Positions 1 through 64,000 of a stretch of DNA of 64,000 nt are shown here, piece after piece (position 1 is the first letter of the stretch; the number at the start of each line of letters is the position of its first letter). The notes beneath the pieces were generated by a model. It was given only the letters and a program-made list of their open reading frames with translations, searched no databases and was not told the origin of the DNA. The DNA comes from Thermoanaerobaculia bacterium (lineage in GTDB: Bacteria > Acidobacteriota > Thermoanaerobaculia > Multivoradales > UBA5704). The translations under genes were made by a program, and so were the position numbers. The stretch is from positions 14,305 through 78,304 of the forward strand of contig DASWME010000127.1 of assembly GCA_036399915.1 (NCBI GenBank), read 5' to 3'.

Positions 1-80
1 GACCACTTCGTGACGAGGTTGGGTGCGGTCATAATGCCTCCTGTGGAGTTCTTTGTCGCGCGGCCAGCATACCGCTCGGA

Positions 81-494
81 TCAGCTCTCCTTCTCGCAGT
101 TGACCATCCATGGTGTGCCGAACCGGTCGACGAGCATGCCGAAGCCACCGGCGGCCCAGAAGGTCTTCTCGAACGGCATCTTCACCGTTCCGTTTTCCGC
201 CAGGGCCTTGAAGATCCGTTCCGCGTCCGCCGGCTTGTCGACGTGGATCGACACGTACAGGCCCTGAGGTTTCGCGTAGTGCTCGGGCGGACTGTCGGAC
301 CCCATCAGGACCTGGTCGCCCACGGTGAGGCGGGCGTGCATGATCCGCTCGTGCCAGTCCGGTGGCACCTGGTCCGCGATCGGCGATTCGCCGTGAGTCA
401 TCATGAGTTCGACCTTGCCGCCAAGCACCTGCTCGTAGAGCCGGAACGCTTCCGCGCACTGGCCGTTGAAGTTGAGATACGGAGTGAATTGCAT
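81..494 (-). CDS. VOC/glyoxalase superfamily protein (PhnB-like, about 138 aa). Start is placed at the internal Met (MQFTPYLNFNG...) of the 213-aa track ORF.
   Basis: The C-terminal 138 aa of ORF 81..722 read MQFTPYLNFNGQCAEAFRLYEQVLGG...FGTPWMVNCE, typical of the glyoxalase/bleomycin-resistance (PhnB) fold. The upstream 76 aa are R/S/P-rich GC-artefact sequence. Confidence 0.7.
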   Translation of the reverse strand: MQFTPYLNFNGQCAEAFRLYEQVLGGKVELMMTHGESPIADQVPPDWHERIMHARLTVGDQVLMGSDSPPEHYAKPQGLYVSIHVDKPADAERIFKALAENGTVKMPFEKTFWAAGGFGMLVDRFGTPWMVNCEKES

Positions 495-528
495 GGTGTG
501 CACCTCGCTTGTTGATGTTTGGATTCGG

Positions 529-825
529 CTAGCCGCCGGCCATGGCCCCGATGACGAAGAGGGGTTCCGCTCCCGACGCGACCGCGTCGGGCAGCGGGGA
601 ATCGAGCGGCTCGTGGGAGAGATCCTGCTCGCCGGCGAAGAACCGCAGGAACGGCCGGCGCTGTTGCGTGACATGGTCGCGGATCGTCCCCCGCAGCATC
701 GGATAGCGGGCCTCGAGCGCATCGAGGACCGAGCGCAGCGTCGCCGGACCCTCGACCTGGAGCTCCACGTCGCCCGCGACGCGCGCCAGCGTCCGCAGGT
801 GGGCCGGCAGCACGACTTTTATCAT
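529..825 (-). CDS. MoaD/ThiS family sulfur-carrier protein (ends in Gly-Gly).
   Basis: Protein [26 protein letters not shown]...[11 protein letters not shown] has a ubiquitin-like length and a C-terminal GG. Its start overlaps the upstream gene's stop at 834..837. Confidence 0.7.
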
Positions 826-833
826 GGCAGGCA

Positions 834-1949
834 TCATGGCAGGGTCTGCACCTCGACGGACAGGACGGGCGGAAGATCCCGGACGATGGGCGCCCAGCTA
901 TCCCCGGCGTCGGCCGAGGCGTACACCTGCCCGCCGGTGGTGCCGAAATACACGCCGCACGAATCGAGCGCGTCGACGGCCATGGCGTCGCGCAGCACGT
1001 TGACGTAGCAGTCGCTTTGCGGCAGGCCGTTCGTGAGCGCCTCCCACTCGTTGCCACCCGTGCGGCTGCGGTACACGCGCAGCTTCCCCTCGGGCGGGTA
1101 ATGCTCGGAATCGCTCTTGATGGGGACGACGTAGATGGTTTCCGGCTCGTGCGCGTGAACCTCGATCGGGAACCCGAAGTCGGAAGGCAGGTTGCCGCTG
1201 ACCTCGTTCCACGACTCGCCGGCATCGTCGCTACGCATCACGTCCCAGTGCTTCTGCATGAACAGCACGTCCGGTCGCGACCGGTGCATCGCGATACGGT
1301 GGACGCAGTGGCCGACCTCGGCATCCGGGTCGGGAATGCCTTCGGACTTCAGCCCACGGTTGATCGGCCGCCACGTCTTGCCGGCGTCGTCGGTCCGGAA
1401 CGCGCCGGCAGCCGAGATGGCGATGAAGATGCGCTCGGGATCGCTCGGATCCAGAAGGATCGTGTGCAGGCACATCCCACCGGCGCCCGGCTGCCAGTAG
1501 GCACCTGAGCCGTGGCCGCGCAGTCCGGGGAGCTCCTGCCACGTCTGCCCGCCGTCGGTAGTGCGGAACAGGGCGGCGTCTTCAACCCCGGCGTAGACGG
1601 TGTCCGGATCGGTCAGCGAGGGCTCGAGATGCCAGACGCGCTGGAACTCCCAGGGGTGCGGCGTGCCGTCGTACCACTGGTGAGTGCCGGGGACGCCCTC
1701 GTACACGAACTTGTTGCCCACGGGCTCCCACGTCCTGCCGCCGTCGTCGGAGCGCTGGATCACCTGTCCGTGCCAGCCGGTGGACTGCGACGCATACAAC
1801 CGGTTCGAGTCAGCGGGCGAGCCCTTCAGATGGTAGACCTCCCAGCCTCCGAAGAGGGGGCCGCTGACCTCCCATCGCTCGCGCTTGCCGTCCGCTGTCA
1901 GCACGAACGCGCCCTTGCGTGTACCTACCAGAACCCGTACTCCGCTCAT
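834..1949 (-). CDS. BNR/Asp-box repeat protein (sialidase-like / Ycf48-like beta-propeller), with no signal peptide.
   Basis: Five Asp-box motifs SxDxGxTW are present ([55 protein letters not shown]). The start at internal Met MSGVRVLVG is preceded by a GGAGG ribosome-binding site. Confidence 0.75.
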
Positions 1950-2241
1950 CCCTGCCTCCTTCCCAAGCGTTCCGAAACGCCGCCGCGAGCTCCCGCCTCG
2001 TAATCTAGTCGAACGCACCGGGGCCAGATCGACATCCCCGACCAACAACCGGCCGGGTTCCCCTCCGGCGCGATTATAGTCCGGAACTGCATGCCGCGGG
2101 CCGCCCGCCAGGTGTCCGGAACCGGGAAGCGCTTCTTCGCCGGATCACTTCCTTCGGAATGTAGACCCGTCGAACCGAGCGGCTACGGGCACCGCGGCGG
2201 TGCCCGTAGCCAGTGGACGCTCGGTGCTCGCTGCGGAGGCC

Positions 2242-3252
2242 TCAGCGGGGCTCGCGGGGCTCCTGTGGCTCCCCTCTTCCTGACAGGTCGAGCGGCGGCG
2301 CGCCCGGCGTCCGCAGCGAGTAGGCGAGGACCTGGCGGCGGGACACGACCTGGCGCCCATCCGCTTCAAAAACCCGGGAATGGGAGATCACCTGCAGCGG
2401 CTCGATCAGGGCGGTGTCGACGTTCTCGGGCATCACATACATCAGGCGGCTCCAGGCCGTTCGGGCGTTGGGCACATCGCGCGAGAAACGCCCCTCGACC
2501 TCCGTCCTGGAGACGGCTCGTTGGAACCAGCCGCCGCGCCCCAGGGGCTGCTCCTTCGTGCCTTCCCGCCGCGCAGCGACTTCGGCTCCGCCCACGCGGA
2601 TCGACGCGATCCCACCGGTGCGGTGGACCGAGATGCGGACTCCGGCATTGGCAAAATCGATCCCATTGACCTGGCGCAGGAGGCCGAAGCGATATTCGGT
2701 GATCTCCGGCACCGCCTCCAGGTCGCCGCGCGCCATGCCGAACTTCGTGTATCCGACGTCCACCTTGGCAAGATCGAACTGTTCGGCCTTCACGATTCCC
2801 GCGGCAGCGAGGCGCTCGAAACAGTCCTCGAATCGCTCCCGGGCCGCCGCTTCGCCGATCGCCGGGGCGAACGGGAGCTCGTCTGCAAGGTCGGTGTTCG
2901 CAAGGCGGAGGTCATCGTACCGCGGGTCGTACTCGACGTGGAGATACGGCACAGCGGCACTGGGATGCTCACCCCACGCCTGCGCCGCCTTGGCGTGCCG
3001 CTTGGCGGCAGCCATGAACGAGTTGAGGGAGAGATCCTTGCGCTCCAGGAGGACCTGGGCGACCGCGTGGGCGCGAGTTGCGACTTCGGCAGGCAGCCGC
3101 TTCGGCCAGCGCGCCTCGAAGACACCCAACCTCGCTCCCGCCGGCTCGGCAGCCGCCGGTCCGGCGCCGCCGTCCGCGCGAATCCCGGGCGGCCCGCCGG
3201 CGAGCGCGAGGGCGAAAGAGAAAGTCACGACAAGAGCGGTCTTGGTGTTCAT
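2242..3252 (-). CDS. Secreted hypothetical protein (about 337 aa).
   Basis: Internal Met MNTKTALVVTFSFALALAGG gives a signal peptide. The upstream part of the 488-aa track ORF is R-rich artefact. An ATGA overlap with the upstream gene at 3249..3252 suggests an operon. Confidence 0.55.
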   Translation of the reverse strand: MNTKTALVVTFSFALALAGGPPGIRADGGAGPAAAEPAGARLGVFEARWPKRLPAEVATRAHAVAQVLLERKDLSLNSFMAAAKRHAKAAQAWGEHPSAAVPYLHVEYDPRYDDLRLANTDLADELPFAPAIGEAAARERFEDCFERLAAAGIVKAEQFDLAKVDVGYTKFGMARGDLEAVPEITEYRFGLLRQVNGIDFANAGVRISVHRTGGIASIRVGGAEVAARREGTKEQPLGRGGWFQRAVSRTEVEGRFSRDVPNARTAWSRLMYVMPENVDTALIEPLQVISHSRVFEADGRQVVSRRQVLAYSLRTPGAPPLDLSGRGEPQEPREPR

Positions 3253-4079
3253 CGGCAACCTCCGTCTCCATGGTCGTAGAAGGTGTAGACGTAGTAGAAC
3301 AAGGGTTGGCCACCGCCGCAGCCGGGACCGCCCGGCCGCGGTGACGTGTAGATCTGGCGCTTGAGCGCGGCGTCGTTGTGCACCGCTAGGGCCTCGCTCG
3401 CCGTGGCGCCGTAGCTGACCACGATGGGCGAGTTGTCGCCCGTGAACCAGCCGGGCCGGTCTTCCATCGCCCCCAGCCACGAGTTCTTGTTGGATTTCGA
3501 GCCGGTGCCGTTGAAGAAGTTCTTGGCCCCATCGCCATGCACCGATGGCGAGTTGTGGTAGCCGAACTGCTGTCGCAGCCATTGCCAGTTGCCTCCGTCC
3601 ACCAGCGAGCTGGTGTGGAGCGTGCAGCTCGTGATGTATATCCCAAAGCCGCTCGCCGCGCCGCTCATCGCGCCCAGACGCATGTTTTTCGAGAAATCGA
3701 TGGTGCACACGCCGTCACGGGGATATCCCCACTGCAGGAGCCCCTTGTTGCCGTGTCCGGCGTATACCGACAACAGGGCGGCGTCGGCGTAGATGCTGTC
3801 CAGGCCGCCAGCGCCGTACAAAGGAGAGCAGGACTCGATGAAGTCCTGCGGCCAAGCGTTCGCGTCGACCCAGCGCGTGCCCGCCCACCCGGCGCTCCTG
3901 AGCGCATCGCAGAGCTGGCTCGTGACGTCGTTGAGATCGGCGTTCTGGCACCCGTTGCCGGAAAAATCGAGCGATTCGTCGATATAGAACGTGCTGGCAG
4001 CTCCTGCGGGTAGACTCCCCATCAGGCACAGCCAGACGATCCACTGCAGACAGAGTCGAAAACGCTGTGTGTTCTTCAT
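3249..4079 (-). CDS. Secreted protein with a possible caspase-like (clan CD) peptidase fold.
   Basis: Signal peptide MKNTQRFRLCLQWIVWLCLMGSLPAGAAS. A hydrophobic strand is followed by a His-Gly (LLSVYAGHGNKG), and about 44 aa later a hydrophobic strand is followed by a Cys (GFGIYITSCTLH), matching the His/Cys dyad spacing of caspase-fold peptidases. An AGGAGG ribosome-binding site lies upstream. Calling it a peptidase is an inference. Confidence 0.5.
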   Translation of the reverse strand: MKNTQRFRLCLQWIVWLCLMGSLPAGAASTFYIDESLDFSGNGCQNADLNDVTSQLCDALRSAGWAGTRWVDANAWPQDFIESCSPLYGAGGLDSIYADAALLSVYAGHGNKGLLQWGYPRDGVCTIDFSKNMRLGAMSGAASGFGIYITSCTLHTSSLVDGGNWQWLRQQFGYHNSPSVHGDGAKNFFNGTGSKSNKNSWLGAMEDRPGWFTGDNSPIVVSYGATASEALAVHNDAALKRQIYTSPRPGGPGCGGGQPLFYYVYTFYDHGDGGCR

Positions 4080-4112
4080 GTCTTTCCTCCTTCGTTGGAT
4101 GGTCCAAACTCC

Positions 4113-5573
4113 TCAGTACTGCGAAGAGGTCCAGTAGCCGTGAATGTCGTGGTCCGTCGAGCTCCAGAAGTGCTCGTACACCCACAAGGCGCAGCGCGAG
4201 CCCGGCGCCCCGGTGCAGGCGAGCGGGCTCGCGAAGCTGGTGGTGAGGGGATCGATCCTCGTGACCGCAAGCTGGACGTAGCGGTCGTTCTTCGCGTCAT
4301 CGGTCAGACGGGTGGTGGAGCCGAGCGTGCCACTGGCGAAAATTTTGCGGGTGTACACCTCGCCATTCCCACTTCCTCTGACGTAGGCCAACTCGAAGAC
4401 GCCCTCATAAGGCCAGTACTCTGTCGCTGTATGGGAGCCGGCGAGCGAGTACTCGGGAAGGGCGCTCGCGGGAGTCGCGAACTCGCTCAGCGGTACTGAT
4501 ACGGCGGTCACCAACGACCCGACCGGGACGAGAGGTTCGAGTCCCGGGCTGCCGGCGAAGAGCTGCCCGCGGAGCGCCGCCGAGGTCCCATAGGGATTGG
4601 AGATGATGGTACGCCAGAACACCGCCCAGCGATCGCTGGCGTAGCTGTAGGCGAGCACCGGCGGGCCGTTGGACGACGAGGTGACGACAATTTTGTCCTC
4701 GTCCTTGTCGGGCGTGCCCCCCACGACACTGACCTTGCGCACGACGATCTGGCCATTAGGACGGCGGTAGGCCAGGACATAGTAGTCGTCGTTGTAGCCG
4801 TCGCTGTTGCTGGCGCTGTGCCCATAGGCGATCTGCGGCGCGGATAGCGGCTGATCGCCGGCGCCCAGCGATTCGACCAGCTTCTCGCTCCATGCGCCGC
4901 TCGCGTCGTTGACCATCGCCAGCCGGATGGATGAGAAAGGGTCCGTGGTGGTACCAAAGCTGGTGGCGCGATAGGCCAGGAGGTGCGGGTACGGACAGGC
5001 AACGGTCAAGCCGCACGAAAAGCCGACGTCAGGTTTGGTAGCCGCCGAAGGATCCCGCAGGGTGAGGCCTGAGAGGGCGATCTTCCGGGGAGCCATCGTC
5101 GGGTTGCCCGCCCGATCGAGGATGCGAAAGCCGAGCGCGCCGTCGGAGCGCTGCCAGGCGACAAAGTAGCTCCGCCGCGGCGCCGTGATACTCCCGAACT
5201 TGAACGCGACGGTCGGCTTGGTGTGAGCCACCGCGCCGTCGGCGGAGATGTTGAGCGCCCAGTCGTAGACGGAATCACCAGACGGTATTTCGATCCTTTC
5301 TCCGTCCCACTGGATGAGCTTGCCCCAGACCTGCTTGGCAACCGGGAACGTGTCTGCCTCGAAGGCGACGAGGTAGCGGGCGTGCGTCGCGCCCGGCACG
5401 CTCGGGCTGCCGCCGAAGTCGAACGCTGCGGCAGGACGGCCCTGGAAGTATCCGTTGGTCTCGATGGCCGGGGGGTCGCCGGCTTCTCCCGTTACCGGGA
5501 GCACCAGCGCCAGCAGCGCGGCCACGATGGCCGCGCGCCTGAGAGGGTACCCATGCGACTTGCTCTGGTTCAT
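4113..5573 (-). CDS. Secreted hypothetical protein (about 486 aa), possibly a beta-propeller.
   Basis: Internal Met MNQSKSHGYPLRRAAIVAALLALVLPVTGEAG has a strong AAGGAGA ribosome-binding site and a signal peptide. Strand-like motifs recur (YLVAFE, YFVAWQ, YYVLAYRR, WAVFW). The upstream 233 aa of the track ORF is artefact. Confidence 0.6.
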   Translation of the reverse strand: MNQSKSHGYPLRRAAIVAALLALVLPVTGEAGDPPAIETNGYFQGRPAAAFDFGGSPSVPGATHARYLVAFEADTFPVAKQVWGKLIQWDGERIEIPSGDSVYDWALNISADGAVAHTKPTVAFKFGSITAPRRSYFVAWQRSDGALGFRILDRAGNPTMAPRKIALSGLTLRDPSAATKPDVGFSCGLTVACPYPHLLAYRATSFGTTTDPFSSIRLAMVNDASGAWSEKLVESLGAGDQPLSAPQIAYGHSASNSDGYNDDYYVLAYRRPNGQIVVRKVSVVGGTPDKDEDKIVVTSSSNGPPVLAYSYASDRWAVFWRTIISNPYGTSAALRGQLFAGSPGLEPLVPVGSLVTAVSVPLSEFATPASALPEYSLAGSHTATEYWPYEGVFELAYVRGSGNGEVYTRKIFASGTLGSTTRLTDDAKNDRYVQLAVTRIDPLTTSFASPLACTGAPGSRCALWVYEHFWSSTDHDIHGYWTSSQY

Positions 5574-5729
5574 ATGTTTTCTCCTTTCACCGGGTAAGGC
5601 GCAGGCGGAAGGAAAACCGGCTGACGACGAAGTGACGGCGCCTCTGCGCTGAGGAGAAAGGCGTACAATGGCTGAAACGCCTTCGCCCTTGACGCCACTC
5701 ATGGGTGCGGTCTGTCTCGTGGACGTCCG

Positions 5730-6287
5730 ATGCCAACCCCTGTGACCGAGCTCCTCCGCGACTGGCATGGCGGCGATGAAGCCGCCCGCGACCGGCTCAT
5801 CTCGCTCGTCTATGACGAGTTGCGCCGGCTCGCCAGCGGCCAGCTCGCGGGCGAGCGCGGCGGCCATACGCTGCAGCCGACGGCCCTGGTCCACGAGGCC
5901 TATCTGCGGCTGGCCGACCACCAACGGCTGGATTGGCAGGGCCGGACCCACTTCTTTGCCATTGCGGCCATGACCATGCGGCGGATCCTGGTCAGCCACG
6001 CCCGCAAGCACCGAGCAGCCAAGCGCGGCCAGGGCGGGATCGCCGTGACCCTCTGCGAGGACCAGGCGGTCGACGCGGGCCGGAGCGTCGATCTGCTGGC
6101 TCTCGACGAGGCTCTCGCGGCGCTGGAGCGGATCGATCCCCGCCAGTGCCGCATCATCGAGCTGCGCTATTTCGGCGGGCTCACGATCGAGGAGACGGCC
6201 GAGGCGCTGGGGATCTCCCCCGCCACGGTCAAGCTCGACTGGAGCCTGGCCCGCGCGTGGCTGTTCCGGCAACTCTCAAGGAGGTAG
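5730..6287 (+). CDS. ECF-type RNA polymerase sigma factor of the Ser/Thr-kinase-associated subfamily.
   Basis: N-terminus TELLRDWHGGDEAARDRLISLVYDELRRLA and C-terminal region-4 sequence ELRYFGGLTIEETAEALGISPATVKLDW. It lies immediately upstream of a protein kinase gene. Confidence 0.9.
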   Translation: MPTPVTELLRDWHGGDEAARDRLISLVYDELRRLASGQLAGERGGHTLQPTALVHEAYLRLADHQRLDWQGRTHFFAIAAMTMRRILVSHARKHRAAKRGQGGIAVTLCEDQAVDAGRSVDLLALDEALAALERIDPRQCRIIELRYFGGLTIEETAEALGISPATVKLDWSLARAWLFRQLSRR

Positions 6288-6290
6288 CCT

Positions 6291-9083
6291 ATGAACGGCG
6301 ATCGCTGGCAGCGGGTGCGGGAGATCTTCCAGACCGCTCTCGAGCACGATGCCATGGAATGGCCGGCCGTCGTGGCGGAAGCCTGCGGCGGCGACGCCGA
6401 CCTGCGGGTCGAGGTGGAGTCGCTCCTGGCGGCGCACCGCGCGGCGGAGGACTTCCTGGCCGGTCCGCAAGGAGACGACCTGGAGATCCGTTCCCTCGTC
6501 GGGCAGAGGATCGGACCCTACCAGGTCGCGCAAAGGCTGGGCAGCGGCGGCATGGGAGTGGTCTACCTGGCGTTCCGCGCCGACCGGGAGTATCGGCGCC
6601 GGGTGGCCCTCAAGGTGCTCAAGCCCGGCCTCGATTCTGAAGAGGTGATCCGGCGCTTCCGCGCCGAGCGCCAGATCCTGGCGGCCCTGGATCATCCCAA
6701 TATCGCCCGGCTGCTCGACGGCGGCACCACGGAACAGGGCCTCCCCTACTTCGCCATGGAGTACGTGGAGGGCCAGCCGATCGATGTCTACTGCGCCGAG
6801 CGCCACCTTTCTGTGGACGAACGGCTGGAGCTGTTGCGCACCGTCTGCGCGGCGGTGGAGCACGCCCATCGCAATCTGGTGGTCCACCGCGACCTCAAGC
6901 CGAGCAACATCCTGGTGAGCGCGGACGGGACGCCCAAGCTCCTCGACTTCGGCATCGCGAAGCTCGTCAATCCGGAGATCTCGTCCGCGACGCTGGCGAT
7001 AACGGCCCTGGGCCTTCAGCCTATGACACCCGACTATGCCAGCCCGGAGCAGGTCCAGGGGGAGCACGTCACCACGGCCAGCGACGTCTATTCTCTCGGG
7101 GTCCTGCTCTACGAGCTGCTCACCGGCCGCCACCCCTATCGCTCGCGGGCCTCGAGCCTCGCCGAGATGCGGCGGCTCATCAGCGAGGAGGAGCCCGAGC
7201 GGCCGAGCCTCGCCGTGATGCGCCGTGACGAAGACGCCGGGGAAGCCTCCGGCGCGGCTGCGGCCCGCGGCCCGGCGCCAGCCGGCGACCGCGGCCGGCT
7301 GCGCCGCCAGCTCGCCGGCGACCTCGACAACATCGTGCTCAAGGCCCTGCAGAAAGATCCGCGGCGGCGGTACGGCTCGGTGGAGCAGCTCTCCGAGGAT
7401 CTCCGGCGCCATCGGGAACGGTTGCCGGTCACGGCGCGGCGGAGCACTCTCGCCTACCGCGCCGGCAGGTTCATCCACCGCCACCGCGTCGGGGTGGCCG
7501 CCGCGGCGGGCCTGCTCGTGGCGATCCTCGGCTTCGGTATCGCCATGGGAGCGCTCGCCGTCCAGCTCTCCCGCGAGCGGGACCGCGCCGAGCAGGTGAC
7601 CTCCTTTCTCACCTCGATCTTCGAGGTCTCGGATCCCTGGCGCTCCAACGGCGAGACGATCTCCGCCCGCGAGATCCTCGACGCCGGCGCCGCCCGGCTG
7701 CGCACCGAGCTGGCGAACGAGCCGCTCGTCCGCTCGAGCCTGATGGAGACCATCGGGACCATCTACCAGCGCCTGGGGCTCCTGGACCGCGCGCAGCCTC
7801 TGCTCGAAGCCACCCTCGCGACTCGCCGGCAGTTGCTGGGAGAGGAGGCTCCCGAAGTGGCCGACGCGCTGAGTGCCCTCGCCACGGTGCGGGACGAGAA
7901 GGGCGAGACCCAGGCGGCAATCGACCTGGTTTCCAAGGCGCTGGCGATTCGCCGACGCGTTTACGGGCCCCGGCACCAAACGGTAGCGAGTAGCCTGCAC
8001 GAGCTCGGCCTTCTGCTGCGGCGGCAGGGAGATCTGGCGGCAGCGGAGGGCAAGCTGCGCGAAGCGCTGACCTTGCGCCGCGCGCTGTCGCCACCGGCCC
8101 GGCGCGATGTGGCCGACAGCCTGAACGGTCTCGGCATCGTGCTCTGGGAGCGGGGAAGATATCAAGAGGCGGAGCTGGCGACTCGCGAAGCCCTGGCCAT
8201 CCGCCGAGAGGTGCTGGGTCGCAACCGCGTCGAGGTCGCCGGGACCCTCAACCTGCTGGCGGTGATCGCGGTCGCCAAGGGCGATCTGGACCAGGCCGAG
8301 TCCCTGCTGCGCGAGGCCCTTGCCCTGCGCCGCAGGATCTTTGGCAGCGAGCATCCGAGGACCGCGGAAAGCCTCAACAACCTGGGAGCCCTGCTCAAGG
8401 ACCGGGGGAAGCTGGACGAAGCGGAAGGTTTTTTGAGGGAGGCACTCACGATGCGCCGCAAGCTCCTGGGTGAGCAGCATTTGAGTGTGGCGACGACCCT
8501 GGAGAACCTCGGATGGCTCGCGCTCGAACGCCAGGATTATTCGACCGCCGCGCGCCTGCAGCAGCAGAGCCTGGCCATTCGCACCAGAATGCTGGGCCGG
8601 AACCATGGGCTGGTGGCCGACAGCCTCGTGGCCCTTGCCATTGTCCTGGAGCGGCAGGAGAGCTTCGACGAGGCCGAGGAGGCGCTGCGGGAATCGCTCC
8701 GGATCCGGCGGGAGGCGCTCGGAGACCAGCACGTCCTGGTGGCCGTGAGCCTTCAAAGTCTCGCGAGCCTGTTGGCACGTCGAGGCAGGTCCGCGGAAGC
8801 GGAGAGGCTGGCGGTCGAAGCCGTGAACCTCGTTCGCCGCATGCAGCCGGTCATTCCGGCACGCCTCGCTGAGGCCGAGCGCGTCCTCGCCAACTGCCTC
8901 GCCGCCCAGCGCCGGTACGCCGCGGCGGAACCGCTTCTGCTGAAGAGCCTGGAAACGCTGAGGTCCGAGCTCGGCGAGGCGGCTCCCACCAGCCGGGAAG
9001 CACTCGCCGATCTCGTCGCCCTCTACGAATCCTGGGGAAAACCCAAGCAGGCGGCGGAGTGGCGCCGAAAGCTCGTGCGGTAG
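6291..9083 (+). CDS. Ser/Thr protein kinase with a TM segment and C-terminal TPR repeats, partner of the ECF sigma.
   Basis: Kinase motifs RLGSGGMGVVY, VALKVLK, HRDLKPSNILV, DFGIAKL and SPEQ are present. A hydrophobic segment VGVAAAAGLLVAILGFGIAMGAL follows. The C-terminal approximately 450 aa are tetratricopeptide-like repeats (ALAIRRRVYGPRH..., ALTLRRAL...). Confidence 0.9.
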   Translation: MNGDRWQRVREIFQTALEHDAMEWPAVVAEACGGDADLRVEVESLLAAHRAAEDFLAGPQGDDLEIRSLVGQRIGPYQVAQRLGSGGMGVVYLAFRADREYRRRVALKVLKPGLDSEEVIRRFRAERQILAALDHPNIARLLDGGTTEQGLPYFAMEYVEGQPIDVYCAERHLSVDERLELLRTVCAAVEHAHRNLVVHRDLKPSNILVSADGTPKLLDFGIAKLVNPEISSATLAITALGLQPMTPDYASPEQVQGEHVTTASDVYSLGVLLYELLTGRHPYRSRASSLAEMRRLISEEEPERPSLAVMRRDEDAGEASGAAAARGPAPAGDRGRLRRQLAGDLDNIVLKALQKDPRRRYGSVEQLSEDLRRHRERLPVTARRSTLAYRAGRFIHRHRVGVAAAAGLLVAILGFGIAMGALAVQLSRERDRAEQVTSFLTSIFEVSDPWRSNGETISAREILDAGAARLRTELANEPLVRSSLMETIGTIYQRLGLLDRAQPLLEATLATRRQLLGEEAPEVADALSALATVRDEKGETQAAIDLVSKALAIRRRVYGPRHQTVASSLHELGLLLRRQGDLAAAEGKLREALTLRRALSPPARRDVADSLNGLGIVLWERGRYQEAELATREALAIRREVLGRNRVEVAGTLNLLAVIAVAKGDLDQAESLLREALALRRRIFGSEHPRTAESLNNLGALLKDRGKLDEAEGFLREALTMRRKLLGEQHLSVATTLENLGWLALERQDYSTAARLQQQSLAIRTRMLGRNHGLVADSLVALAIVLERQESFDEAEEALRESLRIRREALGDQHVLVAVSLQSLASLLARRGRSAEAERLAVEAVNLVRRMQPVIPARLAEAERVLANCLAAQRRYAAAEPLLLKSLETLRSELGEAAPTSREALADLVALYESWGKPKQAAEWRRKLVR

Positions 9084-9174
9084 CGCCCCGTCAGCGCATC
9101 CTCACTCCCGGTATCTATGGTTCGCCCGCGGATTCCATTTCAGGACCGGACACGTTCCAGCCTAAGATAGGGGC

Positions 9175-10413
9175 ATGGCAACGATCCGACCTTTCCAGGC
9201 GTTGCGCCCGGCGCCCGAGGTGGCGGCCCGCGTCTCTTCCGTCCCTTACGACGTGGTCAGCACCGAGGAAGCCCGGGCGCAGGCGGACGGCAACCCGCTC
9301 AGCTTCCTCCGCGTCACCCGGCCCGAGATCGACCTGCCCCCCGGCACCGATCTCTACGCGGGCCAGGTCTACGCGCAGGCGGTGCGCAACTTCGAGGAGC
9401 TCAAGCGCGCGGCGCCACTCCTGATCGAGCCCGAGCCGAGCCTCTACTTCTATCGCCTCCGCGCCGGCGGACACGAGCAGACCGGACTCGCGGCCTGCTA
9501 CTCGCTCGACGAGTACGAGCAGGGCCTGATCAAGAAGCACGAGCACACCCGGCGCGACAAGGAGGACGACCGCACGCGGCACATGATCGAGCTGCGGGCG
9601 CAGACCGGGGTCGTGTTCCTGACCTATCGCGCCTCGGCCGAGGTCAACGCGATCGCGCGGCGCGTCTGCGCGGCACCCCCGCTCTACGACTTCACGGCCG
9701 AGGACGGAGTGACGCACACCCTCTGGCGCGTCGGCCGGGACGACGGAGCCGCCCTCGCCGCCGCCTTCGGCCGCGTCCCCGCGCTCTACATCGCCGACGG
9801 CCATCACCGGGCGGCGAGCGCCGCGCGGGCGCGGGCGGTGCTCCGGGGAGAGGGCGGCGCCACGGGGGAGTTCGACACTATGCTCGCGGTCGCCTTCCCC
9901 GACGAGCAGGTGCGGATCCTGCCGTACAACCGCGTCGTCAAGGACCTGGCGGGCCTCTCGCCCGAGGCCTTCCTCGCGGCGGTCGAGGCGAGGCTGCCGG
10001 TGCGCCCGGGCGGGCCGTCGCCGTCGCGCAAGGGCGAGGCCTCGATGTACCTCGCCGGCCACTGGTACACTCTCGACCTCGGCGCGGCGCGGCCTGCCGG
10101 CGGAGACCGCGACGACCGCGCTGACCGCATCGAGGGGCTCGACGTGTCGATCCTGCAGCGGGCCGTGCTCGCGGACCTGCTGAAGATCGGCGACGTGCGC
10201 TCCGACCCGCGCATCGACTTCGTCGGCGGCGCGCGCGGCACGGCAGCGCTCGAGCAGGCCGTCGACGGCGGCCGCGCGACGGTCGCGTTCTCGCTGTACC
10301 CGGTGACCGTGGACGACCTGCTGGCGATCGCCGACGCCGGCGGCATCATGCCGCCCAAGTCGACGTGGTTCGAGCCCAAGCTCCGCGACGGCCTGATCGT
10401 GCATTTGATCTAG
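9175..10413 (+). CDS. DUF1015 family protein.
   Basis: 412-aa protein with motifs ADGHHRAASA and GVVFLTYRA. It sits in a conserved position upstream of serA-serC. Confidence 0.8.
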   Translation: MATIRPFQALRPAPEVAARVSSVPYDVVSTEEARAQADGNPLSFLRVTRPEIDLPPGTDLYAGQVYAQAVRNFEELKRAAPLLIEPEPSLYFYRLRAGGHEQTGLAACYSLDEYEQGLIKKHEHTRRDKEDDRTRHMIELRAQTGVVFLTYRASAEVNAIARRVCAAPPLYDFTAEDGVTHTLWRVGRDDGAALAAAFGRVPALYIADGHHRAASAARARAVLRGEGGATGEFDTMLAVAFPDEQVRILPYNRVVKDLAGLSPEAFLAAVEARLPVRPGGPSPSRKGEASMYLAGHWYTLDLGAARPAGGDRDDRADRIEGLDVSILQRAVLADLLKIGDVRSDPRIDFVGGARGTAALEQAVDGGRATVAFSLYPVTVDDLLAIADAGGIMPPKSTWFEPKLRDGLIVHLI

Positions 10414-10429
10414 TGGGGGGAGTCATGCG

Positions 10430-11671
10430 ATGAAAGTGCTGATCGCCGACAAGTTCGAGAAGAGCGGGGTCGAAGGCTTGAAGGCCGCCGGATGCGAGGT
10501 GGTCCACGAGCCCGATCTCAAGGACGAAGCGCTGACGCGGGCGATCGCCGAGACTCAGGCCGACGTCCTGGTGGTGCGCAGCACCAGGGTCACCGAGGCG
10601 ATGCTCGACGCCGGCCGGCTCTCGCTCGTCGTGCGCGCTGGCGCGGGTTACAACACGATCGACGTGGCGGCGGCGTCGCGCTGCGGCATCTACGTGTCGA
10701 ACTGTCCCGGCAAGAACTCGATCGCGGTCGCCGAGCTGACGATGGCGCTGATCCTCTCGCTCGACCGCCGGGTGCCGGACAACGTGGCCGAGCTGCGCGC
10801 CGGCCGGTGGAACAAGAAGGAGTACTCGAAGGCGCGCGGGCTCCATGGCCAGACCCTCGGCCTGCTCGGCGTCGGCAGCATCGCCCGCGAGGTGATCCGC
10901 CGCGGCATCGCTTTCGGCCTCGACGTGGTCCTCTGGAGCCGGCGCTTCGACGGCGAGGACCGGCCGCTCGCCGAGGAGGAGGCGCAGGCGCTGGGGCTCG
11001 ACCCGGCCGCGCCGATCGCCCTGGCGCCCTCGCCCGCCGAGGTGGCGGCGCGCTGCGACATCCTGAGCGTGCACCTGGCGCTCAAGCCCGAGACCAGGGG
11101 CCTCCTCGACGCCGCGCTGCTCGGCAGGTTGAAACCGGGCGCGATGGTGATCAATACCTCCCGCGGCGAGGTGGTCGACCACGAGGCACTGGCCGCCGCG
11201 ATCAAGGAGAAGGGGCTGCGCGTGGGCCTCGATGTCTACGCCTCCGAGCCGCCGGCCGCGACCGGCGAGATGGAAGACCCCATCCTCGGCCTGCCCAACG
11301 TCTACGGCACGCACCACATCGGCGCCTCGACCGACCAGGCGCAGGAGGCGATCGCCGCCGAGACGGTGCGCATCGTGCGCACCTACATCGAGACGGGCAA
11401 GGTCCCCAACGTCGTCAACCTGTGCAGGAAGACGCCCGCCTCGCACATGCTGGTGGTGCGGCACCGCGACCGCCCGGGCGTGCTGGCGCACGTGTTCGAG
11501 CACCTGCGCGAGGGGAACCTGAACGTCCAAGAGACCGAGAACGTCGTCTTCGAGGGGGCCGAGGCCGCCGTGGCGCGCATCAACCTCGACGACGCGCCCG
11601 CGCCGGCGCTCCTCGACAAGATCCGCGGCGGCAACGCCGACGTGCTCGACCTGCAACTGATCGCGCTCTAG
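10430..11671 (+). CDS. serA: D-3-phosphoglycerate dehydrogenase with a C-terminal ACT domain.
   Basis: Rossmann motif GLLGVGSIAREV, 2-hydroxyacid dehydrogenase signature and a C-terminal ACT-like region. It is followed by serC. Confidence 0.9.
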   Translation: MKVLIADKFEKSGVEGLKAAGCEVVHEPDLKDEALTRAIAETQADVLVVRSTRVTEAMLDAGRLSLVVRAGAGYNTIDVAAASRCGIYVSNCPGKNSIAVAELTMALILSLDRRVPDNVAELRAGRWNKKEYSKARGLHGQTLGLLGVGSIAREVIRRGIAFGLDVVLWSRRFDGEDRPLAEEEAQALGLDPAAPIALAPSPAEVAARCDILSVHLALKPETRGLLDAALLGRLKPGAMVINTSRGEVVDHEALAAAIKEKGLRVGLDVYASEPPAATGEMEDPILGLPNVYGTHHIGASTDQAQEAIAAETVRIVRTYIETGKVPNVVNLCRKTPASHMLVVRHRDRPGVLAHVFEHLREGNLNVQETENVVFEGAEAAVARINLDDAPAPALLDKIRGGNADVLDLQLIAL

Positions 11672-11702
11672 CAGCTCTATCCTTTCGCAGAGGAGATCCG
11701 CG

Positions 11703-12812
11703 ATGACCACCCTGTCGACCATCAACACCAGCGCTCGCATCTACAACTTCTCGGCCGGGCCGGCGATGCTGCCCCTGCCGGTGCTCGAGGAGGCCCAGCG
11801 CGACCTCGTCAGCCTGCCGGGCGTCGGCATGTCGGTGCTCGAGATCAGCCATCGCTCGAAACCTTTCGACGAGATCATCCAGGGCGCCGAGGCCGACTTC
11901 CGCGCCCTGGCGCGCATCCCCGAGGGCTACCACGTGCTGTTCCTGCAGGGCGGCGCGAGCACCCAGTTCTCGATGGTGCCGATGAACCTGTTACCCCCCG
12001 GCGCGACCGCCGATTACATCGTCACCGGCTCGTGGTCGAAGAAGGCGCTCAAGGAAGCCAAGAAGGTCGGCGCGGTCAACGTCGCCGCGACCACCGAGCC
12101 GGAAAACTTCGCCCGCATCCCGCGCCAGGACGAACTCGCGCTGACGCCCGGCGCCGCCTACGTCCACTTCACCTCGAACAACACGATCTTCGGTACCGAG
12201 TGGCCCTCGGAGCCTGAGGTCGGCGACGTGCCGCTCGTCTGCGACGCCTCCTCCGACATCTTCTCGCGGCCGCTCGACGTCGGCCGCTACGGCCTCATCT
12301 ACGCCGGCGCGCAGAAAAACCTCGGGCCGTCCGGCCTCACGGTCGCGGTGATCCGCGACGACCTAGCGAAGCAGGGCGCCGAGTCGCTGCCGACCATGCT
12401 GCGCTATGCGACGCACGTCGAGAACAAATCGCTTTACAACACACCGCCGGTCTTCGCCATCTACATCCTGCGCCTGGTGCTCCGGTGGCTCATCGCCAAC
12501 GGCGGGCTCAAGGCGATGGCGGCGGCGAACCAGCGCAAGGCGGGCAAGCTCTACGCCGAGATCGATCGCACCGGCTTCTACCGCGGCCACGCCGCCCGGG
12601 ACAGCCGGTCGCTGATGAATGTGACCTTCCGGCTGCCCTCCGAGGACCTCGAGAAGCAGTTCGTCCAAGAGGCGACCGCGGCCGGCTTCGACGGCCTCAA
12701 GGGTCACCGCTCGGTCGGCGGTCTCCGCGCCTCGATCTACAACGCCTTCCCCGAAGAGGGAGCCGAGGCCCTGGTGGAGTTCATGCGGGAGTTCGAGAAG
12801 CGGCGCGGCTGA
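11703..12812 (+). CDS. serC: Phosphoserine aminotransferase.
   Basis: N-terminus YNFSAGPAMLP and a class-V aminotransferase lysine region. 369 aa. Confidence 0.9.
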   Translation: MTTLSTINTSARIYNFSAGPAMLPLPVLEEAQRDLVSLPGVGMSVLEISHRSKPFDEIIQGAEADFRALARIPEGYHVLFLQGGASTQFSMVPMNLLPPGATADYIVTGSWSKKALKEAKKVGAVNVAATTEPENFARIPRQDELALTPGAAYVHFTSNNTIFGTEWPSEPEVGDVPLVCDASSDIFSRPLDVGRYGLIYAGAQKNLGPSGLTVAVIRDDLAKQGAESLPTMLRYATHVENKSLYNTPPVFAIYILRLVLRWLIANGGLKAMAAANQRKAGKLYAEIDRTGFYRGHAARDSRSLMNVTFRLPSEDLEKQFVQEATAAGFDGLKGHRSVGGLRASIYNAFPEEGAEALVEFMREFEKRRG

Positions 12813-12962
12813 GGGCGGCGGGTCTGACCGGCCGATCCTCGCCCCCGAGCGCGACGCGTGACCTCATCGAACCACGCGCGGCAGGAGAACCTCGCCGAAG
12901 AGGGTCGGGAGGAGTTCGAGCTGGCCGATTCGAGCCAGCGAGATCAGCGGACCTGAAGTGAA

Positions 12963-13550
12963 ATGAACCTCCGTCCAGAACAAGAGCGAGCTCTCGCCTA
13001 CGCTCGTCGACGTGGGACCGAGGCTTCGCTCGCCGATATCAAGTCTCGGGTGTCGAGCACATACAGCGATTTCGAGGCTCTGGTTCGGCCCATCCCGCCA
13101 GGCATCGCCCGCACAAGGCCCTCTCCTTCCTCGTGGTCCGTGCAAGAGGTGGTCGACCATCTCGTGGTCAGTGATCGGCGTGCTGTCGACCAGCTCACCG
13201 AGCTGATCGCCGGCGAGTCCAGCGAAATTCCGACTCCCGCCTCTCTTCAATCGCCTACTCCGCTTGACGCCGACTGGCACGCCCTGGTTGCTGATTTCGC
13301 GCTTGTCCACCAGCGCGTCCTCGCCTTGCTCGACGCTGCCTCTGACGACATTCCTCTGCTTGCCACTGCTCGCGTCGAAATGGTCGTTAAGTGTGCGACC
13401 AGTGAGGGCACCGTCACAACGGTTCACTGGGTTCAGCGTTTTGACTGGAAAGCCTATGCCATTCTTCTCCATGCGCACAACCGCCAACACATCGCACAGG
13501 TCCAGCGCACTCTCACCTCCCTTGCCAACGCTGAACGGGGTGTCGGCTAG
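12963..13550 (+). CDS. DinB/DinB_2 superfamily protein (about 195 aa).
   Basis: Motif WSVQEVVDHLVVSDRRAVDQL resembles the four-helix metal-dependent DinB fold. GC content is locally reduced. Confidence 0.55.
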   Translation: MNLRPEQERALAYARRRGTEASLADIKSRVSSTYSDFEALVRPIPPGIARTRPSPSSWSVQEVVDHLVVSDRRAVDQLTELIAGESSEIPTPASLQSPTPLDADWHALVADFALVHQRVLALLDAASDDIPLLATARVEMVVKCATSEGTVTTVHWVQRFDWKAYAILLHAHNRQHIAQVQRTLTSLANAERGVG

Positions 13551-13944
13551 CCCCCTTGCGGTGGAGGTAACTGAATGAAGACTATCTGCATCACTACGTG
13601 GTTACTTGGTTCCGTCTTTCTCAGCATTGACACCGCTGAAGCTCGTAGTTATGGCGACATCTCACGGAGAGATCCTCGATCGCTCAGCGAGGCCGAGCGC
13701 CGCCAGGACCAGCTCGGGAGTCATCTCGACGACCGGCACTTCGCGAACGCGGTGAAGCAGCTCGGCAACGCCGTGACGCCGCCGCCGATGAGCTGGCTCA
13801 TCATGCGATGCGTGACGAGCCTCCACCGGAGGCTGCCTAGAGGCGGAGAGCGGCTGACGTCTTTTCCCAGTTTGTCCCGGTGCCCGCTTTCGTTTTCCCA
13901 CTCAACTACGGGAGAGCCGGAAGTGCTTTCTTTTCAGCGGAAAT

Positions 13945-14021
13945 TGGTCGGGACGCCGGGATTTGAACCCGGGACCCCCTGAACCCCATTCAGGTACGCT
14001 ACCAGACTGCGCCACGTCCCG
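13945..14021 (-). tRNA. tRNA-Pro (anticodon GGG).
   Basis: The reverse complement folds as a cloverleaf: CGGGACG/CGTCCCG acceptor stem with a C1:G72 pair (typical of bacterial tRNA-Pro), GCGC/GCGT D-stem, CCTGA/TCAGG anticodon stem with loop ATGGGGT (anticodon GGG), CCGGG/CCCGG T-stem with a TTCAAAT loop, and A73 plus an encoded CCA. Confidence 0.85.
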
Positions 14022-14033
14022 ACCGGAAAGCTG

Positions 14034-14501
14034 TCACGGAGACTTCGGCCCCAGAAGCGCGAGAATCTCGCGGGCCTCCTGGAGGGCTTCCTCGATCCCC
14101 GAGACGAGACGTTGTACCCGCTCGCCGCCGTCCGTGTCAAGCGCGGCGGGCCTTGACGCCAAGGGAGGCGGGGGCTCCGGCGGCGGGGGCGCCTCGACCC
14201 GGGGCTCCGCGGTGGCGGCTTGCTCCTCCTCACCGAGGCCGCCAGCCGCCAGTTCCGCCTCGAGCTTCTTCTTCGCGCCGGCGATCGTGTACCCCTCCTC
14301 GTAGAGGAGCTCCTTGATCCGCCGGATGACCTCCAGCTCCTTCTCGCTGTAGACGCGCTGGCCGGAGCGGCTTTTGCTGGGCGTGAGCGCTGGGAACTCG
14401 GTCTCCCAGTAGCGCAGCACGTAGGGCTGGATACCGAGGGCCTTGCAGGCCTCGCCGATCTTGTAGTAGAGCCGCTTCTGGACCCGGGCCTTCGACACCA
14501 T
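14034..14501 (-). CDS. MerR family transcriptional regulator.
   Basis: N-terminal [27 protein letters not shown], followed by a coiled coil and a Pro-rich tail. It lies directly downstream of the IHF/HU-like gene. Confidence 0.8.
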
Positions 14502-14507
14502 CCGGGC

Positions 14508-14819
14508 TTACTCGGGCTTCCTGACCATGGAGTTGCGTAGCCGCCGCGCCGGCTTGAAGCTCAGCCCATTGTGCGGCCGGATGAACATCTTCTCGCCGCT
14601 CATCGGGTTCACCCCCATCCGCCCTGGACGGCGGGTGACCTCGAAACAGCCGAAGTTCTTGATGCGGACCGAGCGGCCGTCGGCGAGCGAGGTCTTCACG
14701 GTCTTGAAGATGGCGTCGACGATCTCCGCCGCCTCGTCCTTGGTCAGACCGCCGTGGCGGTCGTAGACCACGTCGACGAGATCGGCCTTGGTGACACCGG
14801 GACGGGGAGTTTTTTTCAT
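14508..14819 (-). CDS. Integration host factor / HU family DNA-binding protein.
   Basis: Sequence GVTKADLVDVVYDRHGGLTKDEAAEIVDAIFKTVKTSLADGRSVRIKNFGCFEV...GVNPMSGEKMFIRPHNGLSFKPARRLR matches the IHF/HU fold. Confidence 0.85.
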   Translation of the reverse strand: MKKTPRPGVTKADLVDVVYDRHGGLTKDEAAEIVDAIFKTVKTSLADGRSVRIKNFGCFEVTRRPGRMGVNPMSGEKMFIRPHNGLSFKPARRLRNSMVRKPE

Positions 14820-14895
14820 GGCCATGGGCATCGCGAGAAAGAGGATCCGTTTTTCAGCAGCCCGGGGGCTGGAGCGGTGCCTGAAGTATATGGAA

Positions 14896-16167
14896 TCAAG
14901 CCGGCACCGGCAAGGGCGGAACGGGGGCGGTCAACGCCGTCGCATACCCCTCCCGGTGCCGCGCCGCCACCGCGTCCCAGGTCAGCTCGCTCTCCGCCTT
15001 CCGCCGCCCTCGCTCCCCCATCGCCCTCGCCGCGGCGGGGTCCGCCAGCATCCGCCGCAGCGCGCCGAGGAGCGCCTCGGGGTCACCCTCGGGGACGAGC
15101 AGCCCGGTCGCGCCGTCGTCCACGGCCAGGGGGATGCCGGAGATCCGGGAGGAGACCACCGGCAGGCCGCTCGCCATGGCTTCCAGGATGACGTTCGGCA
15201 GGCCGTCCACGTTCCCCCTGCCGTCGTGCACGGCGGGAAGCACGAAGACGTCCGCCGCCCGGTAGAGGTCCGGCAGGGCGTCCCGCAGCACCGGGCCGGG
15301 GAGGTGTACCCGGCCGCTCCAAAGGTGCACCGCGGCGCGGAACCGGTCGAGCAGGTCCCCGCCGCCCGCGAGCACCACCCGCAGGTCTGGCCGCTTCGCG
15401 AGCAGCGCGGGCAGGATCTCGATCAGCACCTGGAACCCCTTCTTGGTGGCCATCCGCCCCACGCCCAGGAGGAGCGGCGCAGCCGCCGGGATGCCGAGGC
15501 GCTCGCGCCAGACCGTCCGCCGCCCGGGCGCCGGAGAGAAGGCCGCCGTATCCACCCCGTAGGGGATCACCCGCGAGCGTTCCGCCGGGAAGCCCAGAGC
15601 CCGCACGCGCTCCACCAGCTCGGGCGAGCAGCCGGTGAGCAGGCGTGTCCGCGCGAGCGCCCGGCGAGCAAGGAGCCGCACGCCACTCTTCTCGGCCAGG
15701 AACACGTCGCTGCCGTGGAGACCGATCGCCAGCGGCACGCCGGTGCCCGCCGGCACCGCCGCGGCGGCCGTGATCCCGTTGGGCACGATCCAGTGGGCGT
15801 GCACGAGATCGAACCGCCGCCTCCGGAGCTGCCGGCGAATCGCCTGGCACCCCGCGAGGAGGTAGAGCGGCGCAGCGAGCGCCGCCCGGCCTTTGATCCG
15901 CTCGTCCGCCTCCAGCGTGCGGCCGTAGCCCAGCACCTCGTGCCGCTCCGGCGCATAGCGGAAGGTGACCACCTCGACGCCGCCGTCGTTCCACGCAGGC
16001 GCCACCCCCTCGGCGTGCGGCGCCAGTACGGTCACCCGGTCACCCCCGCGGACTAGCGCCTGCGCCAGGTCGCGGATGAAGGGCCCCGCGGCGTCGCCCG
16101 CGAAACGGGGATAGGTCTGGGTAAGGAAGAGGAGGCCGAGACCGCGCCCGGCCGTCAATCCAGCCAT
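14896..16167 (-). CDS. Glycosyltransferase family 4 (GT-B fold).
   Basis: Internal Met MAGLTAGRGLGLLFLTQTYPRF. The EX7E-type motif DGLPNVILEAMASGLPVV is present. It overlaps the upstream GT2 gene by 13 nt. Confidence 0.85.
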   Translation of the reverse strand: MAGLTAGRGLGLLFLTQTYPRFAGDAAGPFIRDLAQALVRGGDRVTVLAPHAEGVAPAWNDGGVEVVTFRYAPERHEVLGYGRTLEADERIKGRAALAAPLYLLAGCQAIRRQLRRRRFDLVHAHWIVPNGITAAAAVPAGTGVPLAIGLHGSDVFLAEKSGVRLLARRALARTRLLTGCSPELVERVRALGFPAERSRVIPYGVDTAAFSPAPGRRTVWRERLGIPAAAPLLLGVGRMATKKGFQVLIEILPALLAKRPDLRVVLAGGGDLLDRFRAAVHLWSGRVHLPGPVLRDALPDLYRAADVFVLPAVHDGRGNVDGLPNVILEAMASGLPVVSSRISGIPLAVDDGATGLLVPEGDPEALLGALRRMLADPAAARAMGERGRRKAESELTWDAVAARHREGYATALTAPVPPLPVPA

Positions 16168-17144
16168 TCCTTGATCGAATAGCTGTCGCGACGGCGGAAG
16201 TTCTTGAAGGTGATCATCTCGCCGATCAGGCCGGTCGTGAGCACCTGGATGCCGAGCAGCATCAGCAGGATGCCGAGCAGCAGCAGGGGCCGGTTGGAGA
16301 GGTTCTGCCCCCCGAACCAAATCCAGGCCAGATAGGCGTTGATGCCGAAGCCGGTGGTCAGGAAGAGCAGCCCGAAGGCGCCGAACAGGTGCAGGGGCCG
16401 CCGCGTGTAGCGGGTGATGAAGAGGACCGTGATCAGGTCGAGCAACCCTTTGTAGAAGCGGTCCCAGCCGTACTTGCTCACCCCGTGCCGGCGCGGGTGG
16501 TGGGTCACCTGGATCTCGCCGACCGAAAAGCCGCGGCGGCTCGCCAGCACCGGGATGTAGCGATGCAACTCGCCGTAGACGGCGATCTCGGCCAGCACCT
16601 CTCGGCGGTAGGCCTTGAAGCCGCAGTTGAAATCGTGGATGTCCACCTGCGCGAGCTGCCGGGTCACCCAGTTGAACAGGCGCGAAGGGAGGCGCTTGCT
16701 CGCGGGATCCTGGCGCCGCCGCTTCCAGCCGGAGACGAGGTCGAGGTCCTCCTCCTCCAGAGTGGCGAGGAAGCGCGGGATCTCCTCCGGATCGTCCTGG
16801 AGGTCGCCGTCGATGGTGATGATGACGCGCCCGTTCGAGTGGTCGAAGCCGGCGCACAGGGCCGCGGCCTTGCCGAAGTTGCGCCGCAGCCGCACCAGCT
16901 TAATCCGGGGATCGCGCGCCCGCGCCTCGCGCACCCGCTCGACCGTGCCGTCGCGCGAGCCGTCGTCGACGAAGAGGACCTCGAACGTCTTTCCCAGCCG
17001 GTCGAGCACCGCCGCCACCCGTGCCGCCAGCTCCCCCACCGTGGCCGCCTCGTCGCGCACCGGGATGAGGACGGAGACATCCAGCTCCGCCGGCTCGGGC
17101 GCAGGCTCTACAGACGGCCGGATGGGGATCGGCTGGATGGTCAT
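16155..17144 (-). CDS. GT2 polyprenol-phosphate sugar synthase (ArnC/GtrB/DPM1-like) with C-terminal TM helices.
   Basis: Motifs VSVLIPVRDEA, FVDDGSRDGT and DGDLQDDPEE are followed by two C-terminal hydrophobic helices. The start at Met MTIQPIPIRPS leaves room for a divergent promoter. Confidence 0.85.
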   Translation of the reverse strand: MTIQPIPIRPSVEPAPEPAELDVSVLIPVRDEAATVGELAARVAAVLDRLGKTFEVLFVDDGSRDGTVERVREARARDPRIKLVRLRRNFGKAAALCAGFDHSNGRVIITIDGDLQDDPEEIPRFLATLEEEDLDLVSGWKRRRQDPASKRLPSRLFNWVTRQLAQVDIHDFNCGFKAYRREVLAEIAVYGELHRYIPVLASRRGFSVGEIQVTHHPRRHGVSKYGWDRFYKGLLDLITVLFITRYTRRPLHLFGAFGLLFLTTGFGINAYLAWIWFGGQNLSNRPLLLLGILLMLLGIQVLTTGLIGEMITFKNFRRRDSYSIKEWLD

Positions 17145-17184
17145 CGGGCGGTATTGTAGCAGGCGGGGCCTATAATCCCTCGCC

Positions 17185-18912
17185 ATGCAGCGCTTCGGGA
17201 GCTGGGCCGTGCTCGGCCTGCTCCTGGCGGCGACGCTGGGGGGGGCCCTCACCTTCGACCGGCGGAGCTGGCCGGGGCTGGTCGGCGACGAGGCCACGTA
17301 CCTCATGCAGGCCCAGAGCCTGGCGTGGGATCACGACCTCCGCTACTCGCGGCGGGATTACGACCGCTTCGTCGCGCAGTGGGGCGTCCGGCCCAACGGT
17401 CTGATCCTCCAGAGCGGCGACGGCGGACGCACCCTCGCCTACAGCAAGCCCGCCTCCTACGCCGCCTGGATCGCTCCCTTCTTGCGGCTCTCGCCCATCC
17501 GCGGCGCCGCCGTCGCCAACGCCCTGCTCCTCGCCCTGACGGCCGTGGTCTCGGCGCGCACGCTGGAACGGCGCCTCGGCCCCGCCGCGCCCCTCTGGGT
17601 CGCCGCCTGGATCTTCGCCTCGGTCGCCTTCGCCTACGTCTTCTGGGCGCACTCGGACCTCTTCCTGATGTCGCTCACGGCCCTCGCCCTGGCGCTCACC
17701 TACGGCGCGCCACGAAACGGCGAGCGGGAGGAGAGCCGTCTCCGGGCGGCTCTCCTCTGGCTCGCCGTGGCCGGGCTGCTCCTGCTGGTCACGATGTCAC
17801 GCCCGTTCTACGGCGCCCTGCTCGTGCCGGTCGCACTGGCGGTTCCGCCCTCGCAGCGGAAGCTGGGCCTCTCTGCCCTCGCGCTGGCGGCCGGCGTCTT
17901 CCTGGCGGTCTCCTTCTTCGCCAACCTCGCGGAGGGCGATGCCTGGACGCCCTACGGCGGCGAGCGCCAGAGTTTCGACTCCCACACCGGCTTTCCCGAG
18001 GTCGAGTTGTCCGCGGAGAGCTGGAAGGCCCAGATCGCCACGCACGGGAACCGTATCTGGAAGCCGGCGGACGAGTTCGAGCCCCGGCAGACGGCGTGGA
18101 ACCTCCTCTATTTCCTGATGGGCCGGCACGTGGGGGTCCTGCCCTACTTCCTGCCGCTCCTCCTCGGCCTCGCGGCCTTCCGCCGCGGCGAAGGACGGGG
18201 AGCGCTGATCCTGGCCGTGCTCGCCGCAGCGGCCGCCTTGCTCGTCGCCCGGCCGTTCAACTTCTACGGCGGCGGCGGCGCCATCGCGAACCGCTATTTC
18301 CTTCCCCTGTACCCGGCCTTCTGGTTCGCCGCGGCGCGGCCGGTCCGCGCCTCCTGGGCCCTGCTGGCAACGGCGCTCGCTGCGCCCTTCCTCGCGCCTC
18401 TGTGGACGCACCCCCGCGCCTTCTTCCTCGACGAGCACAGCGGCTACCGGTACGTCTCCGGCGCCGCCCGGCGGCTGCTCCCATACGAGACCACCCAGTC
18501 GCACTTGAAGCCCGGCGGCGCCGAGGACTTCGTCCACAACGGCCTGTGGATCAAGCCGCTGACCACGAGCCTGCGCGCGGAGGGGGACGGCGCCCGCATC
18601 CATCTCGGCCCCCGGGGCAGCGGCCAGATCCTGCTAGGAAGCCCGCAGCCGCTGGACGGCGTCCGGCTGACGCTCCTCCCGCCAGCCCCGTCATCCATCG
18701 AGATCTCCGGCGCCGAGACGGTGACTAGCCTCCCCCGGCCCGGCGGCGGCACCATCCGCCTCCTCCATTTCCGGCGTCCCCGCGCCGTGCACCGGATGTG
18801 GTGGACGCGGGACCTCTGGTATCTGTACCAGCTCGGGTTGGAGGGGGACGGGGGATTCTCGTTCCAGCTTCAGCCGATCGTGCACGAGGCCTCGGAGGAC
18901 AGGGGTGCATGA
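17185..18912 (+). CDS. GT-C fold membrane glycosyltransferase (ArnT/PMT-like).
   Basis: At least ten predicted TM helices, with a DE motif in the first loop (VGDEATYLMQ). It is paired divergently with the ArnC-like GT2 gene. Confidence 0.75.
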   Translation: MQRFGSWAVLGLLLAATLGGALTFDRRSWPGLVGDEATYLMQAQSLAWDHDLRYSRRDYDRFVAQWGVRPNGLILQSGDGGRTLAYSKPASYAAWIAPFLRLSPIRGAAVANALLLALTAVVSARTLERRLGPAAPLWVAAWIFASVAFAYVFWAHSDLFLMSLTALALALTYGAPRNGEREESRLRAALLWLAVAGLLLLVTMSRPFYGALLVPVALAVPPSQRKLGLSALALAAGVFLAVSFFANLAEGDAWTPYGGERQSFDSHTGFPEVELSAESWKAQIATHGNRIWKPADEFEPRQTAWNLLYFLMGRHVGVLPYFLPLLLGLAAFRRGEGRGALILAVLAAAAALLVARPFNFYGGGGAIANRYFLPLYPAFWFAAARPVRASWALLATALAAPFLAPLWTHPRAFFLDEHSGYRYVSGAARRLLPYETTQSHLKPGGAEDFVHNGLWIKPLTTSLRAEGDGARIHLGPRGSGQILLGSPQPLDGVRLTLLPPAPSSIEISGAETVTSLPRPGGGTIRLLHFRRPRAVHRMWWTRDLWYLYQLGLEGDGGFSFQLQPIVHEASEDRGA

Positions 18913-19961
18913 AGAAAAAGCTCGCCCTCTCCGCCGCCTCGGTCCTGCTCACCCTGCTCTTCGCCGAGGCCGCGCTGCGCCTTCTGGGGATCGGGGCCGC
19001 CGGCCGCGGCTCCGCCTGGTTCGCGGGCGGCAACCATCCGCGCTTCCTCTTCCAGCCGGACCCGGAGAGCGGCTACACGCTGCGGCCCGGGTTCCGCGGG
19101 CGGGAGATCGCTCCGGGTGGCGAATTCGACGTGCTCGCCGCCATCGACGCCCGGGGATTGCGCGGCCATCTCCATACGGCGCCGCCCGAGCCATGCGTGC
19201 TCGCTGTGGGCGACTCGATGACCTTCGGCGAGGGGGTGCCGGCGGACCGCTCCTACGCCGCCTGGCTGGAGCGGACGGCGGGCGTGCGGGTCTACAACGC
19301 CGGCGTGCCCGGCTACGGCAGCCGGCAGATGCTCGTCCGCCTGCGCCGGCTCCTCCCCGCGCTGCGGCCGGCCGTGGTGGTGATGACCCTCTCGCCGCTC
19401 TGGGACCGCCAGCGCTGCACCGCCCCCTTCATCTACAAGGACGGCTACATCGTGGCCCAGGGCTACGCCGACCGCCTCGTCCTGCTGGGCGGCAACCTCT
19501 ACTTGAAGGAGACCCGCCTGCCCGTGCTCGGCTCCGCCACCGCTTACGCCAAGCGCTCCTCGGCCCTGATGCGCCTCGCGATCCCGGCCCTGGCCGGCGC
19601 CGCACGGGCCGTCCTCCACCGCTCCAGGCAAGAGGACACGGCGCTCGCGGACCTGGAGCCCACGGCCCGCAACCTCGCCGCGGCCCAGCACCTCGCCGAG
19701 AGCTTCGGAGCGAGCTTCCTCGCCGTGCTCGTCGACGACCGGGGAGAGGAATTCCAGCACGACCGCGCCCTCCTGGAGGCGTGGCTCCGGCAGCTCGGAG
19801 TCCCCTATGCGACCGCCGACGAGCTCCTCCCCCGCGCCGACTGGCCGCGCCTCCGCTTCGCCCGCGACGGCCACTGGAACGCCGCCGGCCACAAGGCGGT
19901 GGGCAAGGCGCTGGCGCCGCGGGTGAGGGCGCTGCTCTGGCCCCCAGGCGCGCGCCGGTGA
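18909..19961 (+). CDS. SGNH/GDSL hydrolase family protein with an N-terminal signal/anchor.
   Basis: Start MKKKLALSAASVLLTLLFAEAAL. GDS motif AVGDSMTFGEG. Catalytic DxxH motif DGHWNAAGH. ATGA overlap with the upstream gene. Confidence 0.7.
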   Translation: MKKKLALSAASVLLTLLFAEAALRLLGIGAAGRGSAWFAGGNHPRFLFQPDPESGYTLRPGFRGREIAPGGEFDVLAAIDARGLRGHLHTAPPEPCVLAVGDSMTFGEGVPADRSYAAWLERTAGVRVYNAGVPGYGSRQMLVRLRRLLPALRPAVVVMTLSPLWDRQRCTAPFIYKDGYIVAQGYADRLVLLGGNLYLKETRLPVLGSATAYAKRSSALMRLAIPALAGAARAVLHRSRQEDTALADLEPTARNLAAAQHLAESFGASFLAVLVDDRGEEFQHDRALLEAWLRQLGVPYATADELLPRADWPRLRFARDGHWNAAGHKAVGKALAPRVRALLWPPGARR

Positions 19962-21604
19962 TGATGGGGGCTCGCCTGGGCTCCGGCCTCGCCAGGCCCT
20001 GGAGCTGGAAGATGGCGGTGGTTGTAGGCGCCCTCGCCTTGCTCGTCCGGGTGCCCAACCTCGGCCAGTTTTCGATGTGGCTCGACGAGGTCCTGGAAAC
20101 GCTCATGGTGCGCGGGTCCTTCGCGGCTTCTCTGGCGGCGCTCGCCAGGGACGCCGTGCATCCGCCCCTCGAAGGGGTCCTCTCGTGGGTCCTCGTTCAT
20201 GCGGGCGCGACCGAGACGCTGCGGCGCTTCGCCAGCGTGGGCTTCGGCATCGGCACGGTCCTCGTGCTCTGTCGCTGGGTCGGCGGGCGCTTCGGCGCTC
20301 CTGAGGCCTGGGTCGCCGGTGTGCTGGCGGCGCTGTCTCCGGTCCATGTCCACTACTCCCAAGAGCTGCGCCCGTACTCCATGGGACTGTTCTTCCTGGT
20401 CCTGGCCTTGTGGCGCTTTGACGTGCTCCTCGCGAAGCCCACATACCGCAACGCGAGCCTTCTCTGGCTGGTCTGCCTGGGGTGCCTCTACAGCCTTTAT
20501 CTCAGCGCCGGGATTCTGCTGGTCCTGGCAGGCGCTGCGATCCTGGCGTCTCTGGCGCGTGACCCGGCCCGGCGTCTCGTGGGCCGTCGGCTGGTCGCCG
20601 GCCTGCCCGGGTTCACGGCGGCGCTCATGGCCGCGTACTCGCCATGGATCGTCGCGGTGTGGTGCCTCGCGAACCAGAAGATTGCGGCCGGGCCTTCCTC
20701 CTGGTCTCTACGGTTCTGGGGAGCGCGCTGGCAGTTCCTTACCGTCGCCGGCAAAGAGGGGGAGGCTCTGCGCATCGGAGCGGAACTGTGGCTCGTCCTA
20801 TGTCTCGTCGGCGCGGTGCTCGCCGTGAGCAGGCCAGCAGCTCGCCTCGTGGTGGCGGGTGCACTGGTGGGAACGCTCGGGATGGAGATCGGCCTGGTCG
20901 TCGCAGGCCACTGGAGCAACGGGCGATACGACCTCACGGGCTGGCCCTTTCTCATCACCCTGGCGGCGCTGGGGATCACGGCCCCGGCAGCGGGACTGGC
21001 GCCGCGCCCTCCACAGCGCCGGGTGCCCCGCCATCGCCTGGCCGTCTCAATCCTTCTGACGGTCGTGGCGGCAGCGGCGGAGGTGCAGGGTCTCGCGCGG
21101 TACTACCGCTCCGGCAGGCCTCATTGGGACCGGGTTGCAGAGTTCGTCCAGAGCCGGCGTCGTGATTACGCCGCCGTCTTCGCGTCCAACGAATGGACCC
21201 GGGCGTGCCTCGACTACTACCTCGACGAGCGGTGGCCGCGCGGTCTGGCAGAGGAGCGGATCGAGCCGGTGAGTCTGAACGGCTCTCCCGCGCGGTTGCG
21301 AGAAGCGGCACGGAAGGGAACTGCCAGCCTTGTGGTCGTCGGCGGCTACCCGCGGTCGAGAGCGCTCCAGGCCGAGCTGCGCAAGCATCCCAGGATCGCA
21401 AGGTTCGGCTCTACGGGAGTCAGAGTGTTCGCCGTCCTCCCGGCATCCCAGCAAGCTCCCCTCAGCCGAGGTTATGGAAGACCTTCTGCACGTCCTCGTC
21501 CTGCTCGAGCCGGTCGACCAGGCGCAGCACCTCGGTGGCCTGGTTCTCGGGCAGCTCGACCGGCGTCAGGGGGAGGTACTCCGACTCGGCGGAGAGGGGC
21601 GTGA
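19961..21604 (+). CDS. Second GT-C fold membrane glycosyltransferase (PMT_2/ArnT-like paralogue). The 3' end is uncertain.
   Basis: Start MMGARLGS overlaps the SGNH stop. The protein is polytopic. The last approximately 60 aa are R/P/A-rich and overlap the convergent yebC gene by about 143 nt. Confidence 0.65.
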
Positions 21605-22184
21605 TGCCGCGGTCTTCGAGCGCCTTCTGCAACTGGCCGAAGTCGGCGAAGGCGCAGCGCACCAGGAGCTGCGGCTCGCCCTTCTCGCCGGTGCTCTCGC
21701 CCATCTCCTCGAGCCCGTGGTCGATCAGCTCGAGCTCGAGCTCGTCGGGCTCGATGCCCGCCGGATTCAGGCGGAAGACGCCCACCCGCTTGAACAGGAA
21801 GCCGACGCTGCCGGGGCCCCCGAGGTTGCCGCCGCCCTTGTTGAAGTGGGAGCGCAAGTTCGAGACGGTGCGCGTCGGGTTGTCGGTCGCGGTCTCGATC
21901 AGGACGGCGACGCCGTGCGGGGCGTAGCCCTCGTAGAGGATCTCCTCGAAGCTCTCCGCCTCCTTGCCCGAGGCGCGCCGGATCGCCGCCTCGACCTTGT
22001 CCTTCGGCATGTTGACGGCGCGCGCGTTCTGCACGACCCGCCGCAACTGCGGATTGTTCGCGGGATCGGGCCCGCCCGACTTGACGGCGATGGTGATCTC
22101 CTTGCCGATCCGGGCGAACTGCTTGGCCATCCGGTCCCAGCGGGCGAACATCGTGTGCTTTCTGGTCTCGAAGATGCGTCCCAT
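21462..22184 (-). CDS. yebC: YebC/PmpR family DNA-binding transcriptional regulator.
   Basis: Start [70 protein letters not shown] aligns with YebC N-termini. Confidence 0.85.
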
Positions 22185-22312
22185 GGGGGTGAATCTAGCC
22201 CGTCCCTGGAGGTCAAGTAAAGGGACGTCTGGCGAGGGCGCCCAGGCCGGCACGGGTCCTGCAAGTTTCCTGGTCGAGAGGGGGGAACGGACCCCAACAG
22301 GAGGATACGACG

Positions 22313-23032
22313 ATGAGAACGATCCGATGGACCCTCTTCCTGACCGCGCTCGCCGCCGCCGCCATCCTCGCCGGCTGCGGCTCGACCGGCCTCGACGACG
22401 TGCTCGGCGGCGGCCGCGGTTCCGACAACACCACCTACAAGAGCGTGGGCGACGTGCAGGGCACCGTGGCGCGCGTGGACACCCTCGACCGGCGCATCGT
22501 CGTGGATCTTGAGGGCACCGGCTATCGCAGCAACCTGCGCAACGGCGACGACGACCAGGTCTCCCTCTACTACGACGACAGCACGCGGGTGGAGTTCCAG
22601 GGCCGCAACTACCGGCCGCAGGACCTCGAGCGGGGCGACCGCATCCGCGCCGACGTGGAGCGCTCGGGCGACCGCCTGCTCGCCGAAGAGATCGAGGTGC
22701 TCTACGACGTGAGCGGCGGCACCGGCACCACTCGGGACGACGACTATCTCGGCACCTCCGAGCTGCGGGGGACCGTCCGCTACGTCGACACCCGCGACCG
22801 CACCCTGGAGATCGAGCCCTCGCGGAACGACTCCCGCTACTCGACCGGCCGCTCCGGCGTGGTCGTGGTGCACTACGACACCAGCACCACGGTCGAGTAC
22901 CAGGGGCGCCGCTACCAGCCCGAGAACCTGGAGCGGGGGGACGTGGTGGAGATCGAGCTGCGCGACCGCGGCGGGCAACTGACGGCCGAAGAGATCCTGG
23001 TGGTCGGCGAGGGCGGCTCGATCACCCGCTGA
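22313..23032 (+). CDS. Lipoprotein with an internal tandem duplication (two approximately 90-aa repeats).
   Basis: Lipobox LAGC. The two repeats read [19 protein letters not shown]...[31 protein letters not shown] and [17 protein letters not shown]...[31 protein letters not shown]. Confidence 0.7.
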
Positions 23033-23072
23033 AGCCGTCCGCAGCGCCTCCCTCTTTCCGCCATGACGGCCC

Positions 23073-23100
23073 GCCCGGCCGGGGACAACCCCGGCCGGGC
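23073..23100. terminator. Bidirectional rho-independent terminator hairpin between convergent genes.
   Basis: Perfect 12-bp stem GCCCGGCCGGGG-ACAA-CCCCGGCCGGGC. Confidence 0.6.
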
Positions 23101-23123
23101 GACTCGCCTGCGCCCCAGCCCTC

Positions 23124-23996
23124 TCAATAGGGCGGGAACTGCTGATCCTTGGCCACCGGGACGCAGAGCTTCTCGGTGTCCGTGACGTAGACGTACTCCG
23201 GGGGCAACCCCATCTCGCGCAGCACGGGATTGAGGTGATCCAGCCGCAGGTTCGCGTTGAGCGGCTGGCCTCTCAGCCGGTAGCAGAGGACGTCTGAGTA
23301 CTGGATGTGGCGCAGGACCTCATCCGGAGGGTACTTCTTGTTCTTCGCCACGGGAACGCACAACTGCAGGGGCGATGCCCCCTCGATGAAAGCGGCCTCC
23401 GGGGGCAGATGGCTGAAGAGCGGATTGAGGTGGGTCAGCCGGATGGGCCCGCGGTCGACCCGGTAGCACTTGACGTCCAGCCACTCGATGAGCCTCAGGA
23501 TCTCCGGAGGCGGGATCTTCTGGTCCTTGGCCACCGGGACGCAGAGTTGCTGCGGCTCGCGGACGATGACCTGCTCGACCGGGCCGATCATCCTCACGAT
23601 CTCGCGGTTGAGGTGGTCCAGGCGCAACGGCAGATCGAGCGAAGGGCCGTAGATGCCGTAGCACTTCCAGTCCACGAACTCGATGAACGGCAGGACGTCC
23701 GGAGGAACGATCTGGGCGTTCTTCTGCACCGGAACGCAGAGCTGCTGGGGCTCCCGGAGAACGACGTCCTCGTAGGGCAGCCCCTTCGCCACGAAGACCG
23801 GATTGAGGTGATCCAGCCGTAACGGCACGTTGATCGGTGGCTGGTTGGGGATCCTGTAGCAGCGGACGTCGAGATTCTCGACGAAGCTCCGCACCGGCGG
23901 CAGCGGCTGTCCCATGGCCGCTGCCGGGACCATCATGAGAGTCAAGAGGAGAAAGCTCCCCAGAGTCGCCTGGCTGACCAACCGTCTCATATCCAC
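23124..23996 (-). CDS. Secreted protein made of four tandem approximately 62-aa repeats, each with two conserved Cys. Family unknown.
   Basis: Signal peptide, then four units of the form (V/W)(R/K)CY...L(R/P)L(D/T)HLN...(Q/K)LCVPV(A/Q)K(D/N)..PP(D/E)(V/I)L..I(E/Q). Local GC is lower than the flanking sequence. Confidence 0.7.
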   Translation of the reverse strand: MDMRRLVSQATLGSFLLLTLMMVPAAAMGQPLPPVRSFVENLDVRCYRIPNQPPINVPLRLDHLNPVFVAKGLPYEDVVLREPQQLCVPVQKNAQIVPPDVLPFIEFVDWKCYGIYGPSLDLPLRLDHLNREIVRMIGPVEQVIVREPQQLCVPVAKDQKIPPPEILRLIEWLDVKCYRVDRGPIRLTHLNPLFSHLPPEAAFIEGASPLQLCVPVAKNKKYPPDEVLRHIQYSDVLCYRLRGQPLNANLRLDHLNPVLREMGLPPEYVYVTDTEKLCVPVAKDQQFPPY

Positions 23997-24274
23997 CTCC
24001 TTGCTGTGGAAAACGTCGGTTTTCTTGCTCTAGGGGATCCCCAGCCTTATTGCGCGCATCTACTAATATACTGTGTGCGTGATGCGCTTTCCGGGACAGC
24101 GAGGCTCCGCGTCCGCGGCGGCTTCCCCCGCTCTTTCGATGGGGTGCTGTCCGGCCTCTCCCTGAGCTCTCTCAGCCGACGATCGCCGTCATGGGAGAAC
24201 GGGGGGACGCAGCCTCGGGTAACGAAAAGGGCCATTGCCTCGCCCAAAGGTAAGGAATCAGGAGGGACAGCGCT

Positions 24275-25744
24275 ATGCGCTATCTCCAGGACGAGTTCAT
24301 CAGGTATCCGCGCCGCGGCTCTCGGACACTGTACGACCCTTGGGATCCTCTCTCCGGCGAGGCAGCCTTCGAGGTCGAGCCGGAGGTGGCCAGCCGTCCA
24401 ATTCCCGGCCGTTTCTACGCCATCCAGTTCGGCCAGGGAGGCCTGCTGAAGACAGCCGAGCGGGCCTACCAGACGACCAGCAACGCCGAGCGCCTGCAGC
24501 GCGCCCGGGAGATCAACAGCCATCCTCTGAACCGCCGATTCTGGCGGCCACCCGGCAACGACTTCGAGGGCAGGTACTTCCCCGAAGGGATTATCTCGTT
24601 CAACAAGGTCTTCACTTGCGGACCGGACCAGGGATTGGCCCGCGGCAACGAGAGGAGATGCTACGCCACGATCTGGATACCGCCAGAGGCGGCCATCGCC
24701 CACCGTAGCCTCGGCAGGGGAGCGTCTCTCCCGGCCACCGACTTGTCGCTCATGGCCACCTCGGATGATTGGTGTTCCGACCAGCTCCGGGACCGGTGTG
24801 GCATCTTCGGCGAGGACACCAGGGCTCAAGTCCCCGATACGACCCAGGCACCCTACCGGTGGATATGTCATCTCTCTTCCGTTTTCGAGGATGAGATGAG
24901 TCCCGGCTTCGTCATCTTTCGTCCAGCGACCGGCCTACTGATCAGCGATTGGCATGTCGTGACGGCAGCACATGTCCTCTACGATCATATTGAATATAAA
25001 TACATGGAGGAAGGGCAAACGCGGATGCGGGTGTATGAACAACAGGCCATCGCAGTGATCATCACTCCCGGCCGGCAGGGAACTCCCGGTGAGGTGAGCG
25101 AGCCGTTGGACGGCTCGGCTTTTCCTTTTGCAACGTTCATTCCGGATGACACCGACAGCGACGACTCGTCTGGTACCCCAGCCATCTTCAAGGTGCCGAC
25201 GGAGTGGATCAAATCGATTGGGCGTGCAGACCGCAGTCGGTACGACTATGGCCTGATAAAGATCTCCAAGGCAGATCGCTTTTCAACAGACCCTGCTCTG
25301 CCTCGGCCCAAGGGCTTTTGGGGAGCGTCTCACCCTGGCGGCGCGCTCCAGAGCGTCATCCCGGCACGGCTGGGCAAGCGGATCAACTTCTCGAGTTATG
25401 AGAACAAGGCCATCCATGTCGCCGGCTATCCGGAGGATAGATCCTGCACGCAGTGGGAGGCCGAAGGGCGGGCGCTTGAGGTCCTCTATCCCGGCAGGGA
25501 GAGGCACAACGTCTTGACGCATGACATGGATATTGTCGGCGGCATGAGCGGGAGTCCGGTCTGGCACAGGAGAGAGCTCATCGATCGGCGGGGCGTGCCG
25601 GTGACTCGCCTCGAGCTCCTTGGGCTTGTTTCCCACTGTGTTGAGGAAGAGACTGGCGATGGTGTCAAGATCGTCAACGAAGCTACCCTGATCACGCCGG
25701 GGGTGTGGAAGAGGCTCAGCGACTGGATGGCTCAGATGAAGTGA
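24275..25744 (+). CDS. Trypsin-fold (S1 family) serine protease with a 200-aa N-terminal domain of unknown function and no signal peptide.
   Basis: Catalytic motifs: His in WHVVTAAHV, Asp in RYDYGLIKI, Ser in GGMSGSPVW. An AGGAGGG ribosome-binding site lies 7 nt upstream. Lower GC. Confidence 0.8.
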   Translation: MRYLQDEFIRYPRRGSRTLYDPWDPLSGEAAFEVEPEVASRPIPGRFYAIQFGQGGLLKTAERAYQTTSNAERLQRAREINSHPLNRRFWRPPGNDFEGRYFPEGIISFNKVFTCGPDQGLARGNERRCYATIWIPPEAAIAHRSLGRGASLPATDLSLMATSDDWCSDQLRDRCGIFGEDTRAQVPDTTQAPYRWICHLSSVFEDEMSPGFVIFRPATGLLISDWHVVTAAHVLYDHIEYKYMEEGQTRMRVYEQQAIAVIITPGRQGTPGEVSEPLDGSAFPFATFIPDDTDSDDSSGTPAIFKVPTEWIKSIGRADRSRYDYGLIKISKADRFSTDPALPRPKGFWGASHPGGALQSVIPARLGKRINFSSYENKAIHVAGYPEDRSCTQWEAEGRALEVLYPGRERHNVLTHDMDIVGGMSGSPVWHRRELIDRRGVPVTRLELLGLVSHCVEEETGDGVKIVNEATLITPGVWKRLSDWMAQMK

Positions 25745-25782
25745 GAAGCCGGACCGCCTCGCTCCCTACGCGGGGCTTTCGA

Positions 25783-26601
25783 TCAAACCGTGGCGACCAT
25801 GAACAGGCGGCGGAACGGATAGAGCGTGCGGCCGTCGGCCCTGGCGGGATACGCTACATGCAGACGCCGTGCGTATTCCGCGAGGAAGATCTCCCGCTCC
25901 TCGCCGCCGAGACCGTTGAGGATCGGCCGCAACCCCGTCCCCTTCACCCATTCGAGCACGGGATCGTCGCCTTCCAGGACCTGCAGATACTCGGTTTCCC
26001 AGATGTCGAGGCTCCTGGTGGACCCCACGAGCAGGTCATAGTACACCTCGGCATCCGCGACCCAGTTGCGGGCCACCGCTTGCCGGAGCTCTTCGCCGCC
26101 GAGGGGCCCGCCGCCGGGACCGCCGTTTGCCAACGTCTCCCGCATGAGACGGTGCGAAGGGGCGTCCCAGCTCAACGGCATCTGCACCGCAAGGCCTCCT
26201 CCCGGCTGCAGAAATCCGACCAGACACGGGAAGAGCTCATGGTGCTCTTCCACCCAATGCAGCGTCGCGTTGGAGTACAGCAGATCGGGAGGCTCGGCGG
26301 GCTGCCAGTGGCGGACGTCCGCCTCGATCCAGTGGACCCGGCCGGGCTCGGCAGCCGCTCTGGCGAGCATCTCCCGGGAATTGTCGAGCCCGTAGACCGT
26401 TGCGGCAGGCCACCGCTCCGCAAGAAGGCGTGTCACCTCCCCCGCACCGCATCCGAGATCGTAGATCACCCTGGGGGATGCGAGAGGAATGCGGTCGAGC
26501 AGCTCGAGCGCGGGTCGCAGCCGGTGGTCCGAGAACTTGAGATACAGGTCCGGATCCCACCGGGTCCCGGCGATCCGCCCCTGGTGCGCATGCGCTGACA
26601 T
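25783..26601 (-). CDS. tam: Trans-aconitate 2-methyltransferase (class I SAM-dependent methyltransferase).
   Basis: N-terminus WDPDLYLKFSDHRLRPALELLDRIP and SAM motif VIYDLGCGAGEVT. 272 aa. Confidence 0.85.
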   Translation of the reverse strand: MSAHAHQGRIAGTRWDPDLYLKFSDHRLRPALELLDRIPLASPRVIYDLGCGAGEVTRLLAERWPAATVYGLDNSREMLARAAAEPGRVHWIEADVRHWQPAEPPDLLYSNATLHWVEEHHELFPCLVGFLQPGGGLAVQMPLSWDAPSHRLMRETLANGGPGGGPLGGEELRQAVARNWVADAEVYYDLLVGSTRSLDIWETEYLQVLEGDDPVLEWVKGTGLRPILNGLGGEEREIFLAEYARRLHVAYPARADGRTLYPFRRLFMVATV

Positions 26602-26735
26602 CGTTCACCCCTTGCTCTGGCGGCCAGCCTGGCGAATACCCTATGCCGCGCGAGCGGCACGATCAAGGTGCACCGATGCGGTTTCTCCTCTCCTCCTGAG
26701 AGTGCTACCATCTCCGCCAGCTTCGAGGAGCCATT

Positions 26736-27230
26736 ATGCCCAGGACTCGCACCGGCCAGACGGTCGGCGATTGGATGAAGCTGATTCAGGCGGACACCCC
26801 GGAGGCCGTGGCCGGCATTCCCCATCTGGAGCATGCGCGCGAGAAGCTCCGGGGGCATCTCGACGAGATCCAGAGGCTCCTCGCCGAGCGCGACTTCCAC
26901 GAGGCCCGCAAGCAGGAGGCGAGCCAGCGGATCCAGGAAATCCTGGAGGAGGGGCGCCGGGCGGCGACCGCCCTGCGGGTCGTGCTCCGGGAGCATCTCG
27001 GCCCCAGAAACGAGCAACTGGCCGCGGACGGAAACGCCGGCCGAAGCCGGAGTCCGGGGATTCCCCGGAAAGCCGGGATGGGAGCGAGCCGCAACGCTCC
27101 GGCGATCCCTCGGCCTAGCCGCCGTCCCGCTCTTTCACCTCTCCTCCCGAGGGAAAGCCGTCTTCCCTCCTTCCGACGGCCTGGCAATGGAGGGAAAGCC
27201 CTCTTCCCTCCTTATTCAGGACGTTTTTAG
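26736..27230 (+). CDS. Hypothetical protein. The first approximately 120 aa look coding, but the 3' end runs into the palindromic repeat array.
   Basis: A GAGGAG ribosome-binding site precedes ATG 26736. The N-terminal region is helical and charged. The last approximately 40 codons are encoded by the tandem repeats, so the real stop is uncertain. Confidence 0.35.
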   Translation: MPRTRTGQTVGDWMKLIQADTPEAVAGIPHLEHAREKLRGHLDEIQRLLAERDFHEARKQEASQRIQEILEEGRRAATALRVVLREHLGPRNEQLAADGNAGRSRSPGIPRKAGMGASRNAPAIPRPSRRPALSPLLPRESRLPSFRRPGNGGKALFPPYSGRF

Positions 27231-27580
27231 GAGGGAACGTCGCTTTCCCTCCTTCCGTCGGCTCGCCGGAAGAAGGGAAAGCCGTTTTCCCTCCGGAGAC
27301 AAGGTGACGGAAGGAGGGAACGTCGCTTTCCCTGGAACCAACGGCTCGTCGGAAGGAGGGAAAATCGTTTTCCCTCCAGATTCAGGCCGTCCTGAGGAGG
27401 GAAAATGACTTTCCCGCGATCGCCGGGCCGTCGGATGGAGGGAGCGTCGCTTTCCCTCCTTCCGATGAGCCGCCGCAAGGAGGGAAGATGGCTTTCCCCC
27501 GGGATACAGAGCGTCGGAAGGAGGGAAAGCGACGCTCCCTGCGGAGACGAGCCGTCCGAAGGAGAGGAGCGGCACCGTCG
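27140..27580. repeat. Tandem array of about ten imperfect palindromic units of roughly 44 bp each (core GGAGGGAAAG-N4-8-CTTTCCCTCC, flanked by TCGGAAGGA / TCCTTCCGA arms).
   Basis: Ten units are readable directly: gagggaaagccgtcttccctcc, gagggaaagccctcttccctcc, gagggaacgtcgctttccctcc, aagggaaagccgttttccctcc, gagggaacgtcgctttccctgg, gagggaaaatcgttttccctcc, gagggaaaatgactttcccgcg, gagggagcgtcgctttccctcc, gagggaagatggctttcccccg, gagggaaagcgacgctccctgc. The period of 43-44 bp is not a multiple of 3. Loop and spacer sequences vary. Confidence 0.85.
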
Positions 27581-27829
27581 GCGGCGATCGGGTAGACTCT
27601 CTGGGAAGAACCGTGGTGGCAGCATCTGAGAAAAGGGACAGCGTTCAGAAGAATCGTATCTCTGGACGCCGCCTGCCGGCCTACATCGAGTTGGCCAGTC
27701 CGGTCGAGCCGGCCTGGCTGGCCGCGTTGCGCCGGCAGAAGTGCCTGGCACCTGATGAATTTTCTTCTTTGATGCCACATGAGCGAGGGCCCTGTCGCGC
27801 CCAGGAACTGGACGCACGAGGAGGTCTCG

Positions 27830-28180
27830 ATGAGGAAGATCGGCTTTCTGTTGGCTCTCGCTCTCGCTTCATGGACCCGCCCGGCTGTCGCCGAGCCCAC
27901 CCCGCTGGTCGCATTCGACCACGGCGGTGATCTGGTCACCGTCTGGGAAGCCGGAAGCTCTCTCCTGGCCCGCTTCTTCGGCGCTGCGTTGCCGGACACC
28001 GGCTCTCCTCTCAGCTCCCGTCGGCCGCCGCAGACGGCAGGTCCCGTACCCTCGACCCGACGTCCGCTTCTCGGGACAGGGCACCGAGCGCCTGGCCTTC
28101 CCGATTTCGGGAGCGCCACGCCGGCCCGCCAGACCCGAAGGCGCCTCCAGTCTCCGACCCCTCCGCGGCAGCTTATCTGA
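27830..28180 (+). CDS. Possible small secreted protein (weak call).
   Basis: A GAGGAGG ribosome-binding site precedes ATG. MRKIGFLLALALASWTRPAVAEP is signal-peptide-like. The C-terminal half is low complexity. Confidence 0.25.
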   Translation: MRKIGFLLALALASWTRPAVAEPTPLVAFDHGGDLVTVWEAGSSLLARFFGAALPDTGSPLSSRRPPQTAGPVPSTRRPLLGTGHRAPGLPDFGSATPARQTRRRLQSPTPPRQLI

Positions 28181-28413
28181 TAACGCCGTTGAGACATCAG
28201 CTCCCGGCCTTTGCCGCACCCGAGGCAAGCCAACTTTCGGGAAAGCGGGGATTTGGGGACTCCACCCGGCCAGATCCGGCCGTTGCCTCACCGTCGCCTT
28301 TCTGGATCGGATGGGCCTCCAGCCCCGACCGCGAGACGCTCATCTCTCTCTGTCCTTGACGGCGCCAGGGAACCGCCATAAGATCCAGATGGCCAAGAAA
28401 ATGAACGACTTAG

Positions 28414-37657: not shown

Positions 37658-38368
37658 TCAGGATCCGAGCAGGGCCTTGAAATTCCGGGCCACGGTGAGC
37701 AGTGGATCGACGATGCGCTTGCCCGAAAACCTTCCGGGATTCCGGGCGAGGAGCCGCTGGAGCAGATGGAGCTCCGTGCAACCGAAAATGACCCCTCCCG
37801 CCTCGTGTCCGGAAGCGAGCTCCTCCAGCCAGACAAGGAGAGCTTCGTCCGGCTCCTCCCTTTTCAGGAAGTAGAGCCGCTCGTGTAACTCGCGCTGCTC
37901 GCCGCCGTCGGGAAGGACGATCCACCGTTCGATCTCACCCCACCGCTCGTGCTGCTCGAAGATGCGGGCGGTGCGCGTGCCTGTGGTGGCAAGCAGGAGG
38001 TACGGCTCGGGGACGGCGAGCACCTCGTCGATCACCAGGTCGATGAGCGAGATCACCTTCCGCCGCAAGGGCTCCGGCACGCGGGGGAGCACGTGGTGGA
38101 CCGTCACGCAGGCGATCACGATGCGGTCCGCGCCGAGCGACGACAGGTCCTCAAGGGCGCGGGAGAGCCGGGCGAGGAGCTCGTCGGTGGAGCCCTCCAG
38201 GATCGCCCGCGTGCGGTCCGGGATCGAGGGGTCCGACAGCAGCACGCAGGGGGGAGCGTCCTGCTCGAGCTCGGAGATGTGCAGCGCGTAGAGAGTGCGG
38301 AGGAACTCCGCCGAGGCGAGCGGTCCCATGCCGCCCAGGATTCCCAACATCCTCGTCTTCTTACTCAT
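37658..38368 (-). CDS. Aspartate/glutamate racemase family protein.
   Basis: Motif MLGILGGMGPLAS and the second catalytic Cys region GCTELH. Confidence 0.8.
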   Translation of the reverse strand: MSKKTRMLGILGGMGPLASAEFLRTLYALHISELEQDAPPCVLLSDPSIPDRTRAILEGSTDELLARLSRALEDLSSLGADRIVIACVTVHHVLPRVPEPLRRKVISLIDLVIDEVLAVPEPYLLLATTGTRTARIFEQHERWGEIERWIVLPDGGEQRELHERLYFLKREEPDEALLVWLEELASGHEAGGVIFGCTELHLLQRLLARNPGRFSGKRIVDPLLTVARNFKALLGS

Positions 38369-38676
38369 GAGGCCGCCTCACTCCTCCCGCCGCTTGCCTC
38401 GGGCCGGCGTTGCGGGAGCAGGCCGCGCAGCACGGTCCGAAGGGTCTGCAGGGGGCTGATCGAGGATTCCAGGGCGTCGAGAAGCCCCTGGTCGAACCGG
38501 TCCAAGGCATCGTCGTAGGCTTGGCTGGAGACGGAGTCGGGCTCCAGCAAGACCCTCAGCTTCCGGGCGCAGGACGGGCAGCCTTTGACCAGGTGCGCGA
38601 CAACGGCCTTGCTCTCCTCGCGCGAGGCCTTTCCCGTGGCGAAGCGCTTCAGGGTCTCTTCCGAGGGGTGATCCAT
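38365..38676 (-). CDS. Small putative zinc-finger (zf-HC2-like) regulatory protein.
   Basis: Motif HLVKGCPSCARK. 103 aa. It overlaps the racemase start by 4 nt. Confidence 0.45.
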   Translation of the reverse strand: MDHPSEETLKRFATGKASREESKAVVAHLVKGCPSCARKLRVLLEPDSVSSQAYDDALDRFDQGLLDALESSISPLQTLRTVLRGLLPQRRPEASGGRSEAAS

Positions 38677-38713
38677 TGGATGTCCTCCCCGCCCGCCGAG
38701 GGCTCATGCTCTG

Positions 38714-39385
38714 TCACCATAATAAAGGTGACCCCGGAAGGACATCCATTTCAGCTCGGTCGCAAGGACCAGCGATGCCGGACGGCCTCACTGGCACGAA
38801 TAGCCGTAGCCGGAGCAGCAGGCCGTTCCGGTGCAGGAGGTCGTGATCATATTCCGCTGGTCGCGGGAGTAGTCGTTGTTCCTGGCTTCCAGGGCGCCGG
38901 GCTCGCGCAGCTCGTCGGCGCGGCGACTCGATCTGCTCGGGCACGATGTTGGTGGAGGTGTCCGTCTTGTAGACGTCCACCAGGGGGACCGTGGTACTGA
39001 CCGTGATCGTCTCGGTCACCGCAGGGCTCAGCGTGGCGCGCACCTGGACCGTCTGGCCCACCCGCAGCGCGATGCCGTCCTGGCTGACGGGCGAGAACCC
39101 CTGCAGGTCGAACTCGGCCTTGTAGGCGCCGGGCGGCAGCGCCGGCAGGGTCGCCGTGCCCTGCTCGCCGGTCACCTCGGTGCGGGTCAGACCCGTCTCC
39201 GTGTTCTGCAGCGTCACCGTGACCCCGGGTAGGGGCACGCCGTCGGTGCCGGTGACCAGGACCTCGACGCTCGCGGTGCTGACCTGGGCGGCGAGGCGCC
39301 CCGTTCCCACGATGGTCATGACGAGAGCAAGCGCCAGCGCGAGAAAGGCGGCCCGGCCGCGCGACTGAAGCTCCTTCTTGCTCAT
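38714..39385 (-). pseudogene. N-terminal carboxypeptidase-regulatory-like domain of a TonB-dependent-receptor-type protein. It is truncated or frameshifted after about 150 aa.
   Basis: Signal peptide plus QVSTASVEVLVTGTDGVPLPGVTVTLQNTETGLTRTEVTGEQGTATLPALPPGAYKAEFDLQGFSPV... matches the N-terminal domain of acidobacterial TonB receptors. No plug or barrel follows, and after IVPEQIES the frame turns into R/A/P junk. The start overlaps the TetR stop (ATGA). Confidence 0.45.
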
Positions 39386-40065
39386 GATTCTCTCCTCGCG
39401 TCCACAGGGGACGCCGACAATCCATGACTCTGTTCATCCCGCGGATCGAGGCCGCGGCGCAGGATCTTCGCGAACTCGTGGACCGCCTGGCGCGAGTCCA
39501 GGCCGAAGTGCATGGGCACGCCGAAACACTTCTCGACGGTGAAGAAATAGAAGAACCAGCGGTTGGCGAGCATCACGCCCACCAGGGGGTCCACCTCGCC
39601 CAGCTCGCCCGCCTCCTGGCGCGCCTTGAGGCTCTCGGAGCAGGCGGCGGCGAAGCGGTCCGCCATCCGCTGGTAGAAGGCCCGGATGTGCTTGCCCTTG
39701 AACTCGATGACGTCGATGTAGATAAGCAGGATGTGGGCGGAGTTCTCGGCGACGACCTGCTCGATGGCGGCGGCCATCTCCTCCAGGTCTTCCGGGAAAC
39801 GGGCGCGGCTGAAGATCCTGTTGAGCGGCAGCTCCGGATCGAGCAGCACCTCCCAGTACTGGTCGATCAGGCGCTGGAAGATCTCCTCCTTGCCGCCGAA
39901 GTGGTGGTAGAGGTTGCCCACCGAGAGCCCCGACCGCCGGGCGATCTGCCGCATGGTGGTGGCCCGGAAGCCCTGCCGGGAAAACAGCGACAGCGCCGCC
40001 TTCAGGACCTTGCGCGTCGAGGCGCCGGACTTGTCCGCCTGGGTCTTGCGTCTCGGCATGTCCAT
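39382..40065 (-). CDS. TetR/AcrR family transcriptional regulator.
   Basis: HTH STRKVLKAALSLFSRQGFRATTMRQIARRSGLSVGNLYHHF. Start at Met MDMPRRK. Confidence 0.85.
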   Translation of the reverse strand: MDMPRRKTQADKSGASTRKVLKAALSLFSRQGFRATTMRQIARRSGLSVGNLYHHFGGKEEIFQRLIDQYWEVLLDPELPLNRIFSRARFPEDLEEMAAAIEQVVAENSAHILLIYIDVIEFKGKHIRAFYQRMADRFAAACSESLKARQEAGELGEVDPLVGVMLANRWFFYFFTVEKCFGVPMHFGLDSRQAVHEFAKILRRGLDPRDEQSHGLSASPVDARRES

Positions 40066-40302
40066 CCCCAAAACAGAACGACTGTTTACAGAACGTCTGT
40101 TCGGTTTTCGGATGCTAAGACCCAAGACGGGAGAATGTCAAGGGTTGGCGGGCTCCCGCGCTCGATCGACCGCGCCTCGGATTTCGTGTCAGGGTCACGC
40201 TTCCCTTGCCAGCCGGCACCTATAGCCTGGACGGCAAAACTGCAATTGCTGGTGGTAAGAATCTTCGCAGAATTTCACTTTTCCCTTCAAGGAGAAATCC
40301 GT

Positions 40303-43300
40303 ATGCGCCGGACGTTCCCAGGCAAGAGGTCCTTCGTGCTCACCATCGCGGCCGCCTCGCTGGCGGTGCTCGCGCTCGCTCACGGGGCGGCCGCAGCCCC
40401 GGCAGGAAGATCGGAGACGGCCGGCAACTACGACGCGCGGGTGATGGGAGGGCGGGGCCTGGGCGAAGTCCTCGCGGAGAGCTTCGCGGTGCCGCTGAAG
40501 GGCGCGCCCACCCGGACGCAGCTCGCCGGACAGATCAAGACCATGCGGCGGGCGCTCGAGCGCCTGCAGAAGACCGCCCCCGGGGCTTCCGCCCGCTTCT
40601 CGCCGATCACCGCGGCCCCCGAAATGGTGTCGGGCGACCGGGCGCCGCTCTCCGCTCCGGCTTCCGGCCGCCTGGGGATCGACATCGTGCGCGACTTCCT
40701 GCGCGCCAACAGTGCCCTCTATGGGCTGACCGGGGCCGACGTCGACGCGCTGCACTTCCTCGGCGAGAGCGTCAGCTCGAAGAGCGGTCTGCGCATGGTG
40801 CGGGTCGAGCAACGTCTCAACGGCCTGCCCGTGTTCGAGAGCGAGACGCGGTTCATCCTCGACCGTGAGGGCCGGGTCTGGCGCTCGCTGGGTCTCCTGG
40901 TGCCGTCGGGAGCCACGGCCCCCGTGCCTCCCCGGCAGCCGCAGGTCTCCGCTCCGGAAGCCCTGGCGCGGGCCATGAGCTCCGTGGGCATCGATCTCGA
41001 CGTTTCCCGCATGCGGAGCGAGACCAAGAGCGCCGCGCCCGCCGAGGACCGGATCGTGGTCCGCGACGAGCGGATCGCCGGCGAGGTGAGGAGCGATCTC
41101 GTCTACTTCCCGGTGGCGCCCGGCCGATTGGTGCCCGCCTGGAGGCAGATCGCGTTCACGGTCGGCGATGACGACTGGTTCACGCTGGTGGACGCAGCGA
41201 CCGGCGTCGTCCTCTGGCGCAAGGATGTCCGCGAGCACGTCTCGACCCAGCAGGCGCGCTTCAGCGTCTACGTCCAGGGCGACGGCGTCACGCCGGCGGA
41301 CAGTCCGGCGCCGCACTCTCCCACCACCGTGACGCCGGGCGCGGGAACGCAGTTCCCGGGGATCGCCCGCGCCATCGTGGACATGTCGGCCGCCCAGGAC
41401 ATCACCGCCAGCCCCGACGGCTGGATCCCGGACGGCGGCACCACCACGACCGGCAACAACGTCGACGCCTGCGTCGACCGCATCGTCACTCCCGTGGCCA
41501 CGGAGAGGAACGTCTGCGACATCGGCACGATCGACAACAACGGGCGGCCGGTGGGCAACCCGGACGCCAACGGCAAGAATCGCGACTTCCTGGGCGCCAC
41601 CCCGCGCGACTTCAGCTACTCGCCGGCGCCGTTGGGGGGCAACCCGAACGCCGGGGACGAACCCACCGGCACGGGCACGACGCAGGTCAACTTCCGGCGC
41701 GGCAGCGTCACCCAGGCCTTCTACGTCGCCAACTGGTATCACGACCGGCTCTTCAACCTCGGCTTCGACGAGGCCGCCGGCAACTTCCAGAACACCAACT
41801 TCAGCGGCATGGGCGTGGGGAACGACCGCCTCCGGGTCGACGTCCAGGACGGTCAGGGGCAGAACGTCCCCAGCTTCTCGACGCCTCCGGACGGGGCTTC
41901 CGGCCGCCTGACCCTGCACCGCTTCATCGAACCGGTCCCGGACCGCGACAGCGCCCTCGATGCCGACATCATCATCCACGAGCTGACCCACGGCACCACC
42001 AACCGGCTGATCGGCAACGCCGGCGGGCTCACCTGGAGCGTCGGCCGCGCCCTGGGCGAGGGCTGGAGCGACTTCTACGCCCTCGCCCTGCTCAACAACA
42101 CCAATGCCGACGACCCCGACGCCAACTACGCCTTCGGGGCCTACACCAAGTACCAGAGCAACCATCTCACCGACAACTATCTCTACGGCCCGCGCCGCTA
42201 TCCCTACTCGACGGACAACACGGTCAACCCCCTGACCTGGGCGGACACCGACGACGTCACCGCGGACATCTCCGGCGGCATCGCCCCCAGCCCCCTGGGA
42301 GGCTCGATCAACGGCGGCCTCGACATCTTCAACGCCGGCGAGGTCTGGGCCCTATCGCTGTGGGAGGTGAGGAGCCGCATCATTGCCGACCCTGCGGGAG
42401 CCAACGGCGACGTGCCCACCGGCAACGCCACCATGCTCCAGCTCGTCACCGACGCGCTCAAAATGACTCCCTCCCACCCCAGCTTCACCGACGCCCGCGA
42501 CGCCCTGATCCTCGCCGACTGCGCCACCAACGGCTGCGCCAACGAGCGCTCGATCTGGGAAGGCTTCGCCGACCGCGGTCTGGGCTACGGCGCCGTCGCT
42601 CCCCTCGGCCAGGTGGGCTTCCTCAATATCGGCCACATGAGCCTCGGCGAGTCCTTCTCGCTTCCCCATCTCGACGTCGCCGCCAGCACGGCGGATGACG
42701 TCCTGGGCAACAAGAACGGTGCGATCGATCCCGGCGAGATCATCCGGGTTGCGGTCCAGTTGGCCAACCCCTGGCGCAATCCTGCTTACGCCGTGCAGAA
42801 AGCCAAAGCTACCCTGACCTCCTCGACGCTGGGAGTGACGATCCTCGACCGCGTCGCCACCTACCGCGCCCTCCCCGGCCAGGACCTCGCCGCGACCAAC
42901 GGGTTCCTGTTCAAGGTCTCGACCGGCGCCGTCTGCGGTCAGTCGCTGAAGTTCACCCTCACCACCGAGAGCTCGCTCGGCACCGCCACGGCCGATTTCA
43001 CCCTGCGCGTGGGCGCCCCTGCGGGCACCGGCGCGCCGGTAATCTTCACGCGGACGATCTCTCCCGGCCTGGCCATCCCCGACGGCGACCGGCGCGGCGT
43101 CGTCGACACCTTGACGGTCACCGACGACCTCGAGATCGCCGACCTCGACTTCCGGGTGGACGACCTCCAGCACACCTTCACCGGCGATCTCACCGTGCTC
43201 CTGAAAGCCCCCAACGGCTACGGCACCGACCTCATCTGGATGCGCGAGGCCGGCTTGCTGGGCGGCGGCGACGGCGACAACTTCATCGACCCGGTGATCG

Positions 43301-43596
43301 ATGACGAGTCGAGAAACGACCTCAACCAGTCGTCGGATACCGACGCACCCTACACCGGCCATTGGGCGCCAGCCTTCAACTCCCAGATCTGGCGGCTGTT
43401 CGCCAGCCCGGCGATCTTCCCCGACCCCGTCGGCCAGCTCTCACGTCTTGACGGCACGAATACCCAGGGGCCCTGGAAAGTCCTGGTCGCCGACATCTTC
43501 GGCCCCGAAACCGGCACGCTCAACTCATGGTCCCTGATCGTGACCCCGACGGCTTTCACCTGCAAGGCCTTCGCGCCGGGCGCCGACCAGCGATGA
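40303..43596 (+). CDS. Secreted M36 (fungalysin) family zinc metalloprotease with an N-terminal propeptide and a C-terminal proprotein-convertase P-domain (about 1098 aa).
   Basis: An AAGGAGA ribosome-binding site lies 8 nt upstream of ATG 40303. Signal peptide MRRTFPGKRSFVLTIAAASLAVLALAHGAAAAP. Zinc motif IIIHELTHGTTNR with a downstream EGWSD, and a C-terminal P-domain-like region. The 1390-aa track ORF has an artefactual 5' extension. Confidence 0.85.
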   Translation: MRRTFPGKRSFVLTIAAASLAVLALAHGAAAAPAGRSETAGNYDARVMGGRGLGEVLAESFAVPLKGAPTRTQLAGQIKTMRRALERLQKTAPGASARFSPITAAPEMVSGDRAPLSAPASGRLGIDIVRDFLRANSALYGLTGADVDALHFLGESVSSKSGLRMVRVEQRLNGLPVFESETRFILDREGRVWRSLGLLVPSGATAPVPPRQPQVSAPEALARAMSSVGIDLDVSRMRSETKSAAPAEDRIVVRDERIAGEVRSDLVYFPVAPGRLVPAWRQIAFTVGDDDWFTLVDAATGVVLWRKDVREHVSTQQARFSVYVQGDGVTPADSPAPHSPTTVTPGAGTQFPGIARAIVDMSAAQDITASPDGWIPDGGTTTTGNNVDACVDRIVTPVATERNVCDIGTIDNNGRPVGNPDANGKNRDFLGATPRDFSYSPAPLGGNPNAGDEPTGTGTTQVNFRRGSVTQAFYVANWYHDRLFNLGFDEAAGNFQNTNFSGMGVGNDRLRVDVQDGQGQNVPSFSTPPDGASGRLTLHRFIEPVPDRDSALDADIIIHELTHGTTNRLIGNAGGLTWSVGRALGEGWSDFYALALLNNTNADDPDANYAFGAYTKYQSNHLTDNYLYGPRRYPYSTDNTVNPLTWADTDDVTADISGGIAPSPLGGSINGGLDIFNAGEVWALSLWEVRSRIIADPAGANGDVPTGNATMLQLVTDALKMTPSHPSFTDARDALILADCATNGCANERSIWEGFADRGLGYGAVAPLGQVGFLNIGHMSLGESFSLPHLDVAASTADDVLGNKNGAIDPGEIIRVAVQLANPWRNPAYAVQKAKATLTSSTLGVTILDRVATYRALPGQDLAATNGFLFKVSTGAVCGQSLKFTLTTESSLGTATADFTLRVGAPAGTGAPVIFTRTISPGLAIPDGDRRGVVDTLTVTDDLEIADLDFRVDDLQHTFTGDLTVLLKAPNGYGTDLIWMREAGLLGGGDGDNFIDPVIDDESRNDLNQSSDTDAPYTGHWAPAFNSQIWRLFASPAIFPDPVGQLSRLDGTNTQGPWKVLVADIFGPETGTLNSWSLIVTPTAFTCKAFAPGADQR

Positions 43597-43683
43597 GTCG
43601 TCCGACCCAACGAGAGGCTCGCTTCAGCGTCCAGTGGGCACCATTACTGACGTATGCAGTTGCTATCAGAAAGGAGTAGAAGC

Positions 43684-44031
43684 ATGAAGAGAACTGTCCT
43701 GCTGGGTGCCCTGCTGGTGGCCGTCCTTGCCTGTAGCTTGGCGCTCTCCACCCCCACACCCCTCCATGCTCTCCGGTGCTGCGACTACGGCGGTTACAGC
43801 ACCTCGCAGCACTGGGTGATGAAGCCCACGTGCTCAGAGGCCCAGTCGGCCTTCCGGGCTGAAGCACTGCCGGAGGCGCAGGCCTTCTGTAACCCCGACT
43901 TCGCCTGCGCCATCACGATCCCTGGCTGCTACACGTTCACCGATGAAAACGGCGTACTATGGTACGTGGTGGACGGATGGATGTACTTCGGCTGCACGTA
44001 TTACTGCGAGCGCGAACCGTATCTGCAGTAG
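43684..44031 (+). CDS. Small secreted cysteine-rich protein (eight Cys in about 90 mature aa), paralogue A.
   Basis: AAAGGAG ribosome-binding site. Signal peptide MKRTVLLGALLVAVLACSLALSTP. Conserved pattern CCDYGGYSTSQHWVM..TCSEAQSAFR...IPGCY...VVDGWMYFGC..YC. Confidence 0.65.
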   Translation: MKRTVLLGALLVAVLACSLALSTPTPLHALRCCDYGGYSTSQHWVMKPTCSEAQSAFRAEALPEAQAFCNPDFACAITIPGCYTFTDENGVLWYVVDGWMYFGCTYYCEREPYLQ

Positions 44032-44054
44032 CCCTGCAGAGCTGAGGAGCCCCT

Positions 44055-44100
44055 GGGACGCCCCGCTTCGTTGAGCAGCGCGGGCGTCCCCCGCCGGGGC
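44055..44100. terminator. Bidirectional terminator hairpin between convergent genes.
   Basis: Hairpin GGGACGCCCCGC-ttcgttgagca-GCGGGCGTCCC. Confidence 0.55.
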
Positions 44101-44355
44101 TTACTGCTTCTCCGCCACCTTCTCCAGCTTCCGCGGCTTGGCCTTGCCAGGGACGACACCGTCGCCGATGCGGTTCTTGGCCGATACCTGGGCGGAGTAG
44201 TTGGCTTCCACCCGCTTGAGCTCGTCGCTCTTCAGGTGGCACCTCTTGTACTTCTTCCCGCTCCCGCACCAGCAGAGGTCGTTGCGGCCGAGCTCGGCCT
44301 GCGGCCCTCGGGGGCGGGAGGCGAACAGATTGCGAAACCAGCTTGCCAGGGACAC
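44101..44355 (-). CDS. SEC-C metal-binding motif protein (84 aa).
   Basis: Motif NDLCWCGSGKKYKRCH. Confidence 0.7.
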   Translation of the reverse strand: MSLASWFRNLFASRPRGPQAELGRNDLCWCGSGKKYKRCHLKSDELKRVEANYSAQVSAKNRIGDGVVPGKAKPRKLEKVAEKQ

Positions 44356-44415
44356 GACAATCTCCAGTCTTGAAAGGTTCGTTGTGGTAAGGACGCGAAC
44401 GGCCGGACGGTCGGG

Positions 44416-45021
44416 CTACGGCACCTTCAGCAGGTCGACCACCCGCTTGACGCCCGCGGTCTCCCGGGCCGCCCTCAGGGCCAGGGACTTGCGCTCCGGG
44501 TCCGGGAGCGTGCCGCGCAGGCTCACCACCCCCTCGGTCGCCTCGACCTCGAGGTCCAGGGCGTAGCGGCCGATCTCTCCCAACAGATTCTTGCCGACCC
44601 GCATTTCGAGGATCGCGTCGTCCACCTCGCGCTCAGTGTGGCCGACGGCCTTGCCCACGGCGGTGCTCTCGGGAGTCTCTTCGCGCGCGGAGAGCTGGTT
44701 GTCCACGCTCTGGACGCCCGGGACCGCCTTGGCGACCTCCTCGGCCAACTCCTGGGTCGAGCGCTTGTCGACCGCGCCGATCAGGCGGATCCGTCCCGCG
44801 CGCGCATCCACCGTCACCCCGAGCCCGTCATCGCCAAGCTTCTCCAGCAGGGCCATGCGGACGTCGGCCTCCAGCCGGGCGTCCACCACGTCCTGCTCCC
44901 GGATGGCCTCATCCTCCGCCTGCGAGCGGGGGGTAGGGACGGTTGAGGCGCAGGCGCCGGCAAAGAAGGCGAAAGCCAGTGCAGCAGTCAGGATTAGCGA
45001 AGAAATCTTCGTCGCTCTCAT
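44416..45021 (-). CDS. BON-domain (OsmY-like) periplasmic lipoprotein or secreted protein.
   Basis: Start MRATKISSLILTAALAFAFFAGACAS. Two BON-like segments (VDARAGRIRLIGAVDKRSTQELAEEVAKAVPGVQSV, LEVEATEGVVSLRGTLPDPERKSLALRAARETAGVKRV). Confidence 0.75.
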   Translation of the reverse strand: MRATKISSLILTAALAFAFFAGACASTVPTPRSQAEDEAIREQDVVDARLEADVRMALLEKLGDDGLGVTVDARAGRIRLIGAVDKRSTQELAEEVAKAVPGVQSVDNQLSAREETPESTAVGKAVGHTEREVDDAILEMRVGKNLLGEIGRYALDLEVEATEGVVSLRGTLPDPERKSLALRAARETAGVKRVVDLLKVP

Positions 45022-45131
45022 CAACGAGCCTCGATCCGTTCCGAAGACTACCATGGCCCGGGCACGACTCGCCGAGGCTCCGCACAAGCACATTGATTTA
45101 TGGAGGAAGGTTATAGAGAAAGGAGAAGACA

Positions 45132-45455
45132 ATGAACAGAACCGCTCGCCTAGGTGCTCTGCTGGTGGCTGTCCTCGCGTGCACGCTGGCGCTCTCGACG
45201 CCTAGACCGGCCTATACTTTCCAGTGCTGCGAAGGTTTCTACAGCACTAGCCAGTATTGGGTCATGGAGGCTACCTGCTCGGAGGCCCAGACGGCTTTCC
45301 GGGTTGCGGCGATGCCGGAGGCCGAGGCCAATTGCGGCGGCGGAGACGTCTGTGGGGTCTCGATTCCCGGCTGCTATGCCTCGGGCAACATGTGGGTGGT
45401 GGACGGGTTCATGTACCATGGCTGCATCGAGCGGTGCGGCCCGCCGCCGGTGTAG
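45132..45455 (+). CDS. Small secreted cysteine-rich protein, paralogue B of the protein at 43684..44031.
   Basis: AAAGGAGAAG ribosome-binding site. Signal peptide MNRTARLGALLVAVLACTLALSTP. The motifs CCEGFYSTSQYWVM..TCSEAQTAFR...IPGCY..VVDGFMYHGC..C are shared with paralogue A. Confidence 0.65.
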   Translation: MNRTARLGALLVAVLACTLALSTPRPAYTFQCCEGFYSTSQYWVMEATCSEAQTAFRVAAMPEAEANCGGGDVCGVSIPGCYASGNMWVVDGFMYHGCIERCGPPPV

Positions 45456-45483
45456 GCCCTCCCCCGTAGCGCGGGACCTGGAG

Positions 45484-45514
45484 AAAGCCTGCCTCCGAAG
45501 CGGGCTTTCTTTTC
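45484..45514 (+). terminator. Rho-independent terminator after paralogue B.
   Basis: Hairpin GAAAGCC...GGCTTTC followed by TTTT. Confidence 0.5.
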
Positions 45515-45523
45515 CCGCCGCCG

Positions 45524-46837
45524 TCAGGCTCCCGGCACCCAGCACACCACGGCCGTCCCCCCGCCCTCCCGGCGCTCGATGCGGAGGCGGCCGCCGTGGG
45601 CCTCGACGATCTCGCGGCAGAGCGGTAGGCCGAGGCCGGAGCCTCCCGGCTTCGAGGTATAGAAGGGCAGGAGCGCCTTCCGCATCACCTCGTCGGTCAT
45701 GCCGGCGCCACGGTCAAGAACGCGGAAGCGGACGCCGCCGTCGCCGAGGGCGTCCACGGCCAGCCTCACCTCCCCGGGCGGGCTTCCGGACTCGTGGGCG
45801 TTCTTGAGCAGGTTGATGAGGGCCTGCTGCATCTGGACCGGATCGAAGCGGCCGGGGAGAGTCGGCGGCTCTCCCTCCAGCTCGAAGGGGACGACCTGCC
45901 GCAGTCCGGCCAGGAAGCCGTCCCACTCCACCTCCCGCAGGTTCGGCTGCGGCAGGCGGGCGAAGCGGGCGTAGCCCTCCAGGAACTCCTTGAGGTGGCT
46001 GGAGCGCTCCTCGATGACGTCGAGGACCGAGGCGAGGCGGTCCGCGTGCTCGGGGCTCCCGGCCATCAGGCGCACGGAGCGGGCGAGCGAGGCGATGGGA
46101 GCGAGCGAGTTGTTGATCTCGTGCGAGAGGGTGCGGATGGCCCGTTTCCAGACGTCCACCTCCTGACGCCGCAGCTCGGGAGTGAGGCGCTTGACGAGAG
46201 TGAGGTCGTGCCGCCGGCCGTTCAGCTCGAAGGCGCGGCGGGCGAGGTGGAAGACCTCCTCCTCGCCGCCGCTCTCCAGGGAGAAGAGCGAGTCGCGCCC
46301 GCTCGCCAGCGCCTCGCGCAGCCCCTCCGGGCACTCCTCCAGGATCTCTCCGAACACCCGGCCTTCGAGGCGCCCGCGGGTGAAGAACACCTCCCGCGCC
46401 GCCCGGTTGGCGAAGACCACGCGGTCGCGTTCGTTGGTCAGCACGATGGCCATGGGGGTGGCCTCGAACACGGTCTGGAGCAGCATCTCCCGCTGGAGGA
46501 TGGCGCTGCGCTCGTCGCGCAGCACGTCGCCCACAGAGTTGTAGAGCCCCACCAGCTCGCCCAGCTCGTCCCCGCGGTCCACCGCCAGGTTCAGGCTGAA
46601 GTCGTGGTCGCGGAACCCCTGGACGCCGTCGCGCAGGGCCTGGAGCACCCGCGACGCCGGATGGAGGACCCGGTCGAGGATCCACCATCCCACCGGCAGG
46701 CCGAGGCAGACGGCGGCCAGGAGAACGGTCCAGGGGGAGGGAAACCAGTAGGCGGCCGCTACCGCGAAAGTGATCGCGGCGGCGAGCGCCGCGAGGAAGG
46801 CGAGGCGGACGCGGGTGGCAAAGCGGAGGGGCTTCAT
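45524..46837 (-). CDS. Sensor histidine kinase (TM, PAS-like, HisKA, HATPase).
   Basis: Start [26 protein letters not shown] overlaps the ntrC-like stop (ATGA). H-box LSHEINNSLAPI. N/G boxes LINLLKNAHES...DRGAGM...GGSGLGL. Confidence 0.85.
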   Translation of the reverse strand: MKPLRFATRVRLAFLAALAAAITFAVAAAYWFPSPWTVLLAAVCLGLPVGWWILDRVLHPASRVLQALRDGVQGFRDHDFSLNLAVDRGDELGELVGLYNSVGDVLRDERSAILQREMLLQTVFEATPMAIVLTNERDRVVFANRAAREVFFTRGRLEGRVFGEILEECPEGLREALASGRDSLFSLESGGEEEVFHLARRAFELNGRRHDLTLVKRLTPELRRQEVDVWKRAIRTLSHEINNSLAPIASLARSVRLMAGSPEHADRLASVLDVIEERSSHLKEFLEGYARFARLPQPNLREVEWDGFLAGLRQVVPFELEGEPPTLPGRFDPVQMQQALINLLKNAHESGSPPGEVRLAVDALGDGGVRFRVLDRGAGMTDEVMRKALLPFYTSKPGGSGLGLPLCREIVEAHGGRLRIERREGGGTAVVCWVPGA

Positions 46838-48240
46838 CCGCGCAGCCGCCGCTCGACGGCGAGGCCGTGCTTCTCCATCTTGCGGTAGAGCGCCTGGCGG
46901 GAGAGGCCGAGGGCCTCGGCGGCCTTGGAGACCACGCCGCCCGCCCCTTCCAGGGCGCGCTCGATGCGGACCCGCTCGGCCAGGCTGAGCCCGTCCGCCT
47001 CCGCGGCGAGGGCGGGACCGGCCGCGAACGGCGCGCTGCCGAGCCCGAGGTCCTCGGCGCGGATCGTATCCCCCGAAGCCACGAGGACGGCCCGTCGCAG
47101 GGTGTTCTCCAGCTCCCGCACGTTGCCTGGCCAGGGATAGCGGACGAGCCGCTCGCGGGCTTCCGGGGAGAGGCGCCAGACCGCCCCGGTGGGCGACGGC
47201 GAGAGGTCGCGCAGGAACCGCTCGGCGAGCGGGACCACGTCCTCCGGCCGCTCGGCGAGGGGCGGCACCTGCAGCTCGATGACGTTCAGCCGGTAGAAGA
47301 GGTCCTCGCGGAAGCGGCCGGCGGCGATCTCCCTGCGCAGGTCGGCGTTGGTGGCGCAGATCAGGCGCACGTCCACCCGGCGGGTCTCGCTGCTGCCGAG
47401 CCGTTCGAACTGCCCGCTCTGGAGCACGCGCAAGAGCTTCGCCTGCCCCGAGGCCGAGAGGTTGCCGATCTCGTCGAGGAAGAGCGTGCCGCCGTCCGCC
47501 GCCTCGAAGCGGCCGATCCGCCGGCGGGTGGCCCCGGTGTAGGCCCCCACCTCGACGCCGAACAGCTCGCTCTCCAGCAGCTCGTCCGGCAGCGCGCCGG
47601 CGTTCACGCGGACGAAGGGTCTGTCCTTGCGCCGCGAATTGGCCTGGACGATCTCCGCCAGCTTCTCCTTGCCCGCGCCGGAGGGACCGGTGATGAGCAC
47701 AGGCACGTCCCCGCGGGCCACCTGGAGGGCGAGGGTGACGACGGCGTGCATCTTCTCGCTCGCCCATACGGCGCCGCTGAGCTCGTGCCGCTCGGCCAGA
47801 TCCTCCCAGCTCCGCCGCGCCCGGCCGCGCAGCCGGGCGTTCTCGAGCTGCAGCTCGCGCAGCCGCAGGAGGTTGCGCACCGAGGCGAGGAGCTTCTCGT
47901 CGTCCCAGGGCTTGGCCAGGTAGTCGGCGGCCCCCTCCTTGACGAGCTGGACGGCGGTCTCGAGAGAGGTCCAGGCCGTGATCAGCAGCACCGGCAGGCC
48001 CGGGTCCCGCCGCTTGATCTCCCGGAACAACGCCACCCCCTCCTCGCCGGAGGTGGCTTCCGGGCTGAAGTTCATGTCCTGGACGACGACGCCGATCTCC
48101 TGGGGGCGATCGGCGTCCAGGGCCCGCAACGCCTCTCCGGGCGAGCGGGCGATGACACAGGGGGTCCCGCGGATCTCGAAGAGGACCTGGAGAGCCGTCA
48201 CCACGGCCGGCTGGTCTTCGACGATGAGGACCTTGAGCAT
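46834..48240 (-). CDS. Sigma-54-dependent response regulator (NtrC/Fis family).
   Basis: Receiver domain [13 protein letters not shown]...D. AAA+ region with Walker A GPSGAGKE and the GAYTGA variant of the GAFTGA motif. C-terminal Fis HTH. Confidence 0.9.
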
Positions 48241-48271
48241 GGGGTATTTATATACCCCCCCTGCCCGAACC

Positions 48272-48787
48272 CTACCGCCCGATCCTCTCCCGCAGGCGCT
48301 CCAGGGGGATCTCACCCCGCTTGCTCACGGGCACCGTGACCGCGCCCAAAACCGGGACGTCGAACTGGAAGTCCGCGTCCAGGTTGTAGTCGGGCCGCTC
48401 GCGCCCGCTGAAGCTCCGGATGACGCGGTAGACGTCCTCGTACTTGATGGTCACCGGCAGCTCGACGACGCTCTGGCCGTTGGCGGCGACCCGCGTCCGC
48501 TCGTTGCGCCGGCCGCTCAAGAGAGGCTCGCCGTTGAGGCGCAGGCGGTAGCCGATCTCGTCCAGCACGAGGGACACGGCGTTCGGGTTGTCCACCCGGA
48601 ACTGGAAGAGCAGATCGGCCCCGGTGAGGGTGGTGCCGAGGAGCTTGACGTCGGTCACATCCACCTCGGGCTGGACGATCCGGGCGAGGCCGCCCAACCC
48701 TGAGCAGGCGGCGAGGGCCAGGGCCGCGGAGAGCGCGACGGCGAGGATGCCGGCCGCGCGGAAGGATCGCTGAAGAGGTCGATTCAT
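48272..48787 (-). CDS. LEA_2 (late-embryogenesis-abundant type 2 / NDR1-HIN1-like) domain lipoprotein.
   Basis: Start MNRPLQRSFRAAGILAVALSAALALAACSG (lipobox). LEA14-like sequence VDVTDVKLLGTTLTGADLLFQFRVDNPN. It lies 31 bp upstream of the ntrC-like gene, consistent with an operon. Confidence 0.7.
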   Translation of the reverse strand: MNRPLQRSFRAAGILAVALSAALALAACSGLGGLARIVQPEVDVTDVKLLGTTLTGADLLFQFRVDNPNAVSLVLDEIGYRLRLNGEPLLSGRRNERTRVAANGQSVVELPVTIKYEDVYRVIRSFSGRERPDYNLDADFQFDVPVLGAVTVPVSKRGEIPLERLRERIGR

Positions 48788-48925
48788 GTCCGGCTCCTTT
48801 CCGGACCGCTCCAAGCGGCCCGCAGAGCTCTGGGAGCGCAAGATCCGTGCCGTTGGGTCGCACCGTTGCACGCGAGGCGTCCTGCCCTCTGCCGTCCTCC
48901 TAAGAGGACGGTCAGCGTGCGCCGT

Positions 48926-49453
48926 TCACCACTCGACGCGCAGCTTCAGCCGCACGTCCCGCCTGCGGTCACGGTAGAGGAGGAAGCCCTCGCGCCGGCC
49001 GTGCAGATAGAGGTCGCGCAGGATCTCGACGTCCCGCCGGCAGTACTGCTCCACCAGGTCGAGCCGCCCCTGGCGCACCCATTCCAGGGACTGGAGACCG
49101 TCCGCGGACTTGCTGCAACCGAGGGTCTCCTGGGCGAGGTGACCCATGCCGACGCGGAACCCGAGCCGCGCGTGGACGTCCTCCAGGAGGTCGTGGGTAG
49201 GCAGCAGGCGGGCGTAATCCTCCCCGGTGTAGCCGGAGAGGACCTGGTAGTCGAACCGCCGGATGTTGTAGCCCACCACCAGAGTGGCCGAGCGCAGGGC
49301 ATCCACCAGGGCGCGCACCTGGTTCTCGAAGAAGACCTCGAAACGCCCCTCCTCCAGGTGGCAGACGACCCCGATCGCGACCCCCATGCGGTGGGCGTAC
49401 CCCCAGCCGCCCACGTCGGCCGCGGAGCGCAGGGTCTCGAGGTCGAAGAGCAT
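48926..49453 (-). CDS. DEDD-family (DnaQ/RNase H-like) 3'-5' exonuclease, MrfB-like. This is the C-terminal part of the 1074-aa track ORF.
   Basis: Internal Met MLFDLETLRS carries the Exo I motif FDLET. Later acidic and His/Tyr motifs (GYNIRRFDYQVL, H..D) follow. It immediately follows the DUF1998 helicase. Confidence 0.65.
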   Translation of the reverse strand: MLFDLETLRSAADVGGWGYAHRMGVAIGVVCHLEEGRFEVFFENQVRALVDALRSATLVVGYNIRRFDYQVLSGYTGEDYARLLPTHDLLEDVHARLGFRVGMGHLAQETLGCSKSADGLQSLEWVRQGRLDLVEQYCRRDVEILRDLYLHGRREGFLLYRDRRRDVRLKLRVEW

Positions 49454-52150
49454 GGTATGGGGTTCGCGCTCCGGCTCCCGTCGCCGCTCCCGCCGGGTGA
49501 AGAACGAGATGGCCCGCTGGAGGATCGAGGGCTCGGCCCGGATGGGAGCGGCCGGGGCCGCGGGACCGGATCGGAGATTCTGGTGACGGCGGTTCGGGGA
49601 GTCGACACCGGGAGGCCCTCCTCCTAGCCTCCCCCCTTGCGTCCACCCCCCTCCCAGGGGGGAGGAATCTTCCTCGCCGTCGTGGTCACGTTCCCCCTCT
49701 CCCGCGGCGCGGGAGAGGGGACCAGGGGGTGAGGGCTCCCGGGCGGGGGCGCCCGGCCGGGTCAGGAACCCCCTCGCCGTCATCTCCGCCGCCATCTCCT
49801 CGATCGGCTCCACCGCCATCGCGAGATTCACGCAGACCGGCTCGCTCCAGGCCACCGCCGGCTCTTCCAGCCCCAGCAGCAGCCGCAGCGCCCGCGCCGC
49901 GCCCAATTTGTCCAGAGGCCGGTTGCCGTTGCCGCACTTGGGCGACTGCACGCAGGAGGGGCACCCCTTCTCGCAGGGGCAGCCCTCGATCAGCGCCAGG
50001 ACGCGGCCGAGCAGGTCCTTCAAATCCGCGAAGCCACGGGCGGCGATGCCCACGCCGCCGGGGTGGCCGTCGTAGATGAAGACCGCGCCGCTGCCGATCT
50101 GGGGGTGGAGCGGATAGGAGATGCCGCCGATGTCCCCGCGGTCGCACAGGGCGAGGATGGGAAAGAGGGAAATGCCGGCGTGCTCGGAGGCATGGAGGGA
50201 GCCCAGGAAGTGCTCCCCCTGGCGGCGCAGCGTCTCCTCGACCGGCCGCGGCGCCGCCCACCAGAGCCCCACCGTCTCGAACTCCACCGGCGGCAGGTCG
50301 AGCGGCGTCTGGTCGATCGTCTCCTGGCCGTGGATGCGCTTGCGCTCGAAGCCCACCACGCGCTCGGTGACCTTGAGCCGGCCGAGCCAGGCCTGGAGCG
50401 GGCCGTCGCTCTTCTCCTCCAGCACCTCCAGGATCTCGGTCTCCTTCTCGGTCAGAGGCGTCGTGAAGTAGTCGAGGTCGGCCGCCACGGCCTTCACCCG
50501 GCGCTCCTCGCGCTCCAGCGCCTCCACCAGATACTGCCGGCCGGCGTGGAGGTAGACTGCCCCCGGGTGGCACTCGTGAAGCACGCGGACGCCGTCCACC
50601 GTGCCGATCGTCCGTCCGTCCACGAGGATGGCGAACGTCTCCCCCGTCCCCCGCAGGTTGACGTAGCGCTGAGGCCTGCGGCGCAGGCAGAAGATCTCGT
50701 CCCCCTCGGCCGCGGCCAGCAGGTGCCCCTGGTCGAGGAGCTTCTCCACTCTCGTCCCATGCCGCTCGAGGTAGGGCCGGTCCTCGCCGCAGAGGGGCAT
50801 CTCGGAGGCGGCGCAGACGAGGTGGGCCCGCGACACGGGATCGTTCTCCGGGTCCACGATGAGCCGCTCGCAGGGGCGCTCCAGGAACTCCTCCGGATGA
50901 TCGAGAAAGTACTGGTCGAGCGCGTCGGGCAGGGCCACCAGGGCGGTGATGGACTCGCGGCCGGCGCGGCCCACCCGGCCCGAGCGCTGCCAGGTGGCCA
51001 TCATGCTCCCGGGATAGCCCACCAGGATGCAGGCGTCGAGACCGCCGACGTCGATCCCCATCTCCAGGGCCGACGTGGAGATCACGCCGTCCAGCCGCCC
51101 CTCGAAGAGGGAGCGCTCGATGCGCCGCCGCTCCTCGGCCAGGAAGCCGGCGCGGTAGCTCGCGACGCGCGCGGCCAGGGCCGGCTCCTGGCGGCGCAGC
51201 CAGGAGTAGAGCAGCTCGGTGATGCGCCGCGCCTTGGTGAAGACGATGGTCTTCAAGCCCGCGTTGAGCAGGCGGACGAAGAGCTGGAGGGCGGTCGTGT
51301 ACGGGCTCGCCTCCGGCCGGTAGAGCAGCAGATGCCGTCCTTCCCGCGGCGCGCCCGACTCAGAGATCCAGCGGAAGGGGCGGCCGGTCAAGGTCTCGGC
51401 GAACTCGCCAGCGTTGGCGGCGGTAGCCGAAGAGGCGATGAGCACGGGCTCGCTGCCCACGGAGCGGCAGAGCCGCAGGAAGCGCTGGAGCACGTGATGG
51501 AAGTGGCTGCCGAAGATGCCGCGGTAGGTGTGCAGCTCGTCGAGCACGATCCAGCGCAGGTCCGCCAGGAACGGCCCCCAGGCCGTCCAGTGGCCGAGGA
51601 CGCCCAAATGGAGCATGTCGGGGTTGGAGATCACCACCCGCGGGAAGTTCTTGCGGATGGCCGTGCGCTTCGCCCCCGGCGTGTCGCCGTCGTAAATCTC
51701 GCAGCCGGCGATCTCGGGCGGCAGCCCGGCCTCTTCGGCCAGGCGGCAGAACTTCCCCCGCTGATCCTGCCCCAGAGCCTTCAAGGGGAAGAGGAAGAGC
51801 CCGTGCCCCGGGCCGCCCCGCACCGCCTCCTCCAGCGCCGGCACCTGGAAGATCAGCGACTTGCCGGACGCCGTGGGGGTGGTGACCAGCACGTTCTCGC
51901 CGCGGCGCACGGCCGCGATCCCCGCCGTCTGATGGCTCCAGAGATGGGGGACGCCCCCCTTGCCGAGCGCCCGGGCAATGGGTTCCGGCAGCGGCGGGTC
52001 GAGCTCGCCATAGACCACATCGCTTCCCGGCAGGTGCGCGGCGTAGAGGAGCTGCGGGCCGAGCTTCGCGTCGAGGCGTAGCTCCTCGACCAGGGGGCCC
52101 AGCTCGGAGGACGGCGGGGGGACAGCGGAAGCGATTGCGTTACGGGGCAT
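49454..52150 (-). CDS. DEAD/DEAH-box helicase with a C-terminal DUF1998 zinc-ribbon domain (MrfA/YprA-like). The 3' boundary is uncertain because the frame stays open into the exonuclease gene.
   Basis: Walker A TPTASGKS, DExH motif VLDELH, helicase C-terminal motifs, and DUF1998 Cys cluster CPCEKGCPSCVQSPKCGNGN. A low-complexity linker of about 135 aa contains palindromes and no stop codon. Confidence 0.8.
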
Positions 52151-52222
52151 TACCGCCCCATGGTAGCACGGAGGAGCCGCCTCGGATCTTCCAGCGGGGC
52201 GGCTCCGGGATTGGGTCTAGTT

Positions 52223-52414
52223 TCAGGAACAGACGGGCCTGTCGGAGCAGATCAGGACGCCGTTTCTCTCGCAGCACCTGTCGCAGCAGGTCACGCCTCC
52301 CTCGGTGGTGCACCGGTCGATGCACCGGCCGGCTTCCGCGCTCCGTACCCCGATTGACAGCGCGCCCGCGGTGCTCAGGAGCGCGAGGGCCAGCAAGGCC
52401 AGTTTTCTCTTCAT
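52223..52414 (-). CDS. Small secreted cysteine-rich peptide (63 aa precursor, eight Cys in about 35 mature residues).
   Basis: A strong AAAGGAGA ribosome-binding site lies 7 nt upstream. Signal peptide MKRKLALLALALLSTAGALSIG, then GRCIDRCTTEGGVTCCDRCCERNGVLICSDRPVCS. Confidence 0.5.
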   Translation of the reverse strand: MKRKLALLALALLSTAGALSIGVRSAEAGRCIDRCTTEGGVTCCDRCCERNGVLICSDRPVCS

Positions 52415-52499
52415 CTGGAAATCTCCTTTCCGAGGGCACGCTTCATACAGCCCCTCATAAAGGAACGTGCTCCGGCCCCGCCCGCGCGAGACCGGCCGG

Positions 52500-53111
52500 T
52501 CAGAGCTCGGAGAGGAGCTGCTGGCGCTTGGCCTCGTACTCGTCGCGGGAGATGAGGCCGTCGTCGAGGAGCGCCTTGAGCTGGCGCAGCCGCTCGGCGC
52601 CGGAGGGTCCGGCGGGCGCGGGCATGTAGCCGCGGCCGGCCGAGCGGTACTGCTCGGCCGCGGCGATGATGGCGCGCTTGAACTCGAGAGGGTGCGAGAT
52701 GTTGCGGAACACGGCCGCCCCGGTCTCGCTCGCGGTGTCGATCTCGACGTCCCCGTAGTTGAGGAGGCGGCCCCAGAGGCTCTGCCGGTGCTCGATGTTG
52801 TTGACCTTGTCGAGCCGCGAGTCCATGGACTGCCGGCTCAGGATCCCCCAGCTCTGGATCACCCGGTGGTTGGTGAGCACGTACTCGTAGGAGCGGAGCA
52901 CGAAGAGCTTCCAGGCGAGCACGAGCCCGACCAGCGCGGCCAAGGCGAGCGCCGTCAGGGCCAGCGGCACGCTCTGCATCCCGAACCAGGCGTACGCCGC
53001 GACGGCGAGGGCGAGCGCCAGCAACGCCATCAGCGGCGCCAGGGTGAGGCGGGTGACCCGCGCCTGATAGAGGATCTCCTCGCCGGACTGGAGGTGGTCC
53101 TGGAGGCTCAT
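52500..53111 (-). CDS. Membrane protein with a bacterial PH (bPH_2/YdbT-like) domain and a C-terminal SHOCT domain.
   Basis: Start MSLQDHLQSGEEILYQARV. Two TM helices. C-terminal SHOCT-like sequence ERLRQLKALLDDGLISRDEYEAKRQQLLSEL. Confidence 0.7.
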   Translation of the reverse strand: MSLQDHLQSGEEILYQARVTRLTLAPLMALLALALAVAAYAWFGMQSVPLALTALALAALVGLVLAWKLFVLRSYEYVLTNHRVIQSWGILSRQSMDSRLDKVNNIEHRQSLWGRLLNYGDVEIDTASETGAAVFRNISHPLEFKRAIIAAAEQYRSAGRGYMPAPAGPSGAERLRQLKALLDDGLISRDEYEAKRQQLLSEL

Positions 53112-53140
53112 GGCGTCCCCGGATGCTACCTCAAGCCGGC

Positions 53141-55381
53141 TCAGCGCTGGAAGGCGTAGGAGACCTTGAGGAACAGCTCGCGGCGGGTGGGCTCCAGCCG
53201 GTCCTCGGGCGAGAGGGCGCGCTCGTCGCCGTAGCCCAAGAAGAGCACGGTCTGCCAGTTGAGCTTGTAGGCGAACAGGGCCGAGCCGCTGAAGGACTCG
53301 TCGCGCCCGCCCTGCTCGAACGTCACCCGCTGCCCGATCAGCCGCAAGAAGGAGCGGGCGTTGAAGGTGTAGGTCGCCTTCAGCCGCGCCACCTCGGCCG
53401 TGAACAGCCGCAGGCTCTTCGGTCCCTCTCCGGTGGGCGAGACGTCGAGCCGCCGCCGGCTGCCGTTGAGCTGCAAGGCCAGGTGGTCCGTGGGCCGGAC
53501 GGTGGCCCGCAGCCCCACCGTGGCCCCGCGCCCCGGCCGCTCGCCGGCGAAATCCACGTCGTCGCCGATCGTCAGGTCGAGCCCGAGGCCGCCGAGGACC
53601 TGGGACGGGCTCATCTCGACCGAGGCTACCCAATAATCGGAGTCGAAGAGGTGGCTTCCTGCCCGCACCTCCTCGGTGCGGTGCTCGACGTTGATGAAGC
53701 TGCTCCAGAAGCCCTCGACGAAGAAGCCGGGGATGACCCGGCGCAGGATGAGGTCCCCATCCCTGTCCTCGACGTTGCGCAGCCGGACGAAGGGGCGGAT
53801 GCGGCGGAAGATCCCCTTCTCGGGGTAGAACGAGCGGCCGAGCGCGAAGAAGCCGTCCCGCACCCCCACCTGCGGGAGGAAGCCCACATCCGCTCGGAAC
53901 TCCTCGCCGATGTCGAAGTACTCGAAGTACCAGTCCCAGGTCCGCGTCGAGTGGTTCCAGTTGGCGTAGGCGGCGTGCGAGTTGAGGTCCTGGCCCCGCC
54001 AGTCCGGGAAGAGGTCCGGCCGGGCGGGGTTCCGCGAGTCGCTCAACAGGAACTGGCCCCGGACCGAGTCCGTGCCGGTCGGCCGCCACTCGAAGTCGGG
54101 TCCGAGGACCCGGTTGTGCCCAGCCCCCTCGATCTCGCGGTCGGTCAACAGGAAGCTCACGAAAGAGCTTCCGAAATCCCGCCGTCCCCGGCCGATAGCC
54201 ACCCGGGAAGAGAAATCCTGGGGAGCCAGGTCCGAGAATTGGGGCCCGGGCAGGATGACGCTCCCGCCGCCCCGGTCCTCGGTGATCAGCAAGGTGTAGA
54301 GGGTGTTCGCGAACTGGCCCGTGGACCGCAGGCCCCAACTCGGAGAGGTGATGGTGCGGGTGTAGACCGCCTGGATCGGCGTCGAGAAGAGGTCCAGACC
54401 TTCGAGGAAGAACGGCCGCTTCTCGGGGACGAACAGGGCGAAACGCTCGTTGGCCGTGATCTGCGCCACGTCCGACTCGACCTGCGAGAAGTCGGGGTTC
54501 AAGGTAGCGTCGATGGCCGTGTCGGCGTTGGGAGTCCACTTGGCGTCGAGACCGCCGTCCCAGTCCTGCCCCTGGCTCTCCAGGCGGCTCCCGGGATCCC
54601 CCAGGGCCTGCTCCGTCCGCCGGCCCGAGGAGTAGGGGGCGAGCACGGCGTGACGGCCGGACGGCAGGCCCTCCAGGCCCACGATCTTCCGCGAATGGCA
54701 GATGAAGCAGTTCGTGCCGCGCGGCAGCCTGCTGCTGAACATCTGGTAGCGGAACTCGCGCGGGCGGTTGCGGTAGAGCAGGACGCCCCAGGTCTGGGCA
54801 GCAGCCGAGTCGTAGCGCAGGGAGGAGAAGGGGATGCGGATCTCCAGCGTCCAGCCGTCAGGGCCGATGCGCGTCGCCGAATCCCAGTAGAAGTCCGGCG
54901 AGGAGTCCTCGCCGCTCGTGTCGCTGGTGATGGCGTCGTACTGGATGTTGTGCGGATTGACCAGGAACATCGCGGCGGTCTTGCCGTCGTTCCGGGTATC
55001 GAGGATCACGCCCCCGTAGTCGGTATAGCCCGGCACCGCGTCGTGGTCGCCGAACGGGGCGCGAATGCCCTTCGGGTCAGGATCGGAAAACTCGAAGGCG
55101 GCGTAGAAGAAGCGCTCGTCGTAGGTGAGCCAGGCGACCGTCTTCACCTTGGGCTCCACGTTGTCGCCGGGATTGGTCTCGTAGAAGGTCTCCTCCCGGG
55201 CCGCGCCGCTCCAGCCCGGATCGCCCAGGGCGCCGTCCACCTCGATGGGGCCGGACGCCCGGGAGACGCGGATCTCCGCCTCCGGCGGCTCCGCCACCGC
55301 CTGCTGGGCCGCCAGCGGTGCCGCGAAGGCGAGGGCGAGCCGAGGGAGAACCCTCAGGAGCTTCCAAGAGGATCGTGGCAT
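53141..55381 (-). CDS. Outer-membrane/secreted protein with an N-terminal CBM9-like (carbohydrate-binding family 9 / DOMON-like) domain and a large C-terminal beta-rich DUF5916-like domain.
   Basis: Signal peptide MPRSSWKLLRVLPRLALAFAAPLAAQQ. N-terminal IEVDGALGDPGWSGA...FYAAFEF. The protein ends in an aromatic residue (...SYAFQR). Confidence 0.75.
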   Translation of the reverse strand: MPRSSWKLLRVLPRLALAFAAPLAAQQAVAEPPEAEIRVSRASGPIEVDGALGDPGWSGAAREETFYETNPGDNVEPKVKTVAWLTYDERFFYAAFEFSDPDPKGIRAPFGDHDAVPGYTDYGGVILDTRNDGKTAAMFLVNPHNIQYDAITSDTSGEDSSPDFYWDSATRIGPDGWTLEIRIPFSSLRYDSAAAQTWGVLLYRNRPREFRYQMFSSRLPRGTNCFICHSRKIVGLEGLPSGRHAVLAPYSSGRRTEQALGDPGSRLESQGQDWDGGLDAKWTPNADTAIDATLNPDFSQVESDVAQITANERFALFVPEKRPFFLEGLDLFSTPIQAVYTRTITSPSWGLRSTGQFANTLYTLLITEDRGGGSVILPGPQFSDLAPQDFSSRVAIGRGRRDFGSSFVSFLLTDREIEGAGHNRVLGPDFEWRPTGTDSVRGQFLLSDSRNPARPDLFPDWRGQDLNSHAAYANWNHSTRTWDWYFEYFDIGEEFRADVGFLPQVGVRDGFFALGRSFYPEKGIFRRIRPFVRLRNVEDRDGDLILRRVIPGFFVEGFWSSFINVEHRTEEVRAGSHLFDSDYWVASVEMSPSQVLGGLGLDLTIGDDVDFAGERPGRGATVGLRATVRPTDHLALQLNGSRRRLDVSPTGEGPKSLRLFTAEVARLKATYTFNARSFLRLIGQRVTFEQGGRDESFSGSALFAYKLNWQTVLFLGYGDERALSPEDRLEPTRRELFLKVSYAFQR

Positions 55382-55482
55382 CGGCTTAGTGTACGGACGA
55401 GGCGGGAAGGATGTTGCGGTAAAAAGTGTAAAAAAAGGCCGCGAGAGCGGGACGGGATCGCCTCTCGCACGGCTCCCGAGGC

Positions 55483-57066
<1,584 letters not shown>

Positions 57067-57067
57067 G

Positions 57068-57862
57068 ATGCCTCCCTCCGCCCTCGACCGCTGGGACGAG
57101 ATCGCCGCTCGCCTGGACGGCCGGCGCCCCGCCCTCTTCCTCGACTACGACGGCACCCTCTCGCCCATCGCGCCGCGCCCCGAGCTGGCGACCCTGCCCG
57201 CGGAGACCCGCGAGGTGCTGCAACGGCTCGCCGCGCAATTCCCCGTGGTGATCGTCTCGGGCCGGGCGCGGGAGGACACGGCCGCCCTCGTCGGTCTCCC
57301 CGATCTCGTCTACGCGGGCAGCCACGGCTTCGACATCGCGGGTCCGCCGCCGATGGACGGCGCGCCGCCGCTCCGACTGGAGGTGGGCGAAGGCATCCCC
57401 GAGCGGATCGACCGCGCGGCCGAGCGGCTCCGGCGCGACCTCGAAGGCCTCCCGGGCGTCCTCGTCGAGCCCAAGCGCTTCGCCGTCTCCGTCCACTTCC
57501 GTCTGGCGGACGAGCGCGACATCCCCCGCATCGAGCGGGCGGTGGACGAGGCCGTCGCCGCCGTCCCCGGCCTGCGCAAGGCCCACGGCAAGATGCTCTT
57601 CGAGCTGCGCCCCGACCTCGACTGGGACAAGGGCCGCGCCCTCCTCTGGCTCCTCGACGCCCTCGGCCTCGACCGCCCCGAGGTCCTCCCTGTCTACATA
57701 GGAGATGACCTCACAGACGAGGACGCCTTCCGCGCCCTGAGGGGCCGGGGAATCGGCATCCTGGTGGCCGAAGAGCCGCGGCAGACGGCCGCGGCGTACC
57801 GGCTGCGCGACACGGAGGAAGTCCGGGAGCTCCTGGAGCGGCTGGCGGCGACGGTGCCCTGA
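57068..57862 (+). CDS. otsB: Trehalose-6-phosphate phosphatase (HAD superfamily).
   Basis: HAD motif I LFLDYDGTL. 264 aa. The start is 2 nt after the otsA stop. Confidence 0.9.
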   Translation: MPPSALDRWDEIAARLDGRRPALFLDYDGTLSPIAPRPELATLPAETREVLQRLAAQFPVVIVSGRAREDTAALVGLPDLVYAGSHGFDIAGPPPMDGAPPLRLEVGEGIPERIDRAAERLRRDLEGLPGVLVEPKRFAVSVHFRLADERDIPRIERAVDEAVAAVPGLRKAHGKMLFELRPDLDWDKGRALLWLLDALGLDRPEVLPVYIGDDLTDEDAFRALRGRGIGILVAEEPRQTAAAYRLRDTEEVRELLERLAATVP

Positions 57863-57938
57863 GAAACACCCGAAGGCGCGGAGAGACCGCAAAGATTGGG
57901 GCGCGAACCGCCTCGGATTGCCCACCGGCCGCTCCAGG

Positions 57939-58083
57939 CAGGTCGCCAAGCCGCGCGGTTTCTCGACCTGTCCGGGGCGTCTGGCGACCTGCCTGCGCCA
58001 TTTTGCGACCTATCGGCTCCGTTTCGCGGCCAGCCGCTCCCGTTTCTCGACCTACCCGTGTAAGCTGGTCGCCAATTCCGGCC
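57939..58083 (+). repeat. Seven tandem imperfect direct repeats of about 21 bp (iteron-like; consensus GTTTCnCGACCTnnCnGnnCC).
   Basis: Units: caggtcgccaagccgcgcg, gtttctcgacctgtccggggc, tctggcgacctgcctgcgcc, ttttgcgacctatcggctcc, gtttcgcggccagccgctcc, gtttctcgacctacccgtgtaa, gctggtcgccaattccggcc. The period of about 21 bp corresponds to roughly two helical turns. Confidence 0.75.
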
Positions 58084-58183
58084 GGCGGTAGGACTTTTTC
58101 TCCCGGCTAGTCGAGAATCCGCGGTCTGTTCCAGGGCTGAGCGGCGGCGCGAAGCGGACCTTCGCCCTTGCAAGGAGGACCTC

Positions 58184-58519
58184 ATGTTACGGAACGAATC
58201 GGTGGCGGATCTGCTCACCCGATTCCAATCACAGCTCCGCCACATCGGGAGCAGGCGCTCCACGCCGAGGAGGCGTTCCACCGCGAGCAGCGGATCCGCC
58301 ACGCCGCCGAGTTGGAGGCGCTTAGGCTTCATTCTAAGCGCTCCAGGCCGCGGTCAACACCGCAGGGACTCTGCAGGACGTGGAGCTAGCGCCAACGGAG
58401 TCCGTTGCGGAGCCCCCGATCTCGCTCGCCTGCGGGAGGGCCAACGCGGCCTCGACATTGTCGAGGAACTCTCCGGCCTCTCGCTGGCGAGGCTTACACG
58501 ACCGATCCGCCCGCATTGA
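58184..58519 (+). CDS. Hypothetical ORF immediately downstream of the iteron-like array (weak call).
   Basis: An AAGGAGG ribosome-binding site lies 6 nt upstream of the ATG, but the protein is R/S/P-rich and may not be real. Confidence 0.3.
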   Translation: MLRNESVADLLTRFQSQLRHIGSRRSTPRRRSTASSGSATPPSWRRLGFILSAPGRGQHRRDSAGRGASANGVRCGAPDLARLREGQRGLDIVEELSGLSLARLTRPIRPH

Positions 58520-58781
58520 CGAGGAGTAGAGACCGGGGTAGAATTACTATGGTCCGTAGAATGAATGACATAGGTATCTTCCGTGACTGTTCGAGGAGGG
58601 ACTTTCAAGCCCCGTCGGTGAGCACGCCAGGGGAACCGTGGCAGATGGAGATGGAGGTTCAGATTAGCGGCACTCGGACCTATATGGCCCTCCGGCTACT
58701 GCTCTGAGGTCTTCCATATTGAGACCGCCTGCGACCCGTACTACACTGACCAGGAGTGTCGAGGAGGAGGACACACCCGAA

Positions 58782-59450
58782 ATGCCGACTGAACTTCGCA
58801 TCCCGGACAGCCAAAGGCCCGCATTCCAGGCGCTTCTGGGCTACGATGAGGCTATGCTTACCTCCCTCCAGGACGCTTTCGCCACTCTCCGCCCCACCAT
58901 TTTCATCCGCGACTCCGCCGCTCATGTCGCTGAAGCTACTGGTTTGGAAGAGACTGAGGTCGGGATCATTCTGCTGATGATCTCCAACTTGTTCGCGCTT
59001 CGCGAGCAGCCAGACATGGGCCGAGATCAACTCCTTGATCAATTGGCTGCCGCGATCAAGGCCGACAGCGAGTTCTCCTCTGCCGCTCCCAAGCTCGAAG
59101 CACTTGTGTCGTTTCTGCGGGCGGTTCTTTCACTTGACGACACGCTCGGAGTCACCTCAAAGGCATGGACCGTGGTGCGCGACTTCGAACGAACGTACTG
59201 CTTTTCGAGAATACTCACGGATATTCGGGCTGTCTTTCGCCCGAATTCAGACGACCCTGCTGCTGCTGTCATCGTCCATAATTTGAAACTGGCCTATCAC
59301 GAGGGCGATGAATTGTGTGAGTTCTTTGTTGGAATGACCTCAAGAGACCTAGAGAAGCTGAAAAAGGTAATTGAGCGTGCAGAGCGCAAAGAAGCCAGCC
59401 TAAGAGCGGGCTTAAAGAGTAGCCAACTTCCCATACTTGAGGTCGAATGA
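58782..59450 (+). CDS. Hypothetical protein (about 222 aa) in a lower-GC island.
   Basis: A GAGGAGGAGG ribosome-binding site lies upstream of ATG 58782. Balanced helical composition. ATGA overlap with the next gene. Confidence 0.5.
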   Translation: MPTELRIPDSQRPAFQALLGYDEAMLTSLQDAFATLRPTIFIRDSAAHVAEATGLEETEVGIILLMISNLFALREQPDMGRDQLLDQLAAAIKADSEFSSAAPKLEALVSFLRAVLSLDDTLGVTSKAWTVVRDFERTYCFSRILTDIRAVFRPNSDDPAAAVIVHNLKLAYHEGDELCEFFVGMTSRDLEKLKKVIERAERKEASLRAGLKSSQLPILEVE

Positions 59451-59785
59451 TGGGTGAGCCACTCCGAAACTGGAACTTGACGGAATCGTGCCACTGGGTT
59501 CGCCACACCATTCGTCCGATCGAATGGGCCAGACCTTCTAGGGTGCTCGCCCCGAGAGACTGGCGCCGGCTGGACCACGCTGCTGAGCCAGCCGATGCTC
59601 CGGATGACCTTGACGACTCAGCCCTTGCCAGTCTTCTAGAGTCGTTCAAGCGTCTTCTCGGGCAAATTGAGGCGACCGATGCCTTCCTGGATAGAGCCTT
59701 CGCACAGTTGGCACAAACCAGACGGCGACTCGACGCGCAACAGGAAGATATTGCCGCTCTCAAGCGGGAGCTTCGTCGTGCCTGA
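59447..59785 (+). CDS. Hypothetical protein (112 aa).
   Basis: Translationally coupled (ATGA) to the upstream gene. The C-terminal half is predicted coiled coil (LLESFKRLLGQIEATDAFLDRAFAQLAQTRRRLDAQQEDIAALKRELRRA). Confidence 0.45.
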   Translation: MMGEPLRNWNLTESCHWVRHTIRPIEWARPSRVLAPRDWRRLDHAAEPADAPDDLDDSALASLLESFKRLLGQIEATDAFLDRAFAQLAQTRRRLDAQQEDIAALKRELRRA

Positions 59786-60092
59786 CGATAAGATCGGTGC
59801 GATTCGACAGCTCCTTCAAGACCTAATTGCACCGGCGGTTGGCCGTATTGAAGAACGCGTCGGTAGCCTCGCCGGTGAATGTGTGAGGCTCGGCGGCGAC
59901 CTTGAGACCAACAGAGGTGAAATCAAGGAGCTCTGGCAAGCGCTCTCCGAAGATCGCGAGCGCATTGCGCGAGTCGAAGGTAGGTTCGACAGCGTCAAGG
60001 AAGAACTGGTTGCCAAAGTGCAACTAGAGTTGGCTCGGCGCTTGCCACCTCCCTCCGGCGCTACGGCCCTTCCAGACTCCAACGAACGTTAG
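59779..60092 (+). CDS. Hypothetical coiled-coil protein (about 104 aa, probable GTG start overlapping the upstream stop).
   Basis: Sequence VPDDKIGAIRQLLQDLIAPAVGRIEERVGSLAGECVRLGGDLETNRGEIKELWQALSEDRERIARVEGRFDSVKEELVAKVQLELARR. It forms an overlapping three-gene series with 58782 and 59447. Confidence 0.4.
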
Positions 60093-60312
60093 CGCGGCAC
60101 TTGGAAGGCTTTCACGAAGCTAGAGTATCCCTAGTAAGAAGCCCCCAAAAGGGATCCCTAATCTTGGGAGATCCCATAGCTGGAGAGAGGCTTATCTCCA
60201 GATTTCGGTTATCAGGAGAGTCGGGAGAGCCCGCGGAGCCAACACTGAGACCCCTTCCGCGCACCTCTCTCCCCGAAGCTCGGAGCCGCGGCCGGCGCGA
60301 CCTGTGCCTGTC

Positions 60313-60370
60313 TGGGGGAGAAGGGGAATCCACTATACTAGGCCCCATAAAATATTCGCGCGGCTCATTC
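60313..60370 (+). repeat. Left copy of a direct repeat: a 28-bp perfect core CCCATAAAATATTCGCGCGGCTCATTCG preceded by a GGGGAGAARGGG motif.
   Basis: The core at 60343..60370 is identical to 61843..61870, an exact 1500-bp offset. The upstream G-rich motif is also shared (60313..60325 and 61819..61831). Confidence 0.85.
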
Positions 60371-60464
60371 GGAGCCACCCTAATCTTGGATCGCATTCAA
60401 GGCTTCACCCCCCCTCCCCCCTCTCCAGCTCCGCTGGGGAGGGGGGCAAAGGCGGTAGGAGCCT

Positions 60465-61385
60465 TTAGAGCGGGCAGAGTCTTGAAGGGGTCGGGCAGGA
60501 GGTCTGCACCCCGTCGCACTCGACGTAGCAGCCGTCGACCGAGAAGCAGGTGCCGGCGCTCCCCGTGCAGGAGACCGATCCGCCGCCTTCGCAGCTCGCG
60601 ACGGCGCTGCAGAGGCACGTATCGGCCTGCGTCGGGGCGGGACAGGTGTCGCTACAGGTGAAGTAGAGCCCGCCGCAGATGTCGTTGCTGACGCAGTTGG
60701 GGTGGTTCTGGAAGTAGCACGGATAGTTGGCGACCAGCTCGGAGCAGACCGAGCAGCCGGTGCCGCGGCAGCCGGCCCACTGCCCCGGCGTGCCCTGACA
60801 CAGGTGACGCCACTGGCGCGAAGAGGTCTTGTCGTTCATGGAGCCCACCGACGAACAATTCGGCCGGCAGGTGAGCTTCGCGCCCACAAAGTTCTGATGT
60901 TCCCAGAGGATGTTCTTGGAGCAATCGGAAAAGCCCCGGGTGGAGCTCAGCCGGTCGTTCCACCCGGAGGGCATGTTGGCCGCGGAGTATCCGATATCCA
61001 CCGTGCAGGCGGTGTCGGCGGTCCAGGTCAAGGTAGACCCACCGAAGTTGATGTGCTCGTAGTCGATCGCCAGGACGAAACTCGCGGCCTTGGTCAGCTC
61101 GTCTTGCCGAGTCCGGAGCTCCTGCTCCAGGATGTCCAGTTGCTCGTCGAAAGACCTCTTCGGCAGGAGGACCCTCCCCTTCGTGGCGAAAAAGACCGCG
61201 TCCCGGAAGGTGGAGAAACACTTGGGTGGCTGGGCTTTAGGCTGAGTTGGATCGATGCCAAGCGGCAGGAGCTTGGCCACGCAGTGTCTGCCGGCCTCTC
61301 TCCCAGGCGGCGCTGCCGTGGCGGTAGAGACGAACGTGATCAGGCCGAGGACGAACAGGACGCTAGTCAGCCTACACTTGTTCAT
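60465..61385 (-). CDS. Secreted protein with a beta/gamma-crystallin-type double Greek-key domain (Streptomyces killer-toxin-like) and a Cys-rich C-terminal region.
   Basis: Signal peptide MNKCRLTSVLFVLGLITFVSTATAAP. Greek-key signatures YEHINFGG (Y-x4-F-x-G), WNDRLSS and WEHQNFVG. The C-terminal approximately 110 aa contain about 24 Cys (CSVCSEL..CYFQNHPNCVSNDICGGLYFTCSDTCP...). Confidence 0.65.
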   Translation of the reverse strand: MNKCRLTSVLFVLGLITFVSTATAAPPGREAGRHCVAKLLPLGIDPTQPKAQPPKCFSTFRDAVFFATKGRVLLPKRSFDEQLDILEQELRTRQDELTKAASFVLAIDYEHINFGGSTLTWTADTACTVDIGYSAANMPSGWNDRLSSTRGFSDCSKNILWEHQNFVGAKLTCRPNCSSVGSMNDKTSSRQWRHLCQGTPGQWAGCRGTGCSVCSELVANYPCYFQNHPNCVSNDICGGLYFTCSDTCPAPTQADTCLCSAVASCEGGGSVSCTGSAGTCFSVDGCYVECDGVQTSCPTPSRLCPL

Positions 61386-61818
61386 GGCAGTCTCCTTTGT
61401 CGAGTCCGCGTGCCGGCCGGCTTTCGCACCCTACACATACCAGATTTTGATATTTGTGTCGATAGGCAGCCTAGCGACTTTAATTTTTTCGAGGTGCGCG
61501 CGTACCAGGAAAGACCAGGGGGCGGGGGACCGCTCCTGGGCTTCCCGCTCCGGCCAGCTCCGCTTTCACCACCCGGCCCACCACGAGCGTCAGGTCGTCC
61601 TCGAAGGCGCCCGCGCGTTTGCTCGAGCTTCATGCCCTGATCTGGGGACTCCTCGCCGCGCTCTGATCCCGGCTCCTCGCAGGTCGGCAGCACTGGGGAG
61701 GCGCTTCTCTGCGGGATGGAGGGGTTCCCGCGCAGGGAGATGACAACGCCCTGCCAGGGAAAGGGCTCGCCCGGTCGGGGAAAGCCCCTCTCCCCACGGG
61801 GAAGGCCTCTTCCCCAGT

Positions 61819-61870
61819 GGGGGGAGAAAGGGAGCCACCAGGCCCATAAAATATTCGCGCGGCTCATTCG
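61819..61870 (+). repeat. Right copy of the direct repeat, immediately upstream of the ECF sigma start.
   Basis: Identical 28-bp core, which ends 13 nt before ATG 61884. Confidence 0.85.
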
Positions 61871-61883
61871 TCTACACTAGTAG

Positions 61884-62456
61884 ATGAACGAGACGCTCAC
61901 CATCGACGAGATGACCGAAGAGCAGGACCGGCGCATCTCCCAAGCGGTTGCCCGCGAGGGATCCCGCCTGCGGGCATTCATCCGCCGGCGCGTGGCCGAC
62001 GCGAGGGATGCCGAGGACATCCTGCAGGAGGTCTTCTACGAGCTCGTCGAGGCGGTCCGGCTGATGACGCCGATCGACCAGGTGGGCGCATGGTTGTTCC
62101 GCATCGCCCGCAATCGCATCACCGATCTCCTTCGCAAACGGGCGCCGGAAGCGCCGCGCGACGTCTCTGTCGAGGACGAAGCCTTCGCGCTCGGGGACCT
62201 TCTCCCCTCCCCCGACGGCGGGCCTGAGGCGGAGCTCGCGCGCGGCGTGCTGCTGGAGGAGCTCGCGGCCGCGCTCGACGAGCTGCCGGACGAGCAGCGC
62301 GAGGTCTTCATCGCCCACGAGCTGGAGGGGCGCAGCTTCAGAGAGCTCGCCGCGGAGACGGGATTGAGCATCAACACTCTGCTGTCGCGCAAGCACTACG
62401 CAGTCCTTCACCTGCGCCGGCGGCTGCGCGACATCTATGACGAATTCAAAGACTAG
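61884..62456 (+). CDS. ECF-type RNA polymerase sigma factor.
   Basis: Region 2 DAEDILQEVFYELVEAVRLMTPIDQVGAWLFRIARNRITDLLRKR. Region 4 REVFIAHELEGRSFRELAAETGLSINTLLSRKHYAVLHLRRRL. Confidence 0.9.
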   Translation: MNETLTIDEMTEEQDRRISQAVAREGSRLRAFIRRRVADARDAEDILQEVFYELVEAVRLMTPIDQVGAWLFRIARNRITDLLRKRAPEAPRDVSVEDEAFALGDLLPSPDGGPEAELARGVLLEELAAALDELPDEQREVFIAHELEGRSFRELAAETGLSINTLLSRKHYAVLHLRRRLRDIYDEFKD

Positions 62457-62467
62457 GAGCCAGTGCC

Positions 62468-62824
62468 ATGAAACGTAAACGGCCGTTGCGCGTATTGACA
62501 ATCGCGGTATTCGCACTCATGGGCATAGCAGTATTCGGGCTGTTGTTCGGGCTGGTGGTGATGAGCCTCTGGAACTGGCTGATGCCGGCGCTGTTCGGCG
62601 TGCGCTCGATCACGTTCTGGCAGGCCCTCGGGGTGCTGATCCTCAGCCGCATTCTCCTCGGCGGCTTCAGCGGCGGCCGCGGCCACCGGCACGACAGGCG
62701 CTGGCGGGCACGCCTGATCGACCGCTGGGAGCAGATGTCTCCCGAGGAACGGGCGAAGTTCCGCGAGCGGCTGCGTCACCGCTGGGGACGGTTCGAAGAG
62801 GAGGCGCCGGAGACGGAGATCTGA
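62468..62824 (+). CDS. Small membrane protein downstream of the ECF sigma (candidate anti-sigma or accessory factor).
   Basis: Two TM helices (LRVLTIAVFALMGIAVFGLLFGLVVMSL, ITFWQALGVLILSRILLGGF), then an Arg-rich cytoplasmic tail. It starts 9 nt after the sigma stop. Confidence 0.55.
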   Translation: MKRKRPLRVLTIAVFALMGIAVFGLLFGLVVMSLWNWLMPALFGVRSITFWQALGVLILSRILLGGFSGGRGHRHDRRWRARLIDRWEQMSPEERAKFRERLRHRWGRFEEEAPETEI

Positions 62825-62825
62825 C

Positions 62826-63074
62826 GGTACCCGGCGCCCACAATTCGTCCTGAACGAGGGGAAAGGTGCCCATGAAAGCGGCAACGAGCAACTCTTCGCC
62901 GCGACCGTGCCGGCGATCGTCGCCTGGAGAACCGTGCTGATCATCCTGCCCGTGGGCCTCGCCTTTGGCTGGCTCTATATACGCCGCGGCCTCGCGGCGG
63001 TGATCCTCTCCCATTTTGTGATCGACATCATCGTGCACGTCGTGCGGCCCATAGTCGAGCAGGGGCTCGCATGA
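62826..63074 (+). pseudogene. C-terminal remnant of a CPBP (CAAX-protease-like) intramembrane metalloprotease.
   Basis: Reads ...EQLFAATVPAIVAWRTVLIILPVGLAFGWLYIRRGLAAVILSHFVIDIIVHVVRPIVEQGLA* with the C-terminal HxxxD/N-type motif. The upstream motifs (EExxxR, FxxxH) are absent, and the frame runs into the preceding gene. Confidence 0.4.
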
Positions 63075-63156
63075 GGCGCAGGGTGGTCAAGGCTTGGCGA
63101 GACGGGCGGAACCTCACACAGGTCCTGTGTTACGCTGATCCTGTGGAGGAGACGAC

Positions 63157-63387
63157 GTGCGGAACTTGACCCTGGCGATCGAGGACGAGGTGCTCGAGGC
63201 GGCGCGCCGGTTGGCGCTCGAGCGGGGCACGACTGTCAACCAGCTCGTGCGCGACCATCTGGCAGACCTGGTGGCGCGAGAGGGCCGGCGCCGTGCCGCA
63301 GCCGAGCGCCTCAGGCGCGCAATGCGGGAGGAGTTGGTCGAGGTCGGCCCCCGCACTTGGACGCGCGAGGATCTATATGAACGATGA
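63157..63387 (+). CDS. Type II antitoxin (ribbon-helix-helix / VapB-like).
   Basis: 76 aa, MRNLTLAIEDEVLEAARRLALERGTTVNQLVRDHLADL. Its 3' end overlaps the PIN gene start. Confidence 0.75.
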   Translation: MRNLTLAIEDEVLEAARRLALERGTTVNQLVRDHLADLVAREGRRRAAAERLRRAMREELVEVGPRTWTREDLYER

Positions 63388-63831
63388 GGCTCCAGCCTTC
63401 GTCGACACCAACATCCTCGCCTACGCCTTCGACAGTACCGACCGCACCCGCCAGCGCTCCGCAGCACAACTGCTTTCCCACCTGATGGACGAGGACCGGT
63501 TGCGCCTGAGCACTCAGGTACTCCAAGAGTTCTCGTCACGATGACGCGAAAGGTCCGGCCCCGGTGGTCTCCAGACCGCGCCCTCGCGAAGCTCGATGAC
63601 TTCGCTGCCTGGCCGGTGATCGCTGCCGATCTCTCTCTCATCCGAGAGGCGGTCCTGCTATCGCGCGACGCCGTCCTCTCGTTCTGGGATGCCCTGATCG
63701 TGGTCACAGCCGTCCGCAGTGGCGCAGGCATCCTCTATACTGAAGATCTCAACGACGGTCAGGTCCTCCGCGGGGTGCGAGTCGTCAATCCCTTCAGCAC
63801 CGGGGCTTCTGGTTTGAGGGATCAGACCTAG
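63377..63831 (+). pseudogene. vapC: PIN-domain VapC toxin interrupted by a frameshift near 63535.
   Basis: N-terminal part MNDEAPAFVDTNILAYAFDSTDRTRQRSAAQLLSHLMDEDRLRLSTQVLQEFSSR* (ORF 63293..63544). The C-terminal part (ORF 63541..63831) TRKVRP...SFWDALIVVTAVRSGAGILYTEDLN is in the -1 frame. Together they give the PIN acidic residues (D..E..D..D). Confidence 0.7.
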
Positions 63832-64000
63832 ACCAGACCGCTCGCGGAGGCGAACCTACAGAGAGCTGGCGGAGCTGGCGACGGCTGGAGGCGTTGGAGC
63901 GAGCGGTGCCGTCTGCGCGTCGCGAGTGATGCTGCGCTGCGTGCAGCGGACGGCTTCGCCGGTCGCGGAGGCGCCCCGACCCGCCGCATGCCTGCCGAAT

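Follow-up and report, generated by a model that had tools for sequence, protein, structure and literature searches.

Positive autoregulation is usual for ECF sigma factors, whose target promoters carry a hallmark AAC at -35 and CGT at -10 (PMC8103513). The ECF sigma gene described here resembles the autoregulated loci of ECF group IV in having, just ahead of it, a conserved bipartite motif with CGTC at the -10 and 16 nt from the -35 triplet to the CGTC, and in being followed by a co-conserved gene for a membrane protein. In other features it departs from known systems. Its -35 element reads A[A/C]AAT where known ECF promoters have GAAC, and unlike theirs its conserved block extends through a palindrome (TCTAC-N4-GTAGA) into the ATG. 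Known ECF sigmas are co-transcribed with a partner or anti-sigma factor, whereas the 118-aa partner found here has no recognisable anti-sigma domain. The DNA upstream of the gene recalls Campbell-type (single-crossover) integration, which likewise leaves the inserted DNA between directly repeated copies of a short stretch of the target; classical cases use far longer homology than is seen here. About 28 bp is roughly the minimum generally quoted for RecA-dependent exchange. As for the protein encoded between the two copies, it resembles Protein S of Myxococcus xanthus, clostrillin, M-crystallin and flavollin in having one domain with two Greek keys, both signatures and both N-D-x-x-S-S motifs. 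Unlike these Ca2+-binding microbial crystallins, it has four conserved cysteines inside the domain, which sits between a conserved N-terminal region of ~75 aa and a Cys-rich tail.

Within the window, the whole 64-kb stretch of DNA analysed here, the perfect 28-mer CCCATAAAATATTCGCGCGGCTCATTCG occurs exactly twice (Table 1). There is no third match in the window when up to three mismatches are allowed, and in the shuffle control any match turns up in 0 of 100 shuffles. This bears out the perfect direct repeat reported in a first-pass annotation of the same DNA, which also placed the right copy correctly; the left copy starts at 60344 and not at 60343, and the start-to-start distance is 1499 bp, not 1500. 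Leftward of each 28-mer the similarity continues as an imperfect, collinear extension of ~25 bp, which takes in the G-rich motif already noticed upstream of each copy (60313-60327 on the left, 61819-61833 on the right). The local alignment score of this extension is reached by only 5 of 2000 shuffles. Rightward of the 28-mers, there is no similarity between the two sites. The metagenomic origin of the sequence, and nothing further, would speak for a chance match or an assembly artefact. Against this stand the shuffles and the other assemblies: the ENA contig (a k141 assembly) is 100% identical with the same two-copy arrangement, the JGI contig has both copies at the same spacing, and the Logan contig is 100% identical over the left copy, which is all it covers before ending at 60770. 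Because the same arrangement is seen in three assemblies, the repeat is not an artefact of assembly, and at 28 bp it is also shorter than the final assembly k-mers; the probability of chance or artefact is negligible. The 12-mer CCCTAATCTTGG, with copies at 60156 and 60378, had been taken for a nested repeat consistent with recombinational scarring. This is not supported, since local 12-mer repeats of this kind are too numerous to be informative (31 seen, with ~3.4 expected by chance per window).

Table 1. Features of the repeat-flanked locus, in window coordinates.
Feature	Position	Strand	Basis or content
Left repeat copy	60313..60371	+	Imperfect 60313-60343, then perfect 28-mer 60344-60371
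GC-rich hairpin after stop codon	60391..60473	-	dG -58.5, z -3.0
Secreted 306-aa protein gene	60465..61385	-	Signal peptide, N-terminal region, beta/gamma-crystallin domain, Cys-rich tail
Second Cys-rich tail segment, aa 258-306, 8 Cys	60468..60614	-	Specific to the crystallin-protein family
Module of ~60 aa with 10 Cys, aa 196-257	60615..60800	-	Also at the C-termini of other secreted proteins, peptidases among them
Single beta/gamma-crystallin domain, ~aa 103-193	60807..61079	-	Profile and fold searches
The gene's own expression signals	61391..61462	-	Alignment with six homologous loci
Non-conserved spacer, ~350 bp	61464..61817	.	Between gene promoter and right repeat
Right repeat copy	61818..61870	+	Imperfect 61818-61842, then perfect 28-mer 61843-61870
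Conserved promoter block of sigma gene	61846..61886	+	Motif upstream of 80/80 orthologues
ECF sigma factor gene, 190 aa	61884..62456	+	Pfam Sigma70_r2 and r4_2; TIGR02937
118-aa membrane protein gene	62468..62824	+	Syntenic with sigma gene in 70/80 orthologue loci

The right copy abuts the sigma gene, whose product scores 87.8 bits against TIGR02937 (cutoff 42.9) with both Pfam regions matched. Across 80 orthologues sharing 61-75% amino-acid identity, the gene is always preceded by TA[A/C]AATAT-N14-CGTCTACA-N5-TAGATG; the shorter pattern A[ACG][AG]ATAT-N14/15-CGTC stands ahead of the ATG in 79 of them, with a close variant in the 80th. In the window, this motif comprises a -35-like TAAAAT (61847-61852), a 16-nt spacer, CGTCTACA (61869-76), and the palindrome (61871-84), with the ATG at 61884. 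The right 28-mer is the upstream half of the motif. The suggestion that the repeat may carry promoter elements is thereby upheld, as the right copy lies inside a motif conserved before every orthologue. The TAAAAT hexamer that had been singled out in the right repeat is indeed there, but it most probably represents the -35-like part of an ECF-type promoter (AAT-N16-CGTC) and not a -10 hexamer. The AAT-N16-CGTC spacing is that of the ECF hallmark AAC and CGT elements. Moreover, nothing is conserved upstream of the TAMAAT block in the 80 orthologues, and thus the sigma gene has no TTGACA -35. A position weight matrix (PWM) was built from the orthologue sites (66 unique), among which genuine sites score 25-68 (minimum 25.0), and the right copy scores 57.1. 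Its spacing and conservation predict that it is the working, native promoter of the sigma gene. The CGTC lies only 11 nt ahead of the ATG, which implies a leaderless or near-leaderless mRNA, and the right copy would accordingly support self-activated transcription of such a message from the operon of the sigma gene and its membrane partner. The 118-aa membrane protein could be assigned to no family, and it is possibly an anti-sigma factor or another partner.

The left copy contains TAAAAT (60348-60353) and the spacer, then stops after the 'CG' of the -10, reading CGGA where the right copy has CGTC. Since it is without the GTC of the invariant -10, only part of the promoter was duplicated. The proposal that promoter elements were duplicated together with an insert would therefore hold for the -35-like element and the spacer, but not for the complete -10. 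The left copy scores 17.5 with the matrix, below all genuine orthologue sites, and for this reason it is probably a dead, truncated duplicate of the promoter, in other words a scar. If functional, the left copy would give the ECF sigma another promoter or binding site, or would even amount to a complete sigma-A promoter should TAAAAT serve as a -10. Firing rightward, into the hairpin and then antisense to the crystallin gene, it could tie the expression of this gene to sigma activity or work against it, or it could titrate the sigma factor. The copy does point at the 3' end of the crystallin gene, its perfect 28 bp set in where the conserved promoter block begins, while the unconserved part upstream has diverged, and both TAAAAT and TACAAT would make good sigma-70 -10 hexamers. 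We nevertheless consider this unlikely, given the low score, the CGGA in place of a CGTC found in 80 orthologues, the missing TCTACA...TAG block, and a strong hairpin only 20 nt downstream. Nor does such a design recur: in 528 kb of fetched related loci, no site reaches 15 besides each sigma gene's own promoter and the window's pair in duplicate records, and in the 64-kb window nothing exceeds 10 beyond the two repeat copies. The sigma-A version has a further difficulty: the orthologues conserve no TTGACA-like -35 at a distance of 17 bp on the upstream side of TAMAAT, even though the crystallin genes show that TTGACA-N17-TATAxA is in use in this lineage. It is equally improbable that the left copy is a relic of some other regulon promoter or of a paralogous second sigma locus, with the downstream gene deleted or replaced and gene conversion preserving the 28-bp identity. 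Homeologous sequences with a conversion tract would fit the stepwise leftward drop in identity, from 100% to ~80% and then ~55%, but tblastn detects no trace of a sigma-like coding sequence in the surroundings of the left copy, and the window and related loci hold no other regulon-type copies. In addition, the identity extends to spacer positions at which the orthologues differ, a pattern that favours recent copying over convergent regulon promoters.

Between the copies lie one gene and 457 bp of upstream DNA, very close to the ~450 bp first estimated. The gene is self-contained, with a predicted sigma-70-type promoter, ribosome-binding site and terminator hairpin of its own. Its -35 (TCGACA, 61457-62) and -10 (TATGTG, 61434-39) correspond to a consensus TTGACA-N17-TATAcA across six homologous crystallin loci, and they are followed by a conserved 5'UTR element, GCGAAAGCCGGCCGGCACGCG, at 61407-27 and by the ribosome-binding site AAGGAGA at 61391-97. 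This promoter was found by comparative alignment alone, a sigma-70 promoter scanner returning no promoter in 60000-62000. The GC-rich hairpin between the left repeat copy and the gene is terminator-like, without a U-tract; analogous hairpins also occur downstream of homologous crystallin genes, and Rfam gives only sub-threshold, miRNA-like matches to the one in the window. On the other side, the ~350-bp spacer has no similarity in the window or in related loci, and folding places a strong nested hairpin in its region (~61788-61827).

In other Acidobacteriota, homologues of the crystallin gene (57-74% identity) have varied surroundings. A crystallin gene lies upstream in none of the 80 sigma orthologue loci and none of 9 crystallin loci has this sigma gene, the two being adjacent only in the window genome. 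DNA similarity among crystallin loci is limited to the stretch from the promoter to the stop codon, and BLASTN of 60000-62500, the spacer and the flanks against the fetched loci and the window shows similarity only in the gene and the promoter block, with no third copy of the repeat. None of six other copies of the gene is flanked by a direct repeat of at least 12 bp, apart from a tandem paralogue's own UTR. Homologues that sit in unrelated contexts, never beside the sigma gene and never between repeats, fit a lineage-specific insertion. Across the 80 orthologue loci, synteny is limited to the sigma gene with its 118-aa partner and therefore cannot define an empty site. Exact-protein look-ups with the sigma gene and the 243-aa left neighbour match only contigs with the same arrangement, and a similar look-up with otsB finds nothing. 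The G+C content is 0.61-0.69 for the crystallin gene and 0.50-0.60 for its left neighbours, in a surrounding genome at ~0.70, and decayed genes nearby mark the region as one of flux.

Taken together, we favour the view, at a probability of about 0.6, that the repeat duplicates part of the ECF sigma promoter and was left when ~1.47 kb of DNA came to lie just before the sigma gene. This DNA would have carried the self-contained, laterally mobile crystallin gene, and its arrival would have doubled a target segment of at least 55 bp. The searches turned up no relative with an empty site, nor any donor or circular form, and some other rearrangement may have produced the arrangement. The likeliest route would be a single crossover in which a circular or looped intermediate recombined through a short stretch of homology, or else gap-repair synthesis, leaving the left site with a -35 element, a spacer and the first two bases of the -10 as an inactive scar. 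Two observations also weigh against this account. To our knowledge, known transposition mechanisms do not normally leave target duplications as long as 55 bp or more; and several substitutions and indels mark the ~27 bp that border the perfect 28. If the right copy is constrained and the left is neutral, a rough estimate of the probability of seeing zero differences is ~0.06-0.12, at which such a simple model is still tenable. The contrast between perfect and diverged parts could reflect the boundary of a crossover or of gene conversion, or selection on the left copy.

The two copies might also be the attL/attR-like ends of a small non-autonomous cassette, inserted site-specifically into the sigma promoter by a recombinase acting in trans. 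Direct repeats of 28-58 bp around a single self-contained gene, whose family occupies many contexts, are what such a cassette would show, but this is very unlikely: the other six gene copies are repeat-free as described, their similarity to the window ends at the promoter and at the stop codon, 0 of the 80 sigma orthologue promoters carry such an insert or a second copy of the motif, and no integrase or transposase is recognised among the genes searched (53-64 kb). The inserted cassette of the first-pass annotation thus survives in part. An inserted gene agrees with the unrelated contexts of its homologues and the unique adjacency, whereas a mobile cassette with defined ends does not agree with the repeat-free copies and the limits of their similarity. 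Decidedly unlikely, too, is a more active role for the repeats, either with the left copy retained as a working ECF-sigma site or weak promoter, giving the resident envelope-stress sigma antisense or decoy control over an acquired secreted-protein gene, or with the 28-58-bp repeats acting as a recombinase-independent, promoter-targeted route of capture and excision for self-contained genes of secreted proteins.

The arrangement is most likely an ordinary scar of genome rearrangement, which does not overturn current understanding and is of modest significance. It nonetheless offers a clean example of a laterally acquired gene landing in a regulatory region without destroying it, the region surviving because a segment of the promoter was duplicated. 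Recombination between the identical 28-bp copies could, in principle, remove the insert exactly. The 80 orthologues define a very strongly conserved promoter/start-codon block for an uncharacterised ECF sigma group from soil and peat metagenomes, and its motif should be usable for regulon prediction and as a source of synthetic-biology parts.

The 306-aa protein is predicted to be exported and disulfide-rich. By inspection, aa 1-24 (61314-61385) form a signal peptide with a K/R n-region, a hydrophobic core and a cleavage site ATA|A, and 24 of the 25 cysteines belong to the mature part. The crystallin domain has two Greek keys whose signatures ([YFW]-x4-[YF]-x-G) read Y109EHINFGG and W161EHQNFVG, at positions conserved in the family alignment. 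Its two N-D-x-x-S-S motifs, N143DRLSS (in W142NDRLSS) and N184DKTSS, are nearly invariant in the family and agree with the canonical N/D-N/D-x-x-S/T-S (PMC3551895), from which Ca2+ binding is predicted. All the crystallin signatures claimed from the sequence are thus present, and the double Greek-key assignment is confirmed by both profile search and structure prediction. Against the PDB, the domain profile A4 finds Protein S (E=8.8e-12) and clostrillin (E=2.7e-7) with the whole domain covered, and 59 of the 60 matches listed are of the crystallin family. The AF2 model of the domain alone has a pLDDT of 93, and the 50 fold matches listed by Foldseek in the PDB are all beta/gamma-crystallins (target-normalised TM 0.63-0.77). 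The full-length AlphaFold model was unusable (pLDDT 47), and the domain model was used instead. Unlike PF00030 members, the window protein stays below the Pfam threshold (15.9 bits versus 25), and only 6 of 20 homologues match PF00030, weakly; the relative P0057 passes with 25.3 bits. The window protein hence belongs to a divergent subfamily, which the Pfam model misses. Searches of NCBIfam, PHROGs and PADLOC yield no assignment for the crystallin protein or for its low-GC neighbour genes.

The killer toxins WmKT and SKLP belong to the same broad structural superfamily and are secreted and disulfide-bonded. The label 'killer-toxin-like' is nevertheless not supported: they are without the N-D-x-x-S-S motifs that the window domain has, and no killer toxin appears in the profile search (E <=10) or among the 50 fold matches listed, where the matches are to proteins such as Protein S, clostrillin and M-crystallin. 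The Streptomyces metalloproteinase inhibitor SMPI (MEROPS/Pfam I36) is cited as having a beta/gamma-crystallin-type fold (Ohno et al. 1998, cited in PMC4229192). Three small stand-alone relatives (P0054, P0055 and P0057) pass the Pfam I36 threshold and match the window domain with E-values from 1e-10 to 7e-15. The window protein has no match to I36 (PF03995) at E <=0.1, and SMPI is absent from the PDB profile search at E <=10. Like SMPI, the window domain is secreted and contains cysteines, and a further link is that the protein's Cys module is otherwise found on secreted metallopeptidases.

The Cys-rich tail has the length expected from the first reading (111 aa, for ~110) but contains 18 cysteines and not ~24. 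No Pfam model exists for its 10-Cys module, which occurs across 281 representative clusters; in most cases it forms the extreme C-terminus of a secreted metallo- or serine peptidase. Our best guess is that the protein is an extracellular binding or protease-modulating protein; inhibition of metallopeptidases would be pure conjecture. Joined to a Ca2+-type beta/gamma-crystallin domain, this module of ~60 residues defines an uncharacterised family of secreted proteins in Acidobacteriota.

The window contains exactly two copies of the 28-bp sequence CCCATAAAATATTCGCGCGGCTCATTCG, one on either side of a gene for a 306-aa secreted protein (the crystallin gene); there is no third site even with three mismatches allowed, and none of 100 shuffled sequences gave any match. 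The first-pass annotation correctly reported two perfect copies, but its left start of 60343 and spacing of 1500 bp become 60344 and 1499 bp, start to start. Imperfect similarity extends about 25-30 bp leftward of the 28-mer and ends abruptly at its right edge, and the observed local alignment score was reached in only 5 of 2000 shuffles. The window is 100% identical to an ENA MEGAHIT contig over 57318-64000 and to a Logan contig over 57166-60770, and both copies are present in JGI contig Ga0334960_000027, again spaced by 1499 bp. Given this agreement with the ENA, Logan (left copy) and JGI contigs, the repeat structure is not an assembly artefact. A nested 12-mer, CCCTAATCTTGG, located at 60156 and 60378, had been proposed as a recombinational scar; local 12-mer repeats of this type number 31 in the window versus about 3.4 expected by chance, and it is therefore given no weight.

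The right copy lies within a block kept upstream of the orthologues of an ECF sigma factor gene, whose product scores 87.8 bits against TIGR02937 (cutoff 42.9). In 80 orthologous loci taken from a metagenome-contig scan (61-75% amino-acid identity), A[ACG][AG]ATAT-N14/15-CGT[CG] stands immediately 5' of the start codon 79 times, with a close variant in the 80th, and the consensus is cTA[A/C]AATATT-N~13-CGTCTACA-N5-TAGATG. Information content is almost maximal at TAMAATAT and CGTCTACA, and about zero at all positions farther upstream. A TTGACA-type -35 box 17 bp upstream of TAMAAT is not conserved among these orthologues; TTGACA-N17-TATAxA is used elsewhere in the same lineage. ECF promoters characteristically have AAC at -35 and CGT at -10, and the sigma gene is characteristically co-transcribed with a partner and positively autoregulated (PMC8103513). 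Since the AAT-N16-CGTC spacing matches that of ECF promoters, the block can be read as a putative autoregulated ECF promoter, and the earlier suggestion that the repeat carries promoter elements is borne out. The ATG is only 10-11 nt past CGTC in all orthologues, which suggests a leaderless or near-leaderless sigma mRNA. A palindrome, TCTAC-N4-GTAGA (61871-61886), overlaps both the ATG and the predicted start of transcription. It is conserved in the orthologue loci (L006-L085), where some variants look compensatory (for example TTCA...TGAA in L025 and L027), and might act as an operator or as a hairpin at the 5' end of the mRNA. Synteny among the orthologues is limited to the sigma gene and a 118-aa membrane-protein gene, its partner (62468-62824). 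Two TM helices are predicted in the partner, whose tail is rich in His and Arg; it matches the phage families phrog_705 and phrog_2169 ("membrane protein", E 1e-10 to 1e-11); family searches found no anti-sigma match.

Features of the repeat locus and its surroundings
Feature	Position	Strand	Remarks
Left repeat copy, 28-mer	60344-60371		leftward repeat sequence TGGGGGAGAAGGGGAATCCACTATACTAGGCCCC
Right repeat copy, 28-mer	61843-61870		leftward repeat sequence TGGGGGGAGAAAGGGAGCCACCAGGCCC
ECF sigma factor gene	61884-62456	plus	starts 13 nt beyond right copy; Sigma70_r2/r4_2
Crystallin gene	60465-61385	minus	306-aa product
Predicted Sec signal peptide	residues 1-24		by inspection: K/R n-region, hydrophobic core, ATA|A
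Crystallin gene -35, TCGACA	61457-62	minus
Crystallin gene -10, TATGTG	61434-39	minus
Crystallin gene 5'UTR element, GCGAAAGCCGGCCGGCACGC	61407-27	minus	equivalent position in crystallin-family loci L002, L003 (twice), L005, L088, L089
Crystallin gene ribosome-binding site	61391-97	minus
Orphan gene	58719-59450		243 aa; weak EAD2 match
Orphan gene	59667-60092		141 aa; coiled-coil-like
Rce1-like fragment	right of sigma operon		55 aa, truncated
RHH antitoxin-like ORF	63157-63387
PIN-like toxin	63293-63544 and 63541-63831		apparently split in two ORFs

The left copy retains a -35-like element and the spacer, then stops after "CG", reading CGGA versus CGTC in every sigma orthologue; the conserved TCTACA...TAG block is missing as well. 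With a weight matrix derived from 66 unique sigma-orthologue promoter sites, the right copy scores 57.1 and the left 17.5, the matrix-building sites themselves ranging from 25.0 to 67.7. No other site in the 64-kb window scores above 10, and none in 528 kb of fetched loci reaches 15 once the promoter belonging to each sigma, and the window's pair in its duplicate records, are set aside. The terminator-like structure of the convergent crystallin gene, a strong hairpin (dG -58.5 kcal/mol), lies 20 nt downstream, and no sigma-like coding remnant was found close to the left copy. For all these reasons, the left copy is probably a truncated, inactive duplicate of the sigma promoter.

The crystallin gene has about 20 full-length metagenome homologues (53-72% protein identity) and further copies, at 74% and 62% identity, in Acidobacteriota and Thermoanaerobaculia MAGs. 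Their neighbourhoods share nothing with one another or with the window: one copy comes after era/ybeY housekeeping genes, a tandem pair after a cyclase gene and another after an EAL-domain gene. No homologue among the loci compared adjoins this sigma gene, and the crystallin gene is upstream of the sigma gene in 0 of the 80 orthologue loci. These unrelated contexts support the idea of an acquired or inserted gene; that of a cassette with defined ends is not supported, as flanking direct repeats are absent from six other copies. Between copies, the DNA is similar only in the coding region and roughly 80 bp before it. Within this upstream stretch, all seven copies have a TTGACA-N17-TATAcA promoter, the 5'UTR element and AAGGAGA ahead of the ATG, and every copy has its own GC-rich hairpin on the 3' side of the gene. 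Judging by its own promoter, 5'UTR element, ribosome-binding site and hairpin, the gene is an autonomous unit whose expression the ECF motif does not drive. The 5'UTR element includes a palindrome, GCCGGCCGGC, and in all crystallin-family genes it lies downstream of the -10 and ahead of the ribosome-binding site, with unrelated flanks; it may serve as an operator or function as an RNA element.

The locus is most likely an ordinary scar of rearrangement, with part of the very well conserved putative ECF promoter duplicated. In the simplest account, about 1.47 kb bearing the crystallin gene would have been placed directly upstream of the sigma gene, with duplication of 55 bp or more of the target. 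Expression of the sigma gene would have been preserved by the right copy, which runs on into the -10 and the ATG, leaving the left copy as a scar. A single crossover through short homology, with a circular or looped intermediate, would yield exactly this topology, and repair synthesis copying nearby sequence would be an alternative route. RecA-dependent exchange has a minimum of about 28 bp of perfect identity. The differences between the copies all fall within the unconserved leftward part; a boundary set by crossover or by conversion could explain this, as could constraint acting on the left copy. Simple duplication and subsequent drift would also be compatible with the data: with the right copy alone constrained, a rough estimate puts the probability of an unchanged left 28 bp at about 6-12%. 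Exact-protein look-ups aimed at an empty site returned the same arrangement and no other, and no sigma relative above 75% identity was found.

Residues ~103-193 of the 306-aa protein contain Y-x4-F-x-G, W-x4-F-x-G, NDRLSS and NDKTSS, the last two of which fit the canonical Ca2+ motif of microbial beta/gamma-crystallins, N/D-N/D-x-x-S/T-S (PMC3551895). The Pfam Crystall match is sub-threshold (15.9 bits), and 6 of 20 homologues match this model weakly. A domain-only profile matches Protein S (E=8.8e-12) and clostrillin (E=2.7e-7) in the PDB over the whole domain, and 59 of the 60 matches listed are crystallin-family proteins; the crystallin match of the full-length profile is weaker. While the full-length AlphaFold model is poor (pLDDT 47), a domain model from 29 sequences reaches pLDDT 93, and all 50 of its listed Foldseek PDB matches are beta/gamma-crystallin domains, including M-crystallin, clostrillin, the Protein S N-terminal domain, flavollin and spherulin 3a. 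As domain profile, predicted structure and fold matches are all crystallin, the Greek-key assignment of the first-pass annotation stands, with one predicted domain of two motifs. Its "killer-toxin-like" label does not: neither killer toxins nor SMPI appear among the PDB profile or Foldseek matches listed. The domain has small stand-alone relatives (E 1e-10 to 7e-15) that exceed the threshold of Pfam I36, the family of the metalloproteinase inhibitor SMPI, and one of them exceeds that of PF00030; SMPI is cited in PMC4229192 as having a crystallin-type fold (Ohno et al., 1998). The protein is a new, uncharacterised member of a known superfamily.

The tail (aa 196-306) has 18 cysteines. Ten of these fall in its first ~60 residues, a discrete module that recurs in 281 representative clusters at 50-70% identity. 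Proteins carry one to six copies, usually at the very C-terminal end, and the module has no Pfam model. The carriers are M12B, M36 and M10/M12A metallopeptidases, trypsin-like and V8-like proteases, and FG-GAP and RCC1-repeat proteins. We infer that the 306-aa protein is exported, disulfide-rich and Ca2+-binding, with a putative targeting or binding module common to secreted proteases. Protease modulation would be a guess at its role, and nothing specific points to a killer toxin. Tandem arrangements occur at L003 6001-8062, L004 1088-3155, L090 5001-5669 and L091 5001-5411: one lineage has a pair of crystallin-family paralogues side by side, and Thermoanaerobaculia MAGs have the Cys module alone two to three times in succession within other proteins.

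The neighbourhood of the repeats is a region of gene flux. G+C is 0.61-0.69 in the crystallin gene, 0.50-0.60 in the two orphan genes on its left (58.4-60.3 kb) and about 0.70 elsewhere. PHROGs, PADLOC and NCBIfam gave no assignment for either orphan, and their low-G+C block (58400-60350) is probably a separate acquisition abutting the left copy. The ~350 bp between the crystallin-gene promoter and the right repeat matched nothing in the window or in the related loci. Decayed genes occupy 62907-63831, downstream of the sigma operon. Inside otsB (57068-57862), the JGI, ENA and Logan assemblies all terminate within a 175-bp stretch (57143-57318) that has no repeat in the window, and the window runs on leftward past it through otsA; this shared end suggests strain heterogeneity at the edge of a variable region. 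Farther away, 27149-27571 holds about ten units of ~41 bp, each one a GGAGGGAAAGCC-GTTTTCCCTCC-type hairpin (periods 41, 83 and 124 in Tandem Repeats Finder), in what looks like a REP-like or terminator-like hairpin array.
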